This document shows, piece after piece, positions 1 through 55,564 of a stretch of DNA of 55,564 nt. The notes under the pieces are model-generated. The model was not told the DNA's origin. It did not search any database and saw nothing but the letters and a program-made list of their open reading frames with translations. Position 1 is the stretch's first letter. Every line of letters begins with the position of its first letter. Both the position numbers and the translations under genes were made by a program. Origin of the DNA: a virus; the IMG/VR virus record IMGVR_UViG_3300045988_018915, positions 1 through 55,564 of that record, one strand, 5' to 3'.

Positions 1-55
1 ACATCTCACAAAAGTTCTGATATGCATATGACGGTATTTCTCCGATTCTGGTGTA
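1..55. repeat. terminal direct repeat, copy 1 (assembly overlap of a circular molecule)
   Basis: acatctcacaaaagttctgatatgcatatgacggtatttctccgattctggtgta recurs exactly at 55510-55564. Confidence 0.9.
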
Positions 56-211
56 CTTTGCATGGTACTCAATAAGTTGGACACGCAAAAGAAGCATTGT
101 TCCTTTACTGTTCGCGTCCCTGCTTTTCTTTTGTTGTTTAAGAAGCCAAACTATATATCCAAGCACTATCGGAAGTGCCACAAGATAAGTTTGAATCAAA
201 ATACTTTTCAT
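1..211 (-). CDS. small membrane-anchored protein, 5' part; the ORF crosses the circular junction and continues at 55509 down to 55391 (109 aa total)
   Basis: ATG at 211 after ggagattcaa. Translation MKSILIQTYLVALPIVLGYIVWLLKQQKK... has a hydrophobic N-terminus. The frame stays open through base 1 and resumes at 55509. Confidence 0.5.
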   Translation of the reverse strand, partial: MKSILIQTYLVALPIVLGYIVWLLKQQKKSRDANSKGTMLLLRVQLIEYHAKYTRIGEIPSYAYQNFCEM

Positions 212-325
212 TTGAATCTCCTTTTAGCGCACTGCCCACCACCCTTAAAGTGCGCCTCCTGCACCATATTGCCGGAATAAGCAATGTGGTACGCACAATC
301 TTCTTTAATGACCTATAGTCGATGT

Positions 326-706
326 TTATAAGATTTTCACAAACGGATACACACCACTCAAAAGGCTTTCACGGTCTTTCCATGTGCGACTTACTCCATT
401 TTCGGAATAACTTGCCATGTAAGCTTCGCCGGCTTGTGAGCGGTCGTACACTGCCAAATTGACCATGACATTTTCAAACTTCTGAACATCACGATCAATC
501 TGGTCTTGCGTGTACGTCTCTGGATAATTCCGTTTCTCGATAATCTCATTCCTTGCCTGCTCCAAAAGTTGCTCAATCAGTGGGTTATCTTCCTTTTTGT
601 CAAACACAACTTTGTCAGCCTTGGTGCCGGTATCGCTATCCTCGGTCTCTTCAATATGAAATTGTTTAAGCCGAATCTTGACTTGTTCAAGTAATGTGTA
701 TGACAT
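326..706 (-). CDS. head-tail connector/adaptor protein (gp6-like)
   Basis: 126-aa ORF directly downstream of the capsid genes. Size, acidic helical N-terminus and position are typical of gp6-type adaptors. Assignment is positional and by resemblance only. Confidence 0.5.
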   Translation of the reverse strand: MSYTLLEQVKIRLKQFHIEETEDSDTGTKADKVVFDKKEDNPLIEQLLEQARNEIIEKRNYPETYTQDQIDRDVQKFENVMVNLAVYDRSQAGEAYMASYSENGVSRTWKDRESLLSGVYPFVKIL

Positions 707-717
707 AGGCTCATCTC

Positions 718-957
718 CTACAGATTGAATTTTCGAATCAGAATCTTTTTAAGATCAGCACCGCTAATCTCGTCCGCATCAGCAATTCCTTGTTCTGTGG
801 CAAGCGCCTGCAGATCTGCGGTACTCATGCGGTTGATTTCTGTCTTGGTAAATAAAGAATTGGCATCAGAGAAAGTTTTCTCTTCCTCCTCGTCCGGAAC
901 ATTTTCGCCCGGAAGATACCATTTTCCCTTATGTTTTACTTTGTACTCGTAAACCAT
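718..957 (-). CDS. small protein with a C-terminal HeH/Rho-N-like motif
   Basis: ATG at 957 lies 9 nt after AGGAGG. The longer 1089 start would overlap the capsid gene. C-terminal motif STADLQALATEQGIADADEISGADLKKILIRKF. Confidence 0.6.
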   Translation of the reverse strand: MVYEYKVKHKGKWYLPGENVPDEEEEKTFSDANSLFTKTEINRMSTADLQALATEQGIADADEISGADLKKILIRKFNL

Positions 958-970
958 ATACAACATCCTC

Positions 971-2041
971 CTAGTCGTAGCACTTGATAACGTATGTGCT
1001 ATCCATGCGCTCGTATGAAGGAAGAACAATCTCGGAAACCGTTGTCTTGGTCTGTACCGGATCTTCTGATACGGATACTGCAACTGCAACGCCGGTATTT
1101 ACGATAGATACATCTGCAGTAGGCTTTCCGATAAGTGTACGTTCTTCCGGTGTTGTACCGTACCATGTATTTCCAAGTGCTCCGCTTGGGATAAGCGTTG
1201 CAAATCCGTCTGGGTAAAACTTAGATGCCGTACCAGCTTCATTCTTGTACTGTTTTGAGTAAACAATAATGCTGATACCAAGTTCGTTGGAGAATACCTC
1301 TTTAACACGGTTGTCGTTCATAAAGATGTTTGCCGTGGCATTCTGTGCAAGAATGGCGGAACGAATCTTCTTGTTCTGCTTAAGATGATCCATAGTCTTA
1401 CGAGAAACAATCATGATAGAAGGTCTCTCTCCTGTCTCTGCTTCGACTGCATCAAGAGCAACAGAAACATCGTCAAGCGGATCAGAATTTTCGTGGTCAT
1501 CCCACTTATCCGTTGCGGTCTCAAGGTTTGCAAAGTTGTGGGTCTTGTATGTGTTGCTCGGATCGTAGTTATAAGCGTAGGTTACGCCGTTTGCCTGAAT
1601 GGAAATCTTTGGAGATCCATCAGCCGGTGCAAGCAACTGCATAATCATACGCTCTGGAACAACGTTTGCTCCATCAATCAGAGTATTTGCATCATCAAAA
1701 ATTCTGCTCAATACCTCGCTTGCATATGGGTCTGTGCTGTCCTGTACACGCATAATTTCCTGTTCGTCAGCTTCTTTAATCAGCATGGATTCACGGAAGA
1801 ATGCCATTTCTGTTTCTGTGAGTTTAAATCCCTCACGGCTTCTTAACGTTGATACTGCATCAAAATTTGATGGTGCAAGAGAAACCGGAAGTCCTTTGGA
1901 AGTCTTAATCCATTTCAGATCAAGTCCCATTTTCTTCTTAGCCGGAAATAATCCCGAACCAAGATACGCAATTTTATTACTTGCTACCTCTGTGTTTACA
2001 AGCGCGATTGCTTTTGCACTATACACATCTCTAATGTTCAT
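971..2041 (-). CDS. major capsid protein (lambda gpE-like family)
   Basis: 356 aa. N-terminus MNIRDVYSAKAIA...GLFPAKKK.GLDLKWIK..KGLPVSL resembles the Phage_cap_E family. Sits after the scaffold and decoration genes. Confidence 0.8.
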   Translation of the reverse strand: MNIRDVYSAKAIALVNTEVASNKIAYLGSGLFPAKKKMGLDLKWIKTSKGLPVSLAPSNFDAVSTLRSREGFKLTETEMAFFRESMLIKEADEQEIMRVQDSTDPYASEVLSRIFDDANTLIDGANVVPERMIMQLLAPADGSPKISIQANGVTYAYNYDPSNTYKTHNFANLETATDKWDDHENSDPLDDVSVALDAVEAETGERPSIMIVSRKTMDHLKQNKKIRSAILAQNATANIFMNDNRVKEVFSNELGISIIVYSKQYKNEAGTASKFYPDGFATLIPSGALGNTWYGTTPEERTLIGKPTADVSIVNTGVAVAVSVSEDPVQTKTTVSEIVLPSYERMDSTYVIKCYD

Positions 2042-2054
2042 TCTGTCTTACCTC

Positions 2055-2384
2055 CTATTCAAATACGATTAACGGAAGGGCTGTCTTAACTGCCTCTGCA
2101 ACAGCTTCTCCTGTGCTTGTCTGAATGTTTGTAGAATTTACAACTCCAAATGCTCTAAGGATTGTTCCGTTAGGGTTCTCGTCCTTATAAACATCTGTAA
2201 GTAAAATTCCGATTGGCTTTGTTTCCTTATCAACCTTTCCATCTACGGCGATCGGGCTTCCTGCCTTGCACACGCCTTCTGTGAATGCGGTATCATCAAG
2301 TTTGATTTCTTCGAACAGCTCGCCGCCTAATTTTCTTTTCAGAATTTCAAGCTGAGTTGTTACACTTTTTTCAGTAAACTTCAT
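2055..2384 (-). CDS. head decoration-like protein
   Basis: 109 aa, located between the scaffold and the major capsid gene. Small beta-rich protein. Confidence 0.45.
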   Translation of the reverse strand: MKFTEKSVTTQLEILKRKLGGELFEEIKLDDTAFTEGVCKAGSPIAVDGKVDKETKPIGILLTDVYKDENPNGTILRAFGVVNSTNIQTSTGEAVAEAVKTALPLIVFE

Positions 2385-2397
2385 CTTTAAAACCTCC

Positions 2398-2961
2398 TTA
2401 CGATAAATAACTGTCTACTACCGACTTAGCCGTCTGATTCGTTCCGGCTAAAGTCTTTCCGATCGACTCTGCGGCTTTTTCCGCTTCTGTCTTTTCGTTG
2501 TCTTTATTTCCGCCAGCCGTGCCACCGCCCGGATTCGTACTGCCATTTGCAATCTCCTGCTCCTTGGCTTGTGCTGCGGCGGTCTCTTTTTCAGAGATAA
2601 TCTTTCCAAGAACGTCATAATCAAAGCTGCCATCGTCTTTTACGATCTGTGCTGCCTGCTCTGCGGTAACATTAAATTTAGATGCGGCATTGGCTCTTTG
2701 CGTGGCTATTGCCTGCGCTTTTTCAAGTTCCGCGATTCTCGCATTGGCTTTTTCGAGGTTCTTATTTGCCTGCTCGACTTCCGTGAGCTTTCCCTGTTCG
2801 ATATCATCTAGCTGCTTCTGCAACTCTTCGGCTTTGTCAGCCTTTGTCTTGTACTCGTCAACCTTTGCTTTGGCTCTCTGTACGGAACTTCCATAATCTG
2901 CCATGATCTTGTCCGCGTTTTCCTCGCTTAATCCCATAGCAATCAGATCTTCTCTTTTCAT
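2398..2961 (-). CDS. capsid scaffolding protein (GP20-like coiled coil)
   Basis: 187 aa. Coiled coil rich in A, E, K and Q (KAKVDEYKTKADKAEELQKQLDD...). Lies between portal and capsid. Confidence 0.7.
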   Translation of the reverse strand: MKREDLIAMGLSEENADKIMADYGSSVQRAKAKVDEYKTKADKAEELQKQLDDIEQGKLTEVEQANKNLEKANARIAELEKAQAIATQRANAASKFNVTAEQAAQIVKDDGSFDYDVLGKIISEKETAAAQAKEQEIANGSTNPGGGTAGGNKDNEKTEAEKAAESIGKTLAGTNQTAKSVVDSYLS

Positions 2962-3076
2962 TCATTACCTCCGATATGTCATACGAATTTTTATACGGTG
3001 CAACGACACCGAACGACATTGTTGATTTTTACGCTCACAACTTTGCGAATTTTTATAAAATAAAGACAGTCGCCGA

Positions 3077-4537
3077 TTACTCGGTGACTGTCTTATCTTT
3101 GTTTTTCTGGCTTTGTGTGCCATCTGTATTCATTTTATTTATCAACTCTTGTGCTTTCTGTTCCTGTGCTTCTGCATCATCAATCGTTTTCCACAGATTA
3201 TCCAAGTATGGCTTTGACAACAGGAATGTCTTTTCTGCATCTCCCCAAAGCCCAACCGACTTGATTGCGACAAGAGGATGAATGCCGGCTTGCAACAACT
3301 GATATAGTGTCTGCGACTTGGTGTACATATTGTCTTGTGGACTGTGATTGATCTGCACATCAAAGTCGCGCAAACTCAATCCCAAATCGTGATCCTGTAT
3401 ACGAATCACATTCAAAACAACTTTCGCAAGTCTTTTTTCAGAAGTTTTAACTATTGGATCTTTTAATTTTGCCCTAGTCTTTGAAAAATCCCATCCAGAT
3501 CTCAAAGACACCGCCCCCATTGTAGAGCCTCCGTCAGATCCTTTATTCTGTTGTGGAATCGCTAAAATAGATAAGGTGTTTTCCCACAAATCATCCTTTG
3601 CGACTTGACACTCGGTCTGATTCAGTTCCTGCGTCATAATATCCACGTCCGCCTTGTTTTCGGCATTATTGGATTTTACGGTCAGCGCGTGTGACATACG
3701 CATCTTTTGGAATTGTTCATCATCAACCTCGCAATTTACGAATTTTACCCAAAACTGAACAAACTGCTCAACTCCATCCATTCGGTTTGACTGCATCGTA
3801 TTGATTGCATCCAATAGCCCGATCACAAGCTCAATATCAGAAATGCGCTCATGGTTGTTCGGAAACTCGACAATCGGGATTCCGCCAAAGCCATGTAGTT
3901 GCCAATTTTGAACCTCTCCATTTACAATCTTGCACTCGTAAGAGTCCGTGTAGCAGAGTTTATACATCTGTCCATCAGCATCCTTAAGCTCTTGGATTGC
4001 TAAAAGCGGTTCTTCTGTGGAACGACTGTAGATAACAAACGTATTCATTGGTGTCGGTGCAACAATTCTAAATGGTATATCTCCATTTTTTGTAATCTGC
4101 ACCGCCTTAAATGACGTTCCGGTTGCTGATTGCCACTCTCCTGCCTTAATATCCTTTTCCTGCTTATTAGCATCGGTAAGATAATCATTAAATTCGTCAA
4201 CCGCATTATTTATCCGATCATCATCTTTCCTGCTAATAAGTTGAATTGGTTCACCGTAGGTCTGACCAACCTTGAATTGAACAATCTCATAGGCATGGTT
4301 TTCAGATACCTTATTGGTTATATCCGCATTCTGTATCTTTGTTCGGTACAATACAGGCTGATCACCCTTGTAATAGTTCCACAGATACCGAATGATCGTC
4401 TTGTTGAAATAAAATGCACCAATGCAGTTTCCCACAACCTTTACAATGTTGTCTGCCGTAATGGTTTCAACATCCGTATATGCAATTTTCCTTCCGTATC
4501 TGCCTTTTACAAGGTCATGAAAATACTGCTTGTTCAT
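3077..4537 (-). CDS. portal protein (SPP1 Gp6-like)
   Basis: 486 aa ORF between the terminase and scaffold genes. Length and acidic C-terminus are typical of portals. Confidence 0.8.
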   Translation of the reverse strand: MNKQYFHDLVKGRYGRKIAYTDVETITADNIVKVVGNCIGAFYFNKTIIRYLWNYYKGDQPVLYRTKIQNADITNKVSENHAYEIVQFKVGQTYGEPIQLISRKDDDRINNAVDEFNDYLTDANKQEKDIKAGEWQSATGTSFKAVQITKNGDIPFRIVAPTPMNTFVIYSRSTEEPLLAIQELKDADGQMYKLCYTDSYECKIVNGEVQNWQLHGFGGIPIVEFPNNHERISDIELVIGLLDAINTMQSNRMDGVEQFVQFWVKFVNCEVDDEQFQKMRMSHALTVKSNNAENKADVDIMTQELNQTECQVAKDDLWENTLSILAIPQQNKGSDGGSTMGAVSLRSGWDFSKTRAKLKDPIVKTSEKRLAKVVLNVIRIQDHDLGLSLRDFDVQINHSPQDNMYTKSQTLYQLLQAGIHPLVAIKSVGLWGDAEKTFLLSKPYLDNLWKTIDDAEAQEQKAQELINKMNTDGTQSQKNKDKTVTE

Positions 4538-4725
4538 ATAAATAAAACTCCACTACTGCAAGCGCGTTTTGGTATTGGCTTCGTTTCAATCTTGCCTGTT
4601 GCCACGCGATAAATCACAATATGATTGCATTTTTTACATTTACACGGATGATCTATCGTAGATCTCCTATCATAATGTCCGGCAATTCGTCCGCAATCCG
4701 GACAATATATCGTTACCTTTTCCAT
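4534..4725 (-). CDS. zinc-ribbon protein (Com-like)
   Basis: 63 aa with CPDC...CKCKKC. Overlaps the portal start by 4 nt. Confidence 0.55.
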   Translation of the reverse strand: MEKVTIYCPDCGRIAGHYDRRSTIDHPCKCKKCNHIVIYRVATGKIETKPIPKRACSSGVLFI

Positions 4726-4740
4726 AAATCCTCTTTTCTA

Positions 4741-4772
4741 CACAACAAAAGAACCGCCATTTCTGACGGTTC
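4741..4772 (-). terminator. hairpin plus T-run between the TerL-proximal genes and the portal operon
   Basis: Minus strand reads GAACCG-N10-CGGTTC followed by TTTTGTTGTG. Confidence 0.5.
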
Positions 4773-4859
4773 CTTACGAAAGGGTGATATTGAAACGAAC
4801 TACTTGATCTTTTACTCTTTTAGTGTAACACACAAGTTTTAGGAAATGTTATGAATCAT

Positions 4860-4883
4860 AGTGAACTTTAGTGAACTTTAGTG
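4860..4883. repeat. tandem 10-bp repeat AGTGAACTTT x2.4 overlapping the stop codon of the 4868..5311 gene
   Basis: agtgaacttt agtgaacttt agtg read directly. Confidence 0.8.
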
Positions 4884-5311
4884 TTATCCCCGAGATATAA
4901 TGCACCGAATTTTGTTTCAAATTCTCTTAAAGCCTTTTTGCGAAGCTTCATGGCATTTCTGTATGAGCAATCCATATCAACAGAAATCACGTTCCAATCC
5001 TTGCCATCAATGTAATGCGCGGCTAGGACGATATACACATCTGTATCCTCCATACTGTCAATCTGCCCTATAATCTCCCTACGTTTTGTAACAAGTTCGT
5101 TAACAAGAACGTTGATTTCATTCTGCAGGTCTACGATTTTTGCGACCGCGCTTCCTAATTTGTCTTGATCTCCGGAAGATTGAACATCAACCTCTTTTGG
5201 GGACATCGATATGGAAGTTGCCATATCCGACAATCGCTTGATTTCCGTCAATTTATTCTTGATTGCATGGTCAGTTCTACTGATCTGTGATAAATATTCA
5301 TTGGTTGTCAT
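4868..5311 (-). CDS. coiled-coil protein with a sigma-70 region-4-like HTH
   Basis: 147 aa. C-terminal VYIVLAAHYIDGKDWNVISVDMDCSYRNAMKLRKKALREFE resembles region 4 / ArpU-RinA-type late regulators. Confidence 0.45.
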   Translation of the reverse strand: MTTNEYLSQISRTDHAIKNKLTEIKRLSDMATSISMSPKEVDVQSSGDQDKLGSAVAKIVDLQNEINVLVNELVTKRREIIGQIDSMEDTDVYIVLAAHYIDGKDWNVISVDMDCSYRNAMKLRKKALREFETKFGALYLGDNTKVH

Positions 5312-5313
5312 GG

Positions 5314-7047
5314 CTAATACCCCCTTCTGAATGGATTTGCCGTTGCTTCTACTTTTGCCACTCTATTTCCTTTTGTCATTCGTAAAGCAAAGTTTGAAAA
5401 TACATCCGGTACATCATCTAACTGTTTCTTTCCGGAAACCGAATACTGCTTTAATAATGACATCATTACTCCGTACGGTTCTTTAGGCTTGTACTTGGAA
5501 GAATCCTTGAATATGACGTGCTGCAATATCCAAGACGAACACTGAAAAATCCTAGCTTCCTTGTTGGTCTCGGTCGGCATATCAGTTATATTACATATCC
5601 AGCCTTTGCCCTCGACGCGCTTATTTACTTCCATAGCCACGCGATCGCCACCAGCATTACGCTCAAACTCGCATTCCTGCACTTTGTTATTCACAAGGAC
5701 ATTTGCGGCGTTTTCGTACTGCATTTCATAGTCTGCCGTATTGTCGCAAACACAATCGACGCAATAGTAATCTTCTCCATACTTTTGCAGTATCGGCATA
5801 ACGAAATAGTCAGTTCCTTTTCCTTTGGTATCGCATTGTCCGGTAATAATCTCCGGTTCTCCGTGCGGAAGATTGAGAAACCTACGGATTTTATCGTCCG
5901 GAAACAACAATCCTTCACGCTCAATAGGTTCCTGCTTATAAAGGCACTTATACGAGATTTCATCCATCAATAATTGCTGATCTTGAAAGAATTCGACCGT
6001 AAATCCACTATATTCATAATCAAAGTTGCTTTCTCCGGTATTGGGATCAATATCCGGTACTGCAATAACCTTAACCCTTGGATTTCCTGCATACATATTT
6101 TGAATACGCCCGATAACATCATTAACACTCCATCTTGTCGCAATATGGATTTCCTTGCAGTTATGTCCGTCTGTATCTTGGATTTTTCTCTGTCTGGCAT
6201 CTACCGCGTATTTATTCCACAGTTTGTCAAGGATCGTAGGATTTAACGCTTCTTCAATTCCTCCGATCATATCATCGACAAGAAGAAACTTGGATGCACG
6301 AACCTTACCTGCATTCTTACTTCCCACGGATGTACATTGAACCGATGGGAACGGTTTGTACTTACCGACATTAAACTGCTCCATCTTCGCGTCCGTTCTT
6401 GTTACGGACAAATTCGGAAATACCTCGTTCCACGCATATTCATCCGGATTCGTTACAATTTCAATCATTCCATCGTAGTACATTCGCGTAATATCTCCGC
6501 TATGCGAATAAAACAAATTGAAATCATTTGGAAACCAACCTATGATAGCTGCGTTGAAAAACTTCTCGATCGTAGTTTTTCCTGCACCTGGGATAAGTGA
6601 GATGCAAAGAATATCGTATCTATCATCAATCATCCCTTGTAAGGCATCGACAAGACCAATTTTCAAGAAACATTTCCGTCTCGGCATATAAAACCGTTCT
6701 TTTGGCACTCTTTTCTTCTCGATGTACCGGAAAAAGCTATCAACAACTTTATTTTGTGCTTCAAGAAGCAAAGCTTCGTAGTATTTATCAAGAAATCTGT
6801 ATGATGTTTTTGTTTCAAACACAAGCTTCTCGATTTCCCACATATCAGATATGCCTATATCGCTCTTACAAGCACTCTCAATCAGTTCTTTTGCCCTAGA
6901 CGTACATTTAAGCAACACATCACGTTTTTTTGCTTTATCAGCCATTCTGCACGTTTCTAAGTATGCATCAATTACATTCTCATCAACGCCGTTCCGCTTA
7001 ATGTAATTCTCGCAATCTTGTATCAGTGATTCGATTTCTGAAATCAA
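5314..7047 (-). CDS. terL: terminase large subunit
   Basis: 577 aa. Walker A-like LIPGAGKTT and Walker B-like FLLVDDMIGG, with a C-terminal nuclease-size domain. TTG start 6 nt after AAGGAGG. Confidence 0.9.
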   Translation of the reverse strand: MISEIESLIQDCENYIKRNGVDENVIDAYLETCRMADKAKKRDVLLKCTSRAKELIESACKSDIGISDMWEIEKLVFETKTSYRFLDKYYEALLLEAQNKVVDSFFRYIEKKRVPKERFYMPRRKCFLKIGLVDALQGMIDDRYDILCISLIPGAGKTTIEKFFNAAIIGWFPNDFNLFYSHSGDITRMYYDGMIEIVTNPDEYAWNEVFPNLSVTRTDAKMEQFNVGKYKPFPSVQCTSVGSKNAGKVRASKFLLVDDMIGGIEEALNPTILDKLWNKYAVDARQRKIQDTDGHNCKEIHIATRWSVNDVIGRIQNMYAGNPRVKVIAVPDIDPNTGESNFDYEYSGFTVEFFQDQQLLMDEISYKCLYKQEPIEREGLLFPDDKIRRFLNLPHGEPEIITGQCDTKGKGTDYFVMPILQKYGEDYYCVDCVCDNTADYEMQYENAANVLVNNKVQECEFERNAGGDRVAMEVNKRVEGKGWICNITDMPTETNKEARIFQCSSWILQHVIFKDSSKYKPKEPYGVMMSLLKQYSVSGKKQLDDVPDVFSNFALRMTKGNRVAKVEATANPFRRGY

Positions 7048-7145
7048 AAAAGAGCCTCCTTCCCTTAGTCATTGGAATTTGGCTCTCTGCGCATTTATGC
7101 CGTGGGCACTCTGCGTCTGGTGCTCTTGAAATATTTATTTTTCTA

Positions 7146-7340
7146 CTACATCCAATTAAAATATAGCCTTACACCACATACAGGGCATTTAATACTGTAA
7201 CTGCCAAGACCATCATGCATTACCCCTATCTGATCTGTTACATCGCATTCTCTTTTCTCAAATTCAAATACCGATCCGCATTTATCACAAGTTTTTCTTT
7301 TTGTTGGCATTGTTGGTTCGTGTCGTTCTATTATTTTCAT
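7146..7340 (-). CDS. zinc-ribbon protein
   Basis: 64 aa with CDKCGS...CPVCG. Confidence 0.55.
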   Translation of the reverse strand: MKIIERHEPTMPTKRKTCDKCGSVFEFEKRECDVTDQIGVMHDGLGSYSIKCPVCGVRLYFNWM

Positions 7341-7522
7341 TATTTTGCCTCGATTATGTTAATCGTCCCACACTTAGGACATTTTACTTCCGCTTCTCCT
7401 CTGAATCGCCCCAAAAGCCGATTGCAATTCGAGCAACGCTTATCATATAACGGCTCGGGCGGATTCATGCACTTTTCAAACGCATCGCGCTCGATAGATT
7501 CAATTATTCTTCCTAAACTCAT
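7340..7522 (-). CDS. Com-like zinc-finger protein
   Basis: 60 aa. CSNCNRLLGRFRGEAEVKCPKCGTINIIE closely resembles the Mu Com architecture. Confidence 0.6.
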   Translation of the reverse strand: MSLGRIIESIERDAFEKCMNPPEPLYDKRCSNCNRLLGRFRGEAEVKCPKCGTINIIEAK

Positions 7523-7736
7523 CTTTCCAATACACCTTGAACCCTTTCTTTTTATACTCCCCTACGGCTTTTTTAAGGCTCATGTCGTCCTCATACTTTT
7601 CATTCAGCATAATCACCACATTGCCTTTTTCAATGCCGTATATGTTGCAATTTGCAAGTTTCTTAGCCGTTCCAAGGATAGCTTTTGCCTGCTTGTGGCT
7701 CATTTCATAGGTTTTGGTTCCCATATTAACAATCAT
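7500..7736 (-). CDS. hypothetical protein
   Basis: 78-aa ORF in the same-strand gene chain. Confidence 0.5.
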   Translation of the reverse strand: MIVNMGTKTYEMSHKQAKAILGTAKKLANCNIYGIEKGNVVIMLNEKYEDDMSLKKAVGEYKKKGFKVYWKDEFRKNN

Positions 7737-7749
7737 TTCTCATAAACCT

Positions 7750-8028
7750 CTAATCGTTCCTAGCAGCCCTGCACACACGAGTATTGCATCTCCTCGAATA
7801 TCTAATACGCATTACAGAATCATGTACAAGGTCTTGCATATACCCTCTTTCTAAAATAGTTTTCGATATTCCTCTTGCTTGCTTAATACTATTGAGCAAT
7901 GGCATGTTTAAATCTTTTCTAAAGTGCTTAAAGTACGAAAAGAACCATTGTCTTTGTGCATATCTTATATTGTGTCTTATTCTGCTATCTAAGCACAGAC
8001 AATGTAATGTTTCTCTAATTCTTCTCAT
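7750..8028 (-). CDS. hypothetical basic protein
   Basis: 92-aa ORF. ATG overlaps the upstream mini-gene. Composition is odd. Confidence 0.3.
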   Translation of the reverse strand: MRRIRETLHCLCLDSRIRHNIRYAQRQWFFSYFKHFRKDLNMPLLNSIKQARGISKTILERGYMQDLVHDSVMRIRYSRRCNTRVCRAARND

Positions 8029-8185
8029 TTCTCATAAACTCCTCAAAATCTTCCATACACTTAGGGCACAAGTCGTATACAGTGTTAAAAGCGCTGTTCT
8101 GTGTAATCAAATTTCCGCACAGTTTTCCTTTTTCAATTTCAGTACCGCACCTGTCGCAAGTGTGCCATTCTTTGCTATGCTTCAT
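8015..8185 (-). CDS. zinc-ribbon mini-protein (56 aa, below the ORF-track cutoff)
   Basis: My own translation: MKHSKEWHTCDRCGTEIEKGKLCGNLITQNSAFNTVYDLCPKCMEDFEEFMRNEKN. It fills the gap between neighbouring genes with overlapping start and stop codons. Confidence 0.45.
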   Translation of the reverse strand: MKHSKEWHTCDRCGTEIEKGKLCGNLITQNSAFNTVYDLCPKCMEDFEEFMRNEKN

Positions 8186-8453
8186 TGTGAATTTCCTCCC
8201 AAACTCTGCAAAATTCCTTGAATGTTTTCTTGTCTATCAGTGAAGCTATTTCGTGCAAGTTTACAATGTTGATTTCTGTATCTTGCTCATATTGCACATC
8301 GGCAACAAGGTTTATATTAACCATCGGAAGACTTCCAGCATAATGTTCTATTTTATACGAACTGCATAAGCACTGTTCGCCATCAATTGTAACTTTAGCA
8401 CATGTCTTGTGTCCTTCTATTGGTTCTACTTTAAATTTATGTATATTACTCAT
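8175..8453 (-). CDS. hypothetical protein
   Basis: ATG at 8453 forms an ATGA overlap with the upstream stop codon. The start given in the ORF track at 8486 is TTG. Confidence 0.5.
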   Translation of the reverse strand: MSNIHKFKVEPIEGHKTCAKVTIDGEQCLCSSYKIEHYAGSLPMVNINLVADVQYEQDTEINIVNLHEIASLIDKKTFKEFCRVWEEIHNEA

Positions 8454-8656
8454 TCTTCCACCAACTTTCTCCCACAGATAGGGCAATAAGCTATTTCCAT
8501 TACCATTTCAACATTCATATCTTTACTGCTACACACCGCAAAGGGTGGACATTTATTCAAGTCGCATGTAATTACAGGTTTATTTGACAACTTATCAATC
8601 TTAAATTTTCCATAATGTGTTATGATAGGAAATTTTCCCTCGCAAAATTCACACAT
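8450..8656 (-). CDS. Cys-rich zinc-binding protein
   Basis: ATG at 8656 lies 5 nt after GAGGTG. Sequence MCEFCEG...CDLNKCPPFAVC...CPICG. Confidence 0.55.
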   Translation of the reverse strand: MCEFCEGKFPIITHYGKFKIDKLSNKPVITCDLNKCPPFAVCSSKDMNVEMVMEIAYCPICGRKLVEE

Positions 8657-8657
8657 A

Positions 8658-8924
8658 TTACACCTCAATCAAAGTAAATTTTCTTATTGTTTTTGGAATC
8701 TCACGATGCAAAATACCATCTGTATCAAAATATGGTTCTTCGTAATGACGCGCCCATGGTTCTGGCATTGACAATCTTATGTAATCATCTAACGACAATT
8801 TCTGCGCCGCTGATCCTATAAGACCTAAACTATAATTTCCTGCATTTTCATATAGAGTTTTGCAATAAGGGCACACCTTTTTATCGGTTTCGATCGGTGC
8901 GCCACAATTCACGCAGTTTGTCAT
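8658..8924 (-). CDS. zinc-ribbon domain protein
   Basis: Start trimmed to MTNCVNCGAPIETDKKVCPYCKT. The longer ORF to 9083 would run into a tRNA-like element. Confidence 0.55.
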   Translation of the reverse strand: MTNCVNCGAPIETDKKVCPYCKTLYENAGNYSLGLIGSAAQKLSLDDYIRLSMPEPWARHYEEPYFDTDGILHREIPKTIRKFTLIEV

Positions 8925-9001
8925 ATTTCTTCCCCAATCATAGCAAAAATCGGAATTCTCGTTAGATTCCGTGTCTTTCGTGTGTAACAAATGTAATTGA
9001 A

Positions 9002-9129
9002 TTGATGTGGCGAGGATTTGAACCTCGCAGAAAAGATTTACTTCCTCATAATGTCCCTGAGAAATACTTTCTCTGTATTGCATTTTGCAATAGACATTTC
9101 ATAGCGTTTACCCATTCCGCCACACATCA
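9002..9129 (-). ncRNA. tRNA-like element with class-II (Leu-type) ends and a non-canonical expanded centre (128 nt)
   Basis: Minus strand: acceptor TGATGTG/CACATCA; TG; D-arm GCG-GAATGGGTAAA-CGC; T-arm GCGAGG-TTCAAAT-CCTCGC. The 75 nt between contain three short hairpins and no 5-bp stem with a 7-nt anticodon loop. Confidence 0.35.
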
Positions 9130-9148
9130 ACGCCCTATTTTGGGCAAG

Positions 9149-9233
9149 CGCAGTGTGTAGGACTCGAACCTACAAGGCGAATAATCGCCCGACCGGATAG
9201 CAACCGGATCCAATTCCATTATGGGAACACTGC
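9149..9233 (-). tRNA. tRNA-Ser (anticodon GCU), class II
   Basis: Acceptor GCAGTGT/ACACTGC; anticodon loop TTGCTAT; variable arm GGCGA-TTA-TCGCC; T-arm GTAGG-TTCGAGT-CCTAC. Confidence 0.8.
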
Positions 9234-9402
9234 AAAATTGACAAGATGCACTCGATCAAAGGCTACCAAACGCATAGGGATATTTTCGAGTGTCCTGTCT
9301 GAACTGCTTTTGTTGTACTTCCTACTCACAGCTTGTTTGTTGTGCGTTTCTTTTTATAACCACTCGCATACTCCGCTAAAGAATACGCAAGACCCCCTGT
9401 CG

Positions 9403-9474
9403 TTGGGATTGCAGGAATCGAACCCGCGACAACCCGGATATAAGCCGTGTCTTCTTCCACTGAATTAAATCCCA
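9403..9474 (-). tRNA. tRNA-Ile (anticodon UAU)
   Basis: Acceptor TGGGATT/AATCCCA; anticodon arm CACGG-CTTATAT-CCGGG with one A-G mismatch; T-arm GCGGG-TTCGATT-CCTGC. Confidence 0.6.
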
Positions 9475-9480
9475 ATACAG

Positions 9481-9551
9481 TGATCGGTACGAGATTTGAA
9501 CTCGTGTTACCACCGTGAAAGGGTGGTGTCTTACCGCTCGACTAACCGATC
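9481..9551 (-). tRNA. tRNA-Glu (anticodon UUC)
   Basis: Acceptor GATCGGT/ACCGATC; anticodon arm CCACC-CTTTCAC-GGTGG; T-arm ACGAG-TTCAAAT-CTCGT. Confidence 0.85.
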
Positions 9552-9671
9552 AAAACGCTACTCGCGTCCGAATAACCTAGGATAATCTCTCAAACCGGTT
9601 GTGAGGACTAAACGGACGCTTTCGCTCGTCGGAACGGGAGGATTCGAACCTTCTCTTGCAAGCGCGCTCCC

Positions 9672-9757
9672 AACAGTCATAAAAAGGAATTGAACCTGGA
9701 CAGCATTTCTGCTGGATAGCTTAGCAAGCTACTGGAATACCATTATCCCATATCTGC
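9672..9757 (-). pseudogene. decayed tRNA-Ser(GCU)-like paralogue
   Basis: 5' part GCAGATA-TG-GGAT..TTCC, anticodon arm GTAGC-TTGCTAA-GCTAT and variable arm CAGCA-GAA-TGCTG parallel the 9149..9233 tRNA. The T-stem (CCAGG/CCTTT) and the 3' acceptor do not pair. Confidence 0.35.
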
Positions 9758-9843
9758 AAATAATTTATTGGCAGGACTTAGCAGCGCATTTTCTGTACCG
9801 CCCATTTAATCAAGCCTTGTCGCCTACTTGAACCAATAATTAG

Positions 9844-9915
9844 CTGGGATAGTGGGGATCGAACCCACGACATTCTGATTAACAGTCAGACGTTCTACCT
9901 CTGAACTATATCCCA
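9844..9915 (-). tRNA. tRNA-Asn (anticodon GUU)
   Basis: Acceptor TGGGATA/TATCCCA; anticodon arm TCTGA-CTGTTAA-TCAGA; T-arm GTGGG-TTCGATC-CCCAC. Confidence 0.85.
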
Positions 9916-10143
9916 ATAACCGCCATCAGACGGTTAGCAATAATGTTTTTCGTGCCATGCGTTGCACTATCCTGTTTTGTTTTAACGATGATTCAGCAGG
10001 AATACCCATCGTTGTTACTACTTAACGAAGTCTTAATGCTTCCATTTCGAGGTCTTGATGCCTCTGCGCCACATTATAATTGCCCGTGGTATCATACAGC
10101 CAAAACATAGACCATCTGCAAGCAAACAGCATAATTTGACCGA

Positions 10144-10395
10144 GTAGGTGGGTGAGGATTTGCACCTCACATAGTGTACAATAGGCGTGTGCCGACGCCT
10201 CGTTTTACCCTTCGTGCAAGTCTATGGGATTGCCTTTCAAACATTTCCGTATCCATTGGCATAATGGGTAACATTGCTTTTGCAACCATTTAAGGGAGAC
10301 AATTCACGCTATCTCGCTTGCATATATCGTTACGCAGTCTCACCGAACGAAGTCTCGTACACCTGATTAGCGTCTACCTATTCCGCCACCACCTA
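10144..10395 (-). ncRNA. tRNA-Leu-like termini separated by a roughly 190-nt structured insert (252 nt in total)
   Basis: Acceptor TAGGTGG/CCACCTA; TG; D-arm GCG-GAATAGGTAGA-CGC at the 5' end; T-arm GTGAGG-TGCAAAT-CCTCAC at the 3' end. Interior helices: GTGTAC/GTACAC, TTACCC/GGGTAA, TTGC-AAAA-GCAA, AGGCGT/ACGCCT. Confidence 0.35.
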
Positions 10396-10579
10396 ATTTC
10401 ATGGCTCATGCACCGTGGGATAGATGCATGATAGAATACCACCGGACGGTCTCGCACCGTCCTTAACAGAATCGTCCTAGTGGCGAAAGGAGGAACCCAA
10501 ATGCTTGAATCACTCAACCAAGGGTTCAAGTACATATGAAAAACATACGTGGTCACATGAAACGTCAGCATGTAACCAA

Positions 10580-10650
10580 TTAGGCTACCGGGATTCGAAC
10601 CCGGAATGCAGGAATCAAAATCCTGTGCCTTACCGCTTGGCAATAGCCCA
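10580..10650 (-). tRNA. tRNA-Gln (anticodon UUG)
   Basis: U1-A72 acceptor TGGGCTA/TAGCCTA; D-arm GCC-AAGCGGTAA-GGC; anticodon arm CAGGA-TTTTGAT-TCCTG; T-arm CCGGG-TTCGAAT-CCCGG. Very close to the bacterial tRNA-Gln layout. Confidence 0.85.
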
Positions 10651-10727
10651 TCATTTCCGTCCGCAAACACTCTTCACTTCCTAACGCAGATTCTCATATC
10701 GGACAAAGCAATGCTTGCGGACTTAAG

Positions 10728-10892
10728 TTATACCGGATGTTCGGATTTATCGGATTGATGCTCTGCGTCGCTGCTCAATCCAATTAGATCTCCGGTATAA
10801 CCCGTTTTGTTTTCCTTTTCTTTTATTCTTTCAACCGCAACAATAATACGCGGATAAAAGCAAATCTCAAATATCGGATCATAAACAAACAT
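10728..10892 (-). CDS. hypothetical mini-protein (54 aa)
   Basis: My own translation MFVYDPIFEICFYPRIIVAVERIKEKENKTGYTGDL.... ATG lies 10 nt after GGAG and right after the upstream stop. Confidence 0.3.
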   Translation of the reverse strand: MFVYDPIFEICFYPRIIVAVERIKEKENKTGYTGDLIGLSSDAEHQSDKSEHPV

Positions 10893-10898
10893 ATTCAA

Positions 10899-11057
10899 TC
10901 AGCTCCAGATCATAAAAGCGTTGATGGCGGTAAACAAAGCAAGCGCGAATGAAACATTATGCGTTCCGTCCTTGCTTTTAACGCTTTCAACTCCAAGCCA
11001 TAAAAACAAAGCGATTGCTAATGCATCAAGTGTTGTGATTACTGTTTTCAAAATCAT
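10899..11057 (-). CDS. small two-helix membrane protein (52 aa)
   Basis: GGAGGTATAGAT-ATG. Translation MILKTVITTLDALAIALFLWLGVESVKSKDGTHNVSFALALFTAINAFMIWS. Confidence 0.5.
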   Translation of the reverse strand: MILKTVITTLDALAIALFLWLGVESVKSKDGTHNVSFALALFTAINAFMIWS

Positions 11058-11059
11058 AT

Positions 11060-11383
11060 CTATACCTCCGGCATATAATAAACTGATTCAAATGTTGATA
11101 TTGTTTGGTCTGGTCTCGAAAATCTTACTGCGGTACATGGAGTGTTCTTCGACCCGATAAAAGCCATGACCTCTTCATCGGTCATATTGTCAACAACAAG
11201 CTGAACCGGAGAATACGCCTTGTGAATGTCTTTGAATATCGTCTCGGCAATATTGCTAGATTTATAAATCCCGATCGTAACATCTCTATTGCCAACCCTT
11301 GCACGAATGCAATTATCATTCCGGCTAATAACAGTGCTATCAAAGTCGATCGACAGGTCGCGTTTCTGTGATACAATTCTCAT
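11060..11383 (-). CDS. hypothetical protein
   Basis: 107-aa ORF. TAATG overlap with the upstream mini-gene. Confidence 0.6.
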   Translation of the reverse strand: MRIVSQKRDLSIDFDSTVISRNDNCIRARVGNRDVTIGIYKSSNIAETIFKDIHKAYSPVQLVVDNMTDEEVMAFIGSKNTPCTAVRFSRPDQTISTFESVYYMPEV

Positions 11384-11553
11384 TAATCACCCTCCCATTC
11401 ATCGCAAACATGGTTGAATTCTACGAAGTCTGCAGTATAGTCACTTGAATCATTCACGCATACATAACCTTGCATCTTGTCGTATGTAGCATATTTGCAA
11501 GTGCCACAACAATCATTCTTCGGTTGTCTGCAATATCGTTCGTCATAACGCAT
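11383..11553 (-). CDS. Cys-rich mini-protein (56 aa)
   Basis: My own translation MRYDERYCRQPKNDCCGTCKYATYDKMQGYVCVNDSSDYTADFVEFNHVCDEWEGD. Confidence 0.45.
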   Translation of the reverse strand: MRYDERYCRQPKNDCCGTCKYATYDKMQGYVCVNDSSDYTADFVEFNHVCDEWEGD

Positions 11554-11909
11554 AATGCTAATGCCTTTCCCGCCTTTGCGTTTTTGTGATAGTTATTATT
11601 TTCGTTAATCTCTAGTGGAATTTCTGCTACGACTGTAGCCTTTATCTCAAAGTGAATAAGAACTGTGTTCTTGATATTAATTCTAGCCTATAAGTGAAAT
11701 TAAGTCTAGTGTTTTTTTGAATATCCGTAATATTGCGTATCTTATGGGGTCTACTGTGGTGAGTGAAAGGCGCTTTTTGTTTTTGCGATTATTTAAGGGA
11801 CTTAGTAGGAGCGAATTTTCGTTCCCATCAGACCCCCTCCCCCATGCATCCAGCGGTCATGTTCAGCAGCTTTTCTGTTGCTCCATCGTCTTTCTGTCTC
11901 GGTTCTTAG

Positions 11910-12119
11910 AATTGTGTGCCAATCTCAAACACTTAACACAATTTCAAAGTTTTTGTTATAACTATTCGCATAACCTCAGGTTTACGAATAGTTGCGAATA
12001 AGTGAAATCGCTACAACCATTGATATTGCTGCATCCTAGAATTGTAGAATAACCACGCACAATTTACGGTGCATTTTCTTGGTTATTCTCGTCTAATTGT
12101 GTGCCGATTTGGTGCAATT
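11910..12119. repeat. three AATTGTG..CACAATT inverted-repeat units at the 3' end of terS (candidate pac or TerS-binding region)
   Basis: AATTGTGT 11910-17 pairs with ACACAATT 11936-43. AATTGT 12040-45 pairs with ACAATT 12059-64. AATTGTGTGCC 12095-12105 pairs with GCAATT 12114-19. The 11-mer AATTGTGTGCC occurs twice. Confidence 0.4.
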
Positions 12120-12723
12120 CCGAGCCGTTCTTCTGTGCTAGTAATGCGCGCACATCGTTGGCGGTCAACTCCTTGTCAGTGCTTCTCTCCCTGCTCACTC
12201 CCGGCATATTCCATTGATAGTGACGGTTGAGAACCCCAAGAACTCCAACAGGATTTTGCTTTCCGGTCACCAGCTTATCGCTTAAGGATTCCTCGCGAAA
12301 AGTGTACAGTTTTTGGAAAATCTCTACGCTTACCGGACTTAGTGTTCCCCTCGTGCCGTTCCCCCAACTCGATATAGCGTCTATACTTATACCTGTAAGA
12401 TTACTAAATCCGCAAATACTTATCTCCTTATCGTTGGTAAAGCATAAGTCTATATATATATCACATATCTCATTTACTAGATCATAGTTGTATGCATTAA
12501 ACGTACTGCATATACTTCCAAGATCTGTATTGTTATCAGTCCTCAACATACTGTTATCTTGGAATACATGACGCTTTATATATCTTAATGCTCCATTCCA
12601 TACGCTTTGGCTTTCCTGCTTAATACTGTCAATGTTATGTTCTTCACAGTAGAGTTGTAAATACATGACAATGTCATTCTCATATACTTCTACACTGTTT
12701 GTATTTACTGTACTATCTGCCAT
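12064..12723 (-). CDS. terS: terminase small subunit (Terminase_2-like)
   Basis: 219 aa. HTH-like ICGFSNLTGISIDAISSWGNG and KQNPVGVLGVLNRHYQWNMPG, resembling the small-terminase C-terminal motif. Confidence 0.65.
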   Translation of the reverse strand: MADSTVNTNSVEVYENDIVMYLQLYCEEHNIDSIKQESQSVWNGALRYIKRHVFQDNSMLRTDNNTDLGSICSTFNAYNYDLVNEICDIYIDLCFTNDKEISICGFSNLTGISIDAISSWGNGTRGTLSPVSVEIFQKLYTFREESLSDKLVTGKQNPVGVLGVLNRHYQWNMPGVSRERSTDKELTANDVRALLAQKNGSELHQIGTQLDENNQENAP

Positions 12724-12942
12724 ATATCTACACCTCCAGTCCTTGATATATTCAACGCTACACTATTTTTGTATCTAAATCAAGTTATTTTTTATCCCGG
12801 CAATAACAAAACCGTATATAATATATATCCGCGTATGTGCGTCCATACTGTATCTATACATCTATAGGCTTTGTATATACTGCATATATTCTTGTTTAAT
12901 ATAAATATATAAATAAAGGGGGAATATATATACTTAACTTAC

Positions 12943-13000
12943 CTTACCTTACCTACGGATACAACATGGATACAGAATGTATACAGAATGTATACAAATT
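12943..13000. repeat. ori-like repeat block: a 17-mer shared with the replisome-organizer gene plus a tandem ATACAGAATGT
   Basis: cttaccttacctacgga at 12943-12959 equals 27860-27876. atacagaatgt x2.6 spans 12970-12996. The surrounding intergenic region is AT-rich. Confidence 0.6.
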
Positions 13001-13170
13001 TTATCACATTAAAGCGATAGAGAGTATATATAACTCTTACTCTTTCTCTATACTCTATCTCTGTGTCACACTTCCGCACAATGTGACGCTATCAATTAAA
13101 AAAAGACATAGAAAAAGAGCCGGAAAAACCGACTCTTAGATACTATTTATCTATTTATTTTCATTGATTT

Positions 13171-13566
13171 TTAAAGTGAAATATAAACCTCTCCATCGCC
13201 TTCATAGTTATTAACTACTTCTTCGGCTTCTTCCATGCTTGAACATTTTGCAATCGTTTCGTAAGATGGTTTTTCGACAACCTCAATCGTCATGTCAGAA
13301 ATGCACCAAACATCACCGCCGGAAAGCCATGTGCCGCCTTCATCGTATTCATTTTCCTCGATCATGTACTCAATCACTTCGTAAAGCGATCCGACCTTTC
13401 TAACATCCGACTTATACTTTTTTAATTCGTCCTTGGCTTCCTCCAGAAAATCAAAGCTCTTGATCTTCTCTTGCTCCATATCGTCCATTGTACACCCGGC
13501 AATAATTGTCTTTCTATCCTTCCAGCTAATTTCCGCGCTTCTCTTCACTAAGTCGTATTTTTTCAT
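13171..13566 (-). CDS. acidic hypothetical protein
   Basis: 131 aa, strongly D/E-rich. Confidence 0.6.
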   Translation of the reverse strand: MKKYDLVKRSAEISWKDRKTIIAGCTMDDMEQEKIKSFDFLEEAKDELKKYKSDVRKVGSLYEVIEYMIEENEYDEGGTWLSGGDVWCISDMTIEVVEKPSYETIAKCSSMEEAEEVVNNYEGDGEVYISL

Positions 13567-13620
13567 CTCGTTGTCCTCCTTAATTTGCTTGTTTTCTTGA
13601 TCTGATTATATTATATATGT

Positions 13621-14028
13621 TTGTGCCTTATATGTCAAGAACTTTTTGTGCCTTATTTCAAAATCTTTTCGTCATGCTCCAGCTTTTCCGCAACCGCCAA
13701 TTTGATAAAGTCGTTTGCGCTCTTGTATCCAAGCTTTTCTATGCGGTCCTTTGTGCCTTTTGCAAATCTGCAATTAACACGCTCAAACTTATCATCGTAT
13801 CTATAGATTGCGCGCCGTGTTGCTTCTGTTGTTTTGCGCTCCATGCTCCGTACCTCTCTTTCTTTGTTTGCTACTATTATAATGTTTTGTGCCTTATAAG
13901 TCAATAAAAATATTTTTCTTCCTATATAAAGGATTTTTGTATTTTGTGCCTTATACATATTTCACAAGCAAAGCCATGTTTTGTGCCTTATATTTTGTAT
14001 ATTATATCAATTGCTTTTGTGCCTTATA
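13621..14028 (+). repeat. iteron array: seven direct copies of TTGTGCCTTATA flanking and entering the RHH gene
   Basis: Copies start at 13621, 13646, 13751 (degenerate), 13887, 13944, 13981 and 14017, all in the same orientation. Confidence 0.85.
13653..13844 (-). CDS. ribbon-helix-helix (Arc/CopG-like) DNA-binding protein
   Basis: Start trimmed to MERKTTEATRRAIYRYDDKFERVNCRFAKGTKDRIEKLGYKSANDFIKLAVAEKLE. This shows the beta-strand then helix-helix pattern. Confidence 0.6.
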   Translation of the reverse strand: MERKTTEATRRAIYRYDDKFERVNCRFAKGTKDRIEKLGYKSANDFIKLAVAEKLEHDEKILK

Positions 14029-14150
14029 TTTACTATAATACAAGTATCAAATGAAGCACAGAAAATAAAAAGGCGGCACGCCAACCAAGCACACGCCGCC
14101 ACCAATCAAAAAAAAGAAAGGTAGCTATATTATAGCACAGGTAAAAAGAA

Positions 14151-14483
14151 ATGAGAAGAACAAATAGCAAGGAAGTTAAGGCAGCAGTTAAAAATTATTT
14201 GACAGAGGTTGCACAGAGCGAAGATCTTAACACGATCAAGGACATTAAAGACAAGTTTATAAACGAATACGGCTGGGCGGTTGCAAGACTCGGGGAGCGC
14301 AACGCCTGTATCGAATGGCTTAGAGGTTTAGGCGTTGGCGTTGATTATAGTTATTATAATATTATTCAGCTTATGGCTGAATGGTTAGACGAAAGCACAG
14401 AAGAAGCCGAAAAATGGCTTGATAAGCGCGGAGATGGTCTTTATTGGGACTTATTAGCAAGGGAGATTTTAGCAAGCAAATAA
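14151..14483 (+). CDS. hypothetical protein
   Basis: 110-aa plus-strand ORF followed by a hairpin. Confidence 0.55.
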   Translation: MRRTNSKEVKAAVKNYLTEVAQSEDLNTIKDIKDKFINEYGWAVARLGERNACIEWLRGLGVGVDYSYYNIIQLMAEWLDESTEEAEKWLDKRGDGLYWDLLAREILASK

Positions 14484-14501
14484 TTAGCAAGGTCGGCTTT
14501 T

Positions 14502-14530
14502 CCGGGGTTCGATTCCCCGGCTTGCTTTTA
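14502..14530 (+). terminator. GC hairpin with an exact tRNA T-arm sequence, followed by a T-rich tail
   Basis: CCGGGG-TTCGATT-CCCCGG then CTTGCTTTTA. The 3' flank GCTTGCT is complementary to AGCAAGC at 14471-14477. Confidence 0.5.
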
Positions 14531-14570
14531 CCCGGAACAACCGGAAAATTGAAACATGGAGGAAAACAGA

Positions 14571-14744
14571 ATGAAAAAAGAAAACAAAGAGATCTTGCGC
14601 ACATACAGAAGATTGTTGCGCGAATTTGACAAATCAGAAACGTATACAGAGTGGATAAAAAGACGGTGCAAGGTTCTTGCAGAAGCTCCGCTTTGCGTAT
14701 CTGCTAGAACATTTCACAAGCTTGTAAAAAGCATATGCTTATAG
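14571..14744 (+). CDS. hypothetical small basic protein
   Basis: GGAGGAAAACAGA-ATG; 57 aa. Confidence 0.5.
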   Translation: MKKENKEILRTYRRLLREFDKSETYTEWIKRRCKVLAEAPLCVSARTFHKLVKSICL

Positions 14745-14771
14745 GGCGGTACATTCCGCCCTCTTTCGCTT
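14744..14771 (+). terminator. rho-independent terminator
   Basis: GGGCGG-TACATT-CCGCCC followed by TCTTTCGCTT. Confidence 0.6.
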
Positions 14772-14874
14772 GCTAGCTTTGTTGTAAACAGCAGCACATT
14801 GATAAGTATATATACGTTTGTAGCGCGATTATTTAGCATTATACCGCCACAAATACGCGTAGGCATGGCATAGC

Positions 14875-14903
14875 TTGACAAGCGCAACAAATGCGCCTAC
14901 AAT
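14875..14903 (+). promoter_or_regulatory. consensus sigma-70-type promoter
   Basis: TTGACA (14875-80), a 17-nt spacer, then TACAAT (14898-903). Confidence 0.6.
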
Positions 14904-14909
14904 GGAATA

Positions 14910-15150
14910 TAAGCATATTTCAACGGCACGAGTACGCCCGCACATGGCGCGATCGTTCCAAGGCTTTGCAGGATCAGCCGGAAGCGGTTCGATCTGTGCA
15001 CGCTCGCAGTTGACCATCTATAGTTGTATGAATTTTCACGCAATTCTGACACACCACGATAATTGCACGTTCGTTGCACGATTTTCAAGATTTTCAATTT
15101 TAGGATTTCGGCTGAAAAATCGCTACCCCAGGGGGGTATCAAATTTTTGT
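14910..15150 (+). ncRNA. candidate roughly 240-nt non-coding RNA convergent with the small HTH gene
   Basis: Lies between the consensus promoter and the hairpin TACCCC-AGG-GGGGTA plus T-run. No RBS-preceded ORF. Locally GC-rich nested hairpin GATCG-TTCC-GGCT..AGCC-GGAA..CGATC. Confidence 0.4.
15122..15150. terminator. bidirectional hairpin terminator
   Basis: TACCCC/GGGGTA stem with a T-run on the plus strand (AAATTTTTG). A T-run on the minus strand (GATTTTTCAG) follows the stem. Confidence 0.5.
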
Positions 15151-15215
15151 GCATTTGGGGCGCGGCGCGAAAAATTTTCTTTCATCAAAAACACCCGTCA
15201 GTTCGGCGTGTTTTC

Positions 15216-15410
15216 TTATTTCTTCTCTTTCATTACAATTTCTAAATCAAGCCCCAATGCATCCGCAATCTGCCGCATTTCCTTTTCTGAAAAGTTGTCA
15301 CGTTTCATTTTTTGCGAAAGATTTTGTGAGCTTGTGTCAATAAGCCTTGCCAGATCGGTCACTCTTAATTCCTTTTCAATAAGCGTATGTTTTACGATTT
15401 TTGCAAACAA
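15216..15410 (-). CDS. XRE-family helix-turn-helix regulator
   Basis: 64 aa. LRVTDLARLIDTSSQNLSQKMKRDNFSEKEMRQIADALG is an HTH_3-type motif. Confidence 0.7.
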   Translation of the reverse strand: MFAKIVKHTLIEKELRVTDLARLIDTSSQNLSQKMKRDNFSEKEMRQIADALGLDLEIVMKEKK

Positions 15411-15491
15411 TGTACCGCCTCCTCTCTTTTAACGTGTTTCAATAATATCATAAATAAATTTATTATTCAATTATTTAATTACAAATGATAC

Positions 15492-15519
15492 TTGACAATC
15501 GCAAAATAAACCGTATAAT
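15492..15519 (+). promoter_or_regulatory. consensus promoter for the Rha operon
   Basis: TTGACA, a 16-nt spacer, then TATAAT. Confidence 0.6.
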
Positions 15520-15572
15520 GTAATCAAAGAGTTACGATAGTAATTGATAAGTTACAGAAAGGGGACACAAAT

Positions 15573-16238
15573 ATGGAACAAATAGAACAAACCATCACTA
15601 CTTTAGAGATTGCAGAAATGATGGAAATGCGTCACGACAGAGTTTTAAGAAAATTGGAAGGACAGGATGTAAGGGGCAAACATACTGCAGGAATCATTGA
15701 AATTTTGACTCACCACAATTTAGGTGCGAGTGATTATTTCATTCCATCTACCTACAAAGATGAATCCGGAAAAGAAAACAAGTGCTACAAAGTAACCAAG
15801 TTAGGATGTGATTTTCTTGCAAACAAATTCAATGGAGAAAAAGGTATTGTATTTACTGCCCGATACGTGAAGCGTTTTGCTGACATGGAAGAAGCTATAA
15901 TGCAACCACAGGCGGCATTACCGGAAAGCGACGATCTGTTTGCAGATCATTACATTACAAAAGCGCAACTGCGTGAAGGACAAGGAAGATGGTTCAGAAG
16001 AAATAATTGGAAATTAAAAATTATCATGGAACGGTTTGAGTGGACGAGAAAATTTTTATATCACAAGATTCTTACAGAGTTGTCTGATTTATACGATTTA
16101 GAAATCGTAGAAAAGTTCTATGTGTATCAATTCGGACACAAACCAGAGTATAAAATGGAGTTGTTGGACTGTGACAAAACACTTGCCGGAACTGCAACAA
16201 GATATATCAACTATTTATTAACAGAAGAATATTGTTAA
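15573..16238 (+). CDS. Rha-family phage regulatory protein
   Basis: N-terminus TTLEIAEMMEMRHDRVLRKLEG resembles the Phage_pRha signature. Confidence 0.7.
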   Translation: MEQIEQTITTLEIAEMMEMRHDRVLRKLEGQDVRGKHTAGIIEILTHHNLGASDYFIPSTYKDESGKENKCYKVTKLGCDFLANKFNGEKGIVFTARYVKRFADMEEAIMQPQAALPESDDLFADHYITKAQLREGQGRWFRRNNWKLKIIMERFEWTRKFLYHKILTELSDLYDLEIVEKFYVYQFGHKPEYKMELLDCDKTLAGTATRYINYLLTEEYC

Positions 16239-16251
16239 AGGAGAAACAATT

Positions 16252-16527
16252 ATGGAAGAATTATTAAAAATTGCTTATGAAAACTTTTTAGACACAAACG
16301 ATGTAAACAATTCAAAGAGCGTGAGAATTATCAATTCTGCCTGCTACAAGATGTATGATTCGATCGACAGTCTTAAGGATGTATTGAGTGAAAGACTGTA
16401 TAACGACATTGGTGATAAGATAAGGGATGGTGTTTGCGACATTCAAGAAGCAGCTTTTATTGCAGGATTCGCGTGTTGCGCAAAGTTTCTTACAAATGGC
16501 AAAACAGACTTGTTACCAAACGAGTAA
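16252..16527 (+). CDS. hypothetical protein
   Basis: 91-aa ORF after AGGAGAAACAATT-ATG. Confidence 0.6.
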   Translation: MEELLKIAYENFLDTNDVNNSKSVRIINSACYKMYDSIDSLKDVLSERLYNDIGDKIRDGVCDIQEAAFIAGFACCAKFLTNGKTDLLPNE

Positions 16528-16535
16528 TATATTTA

Positions 16536-16570
16536 TCCGGCGGCGATTCAAACCGCCGGATTTATTTTTG
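16536..16570. terminator. bidirectional terminator between convergent genes
   Basis: TCCGGCGG-N9-CCGCCGGA followed by TTTATTTTTG. Confidence 0.65.
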
Positions 16571-16717
16571 TCGTAGCGCAACGATGTTTTCTTTTGTAAA
16601 GTTTATTGACCGCGCCACATAATCACTTTTCCCCAACTCTTCTATCAGCTTTTCTCTCGTCATTTCCGGATTTGTCCGGCGCACATACTGCAAGAGTTCT
16701 GTAATTTTATCCATCAT
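16562..16717 (-). CDS. hypothetical mini-protein (51 aa)
   Basis: ATGA overlap with the upstream stop. Translation MMDKITELLQYVRRTNPEMTREKLIEELGKSDYVARSINFTKENIVALRQK. Confidence 0.4.
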   Translation of the reverse strand: MMDKITELLQYVRRTNPEMTREKLIEELGKSDYVARSINFTKENIVALRQK

Positions 16718-17031
16718 GCAACCTCCATAATTTCTAGCAATAATCTGTCTGCAATTTCAAACACTTCTCTTCCGTATGTTGCTAGAAAATCTGCGACAAT
16801 CTCCTCAGTCTCAATATCCATGTAAATGTTATATGACAAGCAAAATGCATGGCATAATTCGTGGCATAGCACCTTGTCTAAAAATCCACCGCGCAGATCA
16901 TTCGCGATATAGATTGTTTGCGTGTTCCGGTCTGTCATACCTACAGTCTTGCTACCATCGCTACGCATTAGCATAGGGTTCTGACGCGATATTTTGACGA
17001 TTTCCCACGTTTTATTATTAATCTTGAACAT
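16714..17031 (-). CDS. small HExxH zinc metallopeptidase-like protein (ImmA/IrrE- or SprT-like)
   Basis: 105 aa with VLCHELCHAF. Confidence 0.6.
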   Translation of the reverse strand: MFKINNKTWEIVKISRQNPMLMRSDGSKTVGMTDRNTQTIYIANDLRGGFLDKVLCHELCHAFCLSYNIYMDIETEEIVADFLATYGREVFEIADRLLLEIMEVA

Positions 17032-17040
17032 CTTACCACC

Positions 17041-17067
17041 TCAAAAAGAAAGGGGCGAAATCGCCCC
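17041..17067 (-). terminator. rho-independent terminator closing the cargo island
   Basis: Minus strand GGGGCG-ATTT-CGCCCC followed by TTTCTTTTTG. Confidence 0.65.
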
Positions 17068-17072
17068 AATTC

Positions 17073-17753
17073 TTACATTTTAGTTACCAACGCGGTCAGT
17101 TTGCGCTTGGTCAAGTCCTTCTCTTCTGGTGACATTCCTGCGATCAGTTCCGTTACATCCTCAGAAAGAGACTTCATGTACTTTTCAAGTTCTTTCATTT
17201 TGGCATCCTTGTCCGCAGTAGAATCGCCATGATGCATCTCCTTGGTCTCAATATAACTTCTTCTGTTCACTCCGGCGCGTCCTTCTCTCACATCGTGAGT
17301 GTCAGCTTTCATTCCATCATCACGCATTGGCTCTGTAAAGAACATTCTGCCAAGCATAGCGCGGTCAAGGTCTCTCATGCGTTCAGCTTCTGGCATGGAT
17401 TCCCACTCGCGGTAATCTTGCGGCATCTGATGATAGTATGGCGGCTCGGTATAACCTCTGCGTGTTCCGCGACCTTTAGGGGCGAATCTGCCGTTTGCAT
17501 AGCGGTAAGCGTCATAGTATCTTCTGTCCGGATAATCTTCGTACTGTTCAAGCATACGCATAATATCCTCATTATCTTCAGACTTTTTCATGGCTTCAAC
17601 AATGTTGTAGTCTTTGTCAAAGCATACGATGTTCTTTGCAATTTCCGTCCAATCCTTGAGATCATCAAGGTTTTGTTCCTCAAAATTCTCGATTCCGATG
17701 CCGTCAACGTGGGCTTTCACGCAATCCATAATCTGTTTCGCAAATTTATGCAT
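17073..17753 (-). CDS. hypothetical protein (Y/R/P-rich centre)
   Basis: 226-aa ORF. No motif recognised. Confidence 0.6.
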   Translation of the reverse strand: MHKFAKQIMDCVKAHVDGIGIENFEEQNLDDLKDWTEIAKNIVCFDKDYNIVEAMKKSEDNEDIMRMLEQYEDYPDRRYYDAYRYANGRFAPKGRGTRRGYTEPPYYHQMPQDYREWESMPEAERMRDLDRAMLGRMFFTEPMRDDGMKADTHDVREGRAGVNRRSYIETKEMHHGDSTADKDAKMKELEKYMKSLSEDVTELIAGMSPEEKDLTKRKLTALVTKM

Positions 17754-17757
17754 AATA

Positions 17758-18177
17758 TCAAGCCTCCCTTACTGCAATCAAGTTACTATTCTGCACCTCG
17801 ATAGCCTGTGCGGACGTATTCTGCACGGCTACGGTACTGCAACAACCGCAAGGCACATCAACGTATGCCTGCGCTGATACATTAAAGAAATTCTCAACTG
17901 CCGCTGGCGTTACAATCATTCTTGTTGACTGTAATGGTTCCCCATCAACCGCGATCGCAAGTGATATAGCGCCAACTGTACCGCCTGTCGGGATCTGAAT
18001 GTTGCCGGAATACGATACCAAAAATCTAGCCTTGCACTGATTTGTGATACCTCTTAACTTGATAATTCCACTTCCTTGTCTGTGTACGATACATTTTGTT
18101 CCGTTTACTGCTGTTTCTGTAAATGCCACATCTTCTCCAGCAGCAACGGTTTGTAATGCAATTCCTGTTACTTCCAT
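17758..18177 (-). CDS. BclA C-terminal/C1q-TNF-like jelly-roll protein (also resembles spore appendage/exosporium subunits)
   Basis: GAGAGGT-N8-ATG. The C-terminal pattern VPCGCCSTVAVQNTSAQAIEVQNSNLIAVR resembles BclA-CTD-type domains. Confidence 0.45.
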   Translation of the reverse strand: MEVTGIALQTVAAGEDVAFTETAVNGTKCIVHRQGSGIIKLRGITNQCKARFLVSYSGNIQIPTGGTVGAISLAIAVDGEPLQSTRMIVTPAAVENFFNVSAQAYVDVPCGCCSTVAVQNTSAQAIEVQNSNLIAVREA

Positions 18178-18195
18178 TATTTTTACCTCTCTTTC

Positions 18196-18230
18196 TAAAA
18201 AATAAGGGCAAACCATACAAGTCTGCCCTT
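18196..18230 (-). terminator. internal terminator within the cargo island
   Basis: Minus strand AAGGGCA-N13-TGCCCTT followed by ATTTTTT. Confidence 0.5.
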
Positions 18231-18317
18231 TAAATTTAAGTAATACTGCATAGCAGACATGATCGAGTTAAACTCAATTAAGATACTCAATTATTTATTT
18301 TTGCGTAGCTGCTACTT

Positions 18318-19082
18318 TTAGCAGCCACATCCTGTATTACATCCGCATCCGTTGTATGCATAACCGTAGAGGTTAGATGCCGGGAATGCTGGTACAGGAG
18401 TCGGTCTTACTGCATCGATAATCTGATTCGTCTGCGTAGCCATAGCGGTTGTCAGAAGTGCGTTCTGTCTATCCTGTGAAGCAGCTCTGCGTAAATCATT
18501 ATTTTCTGCCTGTAAGCTAGAAATCTTTTCATTGCAGAGATAATCAAGGATAGCGCGTGTTCCTGCGTTCTGACTGTCGATAATGTCTCTCGTGTTGCTA
18601 TTCATAGTATTCTGCAAAGCGCAAGTGTTAGTTGCCATATTGTAGTTTACGCCCTGAATAGCTTCTCTTGTTTCACAGCAGCAGTTAGCGATCTGTGCCT
18701 GTAATGCATTTGTATTCTGCATATTAGCGACTGTATCAGCGTTGATAGCCTGCTGAATGCCAAAACCTGTCTGTAAAATGTTTGTGTTGATTCCGTTCAT
18801 GCCGTTTTGCACTGCATAAAATCCGTCACAAAGACCATTTGAAATGCCATCAAGTTTTGACACAACTGCTTGGTTGTCGAATCCGCGCTGAATTTCGCTT
18901 CCAACTCCACCATTCATTCCGTTTCCTCCGAATCCGTTACCGAATCCACCCCATCCGAAGATAGCGAAGATAACGATAATGAACCATAACCATGATCCTT
19001 CTGCGCCCCATCCGTTGTTATTTCCGTTTCCGTCAATGTTCGCGACAAGCGGAACAGATGCACAATTACCTGTGTTAAACAT
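18318..19082 (-). CDS. Gly/Asn-rich membrane protein with CCC and a C-terminal CGCNTGCGC motif
   Basis: ATG at 19082 lies 8 nt after GGAGG. One TM helix, WLWFIIVIFAIFGWGGFG, flanked by G/N-rich segments. Confidence 0.6.
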   Translation of the reverse strand: MFNTGNCASVPLVANIDGNGNNNGWGAEGSWLWFIIVIFAIFGWGGFGNGFGGNGMNGGVGSEIQRGFDNQAVVSKLDGISNGLCDGFYAVQNGMNGINTNILQTGFGIQQAINADTVANMQNTNALQAQIANCCCETREAIQGVNYNMATNTCALQNTMNSNTRDIIDSQNAGTRAILDYLCNEKISSLQAENNDLRRAASQDRQNALLTTAMATQTNQIIDAVRPTPVPAFPASNLYGYAYNGCGCNTGCGC

Positions 19083-19135
19083 AGAATTTACCTCCATAAT
19101 TCATTTTTATATACATAATCTTGCAAGAATTAGTA

Positions 19136-19363
19136 TCACATTCCTAATTGGCTTTTAAACGACTCAAAAGCCTTGTCTGCGTCAATTCCCTTTTCTTTGC
19201 ACAAATTCCTAGCCATCTGCTCAATGCCTTTAGAATCTCCCTTCTGTGCCATCTGCATAGCGTTTTTAGCTAAAGGGTTACTCATTACACTGTTGTTCCC
19301 CATCATTTGTTGTAAAAACTGTTGTGGGTTTCTCATTCCCTGTAACATCTGCATAGGATTCAT
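19136..19363 (-). CDS. M/Q-rich small protein
   Basis: 75-aa ORF, MNPMQMLQGMRNPQQFLQQMMG.... Confidence 0.5.
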   Translation of the reverse strand: MNPMQMLQGMRNPQQFLQQMMGNNSVMSNPLAKNAMQMAQKGDSKGIEQMARNLCKEKGIDADKAFESFKSQLGM

Positions 19364-19839
19364 TAAGACTCACTCTCCTTTTGTGTTCGTGAAGATTTTC
19401 TTTGCGTTTGCGAAGATAACTTATCTTCCAACTCTTCCATCTTTCCAAACAAACAATCCAATTTGTCAGTAATAGCCTTTGTCGCATCGTCAGACAGCCC
19501 TATTTCAATTCTTTTATCATCACTCGAAGAATCCGCCATCTGCTCATTAAAAGGCTTGTAAACGGTCTTTCTGATTGTTCCATTGGCATCCCATTGTTTT
19601 GCAACGATTGCGCTCATGTCTTGCATCGGGAAAAACGCAACACTTCCATCCATAGGTACATCATTCGCCATGATTGCTGATTCCGACTGCACAACCTTTC
19701 CTTGGATTCCAAGAAACTGCGGTTGCATCTGCGGAATCTGTGGCTCTGGCTGTTGAAATCTCTGCATTGGGTTGTACTGATAAGCCGCATAACTCGGATT
19801 CGGGTTATACGTCATATTCGGATTCTGCATCGGATACAT
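19363..19839 (-). CDS. hypothetical protein with a P/Q/M/Y-rich N-terminus
   Basis: 158-aa ORF. ATGA-type overlap with the next gene. Confidence 0.55.
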   Translation of the reverse strand: MYPMQNPNMTYNPNPSYAAYQYNPMQRFQQPEPQIPQMQPQFLGIQGKVVQSESAIMANDVPMDGSVAFFPMQDMSAIVAKQWDANGTIRKTVYKPFNEQMADSSSDDKRIEIGLSDDATKAITDKLDCLFGKMEELEDKLSSQTQRKSSRTQKESES

Positions 19840-19957
19840 CTTTCTCCTCCTCTAACACTTCTTGTATTGCGTGGATCATAGCCGATTGATAAACCAAAGG
19901 AACTTTTGATACATCTTCTCGGCTTAATATTTTTTCCAAAACATTGTCTGAAAACAT
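19805..19957 (-). CDS. hypothetical mini-protein (50 aa)
   Basis: GGAGGGATGCGGA-ATG. Translation MFSDNVLEKILSREDVSKVPLVYQSAMIHAIQEVLEEEKDVSDAESEYDV. Confidence 0.4.
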   Translation of the reverse strand: MFSDNVLEKILSREDVSKVPLVYQSAMIHAIQEVLEEEKDVSDAESEYDV

Positions 19958-20032
19958 TCCGCATCCCTCCTATGCCTATATTTTTGCATAAAAAAATACG
20001 GTCATCCCGCAACAAAACCGCAGAAAAACCGC

Positions 20033-20058
20033 AATAAAAAAAGACGCTCAATGCGTCC
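20033..20058 (-). terminator. rho-independent terminator separating attP/int from the cargo island
   Basis: Minus strand GACGC-ATTGA-GCGTC followed by TTTTTTTATT. Confidence 0.6.
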
Positions 20059-20147
20059 AAACTTCCATAGTAATCATATTCAATTAACTTTTAGCACTTG
20101 TACAAGAAACTCCTTTCTCTAGTAAAATCAAGGCTTCCGAGCCTTTT

Positions 20148-20177
20148 TTGATTACCTTTTGATTACTTTTTGATTAC
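20148..20177 (+). repeat. three direct TTGATTAC repeats at 11-bp spacing (candidate integrase arm sites, P arm)
   Basis: Copies at 20148, 20159 and 20170. Confidence 0.7.
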
Positions 20178-20221
20178 TCTCTTTCCCCTAATCTATAGAA
20201 AACCTTGATTTTATGCGGTTT

Positions 20222-20252
20222 TCCGAAAGCCAATAAGGGGATTCGAACCCTT
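20222..20252 (-). other. candidate attP core: tRNA 3'-end-like fragment
   Basis: Minus strand GCAAGGGTTCGAATCCCCTTATTGGCT shows a T-loop and a 3' acceptor-like segment with no 5' half. It lies 55 bp from the int stop codon. Confidence 0.5.
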
Positions 20253-20302
20253 GCACAAAGCATCAACTTTTCAGTGTTTATGCGGCTTGTAGCGTTTTTG
20301 CT

Positions 20303-20341
20303 TTGATTACTTTTGATTACTTTTTTCAAAATAGTAATCAA
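20303..20341. repeat. TTGATTAC x2 direct plus one inverted copy overlapping the int 3' end (P' arm)
   Basis: 20303-10 and 20313-20 are direct copies. GTAATCAA at 20334-41 is inverted. Confidence 0.65.
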
Positions 20342-21563
20342 ACGACCAGCTTGTTCGTGCTTTGAAGTCTGGTATACTACTCAAAATATCTGACTTTTTC
20401 TCGATAGATCTGCGGTTTCTGTGGTAGTGTTCCTCTGTAGTTCCTAGACTTGCGTGCCCCATCTGACCAAGGATCAACCGCTCGTCAATATTGTTGTCAA
20501 GAAGGATGGTTCCGTATGTCTTTCGGATCTTATGTGGAGACTTTCGATAGATTCCTAACTTATCACACAATCTCTGTAATCGCATTCTTACACAATTCGC
20601 ATTCAAGCGCTCTCCATTTTCTTTAATAAACACAAACTCTTCAAATGGATTCGTTTTTCTGATCCTATCGCACAACCACTCGTAATCCTTTGGAATGATA
20701 ATCGTTCTTGCTCCGGCTCTCGTCTTTGGGAAATCCTTTATCGCAACCGTATATTTCGTATCATCCTCTCCACGATACCTTGTTTCCGTCCTACGAACCT
20801 TGACTGTATTTCCGTCAAAATCATCATGCTTTAGACATACAACCTCTCCGATTCTCATTCCGGTCACGAACATAAGCAGTATCGCTATGTTCGATAAATC
20901 AAGATTGCATTCCAAATATTTAATCATGATATCAGTTTCCTGCTCGTCAAAAACCTCTTCGTAATCTTCCTTGATCGTTCGTTTGAAATCAGAATCCGAT
21001 GTATCAAGTTCCTCGAACAATTCTTCAACATTAAAGTCAATCAACTTCCGCTTTTTGGCTCGTTTCAGAAACCCTTTGGTTATTCCTTTCAACCCAGAAA
21101 ACGCTTTTGCGGTCAAATCAAATTTCGGAATCTGTTCTTCTAGGAAATCTCCCCATTCATCTTCCGACACTGATTTTATGCGCCTTTTACCCATTTGTTT
21201 AAAGTGCCTTTGATAAAAATTGCGATTTCTTTGGTGTGTCGCATTTCCAATTTTGTTCAGCGTCAACCGCCTGTCGTTCCACTCTTCAAACACTTCATCA
21301 ATGGTTGGATTTTCTTCTTGAATCTGTAAATAATCGATAACCTCATTTTCAATATCGACCCTATCTTTTTTCTTAAGTAGTTTTCTCCCTTTCTCCTTGC
21401 ATGGAATATAGGTTCTCCAATACCCATCTTTGCCCTCCCATATATCATATTGGTGTTTCTTTAGTATCTTTTCTCTCTTGTTCATTTCAACTTGTTCTTG
21501 CACAAGTGCTATGTCGAGAATACCATTTTCGACGGCATATTTCAATAACTCGTTTTCCTGCAA
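20307..21563 (-). CDS. int: tyrosine integrase (site-specific recombinase)
   Basis: 418 aa. HKIRKTYGT and GHASLGTTEEHYHR carry the catalytic His/Arg/Tyr pattern. An SAM-like N-domain is present. Confidence 0.9.
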   Translation of the reverse strand: MQENELLKYAVENGILDIALVQEQVEMNKREKILKKHQYDIWEGKDGYWRTYIPCKEKGRKLLKKKDRVDIENEVIDYLQIQEENPTIDEVFEEWNDRRLTLNKIGNATHQRNRNFYQRHFKQMGKRRIKSVSEDEWGDFLEEQIPKFDLTAKAFSGLKGITKGFLKRAKKRKLIDFNVEELFEELDTSDSDFKRTIKEDYEEVFDEQETDIMIKYLECNLDLSNIAILLMFVTGMRIGEVVCLKHDDFDGNTVKVRRTETRYRGEDDTKYTVAIKDFPKTRAGARTIIIPKDYEWLCDRIRKTNPFEEFVFIKENGERLNANCVRMRLQRLCDKLGIYRKSPHKIRKTYGTILLDNNIDERLILGQMGHASLGTTEEHYHRNRRSIEKKSDILSSIPDFKARTSWSFDYYFEKSNQK

Positions 21564-21567
21564 TTCA

Positions 21568-21768
21568 TCAAATTATCCTTTCAATTTTGTCTTTTATCCC
21601 ACGAACTCTATACTCTATCGTCCTTAAAGACGCATTTTCTTTTGTTGAAATTTGTTTTTGAGAATATCCACGGCAAAGAAGAGAGAAAATCCTCTCCTCT
21701 TCTTCCGTAAAATTGGCATTTTCTTTAATGTGTTCAAGTTCTGGCTTAATGAATTTTGTAAATTTCAT
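21568..21768 (-). CDS. small LuxR/sigma-70 region-4-like HTH protein
   Basis: 66 aa. ERIFSLLCRGYSQKQISTKENASLRTIEYRVRGIKDKI. Confidence 0.55.
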   Translation of the reverse strand: MKFTKFIKPELEHIKENANFTEEEERIFSLLCRGYSQKQISTKENASLRTIEYRVRGIKDKIERII

Positions 21769-21783
21769 AAGCCATTTCTCCTG

Positions 21784-22626
21784 TTAAATATAATCACTTA
21801 TATTCATTTGACTGTCCTTTTCAAATACAAGCATTTCATTCTTGGCACGCTCGTAAAAGTTTCTGTCAATCTCGAATCCGTATGCACTTCTGCCAAGTTC
21901 TGCGGCGGCTCTTAGTGTGCTACCGCTACCGCAACAAGGGTCAATAACAATGTCTCCCTCGTCTGTAAAAATCTCAATCAGCTTTTTAAGGACTGCTACA
22001 GGCTTTTGCGCCGGATGAATTTTCGGTACATCTTTTCCGTCTTTCTCCCAATTGAACCAATTGAAAATCATGTGTCCTGTACCTCTGATATTCTTTCCGT
22101 TTTCATCAATCTGCAAGCCGTTTCTAAACTTCGGCAACTTATTTCGGTACAGTACAAGTGCATATTCCGTAGCACCAACGATACGCATATTAGCTTTAAG
22201 AACTTGAGGACTGTAGTTTTTACAGAATACAAGCGGTATGTAATTAACGAATCCATGCTTCTTCGCCGCCGCAATCAATGTTGGCAACTGCTCAAATGCG
22301 CAAAACACAATCATACAAGGGCTATTACTGCTTCTGCCCCTTGCAATAGGCTTTGTGTCCTCTTTTTTCAACATTTTTGAACAAAAATGGAAGTATTCGT
22401 ACAAATTAAAGTTAAAATCCGAATTGAAAGCCGCCTTTTTCGCAAGTTTGCTCTCTCCGTTTTTTTTATCGCCACCGTTATACCACATAGGGTTACTACC
22501 ATAAAAGTTAGTGCCTACATTGTATGGCACATCAGCAATAATCAGCTGTGCTGGCGGTATTGCATATTTCTTGTAATTCTGCATAGAATCACGATAAATT
22601 TCACATTTAATTTTTTTCTTATTCAT
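21784..22626 (-). CDS. DNA methyltransferase, beta class (N6-adenine or N4-cytosine)
   Basis: Motif IV IIADVPYN lies N-terminal and motif I VIDPCCGSGSTLRAA lies C-terminal. No restriction endonuclease partner is seen. Confidence 0.85.
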   Translation of the reverse strand: MNKKKIKCEIYRDSMQNYKKYAIPPAQLIIADVPYNVGTNFYGSNPMWYNGGDKKNGESKLAKKAAFNSDFNFNLYEYFHFCSKMLKKEDTKPIARGRSSNSPCMIVFCAFEQLPTLIAAAKKHGFVNYIPLVFCKNYSPQVLKANMRIVGATEYALVLYRNKLPKFRNGLQIDENGKNIRGTGHMIFNWFNWEKDGKDVPKIHPAQKPVAVLKKLIEIFTDEGDIVIDPCCGSGSTLRAAAELGRSAYGFEIDRNFYERAKNEMLVFEKDSQMNISDYI

Positions 22627-22686
22627 TTCATCGCCAAAAGGAAACCTCGGTTTTATGTGCGCACAACCTATTCCTTTCTTAGATTT

Positions 22687-22857
22687 TTAGTCAACTTCCA
22701 AAACTTTTTTCATAGCATTAGCCATAGTACAGATACCCTTGATATAGTTAAATGCACCTATTATATATTCGCCTGAATTTTCTCCATCAACAACGCCTGT
22801 TGCGGCAAAGTTGATTAGCCTTAATGCATTGTGATTTATTGCGTTTTCGTCAATCAC
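22687..22857 (-). CDS. hypothetical mini-protein (56 aa, GTG start)
   Basis: My own translation. TAGTG overlap with the upstream stop, and GGAG lies 6 nt upstream. Confidence 0.3.
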   Translation of the reverse strand: MIDENAINHNALRLINFAATGVVDGENSGEYIIGAFNYIKGICTMANAMKKVLEVD

Positions 22858-23135
22858 TATTCTCCAACTCCTTTTCTTTCAAAGCTCTCGCAAGGAACAT
22901 CAAGTAAACAACCACACTCCTCAACTTCTGTTGTCCCAAAATATGTCTTGTATCTGTAAGAATTTGCACAATTAAAGCAGAAGCTTTTTCCACTATTCAT
23001 CTTGCAACTTGTCTTTTTATCTTCTAGCTTTTTTTCAAGACATTCATTTGTTCTTTTGAGTTCTTCTACTTTTTCCTGTAGTTTCTCGCAATCATTAAAG
23101 AGTTTATTGTATTTCTTCTTGCTTAAAATCTTCAC
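22857..23135 (-). CDS. coiled-coil / Cys-rich protein
   Basis: 92-aa ORF. Confidence 0.55.
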   Translation of the reverse strand: MKILSKKKYNKLFNDCEKLQEKVEELKRTNECLEKKLEDKKTSCKMNSGKSFCFNCANSYRYKTYFGTTEVEECGCLLDVPCESFERKGVGE

Positions 23136-23589
23136 TCTGTTTCGCTCCTTTCAACTGTTCTGCTATCTGTTTTACTTGTCTTATGGCATTTTCCCAAGTT
23201 GCGCCCTCGGTTGGTAATCCGCTTGACATAGCCATTCCGGAAAAACGCTCAATGATGTTAGCGGTCAAATCATCAACAGCTTTGTCATAACTATCGATAT
23301 TAGACTTTCGATATTTAAGCACCTCATTATTCAGAACTTCTTTGCCCCAATCTCCGCTATCAAACCATTCAACAGCCTTAAATACAGGACTAAGTGCTTC
23401 AAAAAGTGTTTCTATTCGTATACTTGCCGACTTGATATACTCAACTAATCTTTGTGTATCTTTAGCCACATCTTCAAAACCTGCACTGTTCAATCTATCA
23501 GCCATATCTTGCAGTAATTCTGTTGACGAACCATTCATAAGCTCGTCAACATCTTTACAATACAAATAATTCCAACTTCCACCACTCAT
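23104..23589 (-). CDS. hypothetical protein
   Basis: 161-aa ORF. Confidence 0.6.
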   Translation of the reverse strand: MSGGSWNYLYCKDVDELMNGSSTELLQDMADRLNSAGFEDVAKDTQRLVEYIKSASIRIETLFEALSPVFKAVEWFDSGDWGKEVLNNEVLKYRKSNIDSYDKAVDDLTANIIERFSGMAMSSGLPTEGATWENAIRQVKQIAEQLKGAKQSEDFKQEEIQ

Positions 23590-23656
23590 TCGCTCTCACC
23601 CACTTTCAATAAATCCATAAACCTTTAAGTTGCAACCTCGGTTTACCGAGGATTCG

Positions 23657-23929
23657 TTATTCCTTTCTTTCTCTTAAAATTTCATCCAAGCAGGAATTCC
23701 AACCCACCCGACGTATTGATGTGCTGAGATCTTCATAACCAGATTTCAACTCTGGTATCTTCTCCGGAAGTTCCCGGAGCGGACACCAATCCGGCTTTCC
23801 GACATTGTTCGCATCCTCTCCTGTAGCACCACATACCAGATTAAGTTCCTTGGCGTATCTTTCAAAGTATCCGCAACAACAATCTACGCAACACTCTGGC
23901 ATATCCATAACCAATACTGCTTTAGGCAT
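23657..23929 (-). CDS. Cys-rich hypothetical protein
   Basis: 90 aa, PECCVDCCCGYF.... Confidence 0.55.
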   Translation of the reverse strand: MPKAVLVMDMPECCVDCCCGYFERYAKELNLVCGATGEDANNVGKPDWCPLRELPEKIPELKSGYEDLSTSIRRVGWNSCLDEILRERKE

Positions 23930-23932
23930 TTC

Positions 23933-24577
23933 TCACACTCCTTCCGGCTTCTCGAATCGTTCAAATTCAATAACCCAAACCCACGGATTCGCATCCCAGC
24001 CGTAGCTGCCAAGGTCGGATTTCTTGATTGTACTGTTCCATAATTCGGCAAATGCTTGCAACATTTCATCGGCTGTTGTTGGTTTATTAAACTGTAGCCC
24101 TTCTTTTGACGCATCGCTCGCCCACATCTCCTGCAACCGCTCCACCCTAACATCCGTAACCTTAAGCCAGATACGAGCGGCTTCTTTCGGCATGTGGATT
24201 GACGGGTGCCAAGCGCCTCTCCAACCTTCAGGTCGTAGATCTCCATCTGCCCTGTAATAATAGATTGGATGTCCCCGAAAATGACCTGCTTCATTGACCG
24301 GAAGTCCGCACCATGTTTCCCGGACATAAAGAATATCGCCCGGTTGATATGGAGCTTTGTATGCAGTTTTTATCAGTTCTATATCTGTCATATCGCAGTA
24401 TGGTTTGAACATGGGTTTCTTTTCTTTCAAGAATTCTTCAGGTGCTCCATTCTTGCATTTGTCAGGCAACATCCCTATGAACTGTTGCGGTTTCACAATT
24501 CTTCTGGTGCAGGTCTTCCGTCCGTCCAGAATTGCACGAACCATTTCTGTATTGAATAAAGTCGGTTTAATTGCCAT
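23933..24577 (-). CDS. ASCH/PUA-like domain protein
   Basis: N-terminus KPTLFNTEMVRAILDGRKTCTRRIVKPQ is typical of phage ASCH-like proteins. Confidence 0.55.
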   Translation of the reverse strand: MAIKPTLFNTEMVRAILDGRKTCTRRIVKPQQFIGMLPDKCKNGAPEEFLKEKKPMFKPYCDMTDIELIKTAYKAPYQPGDILYVRETWCGLPVNEAGHFRGHPIYYYRADGDLRPEGWRGAWHPSIHMPKEAARIWLKVTDVRVERLQEMWASDASKEGLQFNKPTTADEMLQAFAELWNSTIKKSDLGSYGWDANPWVWVIEFERFEKPEGV

Positions 24578-24979
24578 CTACTCCACCGCCTTTCACAATT
24601 TTAATTGCGTCATATATTGCCCTGTTCCATTCCAAATCTTCATCAGTTCGTACGAATCTGAACTTGTCGCTTAACTGTTCCACAACCTTGTCTACATCAT
24701 AGGCGGTCAGCTGTGCATCAATAACGCTCGCTATAGTCCCAGTATCTTCTTTTTCAGCAATAGTAGCTATCGGATTCTGACGTTTCATCGCCGTCTGGCA
24801 TTCTTCCACAGTGCCGATTGCTCGGTACTGTTCTACTTCTTCAAGTGCCTTGATTGCTACTCTAGTAGCTTTCGCAACTCTGCATCCCCATATTCACAAC
24901 TAAACGGGCTGTCTGTGCCTTGTGCGCATTCATAACAACTATCTTTCTTTAATATCTTAATTGCTTCATTCTCTGTCAT
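24567..24979 (-). pseudogene. gene split into two frames (40-aa N-terminal ORF 24857..24979 and a -1 frame open 24567..24893)
   Basis: Frame A reads MTENEAIKILKKDSCYECAQGTDSPFSCEYGDAELRKLLE*. The -1 frame continues ..WGCRVAKATRVAIKALEEVEQYRAIGTVEECQTAMKRQ... with no ATG. A GGGG run lies at 24886-89. Confidence 0.4.
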
Positions 24980-25500
24980 TCCTGCACCTCCAACAACTCC
25001 GGGTTGTCAAACGTATTGCCGATAACTTCTGCATCAACCATATTTATCCAATAACCTAAATCTTTTCTGTATCTTTTAGTATACTTGCCTGACCAGTCTA
25101 CATAAAATCCGACATGTTCAGTTTTGGTGCTATCAAAGCAACTCTGATAACTGCCGTATTTGATTTGTGCACAAGCATCACTAAATAAGTCTTTTACAAT
25201 ATCATTCTCCCAAATCAGATTTCCGTTCTTGTCATTTAAGCCTGTGCATTGGCAGATTGTAGATGGGTTAACTCTGTACCAATTTTCAAATCCAAGGTTT
25301 CCGTAACCATGTCCAATATGTTTTGTAAACATATTACTATTCTTGACAGGAATTATAATTGATTCCCATCCATCTGTTGCATCACAGCTTTGAATAAGAT
25401 TACCTTGCACCCATTCTCCATTGTCAAGTCTCTTTGCTTTGAAATATCTATCTTCCACATTCTCTCCTATTCCGCTTCTGATTGAAGCCAATCTTCCCAC
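24976..25500 (-). CDS. YopX-family protein
   Basis: C-terminal VIGNTFDNPELLE and overall layout resemble YopX. Confidence 0.7.
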   Translation of the reverse strand: MGRLASIRSGIGENVEDRYFKAKRLDNGEWVQGNLIQSCDATDGWESIIIPVKNSNMFTKHIGHGYGNLGFENWYRVNPSTICQCTGLNDKNGNLIWENDIVKDLFSDACAQIKYGSYQSCFDSTKTEHVGFYVDWSGKYTKRYRKDLGYWINMVDAEVIGNTFDNPELLEVQE

Positions 25501-25655
25501 TCGCCGTGTTCTTCTTCGCTCGGAAATTCATGTTCCATCCACTGATAATCTGATTTTACTTTGCAAAGAAACTCTGCCAACTCTTCATCTGACATATTCC
25601 TTATCCTGTCGGCATTGGTCTGCGGCTTTGCCATATTCTTCATACATTCAAGCAT
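25467..25655 (-). CDS. hypothetical protein
   Basis: Start trimmed to MLECMKNMAKPQTNADRIRNMSDEELAEFL, 6 nt after GAGG. Confidence 0.5.
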   Translation of the reverse strand: MLECMKNMAKPQTNADRIRNMSDEELAEFLCKVKSDYQWMEHEFPSEEEHGEWEDWLQSEAE

Positions 25656-26040
25656 CGGCATCCTCGCTTTCTGCAAGCTTGGCATATTCCCAATACAACG
25701 TATTGCCCTGTGAACTCCATGATGTCTTTCCATCTCTAAATGTATACACAAACCCATCTTTATATTTTGCAAAGTACCTCGGAAGCCATTCACCGCTTTC
25801 GCTATCTTTTACAAAAATTTTCGTATCGACTGCTACCTTACTCCAATCAACAGGTGGCTCAACGTATTCTGAATCTAACCATTCATACACTTTATGGTTA
25901 CATGAATAATTAGTGCTATGGAATCCGCACTCCGAACATCTCATCCTTGAGCATGGAGTAGGTTTGCCATCTTTAAGTGCAAGTTTACTACTTGCTGCAA
26001 TCTCAATGATTTTATCCGCATATTTTTCTCTGTTTAACAT
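25648..26040 (-). CDS. hypothetical protein
   Basis: 130-aa ORF. Confidence 0.6.
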   Translation of the reverse strand: MLNREKYADKIIEIAASSKLALKDGKPTPCSRMRCSECGFHSTNYSCNHKVYEWLDSEYVEPPVDWSKVAVDTKIFVKDSESGEWLPRYFAKYKDGFVYTFRDGKTSWSSQGNTLYWEYAKLAESEDADA

Positions 26041-26282
26041 TACGCGTCCTCCTTATCTAATCCAAATTCATCAATTATTAAGTTTATTCTTTGACCAATT
26101 CTTACAACCTCTTGTAGCAATATCCATATATCTTGATCGTCCGGATATTTTTCGTACAACTTTTCCGCAAGCGTAAATATATTTCCCCTGCTGCAAATCG
26201 CATATTCATTAGGCTTTGTGCAATTAAAGTCTGAATTGTATTTGCAGTTTTTAAAATTGCAAGCCGGCAAATCTACCCTCAT
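26040..26282 (-). CDS. hypothetical protein
   Basis: 80-aa ORF. Confidence 0.55.
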   Translation of the reverse strand: MRVDLPACNFKNCKYNSDFNCTKPNEYAICSRGNIFTLAEKLYEKYPDDQDIWILLQEVVRIGQRINLIIDEFGLDKEDA

Positions 26283-26284
26283 AT

Positions 26285-26884
26285 TTACACCTCCAAATCA
26301 CACACAAACTTAATCTCTTCCGACAAACTCTCAGCTATCATCGGCACCGTCAACTGAAACTGCTTATAATTCGCAAGTGTGTCGATGTAATCAACAAACT
26401 TATCCGAAAACTCCTGCAACTGCTCTCTTGTGAACTTGAACATCTTTTTCAGTGCCGTAAGAGTCAGTGCAAGATAGTTAAACATAGATGCACTAGAAAG
26501 CCTATATGCTTCACGTTCAACACAATGTCCTTTCCATGCATACAACCGCATCAATTGACTTTGTGGCACTCTATTCACGATCGATGTAACATCCAAATCG
26601 TATTTATCCTTAAGCATGAATGCCAAGGACGTTCCTTTCATGTTCGGATTATCAACAGATGCTTCGGAATATGCATTTACGGTTTGTTCAAGCCTTGCCA
26701 TACGCTTCTGACCAAATCCAAACTTGTCATGCAGGATAATGTAGCCAATCACGAGATAATCCTTATATGACTTGAATACGACTCTCTGTGTATTCCGCGT
26801 TTCAAAATCATTCCGACCGATGATAGTTGTATCTTTCTTCGTGAAGAATGTCGGTTTCTTCTTTCTCCTAAGTGCATTACTCAT
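26285..26884 (-). CDS. hypothetical protein
   Basis: ATG at 26884 after GGAGG; 199 aa. Confidence 0.6.
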   Translation of the reverse strand: MSNALRRKKKPTFFTKKDTTIIGRNDFETRNTQRVVFKSYKDYLVIGYIILHDKFGFGQKRMARLEQTVNAYSEASVDNPNMKGTSLAFMLKDKYDLDVTSIVNRVPQSQLMRLYAWKGHCVEREAYRLSSASMFNYLALTLTALKKMFKFTREQLQEFSDKFVDYIDTLANYKQFQLTVPMIAESLSEEIKFVCDLEV

Positions 26885-27135
26885 ACGATAGCCTCCTCTC
26901 TGTGTCTGCCTTTGATGCAAGTGTTCCAAAATATGCAACCAGGATCACACGTTTTGTTCTTCTCTCCGTAACTGCATTTTCTTCCACTGCCATAATCTGT
27001 AGGCGGAGTTTTAAATTTCTTATATGCTTTCGGATCTCTGTGCTCCGGTTTGGAATCTTGATAATTTTTCAAGCCCTCCGAAAGCTCTGCCCTCATGCGC
27101 TCTGCGCGCTTTTCCGCGTTTGTTCTATGCTTCAT
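26881..27135 (-). CDS. basic hypothetical protein
   Basis: 84-aa ORF. Confidence 0.5.
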   Translation of the reverse strand: MKHRTNAEKRAERMRAELSEGLKNYQDSKPEHRDPKAYKKFKTPPTDYGSGRKCSYGEKNKTCDPGCIFWNTCIKGRHREEAIV

Positions 27136-27145
27136 TTCTTGTTTC

Positions 27146-27385
27146 TCACATTCCGTAGCGTTTATTCAAATGTAGCCACTGCACATATGTCTTGCGCGTA
27201 AAAGGACGTATATCCTGCTGAAATTCGACTTTCCAATTTTCAAACACGTTGTCCTTTTTGCAAGCGATTCTATTCAATACGACATCTGCTGGTGCGCCAA
27301 TAATTTCCTTTGCTTTCCGTGACTCAACATCTTCGATGACTTCCTTTGTATCAAGATTAGTCAGTTTATATACTTTACTAGGCAT
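27146..27385 (-). CDS. hypothetical protein
   Basis: 79-aa ORF. Confidence 0.55.
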   Translation of the reverse strand: MPSKVYKLTNLDTKEVIEDVESRKAKEIIGAPADVVLNRIACKKDNVFENWKVEFQQDIRPFTRKTYVQWLHLNKRYGM

Positions 27386-27387
27386 TT

Positions 27388-28254
27388 TTATGTATCTCCT
27401 TTTTCTTGTGAATTTTTATGCAAAAGCATACCTTCCAAACTGTCGCAGTCGTATTGGCGCGGCGTGAAATTATTGAATCTGTTTTTGGATGCCAGCGAAT
27501 CTTTTTTTGATGATCCTGCATGTGGCTTGTCCTTGTTGTCGTAATTTCCATCAATAACTTTCGCCATATTCGCGTCCTTTATAAGCCAATCAAAATTAGC
27601 CGACCAATCGCGATCGTTGGATCCTTTCAAGAAATCAGATGCTTCGGCTTTCTCAAAAAGAGTCTTGAAATCATCAATGCTATAGCATTTCAATCTAGCA
27701 TTTATAGCTTTCTTACGAGCATCGGACAACGTTTTAACTTTTGGGTAAGAAACACAAGTTGTATGATATAGATTAACAATGTGCTTACATGTCACTTGCT
27801 CAATTTCTTCCGGCTCTACCTCTATATCTTTATCCTTACCTATACTATCCTTACCTTTACTTACCTTACCTACGGACACATCTTGTATACATCTCGTATC
27901 CATTTTACTTTCGTCAAGCGTATAAGCCTTATTTTTTTTGAGACCAAGCATCGACTTTTCATCAACATAATCAGTGGGTTTGTATCTGTCTGATTGTATA
28001 TAATTGTGCATTTTCCAATGCTTTATCACAATAATTCCACTCTCAAACAATATGACAAACGACTTAGCGACAAGAAGTTTAAAATCATCATCCGATGCAC
28101 CACACATACGTTGTATTTTCTTGGGATTGTTGACAAAACCATCATCATCAGCATTCATTGATAAATGGAAATAAAGCATTTGCGTGCTGCTAGGCATATC
28201 TAAAAAGGCGTCGCTTTCGGTTATCTTCTTTGCGAACATTCTCCTTTCTGCCAT
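27388..28254 (-). CDS. phage replisome organizer (N-terminal organizer domain plus DnaD-like conserved phage C-terminus)
   Basis: RRMFAKKITESDAFLDMPSSTQMLYFHLSMNADDDGFVNNPKKI at the N-terminus. C-terminal WSANFDWLIKDANMAKVIDGNY. Confidence 0.75.
   Translation of the reverse strand: MAERRMFAKKITESDAFLDMPSSTQMLYFHLSMNADDDGFVNNPKKIQRMCGASDDDFKLLVAKSFVILFESGIIVIKHWKMHNYIQSDRYKPTDYVDEKSMLGLKKNKAYTLDESKMDTRCIQDVSVGKVSKGKDSIGKDKDIEVEPEEIEQVTCKHIVNLYHTTCVSYPKVKTLSDARKKAINARLKCYSIDDFKTLFEKAEASDFLKGSNDRDWSANFDWLIKDANMAKVIDGNYDNKDKPHAGSSKKDSLASKNRFNNFTPRQYDCDSLEGMLLHKNSQEKGDT
27860..27900. repeat. ori-like repeats inside the replisome-organizer linker
   Basis: cttaccttacctacgga (27860-76), identical to 12943-59, followed by TGTATACA and GTATCC boxes. 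Confidence 0.6.
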
Positions 28255-28851
28255 TTAATCACTCTCCTCATATGTATTTTCAGAAATCAAAGTCATAAAC
28301 TTCTCATACTGCTTTTCAGAAACCTTGTTGCCCTGTTTCTCCGGCTTTAAGCGGATTTCAAGGTGCTTTTCAGCAATATGCGATAATTCCTTGGCGAGAC
28401 TCTTTTTGCCTTGCTTAATGCCGTCATAATAGCCTTTTGCCGGACGGTAATCATCAATCTTAGCTTTGCCCTCTCCCTGTGACCCACTCGTCTTATTTCG
28501 AAGTTGATAACCTTTGTCTGCACAATACTTAATCCATCGTTGTTCTTCCTCGTTAAGTCTGTCTACAGGACAATGTTGAATGCAAACTCCCCATCCATGC
28601 GGATTATCCTCTGAATGCAGTCCGTGAGACTTCAAGCTAAGGTCTATGTGCTGATACCCAGAAAGGTGTTGCGACAATCTGGTTAAAATATGCTTTGCCT
28701 GCCCCACATAAGCATATCTAAACCCGTTTTCGTCCTGTCTTGTCAAAATATAAATTCCGCTTGATTCATCAAGCATTGGATTCAATGCAAGCCATTTCTG
28801 CTTGTTCTTGGCTTCAATCGCCTTTGCCTGCCGGAATTTCTGATAGTCCAA
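28255..28851 (-). CDS. GIY-YIG nuclease-domain protein (homing-endonuclease-like)
   Basis: SGIYILTRQDENGFRYAYVGQAKHILTRLSQH matches the GIY-N10-YVG pattern. Confidence 0.7.
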   Translation of the reverse strand: MDYQKFRQAKAIEAKNKQKWLALNPMLDESSGIYILTRQDENGFRYAYVGQAKHILTRLSQHLSGYQHIDLSLKSHGLHSEDNPHGWGVCIQHCPVDRLNEEEQRWIKYCADKGYQLRNKTSGSQGEGKAKIDDYRPAKGYYDGIKQGKKSLAKELSHIAEKHLEIRLKPEKQGNKVSEKQYEKFMTLISENTYEESD

Positions 28852-29215
28852 CGCGATTCCTCCTTTCCAACGGCTTCATGTTCTGCGCAGCTACATACTT
28901 TCCATAGCTGACACCACTTTTTCTAGCAGCCTTATTAATTTGATTTATCGTGCGGATTCTCTTTCTAGGTTTTCGATCCTCAACGTCCTTATGTCTACCG
29001 TTTGGAGACGGTAAGCACTCAAAGCAAAATTCCCTTTTGTCGCTCATGGATCTAAAATTAAGACCGCATTTAGGGCAAGTTTTGTAATAAATCGTCTTGC
29101 CACGTCTTTCCATTGTGACTGAAAAATTCAGCCTCTTGGTGCATCTTGAACTGCAATCCAACTGATTTTTATGCCTAGGTTCAAATTCCCTTCCGCAATA
29201 TCTGCAAATACTCAT
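28814..29215 (-). CDS. double zinc-ribbon, basic protein
   Basis: Start trimmed to MSICRYCGREF...CPKCG...CFEC, after AAAGAGG. Confidence 0.5.
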   Translation of the reverse strand: MSICRYCGREFEPRHKNQLDCSSRCTKRLNFSVTMERRGKTIYYKTCPKCGLNFRSMSDKREFCFECLPSPNGRHKDVEDRKPRKRIRTINQINKAARKSGVSYGKYVAAQNMKPLERRNRVGLSEIPAGKGD

Positions 29216-29364
29216 ATCCTTTACCTCTTTTGTTTTGGCGGCACGCAGGGGACGCACCGCCACGGTAACGAACGGCTTACAATAAGTTCTGTGATAACTA
29301 TTCAAATTCGCCGTTTATGCGTTAGAATGGTTTCTTTCGCTTTTCAGCTGGTGTTTCAACCTAG

Positions 29365-29568
29365 TTATTCCTCGATTACTTCAAGCTCACACTCTTTTAA
29401 AGCGTTGTACTCGCTTGATTCATAACTGCTAAGTGCTTTTTCCGGAGAATATGCCGATTCTTTTGCACAATATGGCACAGTACTGGTTTGTAATGCAACA
29501 ACGATTTCTCCCGGTTTAAAAAACCCATAATCATCACTAATAACTCTGCACTTTGTTCCTTTCTCCAT
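29365..29568 (-). CDS. hypothetical protein
   Basis: AGGAGAAAGC-ATG; 67 aa. Confidence 0.5.
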   Translation of the reverse strand: MEKGTKCRVISDDYGFFKPGEIVVALQTSTVPYCAKESAYSPEKALSSYESSEYNALKECELEVIEE

Positions 29569-29579
29569 GCTTTCTCCTT

Positions 29580-30322
29580 TCAGAACGGACAAAGGTTCAT
29601 ATCAACCTCTAACCCTTTTTCTGCAACATAAACATTCGTTCCGTATTTAACTGTTTCTTTTGCTTTTTGTGAAAATTTCGCGGGATCACCGCATTTATCC
29701 GATAAGTGAATTAGAATGACATTCCTAAGTGCAGGATTGTCGTTAGTCTTAATAAATTTAAGTGCCGTATCAAGGCTCATATGCCCTCGCAGGCGGTGTT
29801 CGTAGTTCGGCTCATTCCGGTCTACCAAGTCCATACTGTAATTGGCTTCAACCATGATATGTTCAATGTTAAACTTCGAAAAGTTGTACTTGCAATATTC
29901 CAAGTCGGTCAAGAACAATAACTGCCCCATTTCCTCATGCTTGATTAAATATCCGTAGCACTCGATTTCCGTGTCGTGCGGTACATTGAACGGTGTTACC
30001 GTAAAACTTCCAATTTGCCGCGCTACAAGAGGTGAGAGAGGTGTTGTGCGCTCTCCGGTAATAACTTCTAGCGCGGTTTGGGTTTCAAATGCCGTATAAA
30101 CCGGAATACCAGATTTCATAAAGTCTTTTATGTAATACGCATGATCGCTCAACCATGTTCGTGAGAAACAATGCAACCAACCACATTTGAGATTTTCCAA
30201 CCAATCGTCTTCTTGAAATCAAGAAATTTGCATCCGGCTTCAATAGCAAGGATTTCTCCGTTATCTGCAATTAAAGCATATGAGTTACCAGATGATCCTG
30301 ATCCGCAACATCTCATGAACAT
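29580..30322 (-). pseudogene. metallo-beta-lactamase-fold hydrolase interrupted by a frameshift inside the HxHxDH motif
   Basis: Frame 1 (30322..30149) reads MFMRCCGSGSSGNSYALIADNGEILAIEAG...CIVSHEHG-TGA. The -1 frame continues (L)SDHAYYIKDFMKSGIPVY... to 29580. Confidence 0.6.
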
Positions 30323-30339
30323 TAAACCACCTCACTTTC

Positions 30340-30522
30340 TTAATACAAATACTGTAGAATCTGGTATAAAAACTGACCGAATATTATAAGAATCCACATA
30401 ACTGGGATGAATACATCACTTTTCCAAACTTCCTCTTGCTGAATTTTCTTGTAAATATGAAATCCAATCATCCAAACAAGCCAAGGAATATATGCTATTA
30501 GTCCGAATAATACTTTTCCCAT
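30340..30522 (-). CDS. small membrane protein
   Basis: 60 aa with two hydrophobic helices. Confidence 0.5.
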   Translation of the reverse strand: MGKVLFGLIAYIPWLVWMIGFHIYKKIQQEEVWKSDVFIPVMWILIIFGQFLYQILQYLY

Positions 30523-30525
30523 ACC

Positions 30526-30861
30526 CTACTCCAATTCTTCCTCTGCAAGAAACTGAAAATATTCTGTTGTAGCTTTCTTAAACATTTCTTCACTTAACGC
30601 TTGGGTAAATTCCGTGAAGTGTTCTGAATTGGCAATATGATGATAAAATTCATTATTTTCATACGCAATTCTAATCATTTCCATAGCTTTCTTTGCTTTT
30701 TCTTCGGTGGAATAAGTGGCGATCTTCACTGACGAAGAACCTTCTGGATGAATCAAGTGTCCATTTATGTGATACTCTCTTTTATCTCCACTGCAACCAA
30801 GAGTGATTAGCACCTCTTCATATGGTACATCAATTGTTCCGTCCTGTGATATAACTCTCAT
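30526..30861 (-). CDS. hypothetical protein
   Basis: 111-aa ORF. Confidence 0.6.
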   Translation of the reverse strand: MRVISQDGTIDVPYEEVLITLGCSGDKREYHINGHLIHPEGSSSVKIATYSTEEKAKKAMEMIRIAYENNEFYHHIANSEHFTEFTQALSEEMFKKATTEYFQFLAEEELE

Positions 30862-30870
30862 AGACTCCTC

Positions 30871-31083
30871 CTATCTGAAAAACAAAAACCAAATAAGTGC
30901 CACGAACGAATCAATGAGTGCTGCGATAAACACGATTGCAAAAACAACCCTGCCAAAAGTGACCTTGTAAGGAATGCCGAGAGCATGACGTATTTCTTCT
31001 TCTAAACTAATGCCGGAAGCAACAAACTTTCCTATAACGAAAAACAAAACCCATAACAAAATTGCAATTTTAACAAAAATCAT
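30871..31083 (-). CDS. small membrane protein
   Basis: 70 aa with two hydrophobic helices. Confidence 0.55.
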   Translation of the reverse strand: MIFVKIAILLWVLFFVIGKFVASGISLEEEIRHALGIPYKVTFGRVVFAIVFIAALIDSFVALIWFLFFR

Positions 31084-31092
31084 AATGCCCTC

Positions 31093-32196
31093 CTAATTCT
31101 TCATAAAATCCGGCACATCTGCATCCATAGAAATCTTACGATCATCTTTCACCGGAATTTCTGCATCCAAATGCGCTCCAACCGACTTCTCAACACCATC
31201 CTTCACGGATTCCTTTACTTCTGCATCTGCAACAATAAAGTCCTCTGAATTGGCATTCTCGGCAATTTCTTCCTGTGACTGCTGATATGTTTCATCCATC
31301 TGTATAAGTGACTGTGTAGCCATTGCGTTAAGGTCTTTCGGATGCTTCTTGATTGCATTGTTGCGCATTTTACGAACAATCATAGCTTCGGAAGTTTCCT
31401 TCCATGCAGCGCTCATATAAGGTCTCGCGACTTCGCAAGCGAGCATTTCTTCCAACGTCTTGCATCCAAGAAGCGCGCTGATAATATCGTCTTTTTTAGC
31501 ATTAATTTCAGCCTTTTGCTTATCGGTTGCCTTGCGCTTATTCTCGCAAATTCCAAACGTTTCATTCAAAAGATTGTTGCGCACATGAGCCAAGAGATTT
31601 CCTTTTACACCCTCTCGCTCTGCAATCATATATTCAATCTTTCCACCATCCATCTCGACCGGATAGACAACACGAATTACTTTCTGCGACAATCCTTTTT
31701 CTTCCCACTCTGGAGGAGTAATTTCAACGCCCTTATGCTTTGGGTATGTGAATTCGTCTCCTTCTTTCACAAGCCATACCGGATATACCTTTTTAACACC
31801 AACGCCAAAGTTGCGAAGAAGTGCGTCGTTTCCGTCTCCCTCGATACCCATTTCAACCTCTTTGTACCAATTTCCATTAGCATCTTGCTTGTTTCTTAAC
31901 TGAAAATAGCACTCTCGAGGAACTGCATTTGCGTTGAGCTTAAGGCTGGAAACCTGACCGATAACTTGTCTCAAATTTGAACAGTTAAGGTTCTCCATAG
32001 CCGCCTTGTTAGATGTAACAAGGTTGTAAATCGCACTCATAGATGCCATAACGCACTGTTTCGAATAATCATCAAATACAAGACCGTGTTCCTCAAAATC
32101 GCGTTCCATAAGTCCGGTGTACTGATTTGCATAAAACGAAAGTCTTGTATTCAGTTCCGGCTTAGTCGCTACTTCCTGCTTCTTTTCTTCTGCCAT
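31093..32196 (-). CDS. putative single-strand annealing protein (RecT-like)
   Basis: 367 aa. The call is based on position between the SSB/ATPase and MBL genes and on general resemblance. No diagnostic motif was verified. Confidence 0.4.
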   Translation of the reverse strand: MAEEKKQEVATKPELNTRLSFYANQYTGLMERDFEEHGLVFDDYSKQCVMASMSAIYNLVTSNKAAMENLNCSNLRQVIGQVSSLKLNANAVPRECYFQLRNKQDANGNWYKEVEMGIEGDGNDALLRNFGVGVKKVYPVWLVKEGDEFTYPKHKGVEITPPEWEEKGLSQKVIRVVYPVEMDGGKIEYMIAEREGVKGNLLAHVRNNLLNETFGICENKRKATDKQKAEINAKKDDIISALLGCKTLEEMLACEVARPYMSAAWKETSEAMIVRKMRNNAIKKHPKDLNAMATQSLIQMDETYQQSQEEIAENANSEDFIVADAEVKESVKDGVEKSVGAHLDAEIPVKDDRKISMDADVPDFMKN

Positions 32197-32198
32197 AA

Positions 32199-32942
32199 TT
32201 ATCTCCTTCCTAACGCGATATCTTTAACAAAATCAATAGCCTCACAATGCGATAAACCGCCCTCACTTTCAAGCGCTTTAATCATATGACCGGTCATCTT
32301 TGCCGCTTCGTCGATATCGTCACAATCCTCGGATTCTTCCGGCTGATAGTTTTCGAGAACGACGTATTCTCTGTTGTAAAGATGAATATTGATACCACCT
32401 GCATTAATCATAGCGTTTCCACCTTTGTAAATAGCAACAATCTTATAGATTTCTCCTTTCTCGTAACATCCAAGACTAAAGACAGGCTCTACGATCTTTA
32501 CATACTCTCCAACCTTTGCCGTGCGCCTAACTTCTTTGACTTCCTTAGTGTTCTTAGGAACAGTCTCATTTTTACCGCCCATGAGTCTGTCAAAAGCAAG
32601 TCTAGCACCAATATGGAAATCAAACTTATCAGTAGGATTGCAACGTGCTTCTGCTTTTTCTCCGGTTGACTTGTCAAGCGCGATAACCTTATTGTTGTTG
32701 CGATAAATGACGATGGTATCGTCACTATTTTTGACAATGCCAAGATCCTCCGTTTTAACAAAATACGTTTTTCCGATCAACCCTATATTCGAAGGATAAG
32801 AAAGAATTTTAACTACATAAAAGTGCAAATCTTCTCTGTAGCCAACAATTTTTCCGAGTTCCATTCTCTCGTCAGTAATCGCACATCCATTATTTGGCTT
32901 CCCCTTGACAAGATCTCCAATTCTTAATTTACGTTTTGCCAT
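32199..32942 (-). CDS. hypothetical protein
   Basis: 247-aa ORF. Confidence 0.6.
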   Translation of the reverse strand: MAKRKLRIGDLVKGKPNNGCAITDERMELGKIVGYREDLHFYVVKILSYPSNIGLIGKTYFVKTEDLGIVKNSDDTIVIYRNNNKVIALDKSTGEKAEARCNPTDKFDFHIGARLAFDRLMGGKNETVPKNTKEVKEVRRTAKVGEYVKIVEPVFSLGCYEKGEIYKIVAIYKGGNAMINAGGINIHLYNREYVVLENYQPEESEDCDDIDEAAKMTGHMIKALESEGGLSHCEAIDFVKDIALGRR

Positions 32943-33116
32943 TTTTGCTACCTCGCTTTCTTAAACTTCATTAAATGCCTGTACTGCGAACAACTCATTT
33001 GCAGTTCTCTTATAAACACTGCCATCGATTTTTACGACATACTCAATGCCTTCCTTTGCAAGTTCAACCTTGCAAATTCCTTTTCCTGTACAAACTGTCT
33101 TTTTCTGTAAAATCAT

Positions 33117-33680
33117 TTATTTTTCCTCGCTTTCTTCAAACTGCTTTAACTGCCCCGCTAACTTCTTGCACTCATCTGCAACATATTCCTCTGTGCGGAC
33201 AACATCGCCCTCGATCGGAAATTCGCTTTCGATAGCCAAACGAGCCATATATCCTTCTTTACTGTCCGGGAACTTCTCTATTGCATACTTCAAATCCGCC
33301 TTATCTCCTGCATGACCGCAATCAAATCCAAACCACCAGAAATCGCTTTCGATTGGATAATCTGTATTTTCGCCACCGTCAGCGTAGGCAATGCCGCCAT
33401 GACACTGAAAATATGCTTCAATGCGGATTCTTTCGTCTTTATCAAAGCAAGCGCCAAGCAAAGGAAAAATTCCACTCACTGTTCTGTCTCCAATGTCGGC
33501 TTTCTTGATTTCAAGGTGGTCGCTATAATCCTTTCCGTATAATGGATGATTCTTTGGGATGCCGACATAACCGCATCTGTGTCCCATGCGCGTAAATACT
33601 ACTACGCATTTATATCCTGCGTGTTCAAACTCACGCTCGATGATATATCTGTCACTCATGTGCAACCTCGCTTTCTTCAT
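33117..33680 (-). CDS. hypothetical protein
   Basis: 187-aa ORF. Confidence 0.6.
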   Translation of the reverse strand: MKKARLHMSDRYIIEREFEHAGYKCVVVFTRMGHRCGYVGIPKNHPLYGKDYSDHLEIKKADIGDRTVSGIFPLLGACFDKDERIRIEAYFQCHGGIAYADGGENTDYPIESDFWWFGFDCGHAGDKADLKYAIEKFPDSKEGYMARLAIESEFPIEGDVVRTEEYVADECKKLAGQLKQFEESEEK

Positions 33681-34368
33681 TTTCTATTGGCATATCCAAT
33701 GTAACTGCAACATCTCTTATGAACTCGTCCGGAATATAGATTCCTGCCTGTACGCATACCGCATATTGCACCTTTGCAATACTAGCAATATCAGAACCTT
33801 GCTTTTCCATTGTCTTTGTCAAAACCTTAAGCAAATTAGCCACGCCGCCATGTGACTGCGGTGTTTTTCTTGCTGATAACCCTCGGATTTCTTGAATATC
33901 TGTTTTCATATTCTCCATGAATTTATTTCTCCTATTGTCGAACCATTTTTCAAACGCATTCCACAGTTCTAAGAAACAGTCGGTTTCAAGTATTGCATCC
34001 TCGATGCTAGTGTATCTTTCCGAGAGAAACAGACTTATTATCTGTCTTGCGTGCTTTTCAAAATATAATTCACAACTAGCTTTCAAAAAGTACCGATACC
34101 CGAAACCGCATCTGCCATTAAACCAAGAAAATTGGTACCATGTGTTGCCTTGAAAATACGTGTAGTATTTCGTATCCCACTTGGTAAACATTGGTTCTTC
34201 GCCCTTTCTATGCACCAAACGCATAACACATTTCTTATGAAATACTTCTTCGCACATAGCTTTGAATGTTCCCATGCAGAACCTTTCAGCCCCAAGGTCA
34301 AGCGGTTCTCCTGCTTTCATGTATTTGTCAATGATTTCGATTGCCTTATCGTTTATCTGATAAACCAT
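33652..34368 (-). CDS. hypothetical protein
   Basis: 238-aa ORF. Confidence 0.6.
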   Translation of the reverse strand: MVYQINDKAIEIIDKYMKAGEPLDLGAERFCMGTFKAMCEEVFHKKCVMRLVHRKGEEPMFTKWDTKYYTYFQGNTWYQFSWFNGRCGFGYRYFLKASCELYFEKHARQIISLFLSERYTSIEDAILETDCFLELWNAFEKWFDNRRNKFMENMKTDIQEIRGLSARKTPQSHGGVANLLKVLTKTMEKQGSDIASIAKVQYAVCVQAGIYIPDEFIRDVAVTLDMPIENEESEVAHE

Positions 34369-34369
34369 A

Positions 34370-36367
34370 TTATACCGTTTCCACTTTCAAATCCTTATCC
34401 TTAGTGACCGTCAGCAGAATAAGCTGCGTGTCAACTTTTGGGATATACTCATCGTTGATACTCTCCGCATTATCAAGAACAATCGGAACTCTCATGCCAT
34501 AGAATTTCTGAAAACTATCGCAAATATCAAGCTTCGCTTCAATCTCACGCCCTTTGTTTGCGGTATCTCCAAATACCTTATAGATTCCGGTCTTTTCATC
34601 CGGCACAGTAGGGGTGCAAACTTCCTTGTATTCTCCGTTCTTCTGATAATCGTACAATTTCCACTTCACAATGCTAAAATGAGAATTGATTTCATCAACA
34701 AGCAAATTGTTCTTGCGTTTAGACACCTCGGAAAGCTGATTGAGGATGTTTTCTGCATCAGCCTTGACTTGTGCGTACTCGGTTTGTTTCGCCTGCATTT
34801 CGGAAATCTGTTCGTCAATACGGACATTGTTTTCAGCCTGCGCGATAACATTATTTACTTCATCAAGCTGACTCTTAAATTTTGCTTTATCGGCTTTTGC
34901 GTCCTCAACAACCTTATCTGCGCCCTTGGGTTCTAACTCTGCAATATCAGCAAGCAATTTGTCCTGCTTAGTCTTTAACTTGGCATATTCCGCATTCTGC
35001 GTATAATCAGCACAAGCCGGAATCTTAGAAATCTGTTCATCATATCCTTTGATAATGTCAATTTCTTCCGCTTCATGAAGTTTCAAGGTGTTAATTTTGT
35101 TTTCCAATTCTTTGTTATTCTTTGTCAGATCCTTAATCATTTCAGCACACGAATTTCCATCATCAACAATCATGGCAAGTGTTTTCGCGTGTTCTTCATT
35201 AAATATTTCGATTGCATCTGCCTTTCTCTGCGAAAAATCGGATCTTAAAGACTCTATTTTATCTTCCGGCAATCTTTGTCCGCATAACGAGCAAACCGTT
35301 GTAGATTCGTCAAATATCCACTTAGAATCGTCAAACTTCTTTGCAATTTCATCGTTGTATTTTTTCGCAAGTTCGGCTCTCTTAAGACTCTGTTCGGAAA
35401 TAGTTTTTCTATTTCTCTCAATAGATTCCTGCGATTTTCTGATAGATGAACGAATATCCTCTAACTTCCGTTCGTGGTCGTATTTGTGTTTTCCAATCTC
35501 ACGCTTCTTGCTTGAAAGCTCGTTATTCATGGTCTGTGCGATAGCTGACATTTCAAACTGGCAATGCATTTCTTCGCTGCGCATTTCATCAATATGCACA
35601 TCGGATTTCGCCATTAAATCTTCAAGTGCTTCAATCTTTCTCCCTAAATCGGCTTTTAACAACTCCTGTTCTGCAACATCAACGTCAACCTTGGCTTTCT
35701 CCAACCCGATAATCTGATTCGGAATAGCATCTAACTGCTCGACAGCCTTTTTCTTGGAAGCCTTGTTCATAGCTTCAATCTCCTCAAATTTGTAGGATTC
35801 AAGAAGCTTTGCTACTTCCGCGGTTTCTTTACTCATCTGTGCAATTTCTAAATCAGATTTAGAAATCGACATAGCAAACAGATGCTCTCGCATTTCATCC
35901 TGCTTCTTTTTCTGATTCAAGTCTTTCGTAAACACATCTGGATGCGAACAAACAAGAAACTTATCGAAATCAAATCCAAGTTCTTCCATATACGCCACAA
36001 AATCGCGGTTTGTCTTAGGAACACTGTTGATCTCATAGGAATTCGACAATGTAACCTTTGAAACACCGCTCTCGTCCGGCTTTCCGGCTTTCTGCTTCTG
36101 CATTTTGGAAATAACAACCTCTTTGCCATCAATATCAAGTGTTGCGGTAACAGTAGGTACGCACTCTCTGCCATCATCCGGTCTGATATTAGGATTGCTA
36201 TTTAACTCATATCCTTTGTCCGAGAATAACCAAAAGATTGCAGTACCGATAGTTGTCTTGCCAAGTCGATTCATGCCGTTAATTCGTGTAATATCGCCAA
36301 AATCATAGGTCTTGTCAACTACGCTTTTGAAATCTTCAAGCCGTAGTGTTTTTAGAATCATTTTCAT
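34370..36367 (-). CDS. SMC/RecF/SbcC-like AAA ATPase
   Basis: Start at MKMILKTLRLEDFKS. Walker A NGMNRLGKTT, a long coiled-coil middle, and a C-terminal PIVLDNAES Walker B-like motif. Confidence 0.75.
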   Translation of the reverse strand: MKMILKTLRLEDFKSVVDKTYDFGDITRINGMNRLGKTTIGTAIFWLFSDKGYELNSNPNIRPDDGRECVPTVTATLDIDGKEVVISKMQKQKAGKPDESGVSKVTLSNSYEINSVPKTNRDFVAYMEELGFDFDKFLVCSHPDVFTKDLNQKKKQDEMREHLFAMSISKSDLEIAQMSKETAEVAKLLESYKFEEIEAMNKASKKKAVEQLDAIPNQIIGLEKAKVDVDVAEQELLKADLGRKIEALEDLMAKSDVHIDEMRSEEMHCQFEMSAIAQTMNNELSSKKREIGKHKYDHERKLEDIRSSIRKSQESIERNRKTISEQSLKRAELAKKYNDEIAKKFDDSKWIFDESTTVCSLCGQRLPEDKIESLRSDFSQRKADAIEIFNEEHAKTLAMIVDDGNSCAEMIKDLTKNNKELENKINTLKLHEAEEIDIIKGYDEQISKIPACADYTQNAEYAKLKTKQDKLLADIAELEPKGADKVVEDAKADKAKFKSQLDEVNNVIAQAENNVRIDEQISEMQAKQTEYAQVKADAENILNQLSEVSKRKNNLLVDEINSHFSIVKWKLYDYQKNGEYKEVCTPTVPDEKTGIYKVFGDTANKGREIEAKLDICDSFQKFYGMRVPIVLDNAESINDEYIPKVDTQLILLTVTKDKDLKVETV

Positions 36368-36983
36368 TTTCTTCCCCTTTCTCAACCTTCTCAAAGCTTG
36401 TAATAGATACCTCATAAACGGTATTCACTGACGTTCCACCATCTTCAAGCCTTTTCTTGTAAATCCTGCTCTGCAGTCTGCCGTTAACACGAACTTTATC
36501 GCCGATTTCAAGCTTTCTAGCTTCGTGTGCTTGCTCCATCCATGCAATGCACGGAATATAATCCGTTTTGCCGTTAATCCGGTTTGATGCAACAAGGAAA
36601 TCGGTCAGAACATATCCGCTTTTACGTTCCTTAAAATATGGTTCTTTGCACACGCATCCTTCGATTGTTACTGCATTTTCATTGCCAATCTCAACAACAT
36701 TAATGTAATCAGCGTAAATGTAATGTATCAAATGATTTTTGTTGCCATAAGTCTTACTGTGCGACCGGAATGATCCGGACAACTCAATGAACTGTCCTTC
36801 GTATTCGCCATTCGGATTAAACACATCTTCCGTAAAACAAACCGGAATAATATCGCTCGTTCCGCTCTTTCTAAGGAATCGAACCATCATCGTATAATGT
36901 GGAATTCCTTGTGTTGTGTGGGAATATTTCGGATCTTCTACGATTTTTCCGGAATATACCACACCGTTTCTATCTTTTCCCAT
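36336..36983 (-). CDS. ssb: single-stranded DNA-binding protein (tandem OB-fold)
   Basis: 215 aa. OB-like repeats and an acidic tail; position within the replication module. Confidence 0.6.
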   Translation of the reverse strand: MGKDRNGVVYSGKIVEDPKYSHTTQGIPHYTMMVRFLRKSGTSDIIPVCFTEDVFNPNGEYEGQFIELSGSFRSHSKTYGNKNHLIHYIYADYINVVEIGNENAVTIEGCVCKEPYFKERKSGYVLTDFLVASNRINGKTDYIPCIAWMEQAHEARKLEIGDKVRVNGRLQSRIYKKRLEDGGTSVNTVYEVSITSFEKVEKGEENENDSKNTTA

Positions 36984-37133
36984 CTCTAGTGCCCTTTCTC
37001 TTTCTGCAAATCAAACTTCTTAATCTCCCGATCAAGAATCGTTTCAAAACTTTCCTGCTTGTCGTTCGTTTTCTTCTTTCCGCCAAGCATCGATACCAAT
37101 GCTCGCTTTTCGTAATCATTACAACAAACACCA

Positions 37134-37664
37134 CTAATAATCATGTTTACCATGCGCATCTTCTAATTCTGCCGCCCTTTCCATTATCGATACTGCGTAA
37201 TTGGAGTATTTGCCGGAATTGTAACGCTCAACCGCACCGCCGTATTCGCCCTCGTTGTAGCACATAAGGACTAAATAAGGATCGCCGTACTTTTCTGCCA
37301 ATTCCGCAATCAAATCCGTTCCGCATAGGATATTTTGGTATGGATCATACAGATCCGTAATTCCAAGTCTATTCATCCGGTCACGATTCCATTTCGGAAT
37401 TACCTGCATCAATCCGGTATCGTCAGAACTGCCATGAGCATTCGGATTGTAATTCGATTCCTGCTCAACGATTGCTTGAATGAGTTCCGGGCAAATGTTG
37501 TATTTACCGCCTATCTCCTCGCAATAGCCGATATAAGTCTCTGTAGCATTTGTGCTATACGGCTTTACAACAAGCATTGTTGCAATCATCGCAAGTGCAA
37601 TTACTCTCTTCAATGGCTTTGACTCTCCTTTCCGCGATTTTTCTGTCAAGTTTACGGCGTTCAT
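37134..37664 (-). CDS. lytic transglycosylase (SLT domain) with a signal peptide
   Basis: IVEQESNYNPNAHGSSDDTGLMQV carries the catalytic E-S and GLMQ motifs. A TTG at 37613 after AAGGAGAG would give MKRVIALAMIATMLVV as the N-terminus. Confidence 0.8.
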   Translation of the reverse strand: MNAVNLTEKSRKGESKPLKRVIALAMIATMLVVKPYSTNATETYIGYCEEIGGKYNICPELIQAIVEQESNYNPNAHGSSDDTGLMQVIPKWNRDRMNRLGITDLYDPYQNILCGTDLIAELAEKYGDPYLVLMCYNEGEYGGAVERYNSGKYSNYAVSIMERAAELEDAHGKHDY

Positions 37665-37821
37665 AATTGATGCGAAGCATTTTGTTTGAGAACACTATCA
37701 GAAGCAATCCTGCGATCCCGATAATTCCAAAGATAAGACCGCGAACATCTTCTGTACCAACACAACAAAACGACAACGAAGCAATCAAAAAGCCTAATTT
37801 TCTTAAAATTCTGTAAACCAT
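37555..37821 (-). CDS. two-TM membrane protein with a Cys-rich tail
   Basis: GGAGAACAAT-ATG. It overlaps the 5' end of the SLT gene, so the 3' part is uncertain. Confidence 0.4.
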   Translation of the reverse strand: MVYRILRKLGFLIASLSFCCVGTEDVRGLIFGIIGIAGLLLIVFSNKMLRINYERRKLDRKIAERRVKAIEESNCTCDDCNNACCKAV

Positions 37822-37846
37822 ATTGTTCTCCTTTAAAATAAGGAAG

Positions 37847-38563
37847 TTATTGTGCAAAACTCATCTGCGCGTTTACATCTGCAATCTGCTCTCGCAAGAA
37901 CACCGGTGCAACGTAGCAATCAATGAATTCGTGCACATCTGCGATATACTTGCGCTTAATACTCTTGTAGGATGAAACACATCCATACTCGCGCTTAAGC
38001 TGGCAATAAATATCTGAGTACACTAAGCTTCGTATGCTTCTATCGTGGTAAGCTTCGCTTTTCTTACCGCCAAGAATATCAACGCCCCTGCGCTTAACGT
38101 GCTTCTGAATCTCGTCAATCTCGCATCCATACAAAGGCATATCGTTTTCAAGGCTATCAATCTTGTCCTCAACCTTTTCAACACGACCGCTCAATTCCTC
38201 GTTGCCCTGCGCAAGTAACTGAATCTTTTCTGCGGTTGTCATAGGCTTTCCGTAGCTTCCGGTCTTTCGGATGGATGGAAGAACTTCTCCGGTTACCCAT
38301 TTACGGAACTTCTTGGCATTCGGCTTGTCGCTACGAAGAATAACCGCGTATAGACCAGACTCGGTAACGAAGTTTGTTTCTCCTTGACGCCCTAGATTTA
38401 ATCTAGTGCGTTCGTCATCATCAAGCCTCTTCGATACATCTGTCGCGTTCTTGATTTCCAATGCCTTGCAAACATCAGCCAAGCAAAACATCGGCTCGCT
38501 ATTTAATACTACAGTTCGGACTTCTCCGAACTCTTCATTATTGAAAATCTGTAATTCGTTCAT
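37847..38563 (-). CDS. BRO-N domain antirepressor
   Basis: ELQIFNNEEFGEVRTV..EPMFCLADVCKALEI...FVTESGLYAVILRSDKPNAKKFRKWVTGEVLPSIRKTG. Confidence 0.85.
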   Translation of the reverse strand: MNELQIFNNEEFGEVRTVVLNSEPMFCLADVCKALEIKNATDVSKRLDDDERTRLNLGRQGETNFVTESGLYAVILRSDKPNAKKFRKWVTGEVLPSIRKTGSYGKPMTTAEKIQLLAQGNEELSGRVEKVEDKIDSLENDMPLYGCEIDEIQKHVKRRGVDILGGKKSEAYHDRSIRSLVYSDIYCQLKREYGCVSSYKSIKRKYIADVHEFIDCYVAPVFLREQIADVNAQMSFAQ

Positions 38564-38619
38564 GTTTCTCCTTTCTGTGGTATAATCCTCTTATCTTTAT
38601 TTAGAAAAGAGGTGAAACT

Positions 38620-38811
38620 ATGGAAAAGAAAATGATTAAATGCAACGGTTTGTCCGAGGAAAGAATAAACGAGATAATATCCGAATATGTAAGTCTTGGT
38701 TGGAAGTACATCGGAATATCAAGCGGATTTCCTGCGGACTATTCATGGATTCATTTAGAATGGTCTAATTCGGAACATCCGATTTATCCCGGCAAAGAAT
38801 CCAGCAGTTAA
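38620..38811 (+). CDS. hypothetical protein
   Basis: 63-aa ORF after GAGGTGAAACT-ATG. Its 3' end overlaps a possible minus-strand mini-ORF. Confidence 0.4.
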   Translation: MEKKMIKCNGLSEERINEIISEYVSLGWKYIGISSGFPADYSWIHLEWSNSEHPIYPGKESSS

Positions 38812-38953
38812 TTTCATCTTCTTCCGGTGAAAACATCACCCAATAGGCTCTTTTTAGCAGATCGTTCTTTTCATCTTCTGTTTTGGCAAGCGCGACACAC
38901 TGAATCGAGCCTATGTTGTTCATGTCGTATGTTTTCAAATGATTTTCTCCTTT

Positions 38954-39136
38954 CTAATTAAGAAGAGAGTCAACAGTTACATTTAAAACCTTTGCAACGG
39001 CGTTAAGGTTTTCTGCACTAGGGCAAGATTCGTTCCATTTGCGGATTGTAGCATTACTAAGTCCTGCTTCTTTCTCGACTCTCATAATGTTTGTTCCCTT
39101 TTCATTGCAAAGCTGCTTGATTTTGTCGTAAAGCAA
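38954..39136 (-). CDS. Cro-like XRE-family HTH regulator
   Basis: 60 aa. MRVEKEAGLSNATIRKWNESCPSAENLNAVAKVLNV. Confidence 0.75.
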   Translation of the reverse strand: MLYDKIKQLCNEKGTNIMRVEKEAGLSNATIRKWNESCPSAENLNAVAKVLNVTVDSLLN

Positions 39137-39162
39137 ATCGCATACCTCCCTTTCTATAGACT

Positions 39163-39328
39163 TAGAAAATATTCTATTGACATAATGTAGATAATATTCT
39201 AAAATAAATTTGCTAAATGAATTTAAGAACAGTCTCTATTTATATTTCGTAGAACATTTTCTAGTTGATAAAGCCATTATATAGAAGATGTTCTAGTTTG
39301 TCAACCCATTTTATAGAAATTGTTCTAG
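39163..39328. promoter_or_regulatory. operator array TAGAA-N5-TTCTAG between divergent cro-like and cI-like genes
   Basis: 15-mers at 39250 (tagaacattttctag), 39282 (tagaagatgttctag) and 39314 (tagaaattgttctag) are exactly 32 bp apart. A variant tagaaaatattctat lies at 39163. Confidence 0.75.
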
Positions 39329-39345
39329 TGAAATGGAGGAAAATT

Positions 39346-39681
39346 ATGACACCGCTAGAAAGAATTAGGTTATTGTGCAAAAAAGCAGGGATTAGCATGA
39401 CTGCCCTAGAAGAAAAGCTGGAATTTAGCAACGGCTCTATATCAAAACCGAAGGATATTCCATCATTGAGAATAATAAAAATTGCTGAATATTTTGGAGT
39501 GAGTGCAGATTGGATATTGACAGGCGAAGAAAACTCCGCATTTTCGGATGAATCGGCTCATCTTATATCTAAAATAAGAAACGATGTGGACTTGGAAAAC
39601 GCCATAAAAAAGATACTTGCCCTTTCAGATAAGAAGAAAAAGCACGTTTTTGAATTGATTGATTTATTGAGCGAGGAATAG
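39346..39681 (+). CDS. cI-like repressor (XRE HTH)
   Basis: GGAGGAAAATT-ATG. TPLERIRLLCKKAGISMTALEEKLEFSNGSISK.... Confidence 0.75.
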   Translation: MTPLERIRLLCKKAGISMTALEEKLEFSNGSISKPKDIPSLRIIKIAEYFGVSADWILTGEENSAFSDESAHLISKIRNDVDLENAIKKILALSDKKKKHVFELIDLLSEE

Positions 39682-39683
39682 TT

Positions 39684-39872
39684 ATGTATAGAAATGTTCG
39701 CGGTTTTTGTGATAAAGAAAATAAGGATGTAAATATCTTAATCGAATGTATACCATATAAAAATACGGAAGGTACTATATACGCAAAAGGCGGGATAAAC
39801 TGCTTAGATAAGGAAATATCCCACCATTGCGTAAGGGAAGATTGCCCTATTTGGGTTCATTATCATCCTTGA
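39684..39872 (+). CDS. hypothetical Cys/His-containing protein
   Basis: 62-aa ORF immediately after the repressor gene. Confidence 0.5.
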   Translation: MYRNVRGFCDKENKDVNILIECIPYKNTEGTIYAKGGINCLDKEISHHCVREDCPIWVHYHP

Positions 39873-40101
39873 ATTTAAAAATGATTTCATTTTCTCCGTC
39901 TTTGCCCTCTAATTGAGTGATAAACGGAGAATCTACCGTCATGTCGATACAGTTCATGTCGATGCTGACAACAGGCATGGACTGCGCTTTCTTTTCAAAT
40001 CGTATGCTACGCACTCCATGCACGACGTGACCATCAATAAGGACTTGACAATAGATGCTATCTTCGTCTATTGTCTTTATTTCAAGCTTTGAATGTTTCA
40101 T
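39847..40101 (-). CDS. hypothetical protein
   Basis: 84-aa ORF; last gene of the late operon. Confidence 0.5.
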   Translation of the reverse strand: MKHSKLEIKTIDEDSIYCQVLIDGHVVHGVRSIRFEKKAQSMPVVSIDMNCIDMTVDSPFITQLEGKDGENEIIFKFKDDNEPK

Positions 40102-40289
40102 TTCTCAATCTCCTTCACAATGTCAGAAATTATTATGTAGATATAACGCAAAATTCTTGAATCATCGATTTTATCAAGTAATTCGATTATCATCTTTTTA
40201 AAGTCCATAACAAACCCCCAATCCTTATACCCTATACAGAACATATGTCGTGTATAGTCAACGATAATTTGAGGGCAAGACCATGCCAA
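40098..40289 (-). CDS. hypothetical small protein (the true start may be 40208)
   Basis: 63-aa ORF with an internal MDFKKMIIELL start. Confidence 0.3.
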   Translation of the reverse strand: MAWSCPQIIVDYTRHMFCIGYKDWGFVMDFKKMIIELLDKIDDSRILRYIYIIISDIVKEIEK

Positions 40290-40377
40290 GCCTTACCCCC
40301 ACCAGAACTTGAAGCCGTCCTTTCGGACAAGTAAATGATACTATGGTAAACGGATGAAATATGGAAATTATTGTCGA

Positions 40378-40527
40378 TTACTCGTCAGCTTTTGTAACAG
40401 TTCCATCCTCATTCAAAACATATCCTTCGCTCACAAGTTCTTCCTTAACCTTATCCTGCCATAATTTAGGCACGTCAGTCCATTTTTTCAGACCGTTCTT
40501 TACACGATATACATAGAAATTTACCAT
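40378..40527 (-). CDS. XkdX-like small tail-region protein (49 aa)
   Basis: My own translation MVNFYVYRVKNGLKKWTDVPKLWQDKVKEELVSEGYVLNEDGTVTKADE. Confidence 0.5.
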   Translation of the reverse strand: MVNFYVYRVKNGLKKWTDVPKLWQDKVKEELVSEGYVLNEDGTVTKADE

Positions 40528-40528
40528 A

Positions 40529-40912
40529 CTACTTTACCTCCATTTCTGCCGCCATTGTTGCTAATTCTTCAATTGCTCCAGCGTTTACTTCATACCCTGC
40601 CTTCAATTCGTCGATGGCTTTCTCAACCTCTGTTTTCGTATGAAGCATTACTGTTACGGTATATGTACCATTTTCTTTCCCGTCCTCTCCCACGTTTGGA
40701 TTGTAAGAAAACCCATCGGATTTAAGGTCTGTGTATTCTCCGGACACTTCCCCGTTGTGGGTAAAAGTTACTTTTGAAATGTTCTCAGCGTTGAACTTGT
40801 CTGTGATGGTCTTGACTTCATCGAAGTTTTTTGCCTGGATCTGAATATTACCGAGACTCGCACCATCTGCGATCTCGAACTCTGTTTTGTTTTTCAAAAT
40901 AATTTTGTCCAT
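40529..40912 (-). CDS. XkdW-like protein
   Basis: 127 aa. Position is after the fibre genes and before the XkdX-like gene. Confidence 0.45.
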   Translation of the reverse strand: MDKIILKNKTEFEIADGASLGNIQIQAKNFDEVKTITDKFNAENISKVTFTHNGEVSGEYTDLKSDGFSYNPNVGEDGKENGTYTVTVMLHTKTEVEKAIDELKAGYEVNAGAIEELATMAAEMEVK

Positions 40913-40955
40913 GATTTTTATTCCTTTCTATATATATTTATTTACGAGTTACTAA

Positions 40956-41210
40956 ACTAATTTAAACGGCAGTTTAAATCACTTTAAAATATTTGCTCTT
41001 GATCGTTTCGACCTACTTGATGATGAACTAACTGGCTATAATAATATTTGCTATTTGGCGATTACAAATGATGGTAGCGGGTTATTTTTGGGGCATAAAA
41101 GCTATAGCAGATATCAACGGCAATTGCGAATAACATACTGGGACAATAAAATATATAGTAGGTGCAAAAATAATTCTACTGAATGGAGCGAATGGGTAAC
41201 AATTACTTAA
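40956..41210 (+). other. alternative tail-fibre C-terminal cassette with no start codon, inverted relative to the fibre gene
   Basis: Open frame TNLNGSLNHFKIFALDRFDLLDDELTGYNNICYLAITNDGSGLFLGHKSYSRYQRQLRITYWDNKIYSRCKNNSTEWSEWVTIT* has no ATG or RBS. It is convergent with the fibre gene stop at 41232. Confidence 0.55.
40960..40978 (+). repeat. inverted repeat, left copy (candidate recombination site)
   Basis: ATTTAAACGGCAGTTTAAA. It is itself near-palindromic: TTTAAAC-GGCA-GTTTAAA. Confidence 0.75.
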
Positions 41211-41231
41211 TGCATTTATGATAAACCATAT

Positions 41232-42314
41232 TTATATATTGTCTGCAAGCTCATCACTGCGAACAATTACTTCCCCATCAGCAGTTTCGGGAACTAGATG
41301 AATCTCAACGTGTTCAGCTGATTGTATTTCGGGATTAAATGGAATAAATGATAATATTTCGGTTGCATTTATAATTGCAACAGAATACACATCAAGAAAT
41401 ATTATATTACCATTTCTTACAATCCGAACCTTTTTTAATACGCTTGAATTGTATCCAGTAACAGATATTCTTGCAGAATCATTGTATATTAAATAGAAAT
41501 CTATTTTATGAAAACAACCTAGTGCATTTGAAAACGATTGTCGAATTAGTGTTTCTATCAATATGTAAGAAGAACCCTTTGCTGCCGTGTCTGATTTACA
41601 GGTTATCTTTGCAAATCTGTACCAGCCGGCGCCTTCTTTTCCAATAGCTTTTTCTGAATACAATCGAATTGCTCCTGATGGATTCAATGCATTTATATCA
41701 TTTTTAGTAGCTACATTTTTTAACCTGCCGTTTAAATCACTTATCTGCTTTGCAAGTGATCCATCAATATTGGGGTTCGCCTGCCTTGCATCCAGGGCAT
41801 ATCCTTCTGCCGTTGTTATCTGGTTGTTTACTACATTCGCCGCCGGAAACGCTCCATTGATGGCATCCTTTAAGGTATCTGCCAACTTGATTACATTGTT
41901 GACCTGGTCCATCGTAAGCGTTGTACCATCAATGTTGACTTGAAGTTTTCCATCCTCTCCAATCGAAAGACCCTGTCCTGTTTCAACGCTCGGTTTGATT
42001 TCTGTGCCGTTGTATGTAAGTGAGCCATCTTTTGATTCTCCAAGTTTCGCAGCTACATCGCCGTCAATGCCATCAAGTTTCTTCTTATCTTCTTTCGGCA
42101 TCAAACCATCTTCGGTATCTGTTGCCACATTAACGACACTGCCAGAAATCGATTTCGACCAATATTCTGTATTTGTCGTTGCCGTTCCTGCCGAAACGTC
42201 TTTCTTCGCAAAATAAAGCGTATTATTGTGTGTTACTGCATCCAATCTCTTATATGCAGTTTGTGCATTCCACTCGCCCTTAGGTACGATTGCTACTCTA
42301 CCTGCTACTGCCAT
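41232..42314 (-). CDS. tail fibre / receptor-binding protein
   Basis: 360 aa. N-terminus AGRVAIVPKGEWNAQTAYKRLDAVTHNNTLYFAKKD is typical of fibre proteins. Located in the distal tail module. Confidence 0.7.
   Translation of the reverse strand: MAVAGRVAIVPKGEWNAQTAYKRLDAVTHNNTLYFAKKDVSAGTATTNTEYWSKSISGSVVNVATDTEDGLMPKEDKKKLDGIDGDVAAKLGESKDGSLTYNGTEIKPSVETGQGLSIGEDGKLQVNIDGTTLTMDQVNNVIKLADTLKDAINGAFPAANVVNNQITTAEGYALDARQANPNIDGSLAKQISDLNGRLKNVATKNDINALNPSGAIRLYSEKAIGKEGAGWYRFAKITCKSDTAAKGSSYILIETLIRQSFSNALGCFHKIDFYLIYNDSARISVTGYNSSVLKKVRIVRNGNIIFLDVYSVAIINATEILSFIPFNPEIQSAEHVEIHLVPETADGEVIVRSDELADNI
41719..41737 (-). repeat. inverted repeat, right copy, inside the fibre gene at codons D193-L198
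   Basis: Minus strand ATTTAAACGGCAGGTTAAA. 13/13 identity, then 5/6 identity, with the left copy, in the same codon phase (TTA AAC GGC AG.). Confidence 0.75.
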
Positions 42315-42315
42315 A

Positions 42316-43074
42316 TTAAGCCACCTCCCAATTCAAATTTCCATCATCATCAACTGTAAAACTATCAGCCGTGTTATCCGTGTAGATTAACTCTCCGTCC
42401 TCATTCACATCAAAAGTGGCAAGGTTTAGTTTCTTGTCAAGATTATCACTGTACCCCTTGGCTTTTTCTGCATATTCATTTGCAGAATTCGCATAACCTT
42501 TTGATAAATTTGCCTGCGACTCAGAATCCTTTGCGGACTTGTCAGCCGAAACTGCTGACGATGCCGCTTTCGCTGATTCAACCTTAATGTCTGCTAAGTA
42601 GTCCGGTCTCAATTTATCCTCGGTAATCGAACCGTTCTTAATTGAGAATGAATAGGTCTTATTGACACCCTCTCCGCTTACCGATACTGCGATTTCGTCT
42701 GAATCCTCAAATGTAAGAATCGGAATCATCGCACCGATATTTGCCGTAAACTTCGTGCCATCATCGGTTGTCATGGTCAGAATACCATCATCGGATAAAG
42801 CGAATGATACCGGAATCTTTTCAATGTTAAGGTCGAACAGAATCTTTTCTCCGCTCAACTTTGTGATAGTGATTATTCCGGTATTTTCATCGATCTCCCA
42901 ATCCTTAATCAATGAATTGGCTGTTATCGCATCAAACTTAGTTGCGTCCATAGCAACGACACGATCATCAATCGCATCTAAGCCGGAATCCATTCTGTTA
43001 AGATTCGTTTCGTTTACTGCCGTTTCTTCGCTTGGAAAGTTTTTCCAATTTATGCGACTATAAATCTTCTGCAT
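42316..43074 (-). CDS. tail fibre-associated / baseplate upper protein-like
   Basis: 252 aa. INWKNFPSEETAVNETNLNRMDSGLDAIDDRV is an N-terminal motif common in Firmicutes phage fibre proteins. Confidence 0.6.
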   Translation of the reverse strand: MQKIYSRINWKNFPSEETAVNETNLNRMDSGLDAIDDRVVAMDATKFDAITANSLIKDWEIDENTGIITITKLSGEKILFDLNIEKIPVSFALSDDGILTMTTDDGTKFTANIGAMIPILTFEDSDEIAVSVSGEGVNKTYSFSIKNGSITEDKLRPDYLADIKVESAKAASSAVSADKSAKDSESQANLSKGYANSANEYAEKAKGYSDNLDKKLNLATFDVNEDGELIYTDNTADSFTVDDDGNLNWEVA

Positions 43075-45256
43075 GGCTTACTCTCCTCTCCAATGCCGAC
43101 AATCTATCTTTGATTTCCTTGTTCTCCTTCATTAAAAATTCAATCTCTCTTTGTTGCTTTTGAATCATCTGAACATGCATAGCATGAAGCTCTCGATAAT
43201 TAACGTGATGCAACTTATCATCGACATATAAATCAACGTGTTCGTCCGTATCAACCGGAAGATATTCATATAATGACGTATCACATTCTCTAATTCCAAC
43301 GTCTAACAAGGCTTTTTCTAATTCCTGTGAGATAAAGCCGTAATGGTATTGCCTACTATCAGAAGATTTAAGTCCCGACTTATATCTAAATTTGACAGGG
43401 TGTAAGTTTAGATAAGCGGCTTCTAATTCTTCCGGCAAATCAGTTATGTGATCCTTGATTCTTCTATCAGATCCTGTGTCAATCGTATATACTTCGCCAT
43501 GAATTTGATATGTTCCATCGCTTCCACCGATCACATTTAAAAATCGAATTGCCTTTTTAATCTTTCCGCTAGTTGTTCCTCCTGGATAAGCCGTTATATT
43601 TTTTACCGGAGCATCAGGAATGGCTTGAATTGCTTGATCTACATAGCTTTCTGTCGCTATGTATTCATCATTCTGCGCGTGCACAGAGCTTAAATCAATA
43701 TCGATATTTTGGAGTACCGGATTTCCTCTTCCGTCCAAGCCGATAATATCCGTATCCTGTCCGTAAGACGAATTCTTAAATCCAAGTGATTGCACGATAT
43801 AAACGTTTCCGTCCGCGTCAAGTTGGAAATTATTACTTTCGATTATTAGCCTGTTTCCTCGCAGCGCGATTTGATCTGCGCTGGCATTAATCATAGAAAC
43901 AACTTGGTCGTTCTCATCTCTTCCTAACTTCAATTCCAAGGATGCGTCCAATGCACCCTCCGCCTTTTGTGCGCGATTGACTTCTGCGACAATGCTATTT
44001 GCGGTCTGCTCAAACTTAGTATTTGTCTGTTCTTCTAAATCCTCGTATGTTGACAACAGATGGTCTGCGTTCCTCTCTAACTTTCCGGTGCGTCTTTGCA
44101 CGCTTTCCAATGTTTCACGCATGGAATTAACCTTTGCACTGTGTATTTCCGTACCTTGTGCTGCGATTGAATCACGCTTGCTTTGTACTCCGGTCAATGT
44201 TCGCTGCAGGATGTACGTTTCAACAATCTCACGCGTTGTATTGAATCTTATAGGATCTCCAAGCTCCAAACACGGATTGCCGACGCAGGTACATGATTTC
44301 AGTGGAGTGTATGCCGCTTTCTTCATAATCGGGAACAAATTATTTGCGATCTGCTCCAACTCTGATCCGGTCTTGTCCGATACAAGAAAGTTACCGGATA
44401 TCACATAGTTATTGCCGGGAGTACCAACAATAGCACCTGCACTAGAATCATCCGGTCTGATCTCAAGCTGCGTGATTGCCTTGCTTTGGAAATCCTCGTA
44501 GTCAAATGTGATATAATGACCGCTCATGGATTCCGTATTCGCATCAGCCGGAAACAGATCATCCGAAGGAAACAAATCATCAGCCGGATAAACCGCACTG
44601 ATAATGTTTGGTAGGATCACATACTCAAACTTGCCATCACGGTTGATGTTTCCAAAGCATCCGTTGATTTCACATGTTGCCGTTACAACGGTTTTTCCGC
44701 TTATGCTAGACTCTTCTGTGACTGCGCTAGAATCATCCGTCTGTGTGGCTACAAGAGTCTTATTGACCGTCATGGAATCGTTGACAAGGTTTGTTTCGAC
44801 TTGCGCAATTCCAAGATGTGCAAAGAAGCTATCGCGGAACTGCTTAAGTGTCATTGGAAAGCTAAGTCCTGCATACCAATCCTTAACATCTGCATTGATG
44901 ATGTCGTACATCGCGTCATATGCCGTAATCTGCCGTTTTGTTCTATCAGCCGTAGGAATATCAGAATAGACCTTATAAGCGCCGTATTGAGTCGGATTCT
45001 CCGTATCTCCGTCAAGTGTTTCTGATATCGATATGGTTTTTCCAACTAAGCTTCCGGCAGTGTTGTGAGCAGTGAACTTAACGCTATTCGCTTCGCAACA
45101 ACCGAATTTCAATTCTGATTCCGAACATAAGCTTTCTTCTAGTGAGAACGTTCCGCTTTCAAGCATTGAGTTGTCGATCGCAACATTTGTGCCGACAACA
45201 GAAATCAGCATTTGTTTATCAACGCTAGGTTCCCAATACTTTTCTTTACTTGCCAT
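43058..45256 (-). CDS. tail tip protein (Tal-like) with a C-terminal peptidase-S74 intramolecular chaperone domain
   Basis: ATG at 45256 lies 8 nt after GGAGG. C-terminal SDRRIKDHITDL...HPVKFRYK...YHYGFISQELEKAL followed by a coiled coil. Confidence 0.75.
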   Translation of the reverse strand: MASKEKYWEPSVDKQMLISVVGTNVAIDNSMLESGTFSLEESLCSESELKFGCCEANSVKFTAHNTAGSLVGKTISISETLDGDTENPTQYGAYKVYSDIPTADRTKRQITAYDAMYDIINADVKDWYAGLSFPMTLKQFRDSFFAHLGIAQVETNLVNDSMTVNKTLVATQTDDSSAVTEESSISGKTVVTATCEINGCFGNINRDGKFEYVILPNIISAVYPADDLFPSDDLFPADANTESMSGHYITFDYEDFQSKAITQLEIRPDDSSAGAIVGTPGNNYVISGNFLVSDKTGSELEQIANNLFPIMKKAAYTPLKSCTCVGNPCLELGDPIRFNTTREIVETYILQRTLTGVQSKRDSIAAQGTEIHSAKVNSMRETLESVQRRTGKLERNADHLLSTYEDLEEQTNTKFEQTANSIVAEVNRAQKAEGALDASLELKLGRDENDQVVSMINASADQIALRGNRLIIESNNFQLDADGNVYIVQSLGFKNSSYGQDTDIIGLDGRGNPVLQNIDIDLSSVHAQNDEYIATESYVDQAIQAIPDAPVKNITAYPGGTTSGKIKKAIRFLNVIGGSDGTYQIHGEVYTIDTGSDRRIKDHITDLPEELEAAYLNLHPVKFRYKSGLKSSDSRQYHYGFISQELEKALLDVGIRECDTSLYEYLPVDTDEHVDLYVDDKLHHVNYRELHAMHVQMIQKQQREIEFLMKENKEIKDRLSALERRVSHAEDL

Positions 45257-45662
45257 GATAAACACCTCCTATGAATGAGAACTTCACGGAGTCGTACTTT
45301 ATTCCGCCTGCTACCGTGTACATAACCGGCTGAATGTCTGCAATATAGCCGTACTGAGTCTCATAACCGCCAATCTCCTGTATGTATGCCGTGATATAAC
45401 CGCCACGTTCATCAGCCTTGACGTAATTCTTGCGAATATTCGACCAAAACTCGTTGAACTCTTTCTCGGTAAGCATGGCTTTTGTTTCAAACTCAACCTT
45501 AATCGCCTTAAGCTTAACCGCATCACGATGCTCATATCCGTTTTCATCCGTCCAAGGGTCTTTGTCCTGCATATTCCGGTACGCGCTATATGTGTCTTGC
45601 TTAATCAATCCGTTTGGTATCGTGTAATCTCCAAACTTGACTAAATAACCGCCATATCCCAT
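45246..45662 (-). CDS. distal tail protein-like (short)
   Basis: 138 aa, immediately upstream of the Tal-like gene. Confidence 0.45.
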   Translation of the reverse strand: MGYGGYLVKFGDYTIPNGLIKQDTYSAYRNMQDKDPWTDENGYEHRDAVKLKAIKVEFETKAMLTEKEFNEFWSNIRKNYVKADERGGYITAYIQEIGGYETQYGYIADIQPVMYTVAGGIKYDSVKFSFIGGVYHGK

Positions 45663-45819
45663 CGTTTACCTCCTAAAAATGGGCATAAAAATAGCACCTA
45701 CCATGTGGTAGATGCCATTTTGTCTATTGCTATTTAGCAACAGAAATGTTATTATTTAACAGAATCCTTGATGGGATTCCCTTCTCTGAGTAGTCGTTCA
45801 GTTCGCGGCTACTCTTTTT

Positions 45820-47079
45820 TTATTTTGATTTCATTTTCTTGTATTCTCCTGCCGAATCATCGCCTATTTTGATGTAGTTTGGATCGCATAAAAAATTGTC
45901 TAAATCAACAACCGTAAATTGAACCACCCATTCAGTTCTTACTTTTGCTCCAAATCCATTCGTTGCGTCAACGTAGCTTTTTACCGCTACCAAGTCTCCG
46001 TCTTTTTCGATAGCTATGTCCTCTGGACTAAATACTTGCGATGGAAACTTTGCACCACTCGGATTTTTCAAAGAGTTTTTGATGATTTCTTGCGCCATAA
46101 TATAGTAGTGACTAGCTTCTGACGAATCATACGTTATTTCTCCAAGCCTTTTTGCGGTCAGTTTTACCTTTCCATTCTCATAAAACAAATAATCTGACTC
46201 TGGTACAAAAACACTGTATACCTTATCGCTTGCAGTTATTGCCACGTCGTATCCATCGGCATTGACATAGTACATATCAACACCATCAGCTTTTCTGTCG
46301 TACTCTATCTTTTTAAAGCCTATCTTCTTTTTTAGAATATTGTACGCCTTTACTGCGACTTTTTCATCAAGACCATCGTTTATGAAAGAAGTGACCACCT
46401 TATTGTGTTTTTTAGGTTCTTCTTTTTCCTCTGTGCTTGCTGCAACTTTTTCTTTTGATTCGGTATTTTCGGAAACCTTATTTTTTGATTCCTCATCGTT
46501 TTTAGTTTTCCCCGATTTTTCCGTTTCTGTCTCTGTCTCATATTCAATCTGTGTAGCAGGCTCGGAATACGGTTCATCTGATGTGCCGCTTCCAATAAAT
46601 ATGAAAATTATTGTCCATGCTATGCATAACAAAATGGCAATTATAGAAAATCTATGTTTTCTTTCCCTCTTGCCTGCAATCAAGTCTATGATTGCAAATA
46701 TTATACCTATATAGCACATACATCCGAAAATAGAAAGAATAAATGATACTATGCTCATAGCAGAATCTTTTTTATCCTTATTCCCTATATCATCAAACGC
46801 CGTTTCAAAATTGCTTTTGTAAAGTCTTGATGCGCAACTCTTACAATAATTATCGTCTGCGTTATTTTTTTCTCCACAAACCCTACAGAACACAACATTT
46901 TGTTCGCTTTCTTCTTTCGGATTGTTCGAGGAATTGCCGATTTCGCTTCTAACAACTTGTTCCTTGTCGGAATTTTCATCTTCCGTCAAAAAATTCTTTA
47001 TTGGAAATCCACAATTTACACATATTTCAGCTTTATCAGATATTTCTTTTCCGCACTCTGGACATTTAATCAATCCCAT
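45820..47079 (-). CDS. cargo membrane protein: double zinc-ribbon N-terminus, TM helices, E/K/S-rich linker, extracellular domain
   Basis: KCPECGKEISDKAEICVNCG and CRVCGEKNNADDNYCKSC, then hydrophobic segments. Confidence 0.65.
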   Translation of the reverse strand: MGLIKCPECGKEISDKAEICVNCGFPIKNFLTEDENSDKEQVVRSEIGNSSNNPKEESEQNVVFCRVCGEKNNADDNYCKSCASRLYKSNFETAFDDIGNKDKKDSAMSIVSFILSIFGCMCYIGIIFAIIDLIAGKRERKHRFSIIAILLCIAWTIIFIFIGSGTSDEPYSEPATQIEYETETETEKSGKTKNDEESKNKVSENTESKEKVAASTEEKEEPKKHNKVVTSFINDGLDEKVAVKAYNILKKKIGFKKIEYDRKADGVDMYYVNADGYDVAITASDKVYSVFVPESDYLFYENGKVKLTAKRLGEITYDSSEASHYYIMAQEIIKNSLKNPSGAKFPSQVFSPEDIAIEKDGDLVAVKSYVDATNGFGAKVRTEWVVQFTVVDLDNFLCDPNYIKIGDDSAGEYKKMKSK

Positions 47080-47104
47080 AATAACTCCTAAAAAATATTT
47101 TAAA

Positions 47105-47791
47105 CTATTTCAGTAACCCAAAAGAATCTGTCACGTAGTAGTCGGAATCTTCCGAGTCCTCATTCCAGACAACTAGGGATAGTTGTATGTTGTCAATATT
47201 CTTTATTGGCAAACTCACAATGTTATCATCCATTGTCCACCACGTTACATAGGCTTTTTTATGTGGAGATAGGTCTTGATATAACGTCCCTTCCGCCATA
47301 ACATCATTTACTGATGATGTGTCAGAATTAACCGTAATATTATTGTCTGTAATATTTTCGATTGTCAAGCAAGCTATAAGTTCGTCCGGATATGTTCCCT
47401 TCTTTAGCCCTGTAAAGTAAACCCTAATGCTTGAATCTTCGTATGCAAGTCTGTTGATTTTCTCTTTCACGGTTACTTTGCAAGACATCACTTTCTTTCC
47501 GACTTTAGCTTTGATCGTTGCCGTTCCGGATGATACTGCCGTAACAATTCCGCTTTTACCTACCTTTGCAATGCTTGGTTCGGTTGAGCTCCATTTAACT
47601 TTTGCTTTTGTTCCGTAAACTTTCAATTTCTGTGTTTTTCCAACGTAAAGCGAAATTGCTTTCTTGTTTAATTTGATAGTTGCCGCATGCGCAACAATCT
47701 GTCCCTCATCTGCATTTTGGATTGGCATAGCCGAAATCAAAACGGCAAATGCCAACCCCATAGCTACTAATAATCTTTTTGCGCTTCTCAT
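47105..47791 (-). CDS. secreted Big_2 (bacterial Ig-like) domain protein
   Basis: AAGGAG-N7-ATG. Signal peptide MRSAKRLLVAMGLAFAVLISAMP. The Big_2-like segment is KLNKKAISLYVGKTQKLKVYGTKAKVKWSSTEPSIAKVGKSGIVTAVSSGTATIKAKV. Confidence 0.65.
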   Translation of the reverse strand: MRSAKRLLVAMGLAFAVLISAMPIQNADEGQIVAHAATIKLNKKAISLYVGKTQKLKVYGTKAKVKWSSTEPSIAKVGKSGIVTAVSSGTATIKAKVGKKVMSCKVTVKEKINRLAYEDSSIRVYFTGLKKGTYPDELIACLTIENITDNNITVNSDTSSVNDVMAEGTLYQDLSPHKKAYVTWWTMDDNIVSLPIKNIDNIQLSLVVWNEDSEDSDYYVTDSFGLLK

Positions 47792-47853
47792 AATGACTCC
47801 TTTCTTGTGATATGATTTATTTAGAATTATATCACGTTCGATTATAGAAGTCA

Positions 47854-50800
47854 CTAAAAAACATAGACATTGTCTCCGGTTCGGTTGTAATGTTCTCTAC
47901 CATAATCCCTTGCGGCTTTTCCTATGTCGTTTGTAGTAATTCCGAAATTTTTCTGTAAAATAGCTTGTAATAACTGATTTTGCTGTCGTAATAAGGAAAC
48001 CTCTTGCGCAGATGTTGAATTTATGGCATCTTTGATTCCGGTAATCTCTTGACCTCCGGCAACTGCTGGTTTTCCTCCGACCGTTCCCATAAGCTCTGGA
48101 ATACCGTTTTCTCCAACTTTTGCAATGCTGTATCTGTCCATAAAGCCGCCTGTTGCATAAGCCTTTACTCTAGGAAGTTTTACTTCCTTAACAAGATCAA
48201 CTCCGCTCCAATCAACTCCGGCTACTTTAGCGGCAATCGACACAACGTTATTAAATCCGCTTAGCACTTTATTTACTCCGCGTATCAGTGAGTTTATTGC
48301 GCTTTCAATTCTTGCAATTACACTGTTCATCGCACCGGAAACACCACTTTTCACGCTATTCCATAATTTGCTGAATATTTCAGTTACACTTTCTTTCATC
48401 TTCGAGAAAGCGTTTTTTATCGGGGTGGTTACATGTTCTTTAAACCAACTAGAAACACTATTCCACACACCGGTTATCGCTGTCTTTGCCGCGCTAAATG
48501 CTTTCTGAATAGACTCTTTTGCTGAACTAAAAGCATTCTTAATAGGTGTTGTAACATGTTCCTTAAACCAACCGGAAACCACCACCCATACCGATTTCAC
48601 AGTTGACCACAAAACCTTGAATGCGGTTGATACTGCCAATTTGAATAATTCAAAATTTTTCTTTATTGGCTCTATTACCTTTGATTTAAACCAATCAGAA
48701 ACAACAATCCATACAGCCTTAACAATAATCCATAGCCCCTTAAATATTTGTGATACTCTTGTATAGAATCCTTTGAAAAATCCAACTATCGGTTCTATTA
48801 CGGTTTTATTAAACCACCCCGACACTCCTTTCCATACGTTGGATATGCTTTTCCACAAATTACCGAAAAATCCGGATACTTTCGTATACATTCCTTTAAA
48901 GAATCCGACCACAGGGGTAATTACGTTTGTATTGAACCACTCACCAACTCCGGAAAATGTATCGACAACAGTTTTCCAATTATCTTTTAACAACACTGCA
49001 ACTGTTGCAACCGCCGCAGTAACAGCCGCCACGATCGCTGCCGGTGCTGCCGCTACCCCTAAAATAACCGCTCCGACCGCCGTAATCGTAACTCCGACAA
49101 GCATAAGTGCTTCATTAAGCCAACTGAATCCGTTCTTTAACATGGTTACAAAGTTTGATATTGCAGTAAATGCGCCAATCGCAACGGAGCCTATTCCGGT
49201 TATTGCTTTTGCAACAGGGCTTATAAATGCAAGCGCACCTTCTGCCGCTTTACTTCCAAACAAAGCCTTAAATCCTGCTGAAATGGTTGTTCCAACCGTC
49301 GCAAATGCCGTCGTTATTTTTCCGGATAATGCGGTAGACAAAGCTACGCCAATTCCTTGGTTTGCCGCAATTCCAACACCTAATTTAGATGCAATAGAAG
49401 ACGCTATTGCTTTTGAAATGGAAGTTCCGATTATATCAAGTGCGGTTTTTGCAAGATGCAATCCAAGGATTTTTTTGATTGTCAGTGCACCGACAATAAT
49501 TGCAACCGTCTTTACATCTAAGTTACTTAAAAACTCCTTTGCTCCGTTCCAAACATCCTTCCAAGAAATTTTACTTAACGCTGTCGTAACTGCATCAAAC
49601 GCGCCTTGCGCCCATGCATTAAGCGTTTGAGCCAATAATGCAAAATCAAAGTTTTGGAAAAACTTGTTGATTCCGTCCGCTATCGAATTTCCGAATTGTT
49701 TCCAATTAAACGTTGTGCCGAATGAATCCAATCCGTGAAGCACCGTGTTTAATGAATTTGCAATCAGTTTTCCGGTTTCTCCGAAAAGCGTTGTACCTTT
49801 CTGACCCTCAAATAGTCCATTAAGGAATTTTGCAAGTCCACTACCAAAGCCGGACGCTTTGGCATATACCTCATCCCACTTGATTCCTTTCATTGCGTTT
49901 ATCAGCGCACCGGATATTGACTTTCCAAGCCCTTCAAGGTCTTTTATCTTGCTTTTATAGTCCTTAAAAATGGTGTCAGCCGCAACAAGTTTTCCGCTTG
50001 AACCGCTTGCGCCACCACCGCCGCCGGATGAACCACTACCGCTACCGGACGAACCTTTATCTTTATTCGAACTGATTACTTTTAATTCATCAAATGCTCT
50101 GGTTGATTTCTTTGCTTCTTTTGCGGCTTTCTTTGTACCATTTGCCGCGTCATTTGCCGCATCCGCTACATTTCCATAGCTATCAGCTAAATCGTCCGTA
50201 ATGCCTACGTCACTTGCTTCATACTTCCATCCGAAGATAGAGCCTAGAGCATTTGTGACCATCTCTGCAAATGAAATCACTTTTTGCAGAACTGCATTGA
50301 GTGTTCTTACAAATGGCTTAAATGCATTAATGAGTGCGCCACCCATGATTCCGGCTAACTGTTGGAATGATTGTTTTAGGATTGTTACTTGGTTATGCCA
50401 CGTATCTGCGGTTCTGGCGAAGTCCCCCTGTGCCGCTGCCGTGTTAGCCATAACATATTGGTATCTAAGCATAGCTTTTTCGGCTTGCGTCATTGTCTTA
50501 AAATTAGCTTCTATTCCTTGCGTAAGTGCCCATTCCTTAAGTGTTGCTTGGGTTAAATCTAAACCGTAAGTACGCAGAGGTCGGGTCTGTCCGGTAAAGA
50601 TAGCCGTCAAGTCCTCAGCAACCGCCGATTGCTCCACATCATAGAATGATGCCATGTCTGCGGTCAACTTTGTGAGTTGTACAGACATATCTGCCATCTT
50701 GCCTTGTGGGAATCCCATAGCAACTCCCATAGCTTGAAATCGGCTTGCAAACTGTTTTACAGATAACTCAGACATACCAAATTTCTGAATTGAATTCGCG

Positions 50801-51576
50801 GCAAAGTCATTTACAAGCGATTCATACTTTCCGAATGTTGTGCGGACTACGTTCTCAACCTCGGTCAATGAAGATGATATGTCGATCGCATCCCTTATCT
50901 TTCCAAATCCTCGGAACAATAGGAAATATGATGCATACAACTTTCCGATTGCAGACGCAAGGGAAAATGACTTCTTGGTTGCACTAGAAGCGCCGGAAGT
51001 AAAACCACTAAATGAACTTGTGATGCTTCTAGCCGCCGTTCCTGCCGCTCCACCGGTTCTTGCCAACTTAGCAAGCGAATTAGTCATGTCGATAAGATTT
51101 TTGCTAACTCTTGGCGCTTGCGATAACTCAGCCATAAGTTGTCTCATAGCCGTAGCAAGCTTTGGGATGTTCTCAATAGCCTTAGTTGAACTCGTGTAGC
51201 CTAATTGCTTTATTCCTCCAGCCAACTCCGTGAGTCCCTTAACAGAACCAGAAAGCTTATCGAATCCCTTTAATGATCCTGCAATCCGGCGCATTGAATC
51301 AGCCGCCGCAGATAACTTACCGGAATCAATTTCAGAAAGCTTTGTAATGTTTCTAGCCGCCGCACTGAATGATCTCGAATCGATGGCATTCATGGAAAGC
51401 ATTGCCGTTGACAGTCTGCTTACTCCGGTTGAAAGTCTGTTAAGACCGCTACCATCAATGGATTGCAAGGAATTTGACAGTTTGCCAAGCCTTGTAACAA
51501 GCTTATCGATTTCGCCACTAGCATTCGTAGCCTGCGCTTGAATCTTAATCTCTAAAGATTCTAATTCCACAACCAT
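47854..51576 (-). CDS. tape measure protein
   Basis: 1240 aa. Coiled-coil N-terminus, G/S-rich stretch, TM helices, and repeated W-containing units (SGWFKEHVTTPIKNAFS twice). Confidence 0.9.
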   Translation of the reverse strand: MVVELESLEIKIQAQATNASGEIDKLVTRLGKLSNSLQSIDGSGLNRLSTGVSRLSTAMLSMNAIDSRSFSAAARNITKLSEIDSGKLSAAADSMRRIAGSLKGFDKLSGSVKGLTELAGGIKQLGYTSSTKAIENIPKLATAMRQLMAELSQAPRVSKNLIDMTNSLAKLARTGGAAGTAARSITSSFSGFTSGASSATKKSFSLASAIGKLYASYFLLFRGFGKIRDAIDISSSLTEVENVVRTTFGKYESLVNDFAANSIQKFGMSELSVKQFASRFQAMGVAMGFPQGKMADMSVQLTKLTADMASFYDVEQSAVAEDLTAIFTGQTRPLRTYGLDLTQATLKEWALTQGIEANFKTMTQAEKAMLRYQYVMANTAAAQGDFARTADTWHNQVTILKQSFQQLAGIMGGALINAFKPFVRTLNAVLQKVISFAEMVTNALGSIFGWKYEASDVGITDDLADSYGNVADAANDAANGTKKAAKEAKKSTRAFDELKVISSNKDKGSSGSGSGSSGGGGGASGSSGKLVAADTIFKDYKSKIKDLEGLGKSISGALINAMKGIKWDEVYAKASGFGSGLAKFLNGLFEGQKGTTLFGETGKLIANSLNTVLHGLDSFGTTFNWKQFGNSIADGINKFFQNFDFALLAQTLNAWAQGAFDAVTTALSKISWKDVWNGAKEFLSNLDVKTVAIIVGALTIKKILGLHLAKTALDIIGTSISKAIASSIASKLGVGIAANQGIGVALSTALSGKITTAFATVGTTISAGFKALFGSKAAEGALAFISPVAKAITGIGSVAIGAFTAISNFVTMLKNGFSWLNEALMLVGVTITAVGAVILGVAAAPAAIVAAVTAAVATVAVLLKDNWKTVVDTFSGVGEWFNTNVITPVVGFFKGMYTKVSGFFGNLWKSISNVWKGVSGWFNKTVIEPIVGFFKGFYTRVSQIFKGLWIIVKAVWIVVSDWFKSKVIEPIKKNFELFKLAVSTAFKVLWSTVKSVWVVVSGWFKEHVTTPIKNAFSSAKESIQKAFSAAKTAITGVWNSVSSWFKEHVTTPIKNAFSKMKESVTEIFSKLWNSVKSGVSGAMNSVIARIESAINSLIRGVNKVLSGFNNVVSIAAKVAGVDWSGVDLVKEVKLPRVKAYATGGFMDRYSIAKVGENGIPELMGTVGGKPAVAGGQEITGIKDAINSTSAQEVSLLRQQNQLLQAILQKNFGITTNDIGKAARDYGREHYNRTGDNVYVF

Positions 51577-51637
51577 TCCACCTCCTTTATGAAGTTATAG
51601 AAAAAGGCGGCAAGCTATGACACTTACCGCCCTTGAA

Positions 51638-52345
51638 TTATGCTTTTTTCAACTTTCCTTTTTTGAGAAGTGCGAGCATTTTTGAATTTTCTGTCGCAGT
51701 GAACTTAAAATTACTAAAACCATTCTTCTTAGCGATCTCCGCGCGATGCTCCTTTGATACGTCCGTCTCTCCAACGGCTTTCAAAGCTTCGATGATGGAT
51801 GTTGAATTGCCCTTATACTGTTCGTAATATCCGGTTTGTTCCGCGCGCTTTTTTGCGCCACTGACAACAATGATCGTATGTCCCTTAGTCTTGGTAACAA
51901 GAATATCTCCGTTATAAAGAGTCATGCCTGCATAATAAGAACCCTTGTCCTCAAACAGATCGGAATCTTCAAGAACAGACCGCTCGTTGGATGTAGTAAA
52001 AAATCCAACATCTTTTCCGGCTGCATAAATAATGCACGCTCTTACAAGTGAAGAACAATCACACTCTGTTTTTACTTCTGAATCGATTCCGTGCGTAATG
52101 ACTCCTCCGCGCTCAGATTGGTCATATCCAATGTTTTCGTTGTTGCACGCAATAATCATAGCTTTAGCAAGTTTGTTTGCTATTTCTGCTGATTTAGCGC
52201 GTAATACGCGCCATCCTTTCTTGTGCACATAGAACTTCTGCATCGAAACTTCTTGTCCGGTCTGATCTCCGGCTTTTCCGCCAGAATAACAATTGCCATG
52301 TTCATCATGTCTTGCGCTACCAACCATAACTGCCATACCGTACAC
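51638..52345 (-). CDS. putative cell-wall hydrolase (Cys/His amidohydrolase-like) with a C-terminal binding-like motif
   Basis: GSARHDEHGNCYSGGKAGDQTGQEV, ECDCSSLV and KGHTIIVVSG. The assignment is by resemblance only. Confidence 0.5.
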   Translation of the reverse strand: MYGMAVMVGSARHDEHGNCYSGGKAGDQTGQEVSMQKFYVHKKGWRVLRAKSAEIANKLAKAMIIACNNENIGYDQSERGGVITHGIDSEVKTECDCSSLVRACIIYAAGKDVGFFTTSNERSVLEDSDLFEDKGSYYAGMTLYNGDILVTKTKGHTIIVVSGAKKRAEQTGYYEQYKGNSTSIIEALKAVGETDVSKEHRAEIAKKNGFSNFKFTATENSKMLALLKKGKLKKA

Positions 52346-52354
52346 CTTCTTTCG

Positions 52355-53166
52355 TTAAAATACTTTTGGCTTTGGCAAATTGGCTTTTTGCGATTCTGCC
52401 ATCCATGCACGTTCCGCATTAAGCATCTCTTGCAGTTCGGCATCCTCATCCGCATTATTTTGTTTCTCAATCGAGTCGTAGCAAGTCTCTTTGACAAACT
52501 TGCCTTTACCCTTGCCGAATGTGGCATCAATCGCCGTAATAAACGCGGAAACACCATATCTGCCGAACCACATATACATTTCCATGTCGCGTTGCTTCCA
52601 TTCTGTCTTATATGCATCCACATAAGGCTTAAGCAACTCTGGGTTCATCATATCTATATCATCAACGGAAAATCCGTAGCCTTTCGTTACCATAAGGTAA
52701 AACGGACGGATTTCCGCAACGTAATATTCCCATGTTAATTCTTGGTCTTTGCCTTGGATGGGGTCTTTTTCTTCTCCTGCTCCTTCTCCTGCTCCTGCGC
52801 TTTCGCTATCGACTCCATCATCTGTGCTAAAAAACCGTTTGTCATCATTTCCTCCTGCATATCAGCGAATAAATCCATGCAGTTAATCTCGTTTGTATCA
52901 ATCGCATCATATAGAATGTCGGACACCTTCTCAAGCTGCTCATCGTAGCCCTTGTTTGTTTTGTAATCGTATCCAAATTCCTCATTGTGATGCATCTGCA
53001 ATCCCACAAGAAGTGTCTTAGGAAGCGTTTCAAGAAGAATATCTTCCATAGAGGAAATATCTTCCATGTCCTGCGTCTTCATAATATCCTGTAATATATG
53101 TGATTTTAATGATGGTCTTGTTGCAAACTGAATTGTATATTCTTTTCCACCTAATTTAACTTTCAT
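52355..53166 (-). CDS. tail assembly chaperone -1 frameshift fusion product (gpGT-like)
   Basis: The -1 frame is open from the GAAAAAG site through ELTWEYYVAEIRPFYLMVTKGYGFSVDD... to 52355. Confidence 0.55.
52735..53166 (-). CDS. tail assembly chaperone (gpG-like)
   Basis: 143 aa, between the major tail gene and the tape measure. Acidic with a K-rich tail. Confidence 0.65.
   Translation of the reverse strand: MKVKLGGKEYTIQFATRPSLKSHILQDIMKTQDMEDISSMEDILLETLPKTLLVGLQMHHNEEFGYDYKTNKGYDEQLEKVSDILYDAIDTNEINCMDLFADMQEEMMTNGFLAQMMESIAKAQEQEKEQEKKKTPSKAKTKN
52765..52771 (-). promoter_or_regulatory. candidate slippery site GAAAAAG for the G/GT -1 frameshift
   Basis: Zero-frame codons are AAG AAA AAG ACC, 10 codons before the gpG-like stop. 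Confidence 0.45.
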
Positions 53167-53311
53167 GTTTTACCTTGCCTTTCCGCCTAAAAATAGGCAA
53201 GGGGCAGTGTTTCCACCGCCCCATTTTTGCTTTTTCGTTGCTTCAAGTTCTAGTCCGGCTATTCGTCCTCGCCTGTCAATTCTGCCGAACTACTATATCT
53301 CGACAGGCTTT

Positions 53312-53797
53312 CTACCCCACCACCGTAACAGTGAATGTACCGTCGTTGTTATCAACAACCTTAAGTTTGTCTGTAACAAGTTCCGATGCCGTACTTGGAA
53401 TAACCGTTGCGGTCATTTCAAGAATCTCATCAACGCCGCCAACATCATTCGGTGTTGCGGTTACAGATCCGACATAAGCGTATTTTGCTACGCCGCCGAT
53501 ACCGTCTGTTCCGTAAAGATGAATAATATCAACCTTTTTGTCGTTGAGTTTTTCAATCTTGTCAAGATAATCTTTTTCAAGATTTCCGGTAATCTCACGA
53601 GAATCCGCGGTCTTGATTCCTTTTTCAAATGTCTGCTGATCGTCCTCCATCGTGGTTGACTCAACCGTATTTGGCGGAGATGCCGGAGATGGAATTGATT
53701 TAGCAGCAAGAAGCAAATTGTATGTTCCTGCAAAATCAGCTTCTTTGTCCGTATGCTCTTTGATAATCACACGAGCCTTATAACTTGTTGATGCCAT
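53312..53797 (-). CDS. major tail protein
   Basis: 161 aa, upstream of the chaperone pair. Confidence 0.65.
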   Translation of the reverse strand: MASTSYKARVIIKEHTDKEADFAGTYNLLLAAKSIPSPASPPNTVESTTMEDDQQTFEKGIKTADSREITGNLEKDYLDKIEKLNDKKVDIIHLYGTDGIGGVAKYAYVGSVTATPNDVGGVDEILEMTATVIPSTASELVTDKLKVVDNNDGTFTVTVVG

Positions 53798-53813
53798 GCT
53801 TATACTTCCTTTC

Positions 53814-54224
53814 TTATAATTGGTCTAAATGTTCTGTATTTCCGATTACACGAGTGGCACGGAAAGTAATTGTCCGAACCTTGTCAGAAATCGTTGTAAT
53901 CGGGTTTGATACCTCAAAGCTTTGTAACTTAAAAAAAGACACCGCGTATTCCGCGATGTTCTTTATCTTTGAGCGCTCTCCCTTGTTTGTAATTGTTACT
54001 TGAAATGTTGGGCGAATTGCGTTTATGGTCTTTGCTTCGTTTGTCCTTGCCGATTCAAGTGCGCCAATCTGCCTAACAAGAAGCGTTGGGAATACTGCCG
54101 ATCCGCTCGACTCTTCATCTTGCGTAACTTTGATTCCCTTGACCTTACCCTCCATGTATGCTTTAAGAAGGGAATATAAGGTGTCCTCGAATTCTAGCGC
54201 CCAACCATTTAATTCACTTTCCAC
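53814..54224 (-). CDS. tail terminator / tail completion protein
   Basis: 136-aa ORF; positional call. Confidence 0.45.
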   Translation of the reverse strand: MESELNGWALEFEDTLYSLLKAYMEGKVKGIKVTQDEESSGSAVFPTLLVRQIGALESARTNEAKTINAIRPTFQVTITNKGERSKIKNIAEYAVSFFKLQSFEVSNPITTISDKVRTITFRATRVIGNTEHLDQL

Positions 54225-54756
54225 CGAATACCCTCCTTGCGATCGAAACGTATTGCTTGATTATCTCCTGCTCCGCATTGTACATAGGCATTGTGGCTTT
54301 GATACCGTGGGTATATTGCCACTTTTGAGTCTTATCATTCCAATAGTACCAACCATCATCAAAAGCGTGTATTTGCCCCGGATATGTGCCGACACCGAAG
54401 CCAAGTTCCGGCGCTTTTGGATTCTCCTTGGAATTGTAGAAAATTCCTGCGCCGAACTCGATTGCTAAAAGCGTGTAAAATGGCTCTCTGTTTTCCGAAG
54501 TGATTGTTTGTCCGGTTGCAATCAAAACCGCCTTGTATCCCATCTGCTCGGGCGTTTTATTCACTCTTACAGTGACAGTCTTGCCTATCGGGGACTCAGA
54601 AATATGCTGAACCGCAACCTCTTGCCCGAGTTTTGATAACTCTTCAACAAGTCGGTCACATTTGCCTTGCAAGCTATTCTGATAATCCTTAAGCTGACGG
54701 ATTGCATCATCTATGGATTTTGCCGACAAGCTAATCGATATTGTCTTTTTAGCCAT
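54214..54756 (-). CDS. HK97 gp10-like neck/tail component
   Basis: 180-aa ORF; call by position and resemblance. Confidence 0.45.
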   Translation of the reverse strand: MAKKTISISLSAKSIDDAIRQLKDYQNSLQGKCDRLVEELSKLGQEVAVQHISESPIGKTVTVRVNKTPEQMGYKAVLIATGQTITSENREPFYTLLAIEFGAGIFYNSKENPKAPELGFGVGTYPGQIHAFDDGWYYWNDKTQKWQYTHGIKATMPMYNAEQEIIKQYVSIARRVFGGK

Positions 54757-54764
54757 AAAACCAC

Positions 54765-55220
54765 CTACTTAATATTCTTGCGAAGCAGATACAAATCAAC
54801 GGTCAATCCTTCATCTGCCACACCTTTTACGATGTAATCCGCGCTTTCAGAATCGGCAGTGCCATTGTCGGTATATGAAACTTCCGACCTCTTCCAGATA
54901 ACATCTCCTGCTTTGAGCGGTAAATATCCCTTATCTGTAACAAGCTGACAATAGGAAGTGCTATCATCAATTCCGAATTCTTTTACAAGAACCTCGGAAA
55001 GCTTGTTGCTAATATTCGCGTAAAACTCTTTCGGTTCAGAGAATCCTTCGACTTCTTCACCTTTTGGAATCTTATTTCCATTCGAGTCATGGTAATAAAC
55101 AAACCCATCATCGGATTGATAACCTTCATAAAGGATATTCCCATCCTCATCGCGCTCATAGATGAATACTTTTTGACCGCCTTGCGAATACTTCATTTTC
55201 TGCTTGTTGATGTCAAGCAT
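54765..55220 (-). CDS. head closure / head-tail joining protein
   Basis: ATG at 55220 after GGAGGAAAACACCA; 151 aa. Confidence 0.45.
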   Translation of the reverse strand: MLDINKQKMKYSQGGQKVFIYERDEDGNILYEGYQSDDGFVYYHDSNGNKIPKGEEVEGFSEPKEFYANISNKLSEVLVKEFGIDDSTSYCQLVTDKGYLPLKAGDVIWKRSEVSYTDNGTADSESADYIVKGVADEGLTVDLYLLRKNIK

Positions 55221-55416
55221 TGGTGTTTTCCTCCGGGATTCCGGCAACACTTGTCAGAAGTGATAACACTCCGGCAAGGACTGATGCAGAAAGAACATAT
55301 TTCCAATCCACCGCACCCATAAATGCCGCCGTTCCAATTCCGGCAACTGCCGCCTGCGCAACAGTCTTGATTGCTCGGATTCCGGCTTTCTTAGTCCAAT
55401 CCTTCCAATTCCTCAT
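55213..55416 (-). CDS. holin-like membrane protein
   Basis: 67 aa. KDWTKKAGIRAIKTVAQAAVAGIGTAAF plus a second helix VLSASVLAGVLSLLTSVAG, resembling the Firmicutes phage holin family pattern. Confidence 0.5.
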   Translation of the reverse strand: MRNWKDWTKKAGIRAIKTVAQAAVAGIGTAAFMGAVDWKYVLSASVLAGVLSLLTSVAGIPEENTNA

Positions 55417-55564
55417 GGCTTTTATCTCCTTTCCCTATATGGATCTCTTCAATCTCATGTTTCATTTTCGTAACCATTCCATTTCCACCTAACGCATGGT
55501 ACGCATCATACATCTCACAAAAGTTCTGATATGCATATGACGGTATTTCTCCGATTCTGGTGTA
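55391..55564 (-). CDS. 3' part of the junction-spanning membrane protein gene (see 1..211)
   Basis: ..YDAYHALGGNGMVTKMKHEIEEIHIGKGDKSHEELEGLD*, with the stop codon at 55391-55393. Confidence 0.5.
   Translation of the reverse strand, partial: YTRIGEIPSYAYQNFCEMYDAYHALGGNGMVTKMKHEIEEIHIGKGDKSHEELEGLD
55510..55564. repeat. terminal direct repeat, copy 2
   Basis: Identical to bases 1-55. Confidence 0.9.

Follow-up and report, generated by a model that had tools for sequence, protein, structure and literature searches.

A tRNA-Leu-like RNA with a structured insert in a phage tRNA array, and its relatives in a modular RNA family

The window analysed here is a stretch of 55,564 nt of viral DNA (IMG/VR record IMGVR_UViG_3300045988_018915). 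It contains an element on the minus strand, element A, which is probably a non-decoding chimeric RNA: a chassis derived from tRNA-Leu would be excised by tRNA processing, and an exchangeable cargo inserted into it would serve as the effector. A first, sequence-only reading had left the choice between an intron-containing tRNA and a new tRNA-mimic RNA. The first of these interpretations fails and the second holds, because no member of the family to which element A belongs has a consistent anticodon arm. The mimic can furthermore be refined to one member of a large, modular family of chassis and cargos. This family consists of phage RNAs with a tRNA-Leu-like top half and a swappable insert, and a prior description of it could not be found.

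Anatomy of element A and the fold of its cargo

The features of element A and its surroundings are listed in Table 1. As had been proposed, the minus strand (10395..10145) carries a perfect 7-bp acceptor stem, U8-G9 and the D arm of a tRNA-Leu, and the T arm at 10170-10152 has a 6-bp stem and a loop starting with TGC, resulting in an acceptor/T stack of 13 bp. The discriminator is a C (C73, position 10144, minus strand), pair 3-70 is G-C, and position 55 is occupied by G. The D arm contains G18 and G19 on a 3-bp stem and matches in type the one found in the canonical tRNA-Leu genes that related phage arrays contain. The bases of the tRNA core are kept, namely U8, A14, A15 with U48, G18, G19 with C56, U54 with A58, and G53 with C61, and the top half would be expected to fold into an L-shaped elbow. 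Five of the seven acceptor pairs show compensatory change among homologues with the same cargo. The suggested likeness to tRNA-Sec is limited to the count of 13 bp and does not extend to anything else (7+6 stack, 3-bp D stem, absence of an anticodon).

Table 1. Coordinates of element A, its parts and its neighbours (positions in the window).
Feature	Position	Strand	Remark
Element A, whole	10145..10395	minus	251 nt; tRNA-Leu-like chassis and cargo of about 190 nt
Acceptor stem 5' strand UAGGUGG (TAGGTGG)	10389..10395	minus	pairs with CCACCUA, 10145-10151
U8 G9	10387-10388	minus	between acceptor 5' strand and D arm
Class II D arm GCG-GAATAGGTAGA-CGC	10386-10370	minus	canonical tRNA-Leu type
U8, G9 and class II D arm GCG-GAAUAGGUAGA-CGC	10370..10388	minus	family-wide conservation, D-stem covariation
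UAAUCA linker, D arm to closing helix	10364..10369	minus	invariant in 10 homologues
Closing helix 5' strand GGUGUACGA	10355..10363	minus	pairs with 10173-10181; replaces anticodon stem
Cargo core	10182..10354	minus	RNAalifold consensus and pair counts
Cargo helix CUUCG/CGAAG	10348-10352 with 10210-10214	minus	RNAalifold consensus
Cargo hairpin	10319-10336	minus	RNAalifold consensus
Cargo helix GCGAG/CUUGC	10313-10317 with 10216-10220	minus	RNAalifold consensus
Cargo helix GUG/CAU	10305-10307 with 10224-10226	minus	RNAalifold consensus
Cargo long-range helix AUUGUC/GGCAAU	10298-10303 with 10229-10234	minus	5 compensatory pairs
Cargo GNRA-type hairpin	10274-10285	minus	RNAalifold consensus
Cargo hairpin	10249-10272	minus	RNAalifold consensus
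Cargo hairpin AGGCGU/ACGCCU	10183-10200	minus	predicted, sequence invariant
Closing helix 3' strand UUGUACACU	10173..10181	minus	pairs with 10355-10363
'AU' followed by T arm	10152..10172	minus	6-bp stem GUGAGG/CCUCAC, loop UGCAAAU
T arm GTGAGG-TGCAAAT-CCTCAC	10170-10152	minus	stem 6 bp, loop starts UGC
Acceptor stem 3' strand CCACCUA (CCACCTA)	10145..10151	minus	pairs with 10389-10395
Canonical tRNA array (Gln, Asn, Glu, Ile, Ser)	9148..10650	minus	surrounds element A, same strand
tRNA-Ser	9148-9233	minus	ARAGORN; 18 nt upstream of element B
Element B	9003..9129	minus	127 nt, same 7+6 geometry, second chassis member, different cargo

A 5-bp anticodon stem with a 7-nt loop (U33, anticodon, R37) is absent, as noted before, and no deletion of an internal segment of element A restored an anticodon arm. 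ARAGORN called neither a canonical tRNA nor a tmRNA at 10145-10395 in its default, intron and tmRNA modes. With Rfam 15, no match overlapped element A or the neighbouring element B, either over the whole window at the gathering threshold or over positions 8700-11000 at E≤10, including the tRNA model RF00005. Over 21 related loci, searched at E≤1 to 5, no match overlapped any family member. In the 22 sources scanned in all, the group I intron, tmRNA, Y RNA and all other families were without a match on the members. By eye, GUACGAGA resembles a sarcin-ricin loop, AGACU the R element of group I introns, and two GGA motifs the binding sites of CsrA. These three likenesses were rejected, being either not conserved among homologues or a misfit to the topology.

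At the place of the anticodon stem, the earlier pairing GTGTAC/GTACAC extends to a closing helix of 9 bp, in which all alignment cells are paired and three pairs are compensatory, and which opens into a multi-helix domain. The consensus model shows a cargo domain of approximately 190 nt that is predicted to fold on its own and to be grafted through this helix. Homologues of the cargo were found at 20 loci, and the helices were tested on an alignment of 10 homologues with a consensus computed by RNAalifold. Two segments of about 50 nt each are invariant in the 20 loci, whereas the acceptor stems and peripheral helices diverge. In the alignment, the consensus fold comprises 72 pairs, is 98% paired and contains 16 pairs with changes on both sides, compared with 0-3 in slid controls. 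None of 500 shuffles reached the observed covariation score, and the energy of the single-sequence fold is only modestly unusual (z = -2.1). The covariation is decisive for structure beyond chance in element A, as is the repeated occurrence of the chassis (94 unique sequences, 35 complementary acceptors). The invariant core and the 16 compensatory base pairs support a multi-helix fold of the cargo.

The other helices read from the letters fared differently. TTGC-AAAA-GCAA is retained with one compensatory pair, and its loop is GAAA, GAAU or GUAA in homologues. AGGCGT/ACGCCT is predicted in the consensus, but covariation is silent on it, since it is invariant in homologues. TTACCC/GGGTAA is unsupported, as the variable base in it (alignment column 126) changes in concert with column 147 and not with the invariant GGGTAA. 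ATGG-AT/ATCCCAT is absent from the consensus, in which GGCAAT pairs with ATTGTC instead, with five compensatory pairs. The topology of the covariation-supported helices is fully nested. Nesting alone does not exclude a P3/P7 arrangement, because RNAalifold cannot predict pseudoknots. By eye, no covarying pseudoknot was found in the cargo, and the helix at the would-be P7 position pairs upstream, not downstream, of the P8-like hairpin. An antisense match of more than 14 nt to the cargo was not found elsewhere in the window.

The chassis family and its genomic setting

The chassis occurs in at least 138 fetched loci, always within arrays of phage tRNA genes and in the same orientation as the tRNAs. 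For 116 of 143 instances the fetched locus contains a canonical tRNA, and the nearest one is on the same strand in all 116, at a median gap of 132 nt. The strict set comprises 94 unique members, with 35 acceptor sequences that are always complementary and 51 unrelated cargo clusters. Total lengths range from 82 to 258 nt, and the cargos are as short as 30 nt. One acceptor sequence is combined with up to seven cargos, and one cargo with up to five acceptors. The members are found in prophages of Clostridia and in cultured phages of Bacillus (phi3T, SPbeta-like, Goe3, SBSphiJ), Leuconostoc and Enterococcus. In these cultured phages the chassis has never been annotated as RNA, and the ORFs phi3T_57 and Goe3_c06000 overlap it. 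The phi3T member occupies positions 50188-50328 of KY030782.1, on the minus strand. A full-text literature search found no published description of such RNAs, a weak negative given that subscription journals lie outside its coverage.

Element A has the sequence features that define the family, namely the 7-bp acceptor, U8 G9, the 3-bp D stem and the loop GAAUnGGUAnA, and on the 3' side YAU, the 6-bp T stem, the loop U(G/U)CAAAU and the acceptor 3' strand. Among the 94 members, U8 is present in 100% and G9 in 99%, and the D stem covaries (GCG/CGC, GUG/CAC, GAG/CUC, CUG/CAG). The three bases before the T stem read YAU in 95%, and the T loop is UGCAAAU in 73% (G55) and UUCAAAU in 27% (U55). The 6-bp T stem is found in 94 of 94 members, a universality that is partly built in, because this stem was set as a search criterion. 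The discriminator is A73 in 65% of the members, 63% have a U at position -1 and 62% a U at position 74, and an encoded CCA is never present. An acceptor helix longer than 7 bp was rejected, as positions -1 and 73 pair in only 60% of the members, a value explained by the preferences for U(-1) and A73, and pairing decays further out.

ARAGORN recognised none of the 94 members as tRNA or tmRNA. Its intron mode called five, with inconsistent anticodons and intron positions, and relaxed calls on the whole family are scattered over 14 anticodon identities. Many cargos start with a helix strand followed by (U)AAGR (35 of 94, about 7 expected), and cargo types other than that of element A also show compensatory pairs. 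The phi3T cargo is common to unrelated Herelleviridae phages with approximately 80% identity. Among GenBank phages, no relatives were found for the cargo of element A or for a 175-nt member from Enterococcus. Neither a target nor a partner could be identified for any of the cargos. In line with an accessory status, positions 9972-10440 are missing from a phage whose terminase is 99% identical, and a chassis member is present in 42 of 80 terminase relatives.

In the window, the unusual 7+6 geometry had already been pointed out at 9002..9129, correctly, as element B is a second chassis member. Its cargo is a three-way junction with two short hairpins and an arm resembling a variable arm. ARAGORN with a relaxed score cut-off reads element B as a "tRNA-Leu(cag) with a 37-nt intron at 31/32", an assignment that was rejected because the anticodon stem has only three pairs. 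The array also contains a degenerate tRNA-Ser-like sequence at 9678-9757. A promoter-like site is located at 10870-10843 on the minus strand, but shuffled sequences contain at least as many sites of this kind. Among 30 neighbouring ORFs scanned with PHROGs and Pfam there was no RNA ligase, nuclease, CCA enzyme, aminoacyl-tRNA synthetase or RT, and such scans of neighbouring ORFs identified no protein gene consistently linked to the chassis RNAs.

Proposed function and rival explanations

Beyond the anatomy, the likeliest mechanism would be excision and stabilisation of the RNA by RNase P and RNase Z, made possible by the tRNA-like top half. Element A would be co-transcribed with the neighbouring tRNAs. 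Because its top half resembles a pre-tRNA, RNase P would then cleave the 5' end and RNase Z the 3' end, a step with which the missing encoded CCA and the common U at positions -1 and 74 would be in line. The product would be stabilised by its tRNA-like ends and kept out of decoding by the absent anticodon arm, the 13-bp acceptor/T stack and G55, while C73 and G55 would probably also bar it from LeuRS. The cargo would be the working part, probably binding a host or phage factor. As an accessory component, it may pass from one phage to another through recombination in the conserved sequences of the D and T arms. As a counterpoint, the conservation of the chassis (D loop GAAUAGGUAGA, YAU-G, 6-bp T stem, G55) far exceeds the needs of RNase P and RNase Z. 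Since it is tighter than either enzyme requires, it suggests that a specific partner may read the chassis itself.

This conservation could be taken further, with the chassis as the active part and the cargo as secondary. The RNA would then be a decoy or sponge for a host factor that recognises the elbow, D arm or acceptor of tRNA-Leu. Such a factor could be LeuRS, a modification enzyme or a defence nuclease that attacks tRNAs. The sequence of the chassis is indeed nearly constant across very distant phages, while the cargos differ. In addition, phage tRNA loci are known to counter tRNA-cleaving defences, for example Septu, which reportedly cleaves the variable loop of tRNA-Tyr (PMC13096335). 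However, purifying selection acts on each cargo type, as the invariant core and the compensatory helices show, and one cargo is common to unrelated Bacillus phages. Stuffer sequence would not be expected to show such conservation. Furthermore, no tRNA-Leu-specific defence nuclease is linked at this locus, and a decoy function of the chassis is considered unlikely.

More doubtful still is an aminoacylated tRNA-like RNA, in which the chassis would be a substrate of LeuRS and, once leucylated, would have a role apart from normal decoding, either as an amino-acid donor or through ribosome or EF-Tu interactions as in tmRNA. The chassis offers the D arm of tRNA-Leu, U8-A14, A15-U48 and G19-C56. Leucylation tolerates the loss of the anticodon arm, with A73 and G18-U55 being critical for LeuRS (PMC2377443). 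Some family members may be aminoacylated, since the discriminator is A in 65% of them. In contrast, 73% of the members, including element A, have G55 in place of U55, and leucylation of element A is unlikely because it combines this G55 with C73. There is also no tag ORF, no tmRNA call by ARAGORN and no SmpB-like partner encoded nearby, and a 13-bp stack is non-standard for EF-Tu.

A tRNA-Leu gene that yields a functional tRNA after removal of the insert, by self-splicing of a group I or similar intron or in another way, is highly improbable. Group I introns classically reside in bacterial tRNA-Leu genes, and the (U)AAGR motif after the helix strand resembles the 5' side of the tRNA-Leu anticodon loop. 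The strings AGACU and GGGUAAA in the cargo core, judged by eye, resemble those of group I cores. Nevertheless, the Rfam model Intron_gpI gave no match at E≤10, and the covariation-supported helices are nested and show no P3/P7 order in the RNAalifold consensus, a method that is blind to pseudoknots. Neither an anticodon stem-loop nor a variable arm is rebuilt by any exon junction, and cargos of down to 30 nt cannot be ribozymes. Moreover, the five intron-mode calls have contradictory anticodons, and canonical tRNA-Leu genes coexist with chassis RNAs in some arrays. The least credible explanation is a sequence without RNA function, either a tRNA pseudogene in decay or a scar of recombination at the DNA level, with which the tRNA-Ser-like remnant in the array and the absence of element A from a near-identical phage would agree, but the stems are perfect, compensatory changes occur in acceptor, D, T and cargo helices, and conservation spans phages of Clostridia, Bacillus, Leuconostoc and Enterococcus.

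The favoured explanation is the one given at the outset, a processed tRNA-Leu chassis with an effector cargo. A broader proposal, which is put forward tentatively, is that phages of Firmicutes might possess a natural modular 'tRNA scaffold', in which a non-decoding tRNA-Leu chassis hijacks host tRNA processing for many recombined RNA effectors. As aptamers, decoys or ribozymes, the cargos would help the phage to take over its host or to counter defence. The cargo of element A would rank among the largest and best conserved and would represent a new functional RNA fold of 190 nt. If true, a whole class of phage genes would have been missed so far, because tRNA finders reject them and gene callers skip them or overlay spurious ORFs such as phi3T_57 and Goe3_c06000. 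It would provide dozens of new structured RNA folds with evidence of selection built in, and the engineered tRNA scaffold would have an equivalent in nature. Part of the role of phage "tRNA arrays" beyond codon supply, a question that goes back to T4 RNAC and RNAD, may also find an explanation here. The question is directly testable, since genetically tractable phages of Bacillus subtilis (phi3T, SPbeta-like, Goe3, SBSphiJ) carry members of the family.

Comparison with known RNA systems

In tmRNA (SsrA), the halves of the tRNA-like domain (acceptor and T arm) are split by a large functional insert, and a helix replaces the anticodon stem. Element A has the same design, with its insert attached through a helix at the place of the anticodon stem. 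The two differ in the Ala identity (G3-U70) of tmRNA, its reduced D region, its tag ORF and pseudoknots, and its partner SmpB. Chassis RNAs have a full tRNA-Leu D arm, a 6-bp T stem and many unrelated inserts without an ORF. Neither G3-U70 (pair 3-70 is G-C), nor a tag reading frame, nor pseudoknots were found in element A, and ARAGORN -m finds nothing.

T4 RNAC (species 1) and RNAD are small stable RNAs of a phage tRNA cluster whose function is still unknown (PMC3014915, PMC9697503). Chassis RNAs are likewise encoded inside phage tRNA clusters. RNAC, with a length of 139 nt, has a 3' T arm (CCGGG-UUCGAAU-CCCGG) and imperfect acceptor-like pairing around a long insert, and thus shares with element A a terminal T arm and an acceptor-like pairing that encloses an insert. 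However, RNAC lacks the tRNA-Leu D arm, has a 5-bp T stem and two U-U mismatches in the acceptor, and shows no sequence similarity to element A by eye. To our knowledge, no exchangeable-cargo family exists for RNAC.

Canonical class II tRNA-Leu shares with element A the D arm (3-bp stem, GAAUnGGUAGA loop), U8, G9, A15-U48 and the 7-bp acceptor. Element A differs by the absence of anticodon and variable arms and by its 6-bp T stem, G55 and C73, in place of the canonical 5-bp T stem, U54-U55-C56 loop and 12-bp stack and of the A73 and G18-U55 of LeuRS substrates. The Rfam tRNA model scores it too low to be reported, and ARAGORN makes no call. The tRNA-Leu(UAA) genes that host group I introns have an insertion of some 200 nt in the anticodon region. 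A tRNA-Leu body is similarly interrupted in element A, which nonetheless has nested helices, no group I signature and no junction that rebuilds an anticodon. The 13-bp stack of tRNA-Sec is composed of 8+5 or 9+4 and is accompanied by a long, 6-bp D stem and a UCA anticodon, in contrast to the 7+6 stack, the 3-bp D stem and the missing anticodon of element A.

YrlA is a non-coding RNA with a tRNA-elbow-like module, present in some phages, and in this respect resembles element A. It ends in the Ro-binding stem on the 'anticodon' side, whereas the ends of element A form an acceptor stem, and no Rfam match to Y RNA was obtained. Finally, in the engineered 'tRNA scaffold', reportedly introduced by Ponchon and Dardel in 2007, an RNA of interest replaces the anticodon arm, and tRNA enzymes are said to trim and stabilise the product. 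Element A likewise has an inserted RNA in place of its anticodon arm. The scaffold is an artificial tool, while the chassis RNAs are a natural, diversified phage gene family.

Element A and its setting in the tRNA array

The window is a temperate phage resembling siphoviruses, with identified genes for a major head protein, portal, large terminase and integrase. Element A, a tRNA-Leu-like RNA element, sits within an array of canonical tRNA genes on the same strand. Its top half (acceptor, U8 G9, D arm and T arm) is termed the chassis, and the insert replacing the anticodon region the cargo. The sequence-only reading had described the acceptor, U8-G9, D arm, 6-bp T stem and UGC loop accurately, as all are present, and the observation of element A is confirmed. 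Likewise, the odd 7+6 geometry that it had seen recur at 9002..9129 is that of element B, which lies 18 nt downstream of tRNA-Ser and has relatives with 92% identity in three loci (L052, L056, L069).

Features of the array and of element A
Feature	Coordinates	Strand	Description	Covariation support
tRNA-Gln	10580-10650	minus
98-aa GTG ORF	10374-10670	minus	covers tRNA-Gln, CUGUUAAG motif and element A 5' end
Second RNA-like motif	10437-10500	minus	CCUCCUUUC-GCCAC-UAGGACGAUU-CUGUUAAG-GACGG-UGCGAGA-CCGUC-C-GGUGG
Element A	10395..10145	minus	251 nt
Acceptor	10395-10389 / 10151-10145	minus	UAGGUGG pairs with CCACCUA	5 pairs
U8 G9		minus	directly 3' of acceptor 5' strand
D arm	10386-10370	minus	GCG-GAAUAGGUAGA-CGC
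Linker		minus	UAAUCA, 6 nt, after D arm
Cargo A		minus	~190 nt, between linker and AU
Closing helix			GGUGUACGA/UUGUACACU, 9 bp	3 pairs
Long-range helix			AUUGUC/GGCAAU	5 pairs
GNRA-type hairpin			in cargo A	1 pair
Hairpin	10249-10272			1 pair
AU dinucleotide		minus	between cargo and T arm
T arm	10170-10152	minus	6-bp stem, loop UGCAAAU	1 pair (stem)
Discriminator	10144	minus	C
Spacer	9916-10144	minus	229 nt, non-coding, separates element A from tRNA-Asn
tRNA-Asn	9843-9915	minus
Degenerate tRNA-Ser(GCU)-like sequence	9678-9757	minus	26 bits with Rfam tRNA model, below threshold
T-arm-like piece	about 9630-9677	minus	GAAGGUUCGAAUCCUCC
tRNA-Glu	9480-9551	minus
tRNA-Ile	9402-9474	minus
tRNA-Ser	9148-9233	minus
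Element B	9003-9129	minus	127 nt, family member; 75-nt cargo, differs from cargo A
DUF1492 protein	4868-5311	minus	between large terminase and portal genes

Over its first 48 nt and again over its last 60 nt, the spacer is kept in many loci with other cargos, and these parts thus represent the flanks of a slot. Its middle portion is common to few loci only. The spacer is predicted to fold at -54.7 kcal/mol. The 98-aa ORF is almost certainly not a gene. The degenerate tRNA-Ser(GCU)-like sequence and the stray T-arm-like piece after it are probably decaying tRNA genes of the array. The DUF1492 family comprises regulators of late genes that have sigma-factor relatives and are typical of Firmicutes phages; to find one between terminase and portal is unusual.

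The array differs between close relatives. Comparison of window 9972-10440 with 4545-4659 of the locus from IMGVR_UViG_3300045988_011856 (L001), whose terminase is 99% identical, showed that a 470-bp block holding element A is absent there. Element B, tRNA-Glu and tRNA-Ile are missing from this phage as well, marking the array as a site of frequent gain and loss. Taken with the presence of a family member in 42 of 80 terminase relatives, this shows element A to be accessory.

A second conserved RNA-like motif lies between tRNA-Gln and element A; the fetched loci contain 131 instances of it, 74 of them unique. Visual comparison of variants shows complementary changes in its outer stem (GCCAC/GGUGG, CCCCA/UGGGG, ACCCUCA/UGAGGGU, CACCUAU/AUAGGU) and likewise in the inner hairpin, which has 5 bp and a 7-nt loop. 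UAG...CUGUUAAG does not vary, the same strings having served to find the instances. A pyrimidine tract 5' of the motif resembles an anti-Shine-Dalgarno sequence, and Rfam gave no match to the motif.

Covariation within cargo A

A 24-nt core pattern identified homologues of cargo A in 18 IMG/VR loci, and a GTDB scan gave one copy in a Lachnospiraceae MAG (L220). Including the window, the set comprised 20 loci with 11 unique sequences, 10 of which were aligned. Two segments of ~50 nt are invariant in this alignment; the peripheral helices and the acceptor stem vary. RNAalifold predicted 71 pairs, 16 of them with compensatory changes. When a D-stem pair was added manually, giving 72 pairs, 98.3% of cells were paired and 16 pairs were changed on both sides, compared with 0-3 in all slid controls. 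None of 500 shuffles attained the observed score. Single-sequence fold energy relative to shuffles was modest for element A (z = -2.1) and clear for element B (z = -4.6).

In the RNAalifold model, which allows no pseudoknots, the covariation-supported helices are all nested. CUUCG/CGAAG, GCGAG/CUUGC, AGGCGU/ACGCCU and the hairpin 10319-10336 are predicted only, because they are invariant. The helix earlier proposed to close the insert is part of the 9-bp closing helix. Two other proposals gained no support from the alignment: TTACCC/GGGTAA, whose variable base covaries with another partner, and ATGG-AT/ATCCCAT. The helix at the would-be group I P7 site has its partner strand upstream, rather than at a place downstream of the P8-like hairpin. 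Further cargo types show compensatory pairs, chassis pairs included, namely 11 in the 155-158-nt type and 10 in the 113-nt type.

A modular chassis family

The terminase of the window has at least 597 relatives in IMG/VR. A structural search (7-bp acceptor, D arm, 6-bp T stem, complementary acceptor strand) of 80 such loci revealed the same chassis around wholly different inserts, with total lengths of 113 to 251 nt. Wider scans used the chassis 3' half ATGTGNGGTKCAAATCCNCNCC as query and gave at least 119 stretches in IMG/VR and 63 in GTDB genomes, some of the latter being chance matches within coding sequence. Genuine GTDB members occur in Lachnospiraceae, Oscillospiraceae, Acutalibacteraceae, Enterococcus, Lactobacillaceae, Psychrobacillus, Alicyclobacillus, Peptococcaceae and Saccharibacteria MAGs.

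BLAST of this 3' half against GenBank phages matched 85 records, including 23 from Enterococcus phages, known from the 3'-half match alone, and SPbeta-like phages, likewise with a 3'-half match only. The Bacillus phage phi3T member lies downstream of a yonN-like gene, those of the Herelleviridae Goe3 and SBSphiJ within a tRNA cluster between tRNA-Asn and tRNA-Met, and those of Leuconostoc phages near the left genome end. The phi3T cargo is ~80% identical in the unrelated Herelleviridae phages Goe3, SBSphiJ and BSP12, which implies horizontal transfer. No RNA is annotated at chassis elements in the GenBank phage records inspected, and small "hypothetical protein" CDSs overlap some of them. Two of these, phi3T_57 (L276, KY030782.1 50068-50220) and Goe3_c06000 (L278, KY368640.1 31533-31673), extend over the RNA's 3' part, and both are likely spurious. 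Among known phage-associated small-RNA motifs, int-alpA (RF02996) adjoins arrays in two loci (L091 3402-3472, L220 6513-6581), and DUF3800-VIII (RF03075) lies near the phi3T element (L276 3760-3825).

Statistics were drawn from a strict set of 94 unique sequences of 82-258 nt. Its 35 acceptor sequences are complementary throughout, complementarity being a search criterion. U8 is present in 100% and G9 in 99%; the D stem covaries (GCG/CGC, GUG/CAC, GAG/CUC, CUG/CAG, ACG/CGU) around a loop of GAAUAGGUAGA or a close variant. YAU immediately precedes the T stem in 95%, and the T loop is UGCAAAU (73%) or UUCAAAU (27%). The discriminator is A (65%), U (27%) or C (6%), U occurs at -1 in 63% and at position 74 in 62%, and no member encodes CCA. 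All tRNA-core bases are kept (U8-A14, A15-U48, G18, G19-C56, U54-A58, G53-C61), with the exception of position 55.

The cargos form 51 clusters with no similarity detectable between them. Up to seven cargos occur with one acceptor sequence and up to five acceptors with one cargo, as expected if cargos are exchanged by recombination inside the conserved sequences of the D and T arms. Slot flanks are conserved between loci holding different cargos. For 116 of 143 instances the fetched locus holds a canonical tRNA, the nearest of which always shares its strand, the median distance being 132 nt; in some arrays canonical tRNA-Leu genes stand beside chassis elements. Some cargos (L083 5862-6015, L016 341-509, L204, L254, L263) contain an internal canonical T-arm-like hairpin of the GGUUCGAAUCC type, giving two T-loop modules per RNA.

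Proposed processing, alternatives and related RNAs

The anatomy of element A, its family, its array context and selection on both chassis and cargo are demonstrated by these data. Element A would be co-transcribed with the array tRNAs; a promoter-like site at 10870-10843 was not above chance. Excision may be the work of RNase P and RNase Z, since the top half is a pre-tRNA look-alike that has U at -1 and 74 and no CCA. These end features are preferences of the two enzymes. The tRNA-like ends would then stabilise the product, which would be excluded from decoding. LeuRS does not need the anticodon arm and needs A73 and the G18-U55 pair (PMC2377443). Having C73 and G55, element A is probably not leucylated, and members with A73 and U55 might be. 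A search for antisense targets of cargo A in the window found none, and no linked protein gene came to light.

The main rival explanation is that a specific reader recognises the chassis itself. This is possible, as the chassis is conserved beyond the needs of processing alone. The reading as an intron-containing tRNA is rejected: no Rfam intron matches, no deletion in the insert rebuilds an anticodon or variable arm, family cargos can be as short as 30 nt, below ribozyme size, and in intron mode ARAGORN accepts just 5 of 94 members, which differ in intron position and fall into four anticodon identities (35 of 94, spread over 14 identities, at a relaxed threshold).

ARAGORN in default, intron and tmRNA modes called nothing at element A, and Rfam did not recognise it either. 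Only a lowered score cut-off returned element B, as tRNA-Leu(cag) with a 37-nt intron at 31/32 and an anticodon stem of just 3 pairs. Rfam 15 at gathering thresholds found only canonical tRNAs in the window, four of the five. At E<=10 across 8700-11000 no match overlapped element A or B, whether to group I introns, tmRNA, Y RNA or ribozymes.

The tRNA-mimic reading is supported and widened to a large modular family, with relatives carrying the same chassis around different inserts. UAAGR follows the first helix strand in 35 of 94 cargos (~7 expected) and resembles the anticodon loop of tRNA-Leu on its 5' side. This suggests an origin from a phage tRNA-Leu with an expanded anticodon loop; element A has GAGAC at the equivalent position.

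No description of the family was found in Rfam 15 or the full-text literature searched, which argues only weakly for its novelty. It is a broad family without annotation that occurs in model Bacillus phages and lends itself to direct testing. It belongs with the tRNA-like domain RNAs. As in tmRNA, a tRNA-like domain is split by a functional insert, but tmRNA's identity elements, tag ORF and partner are missing. Among phage RNAs the closest precedent is provided by T4 RNAC and RNAD, stable RNAs of the T4 tRNA region. In RNAC, a T arm and an imperfect acceptor enclose a long insert; the Leu-type D arm of the chassis family is lacking. In the engineered tRNA scaffold, the same principle is applied artificially.
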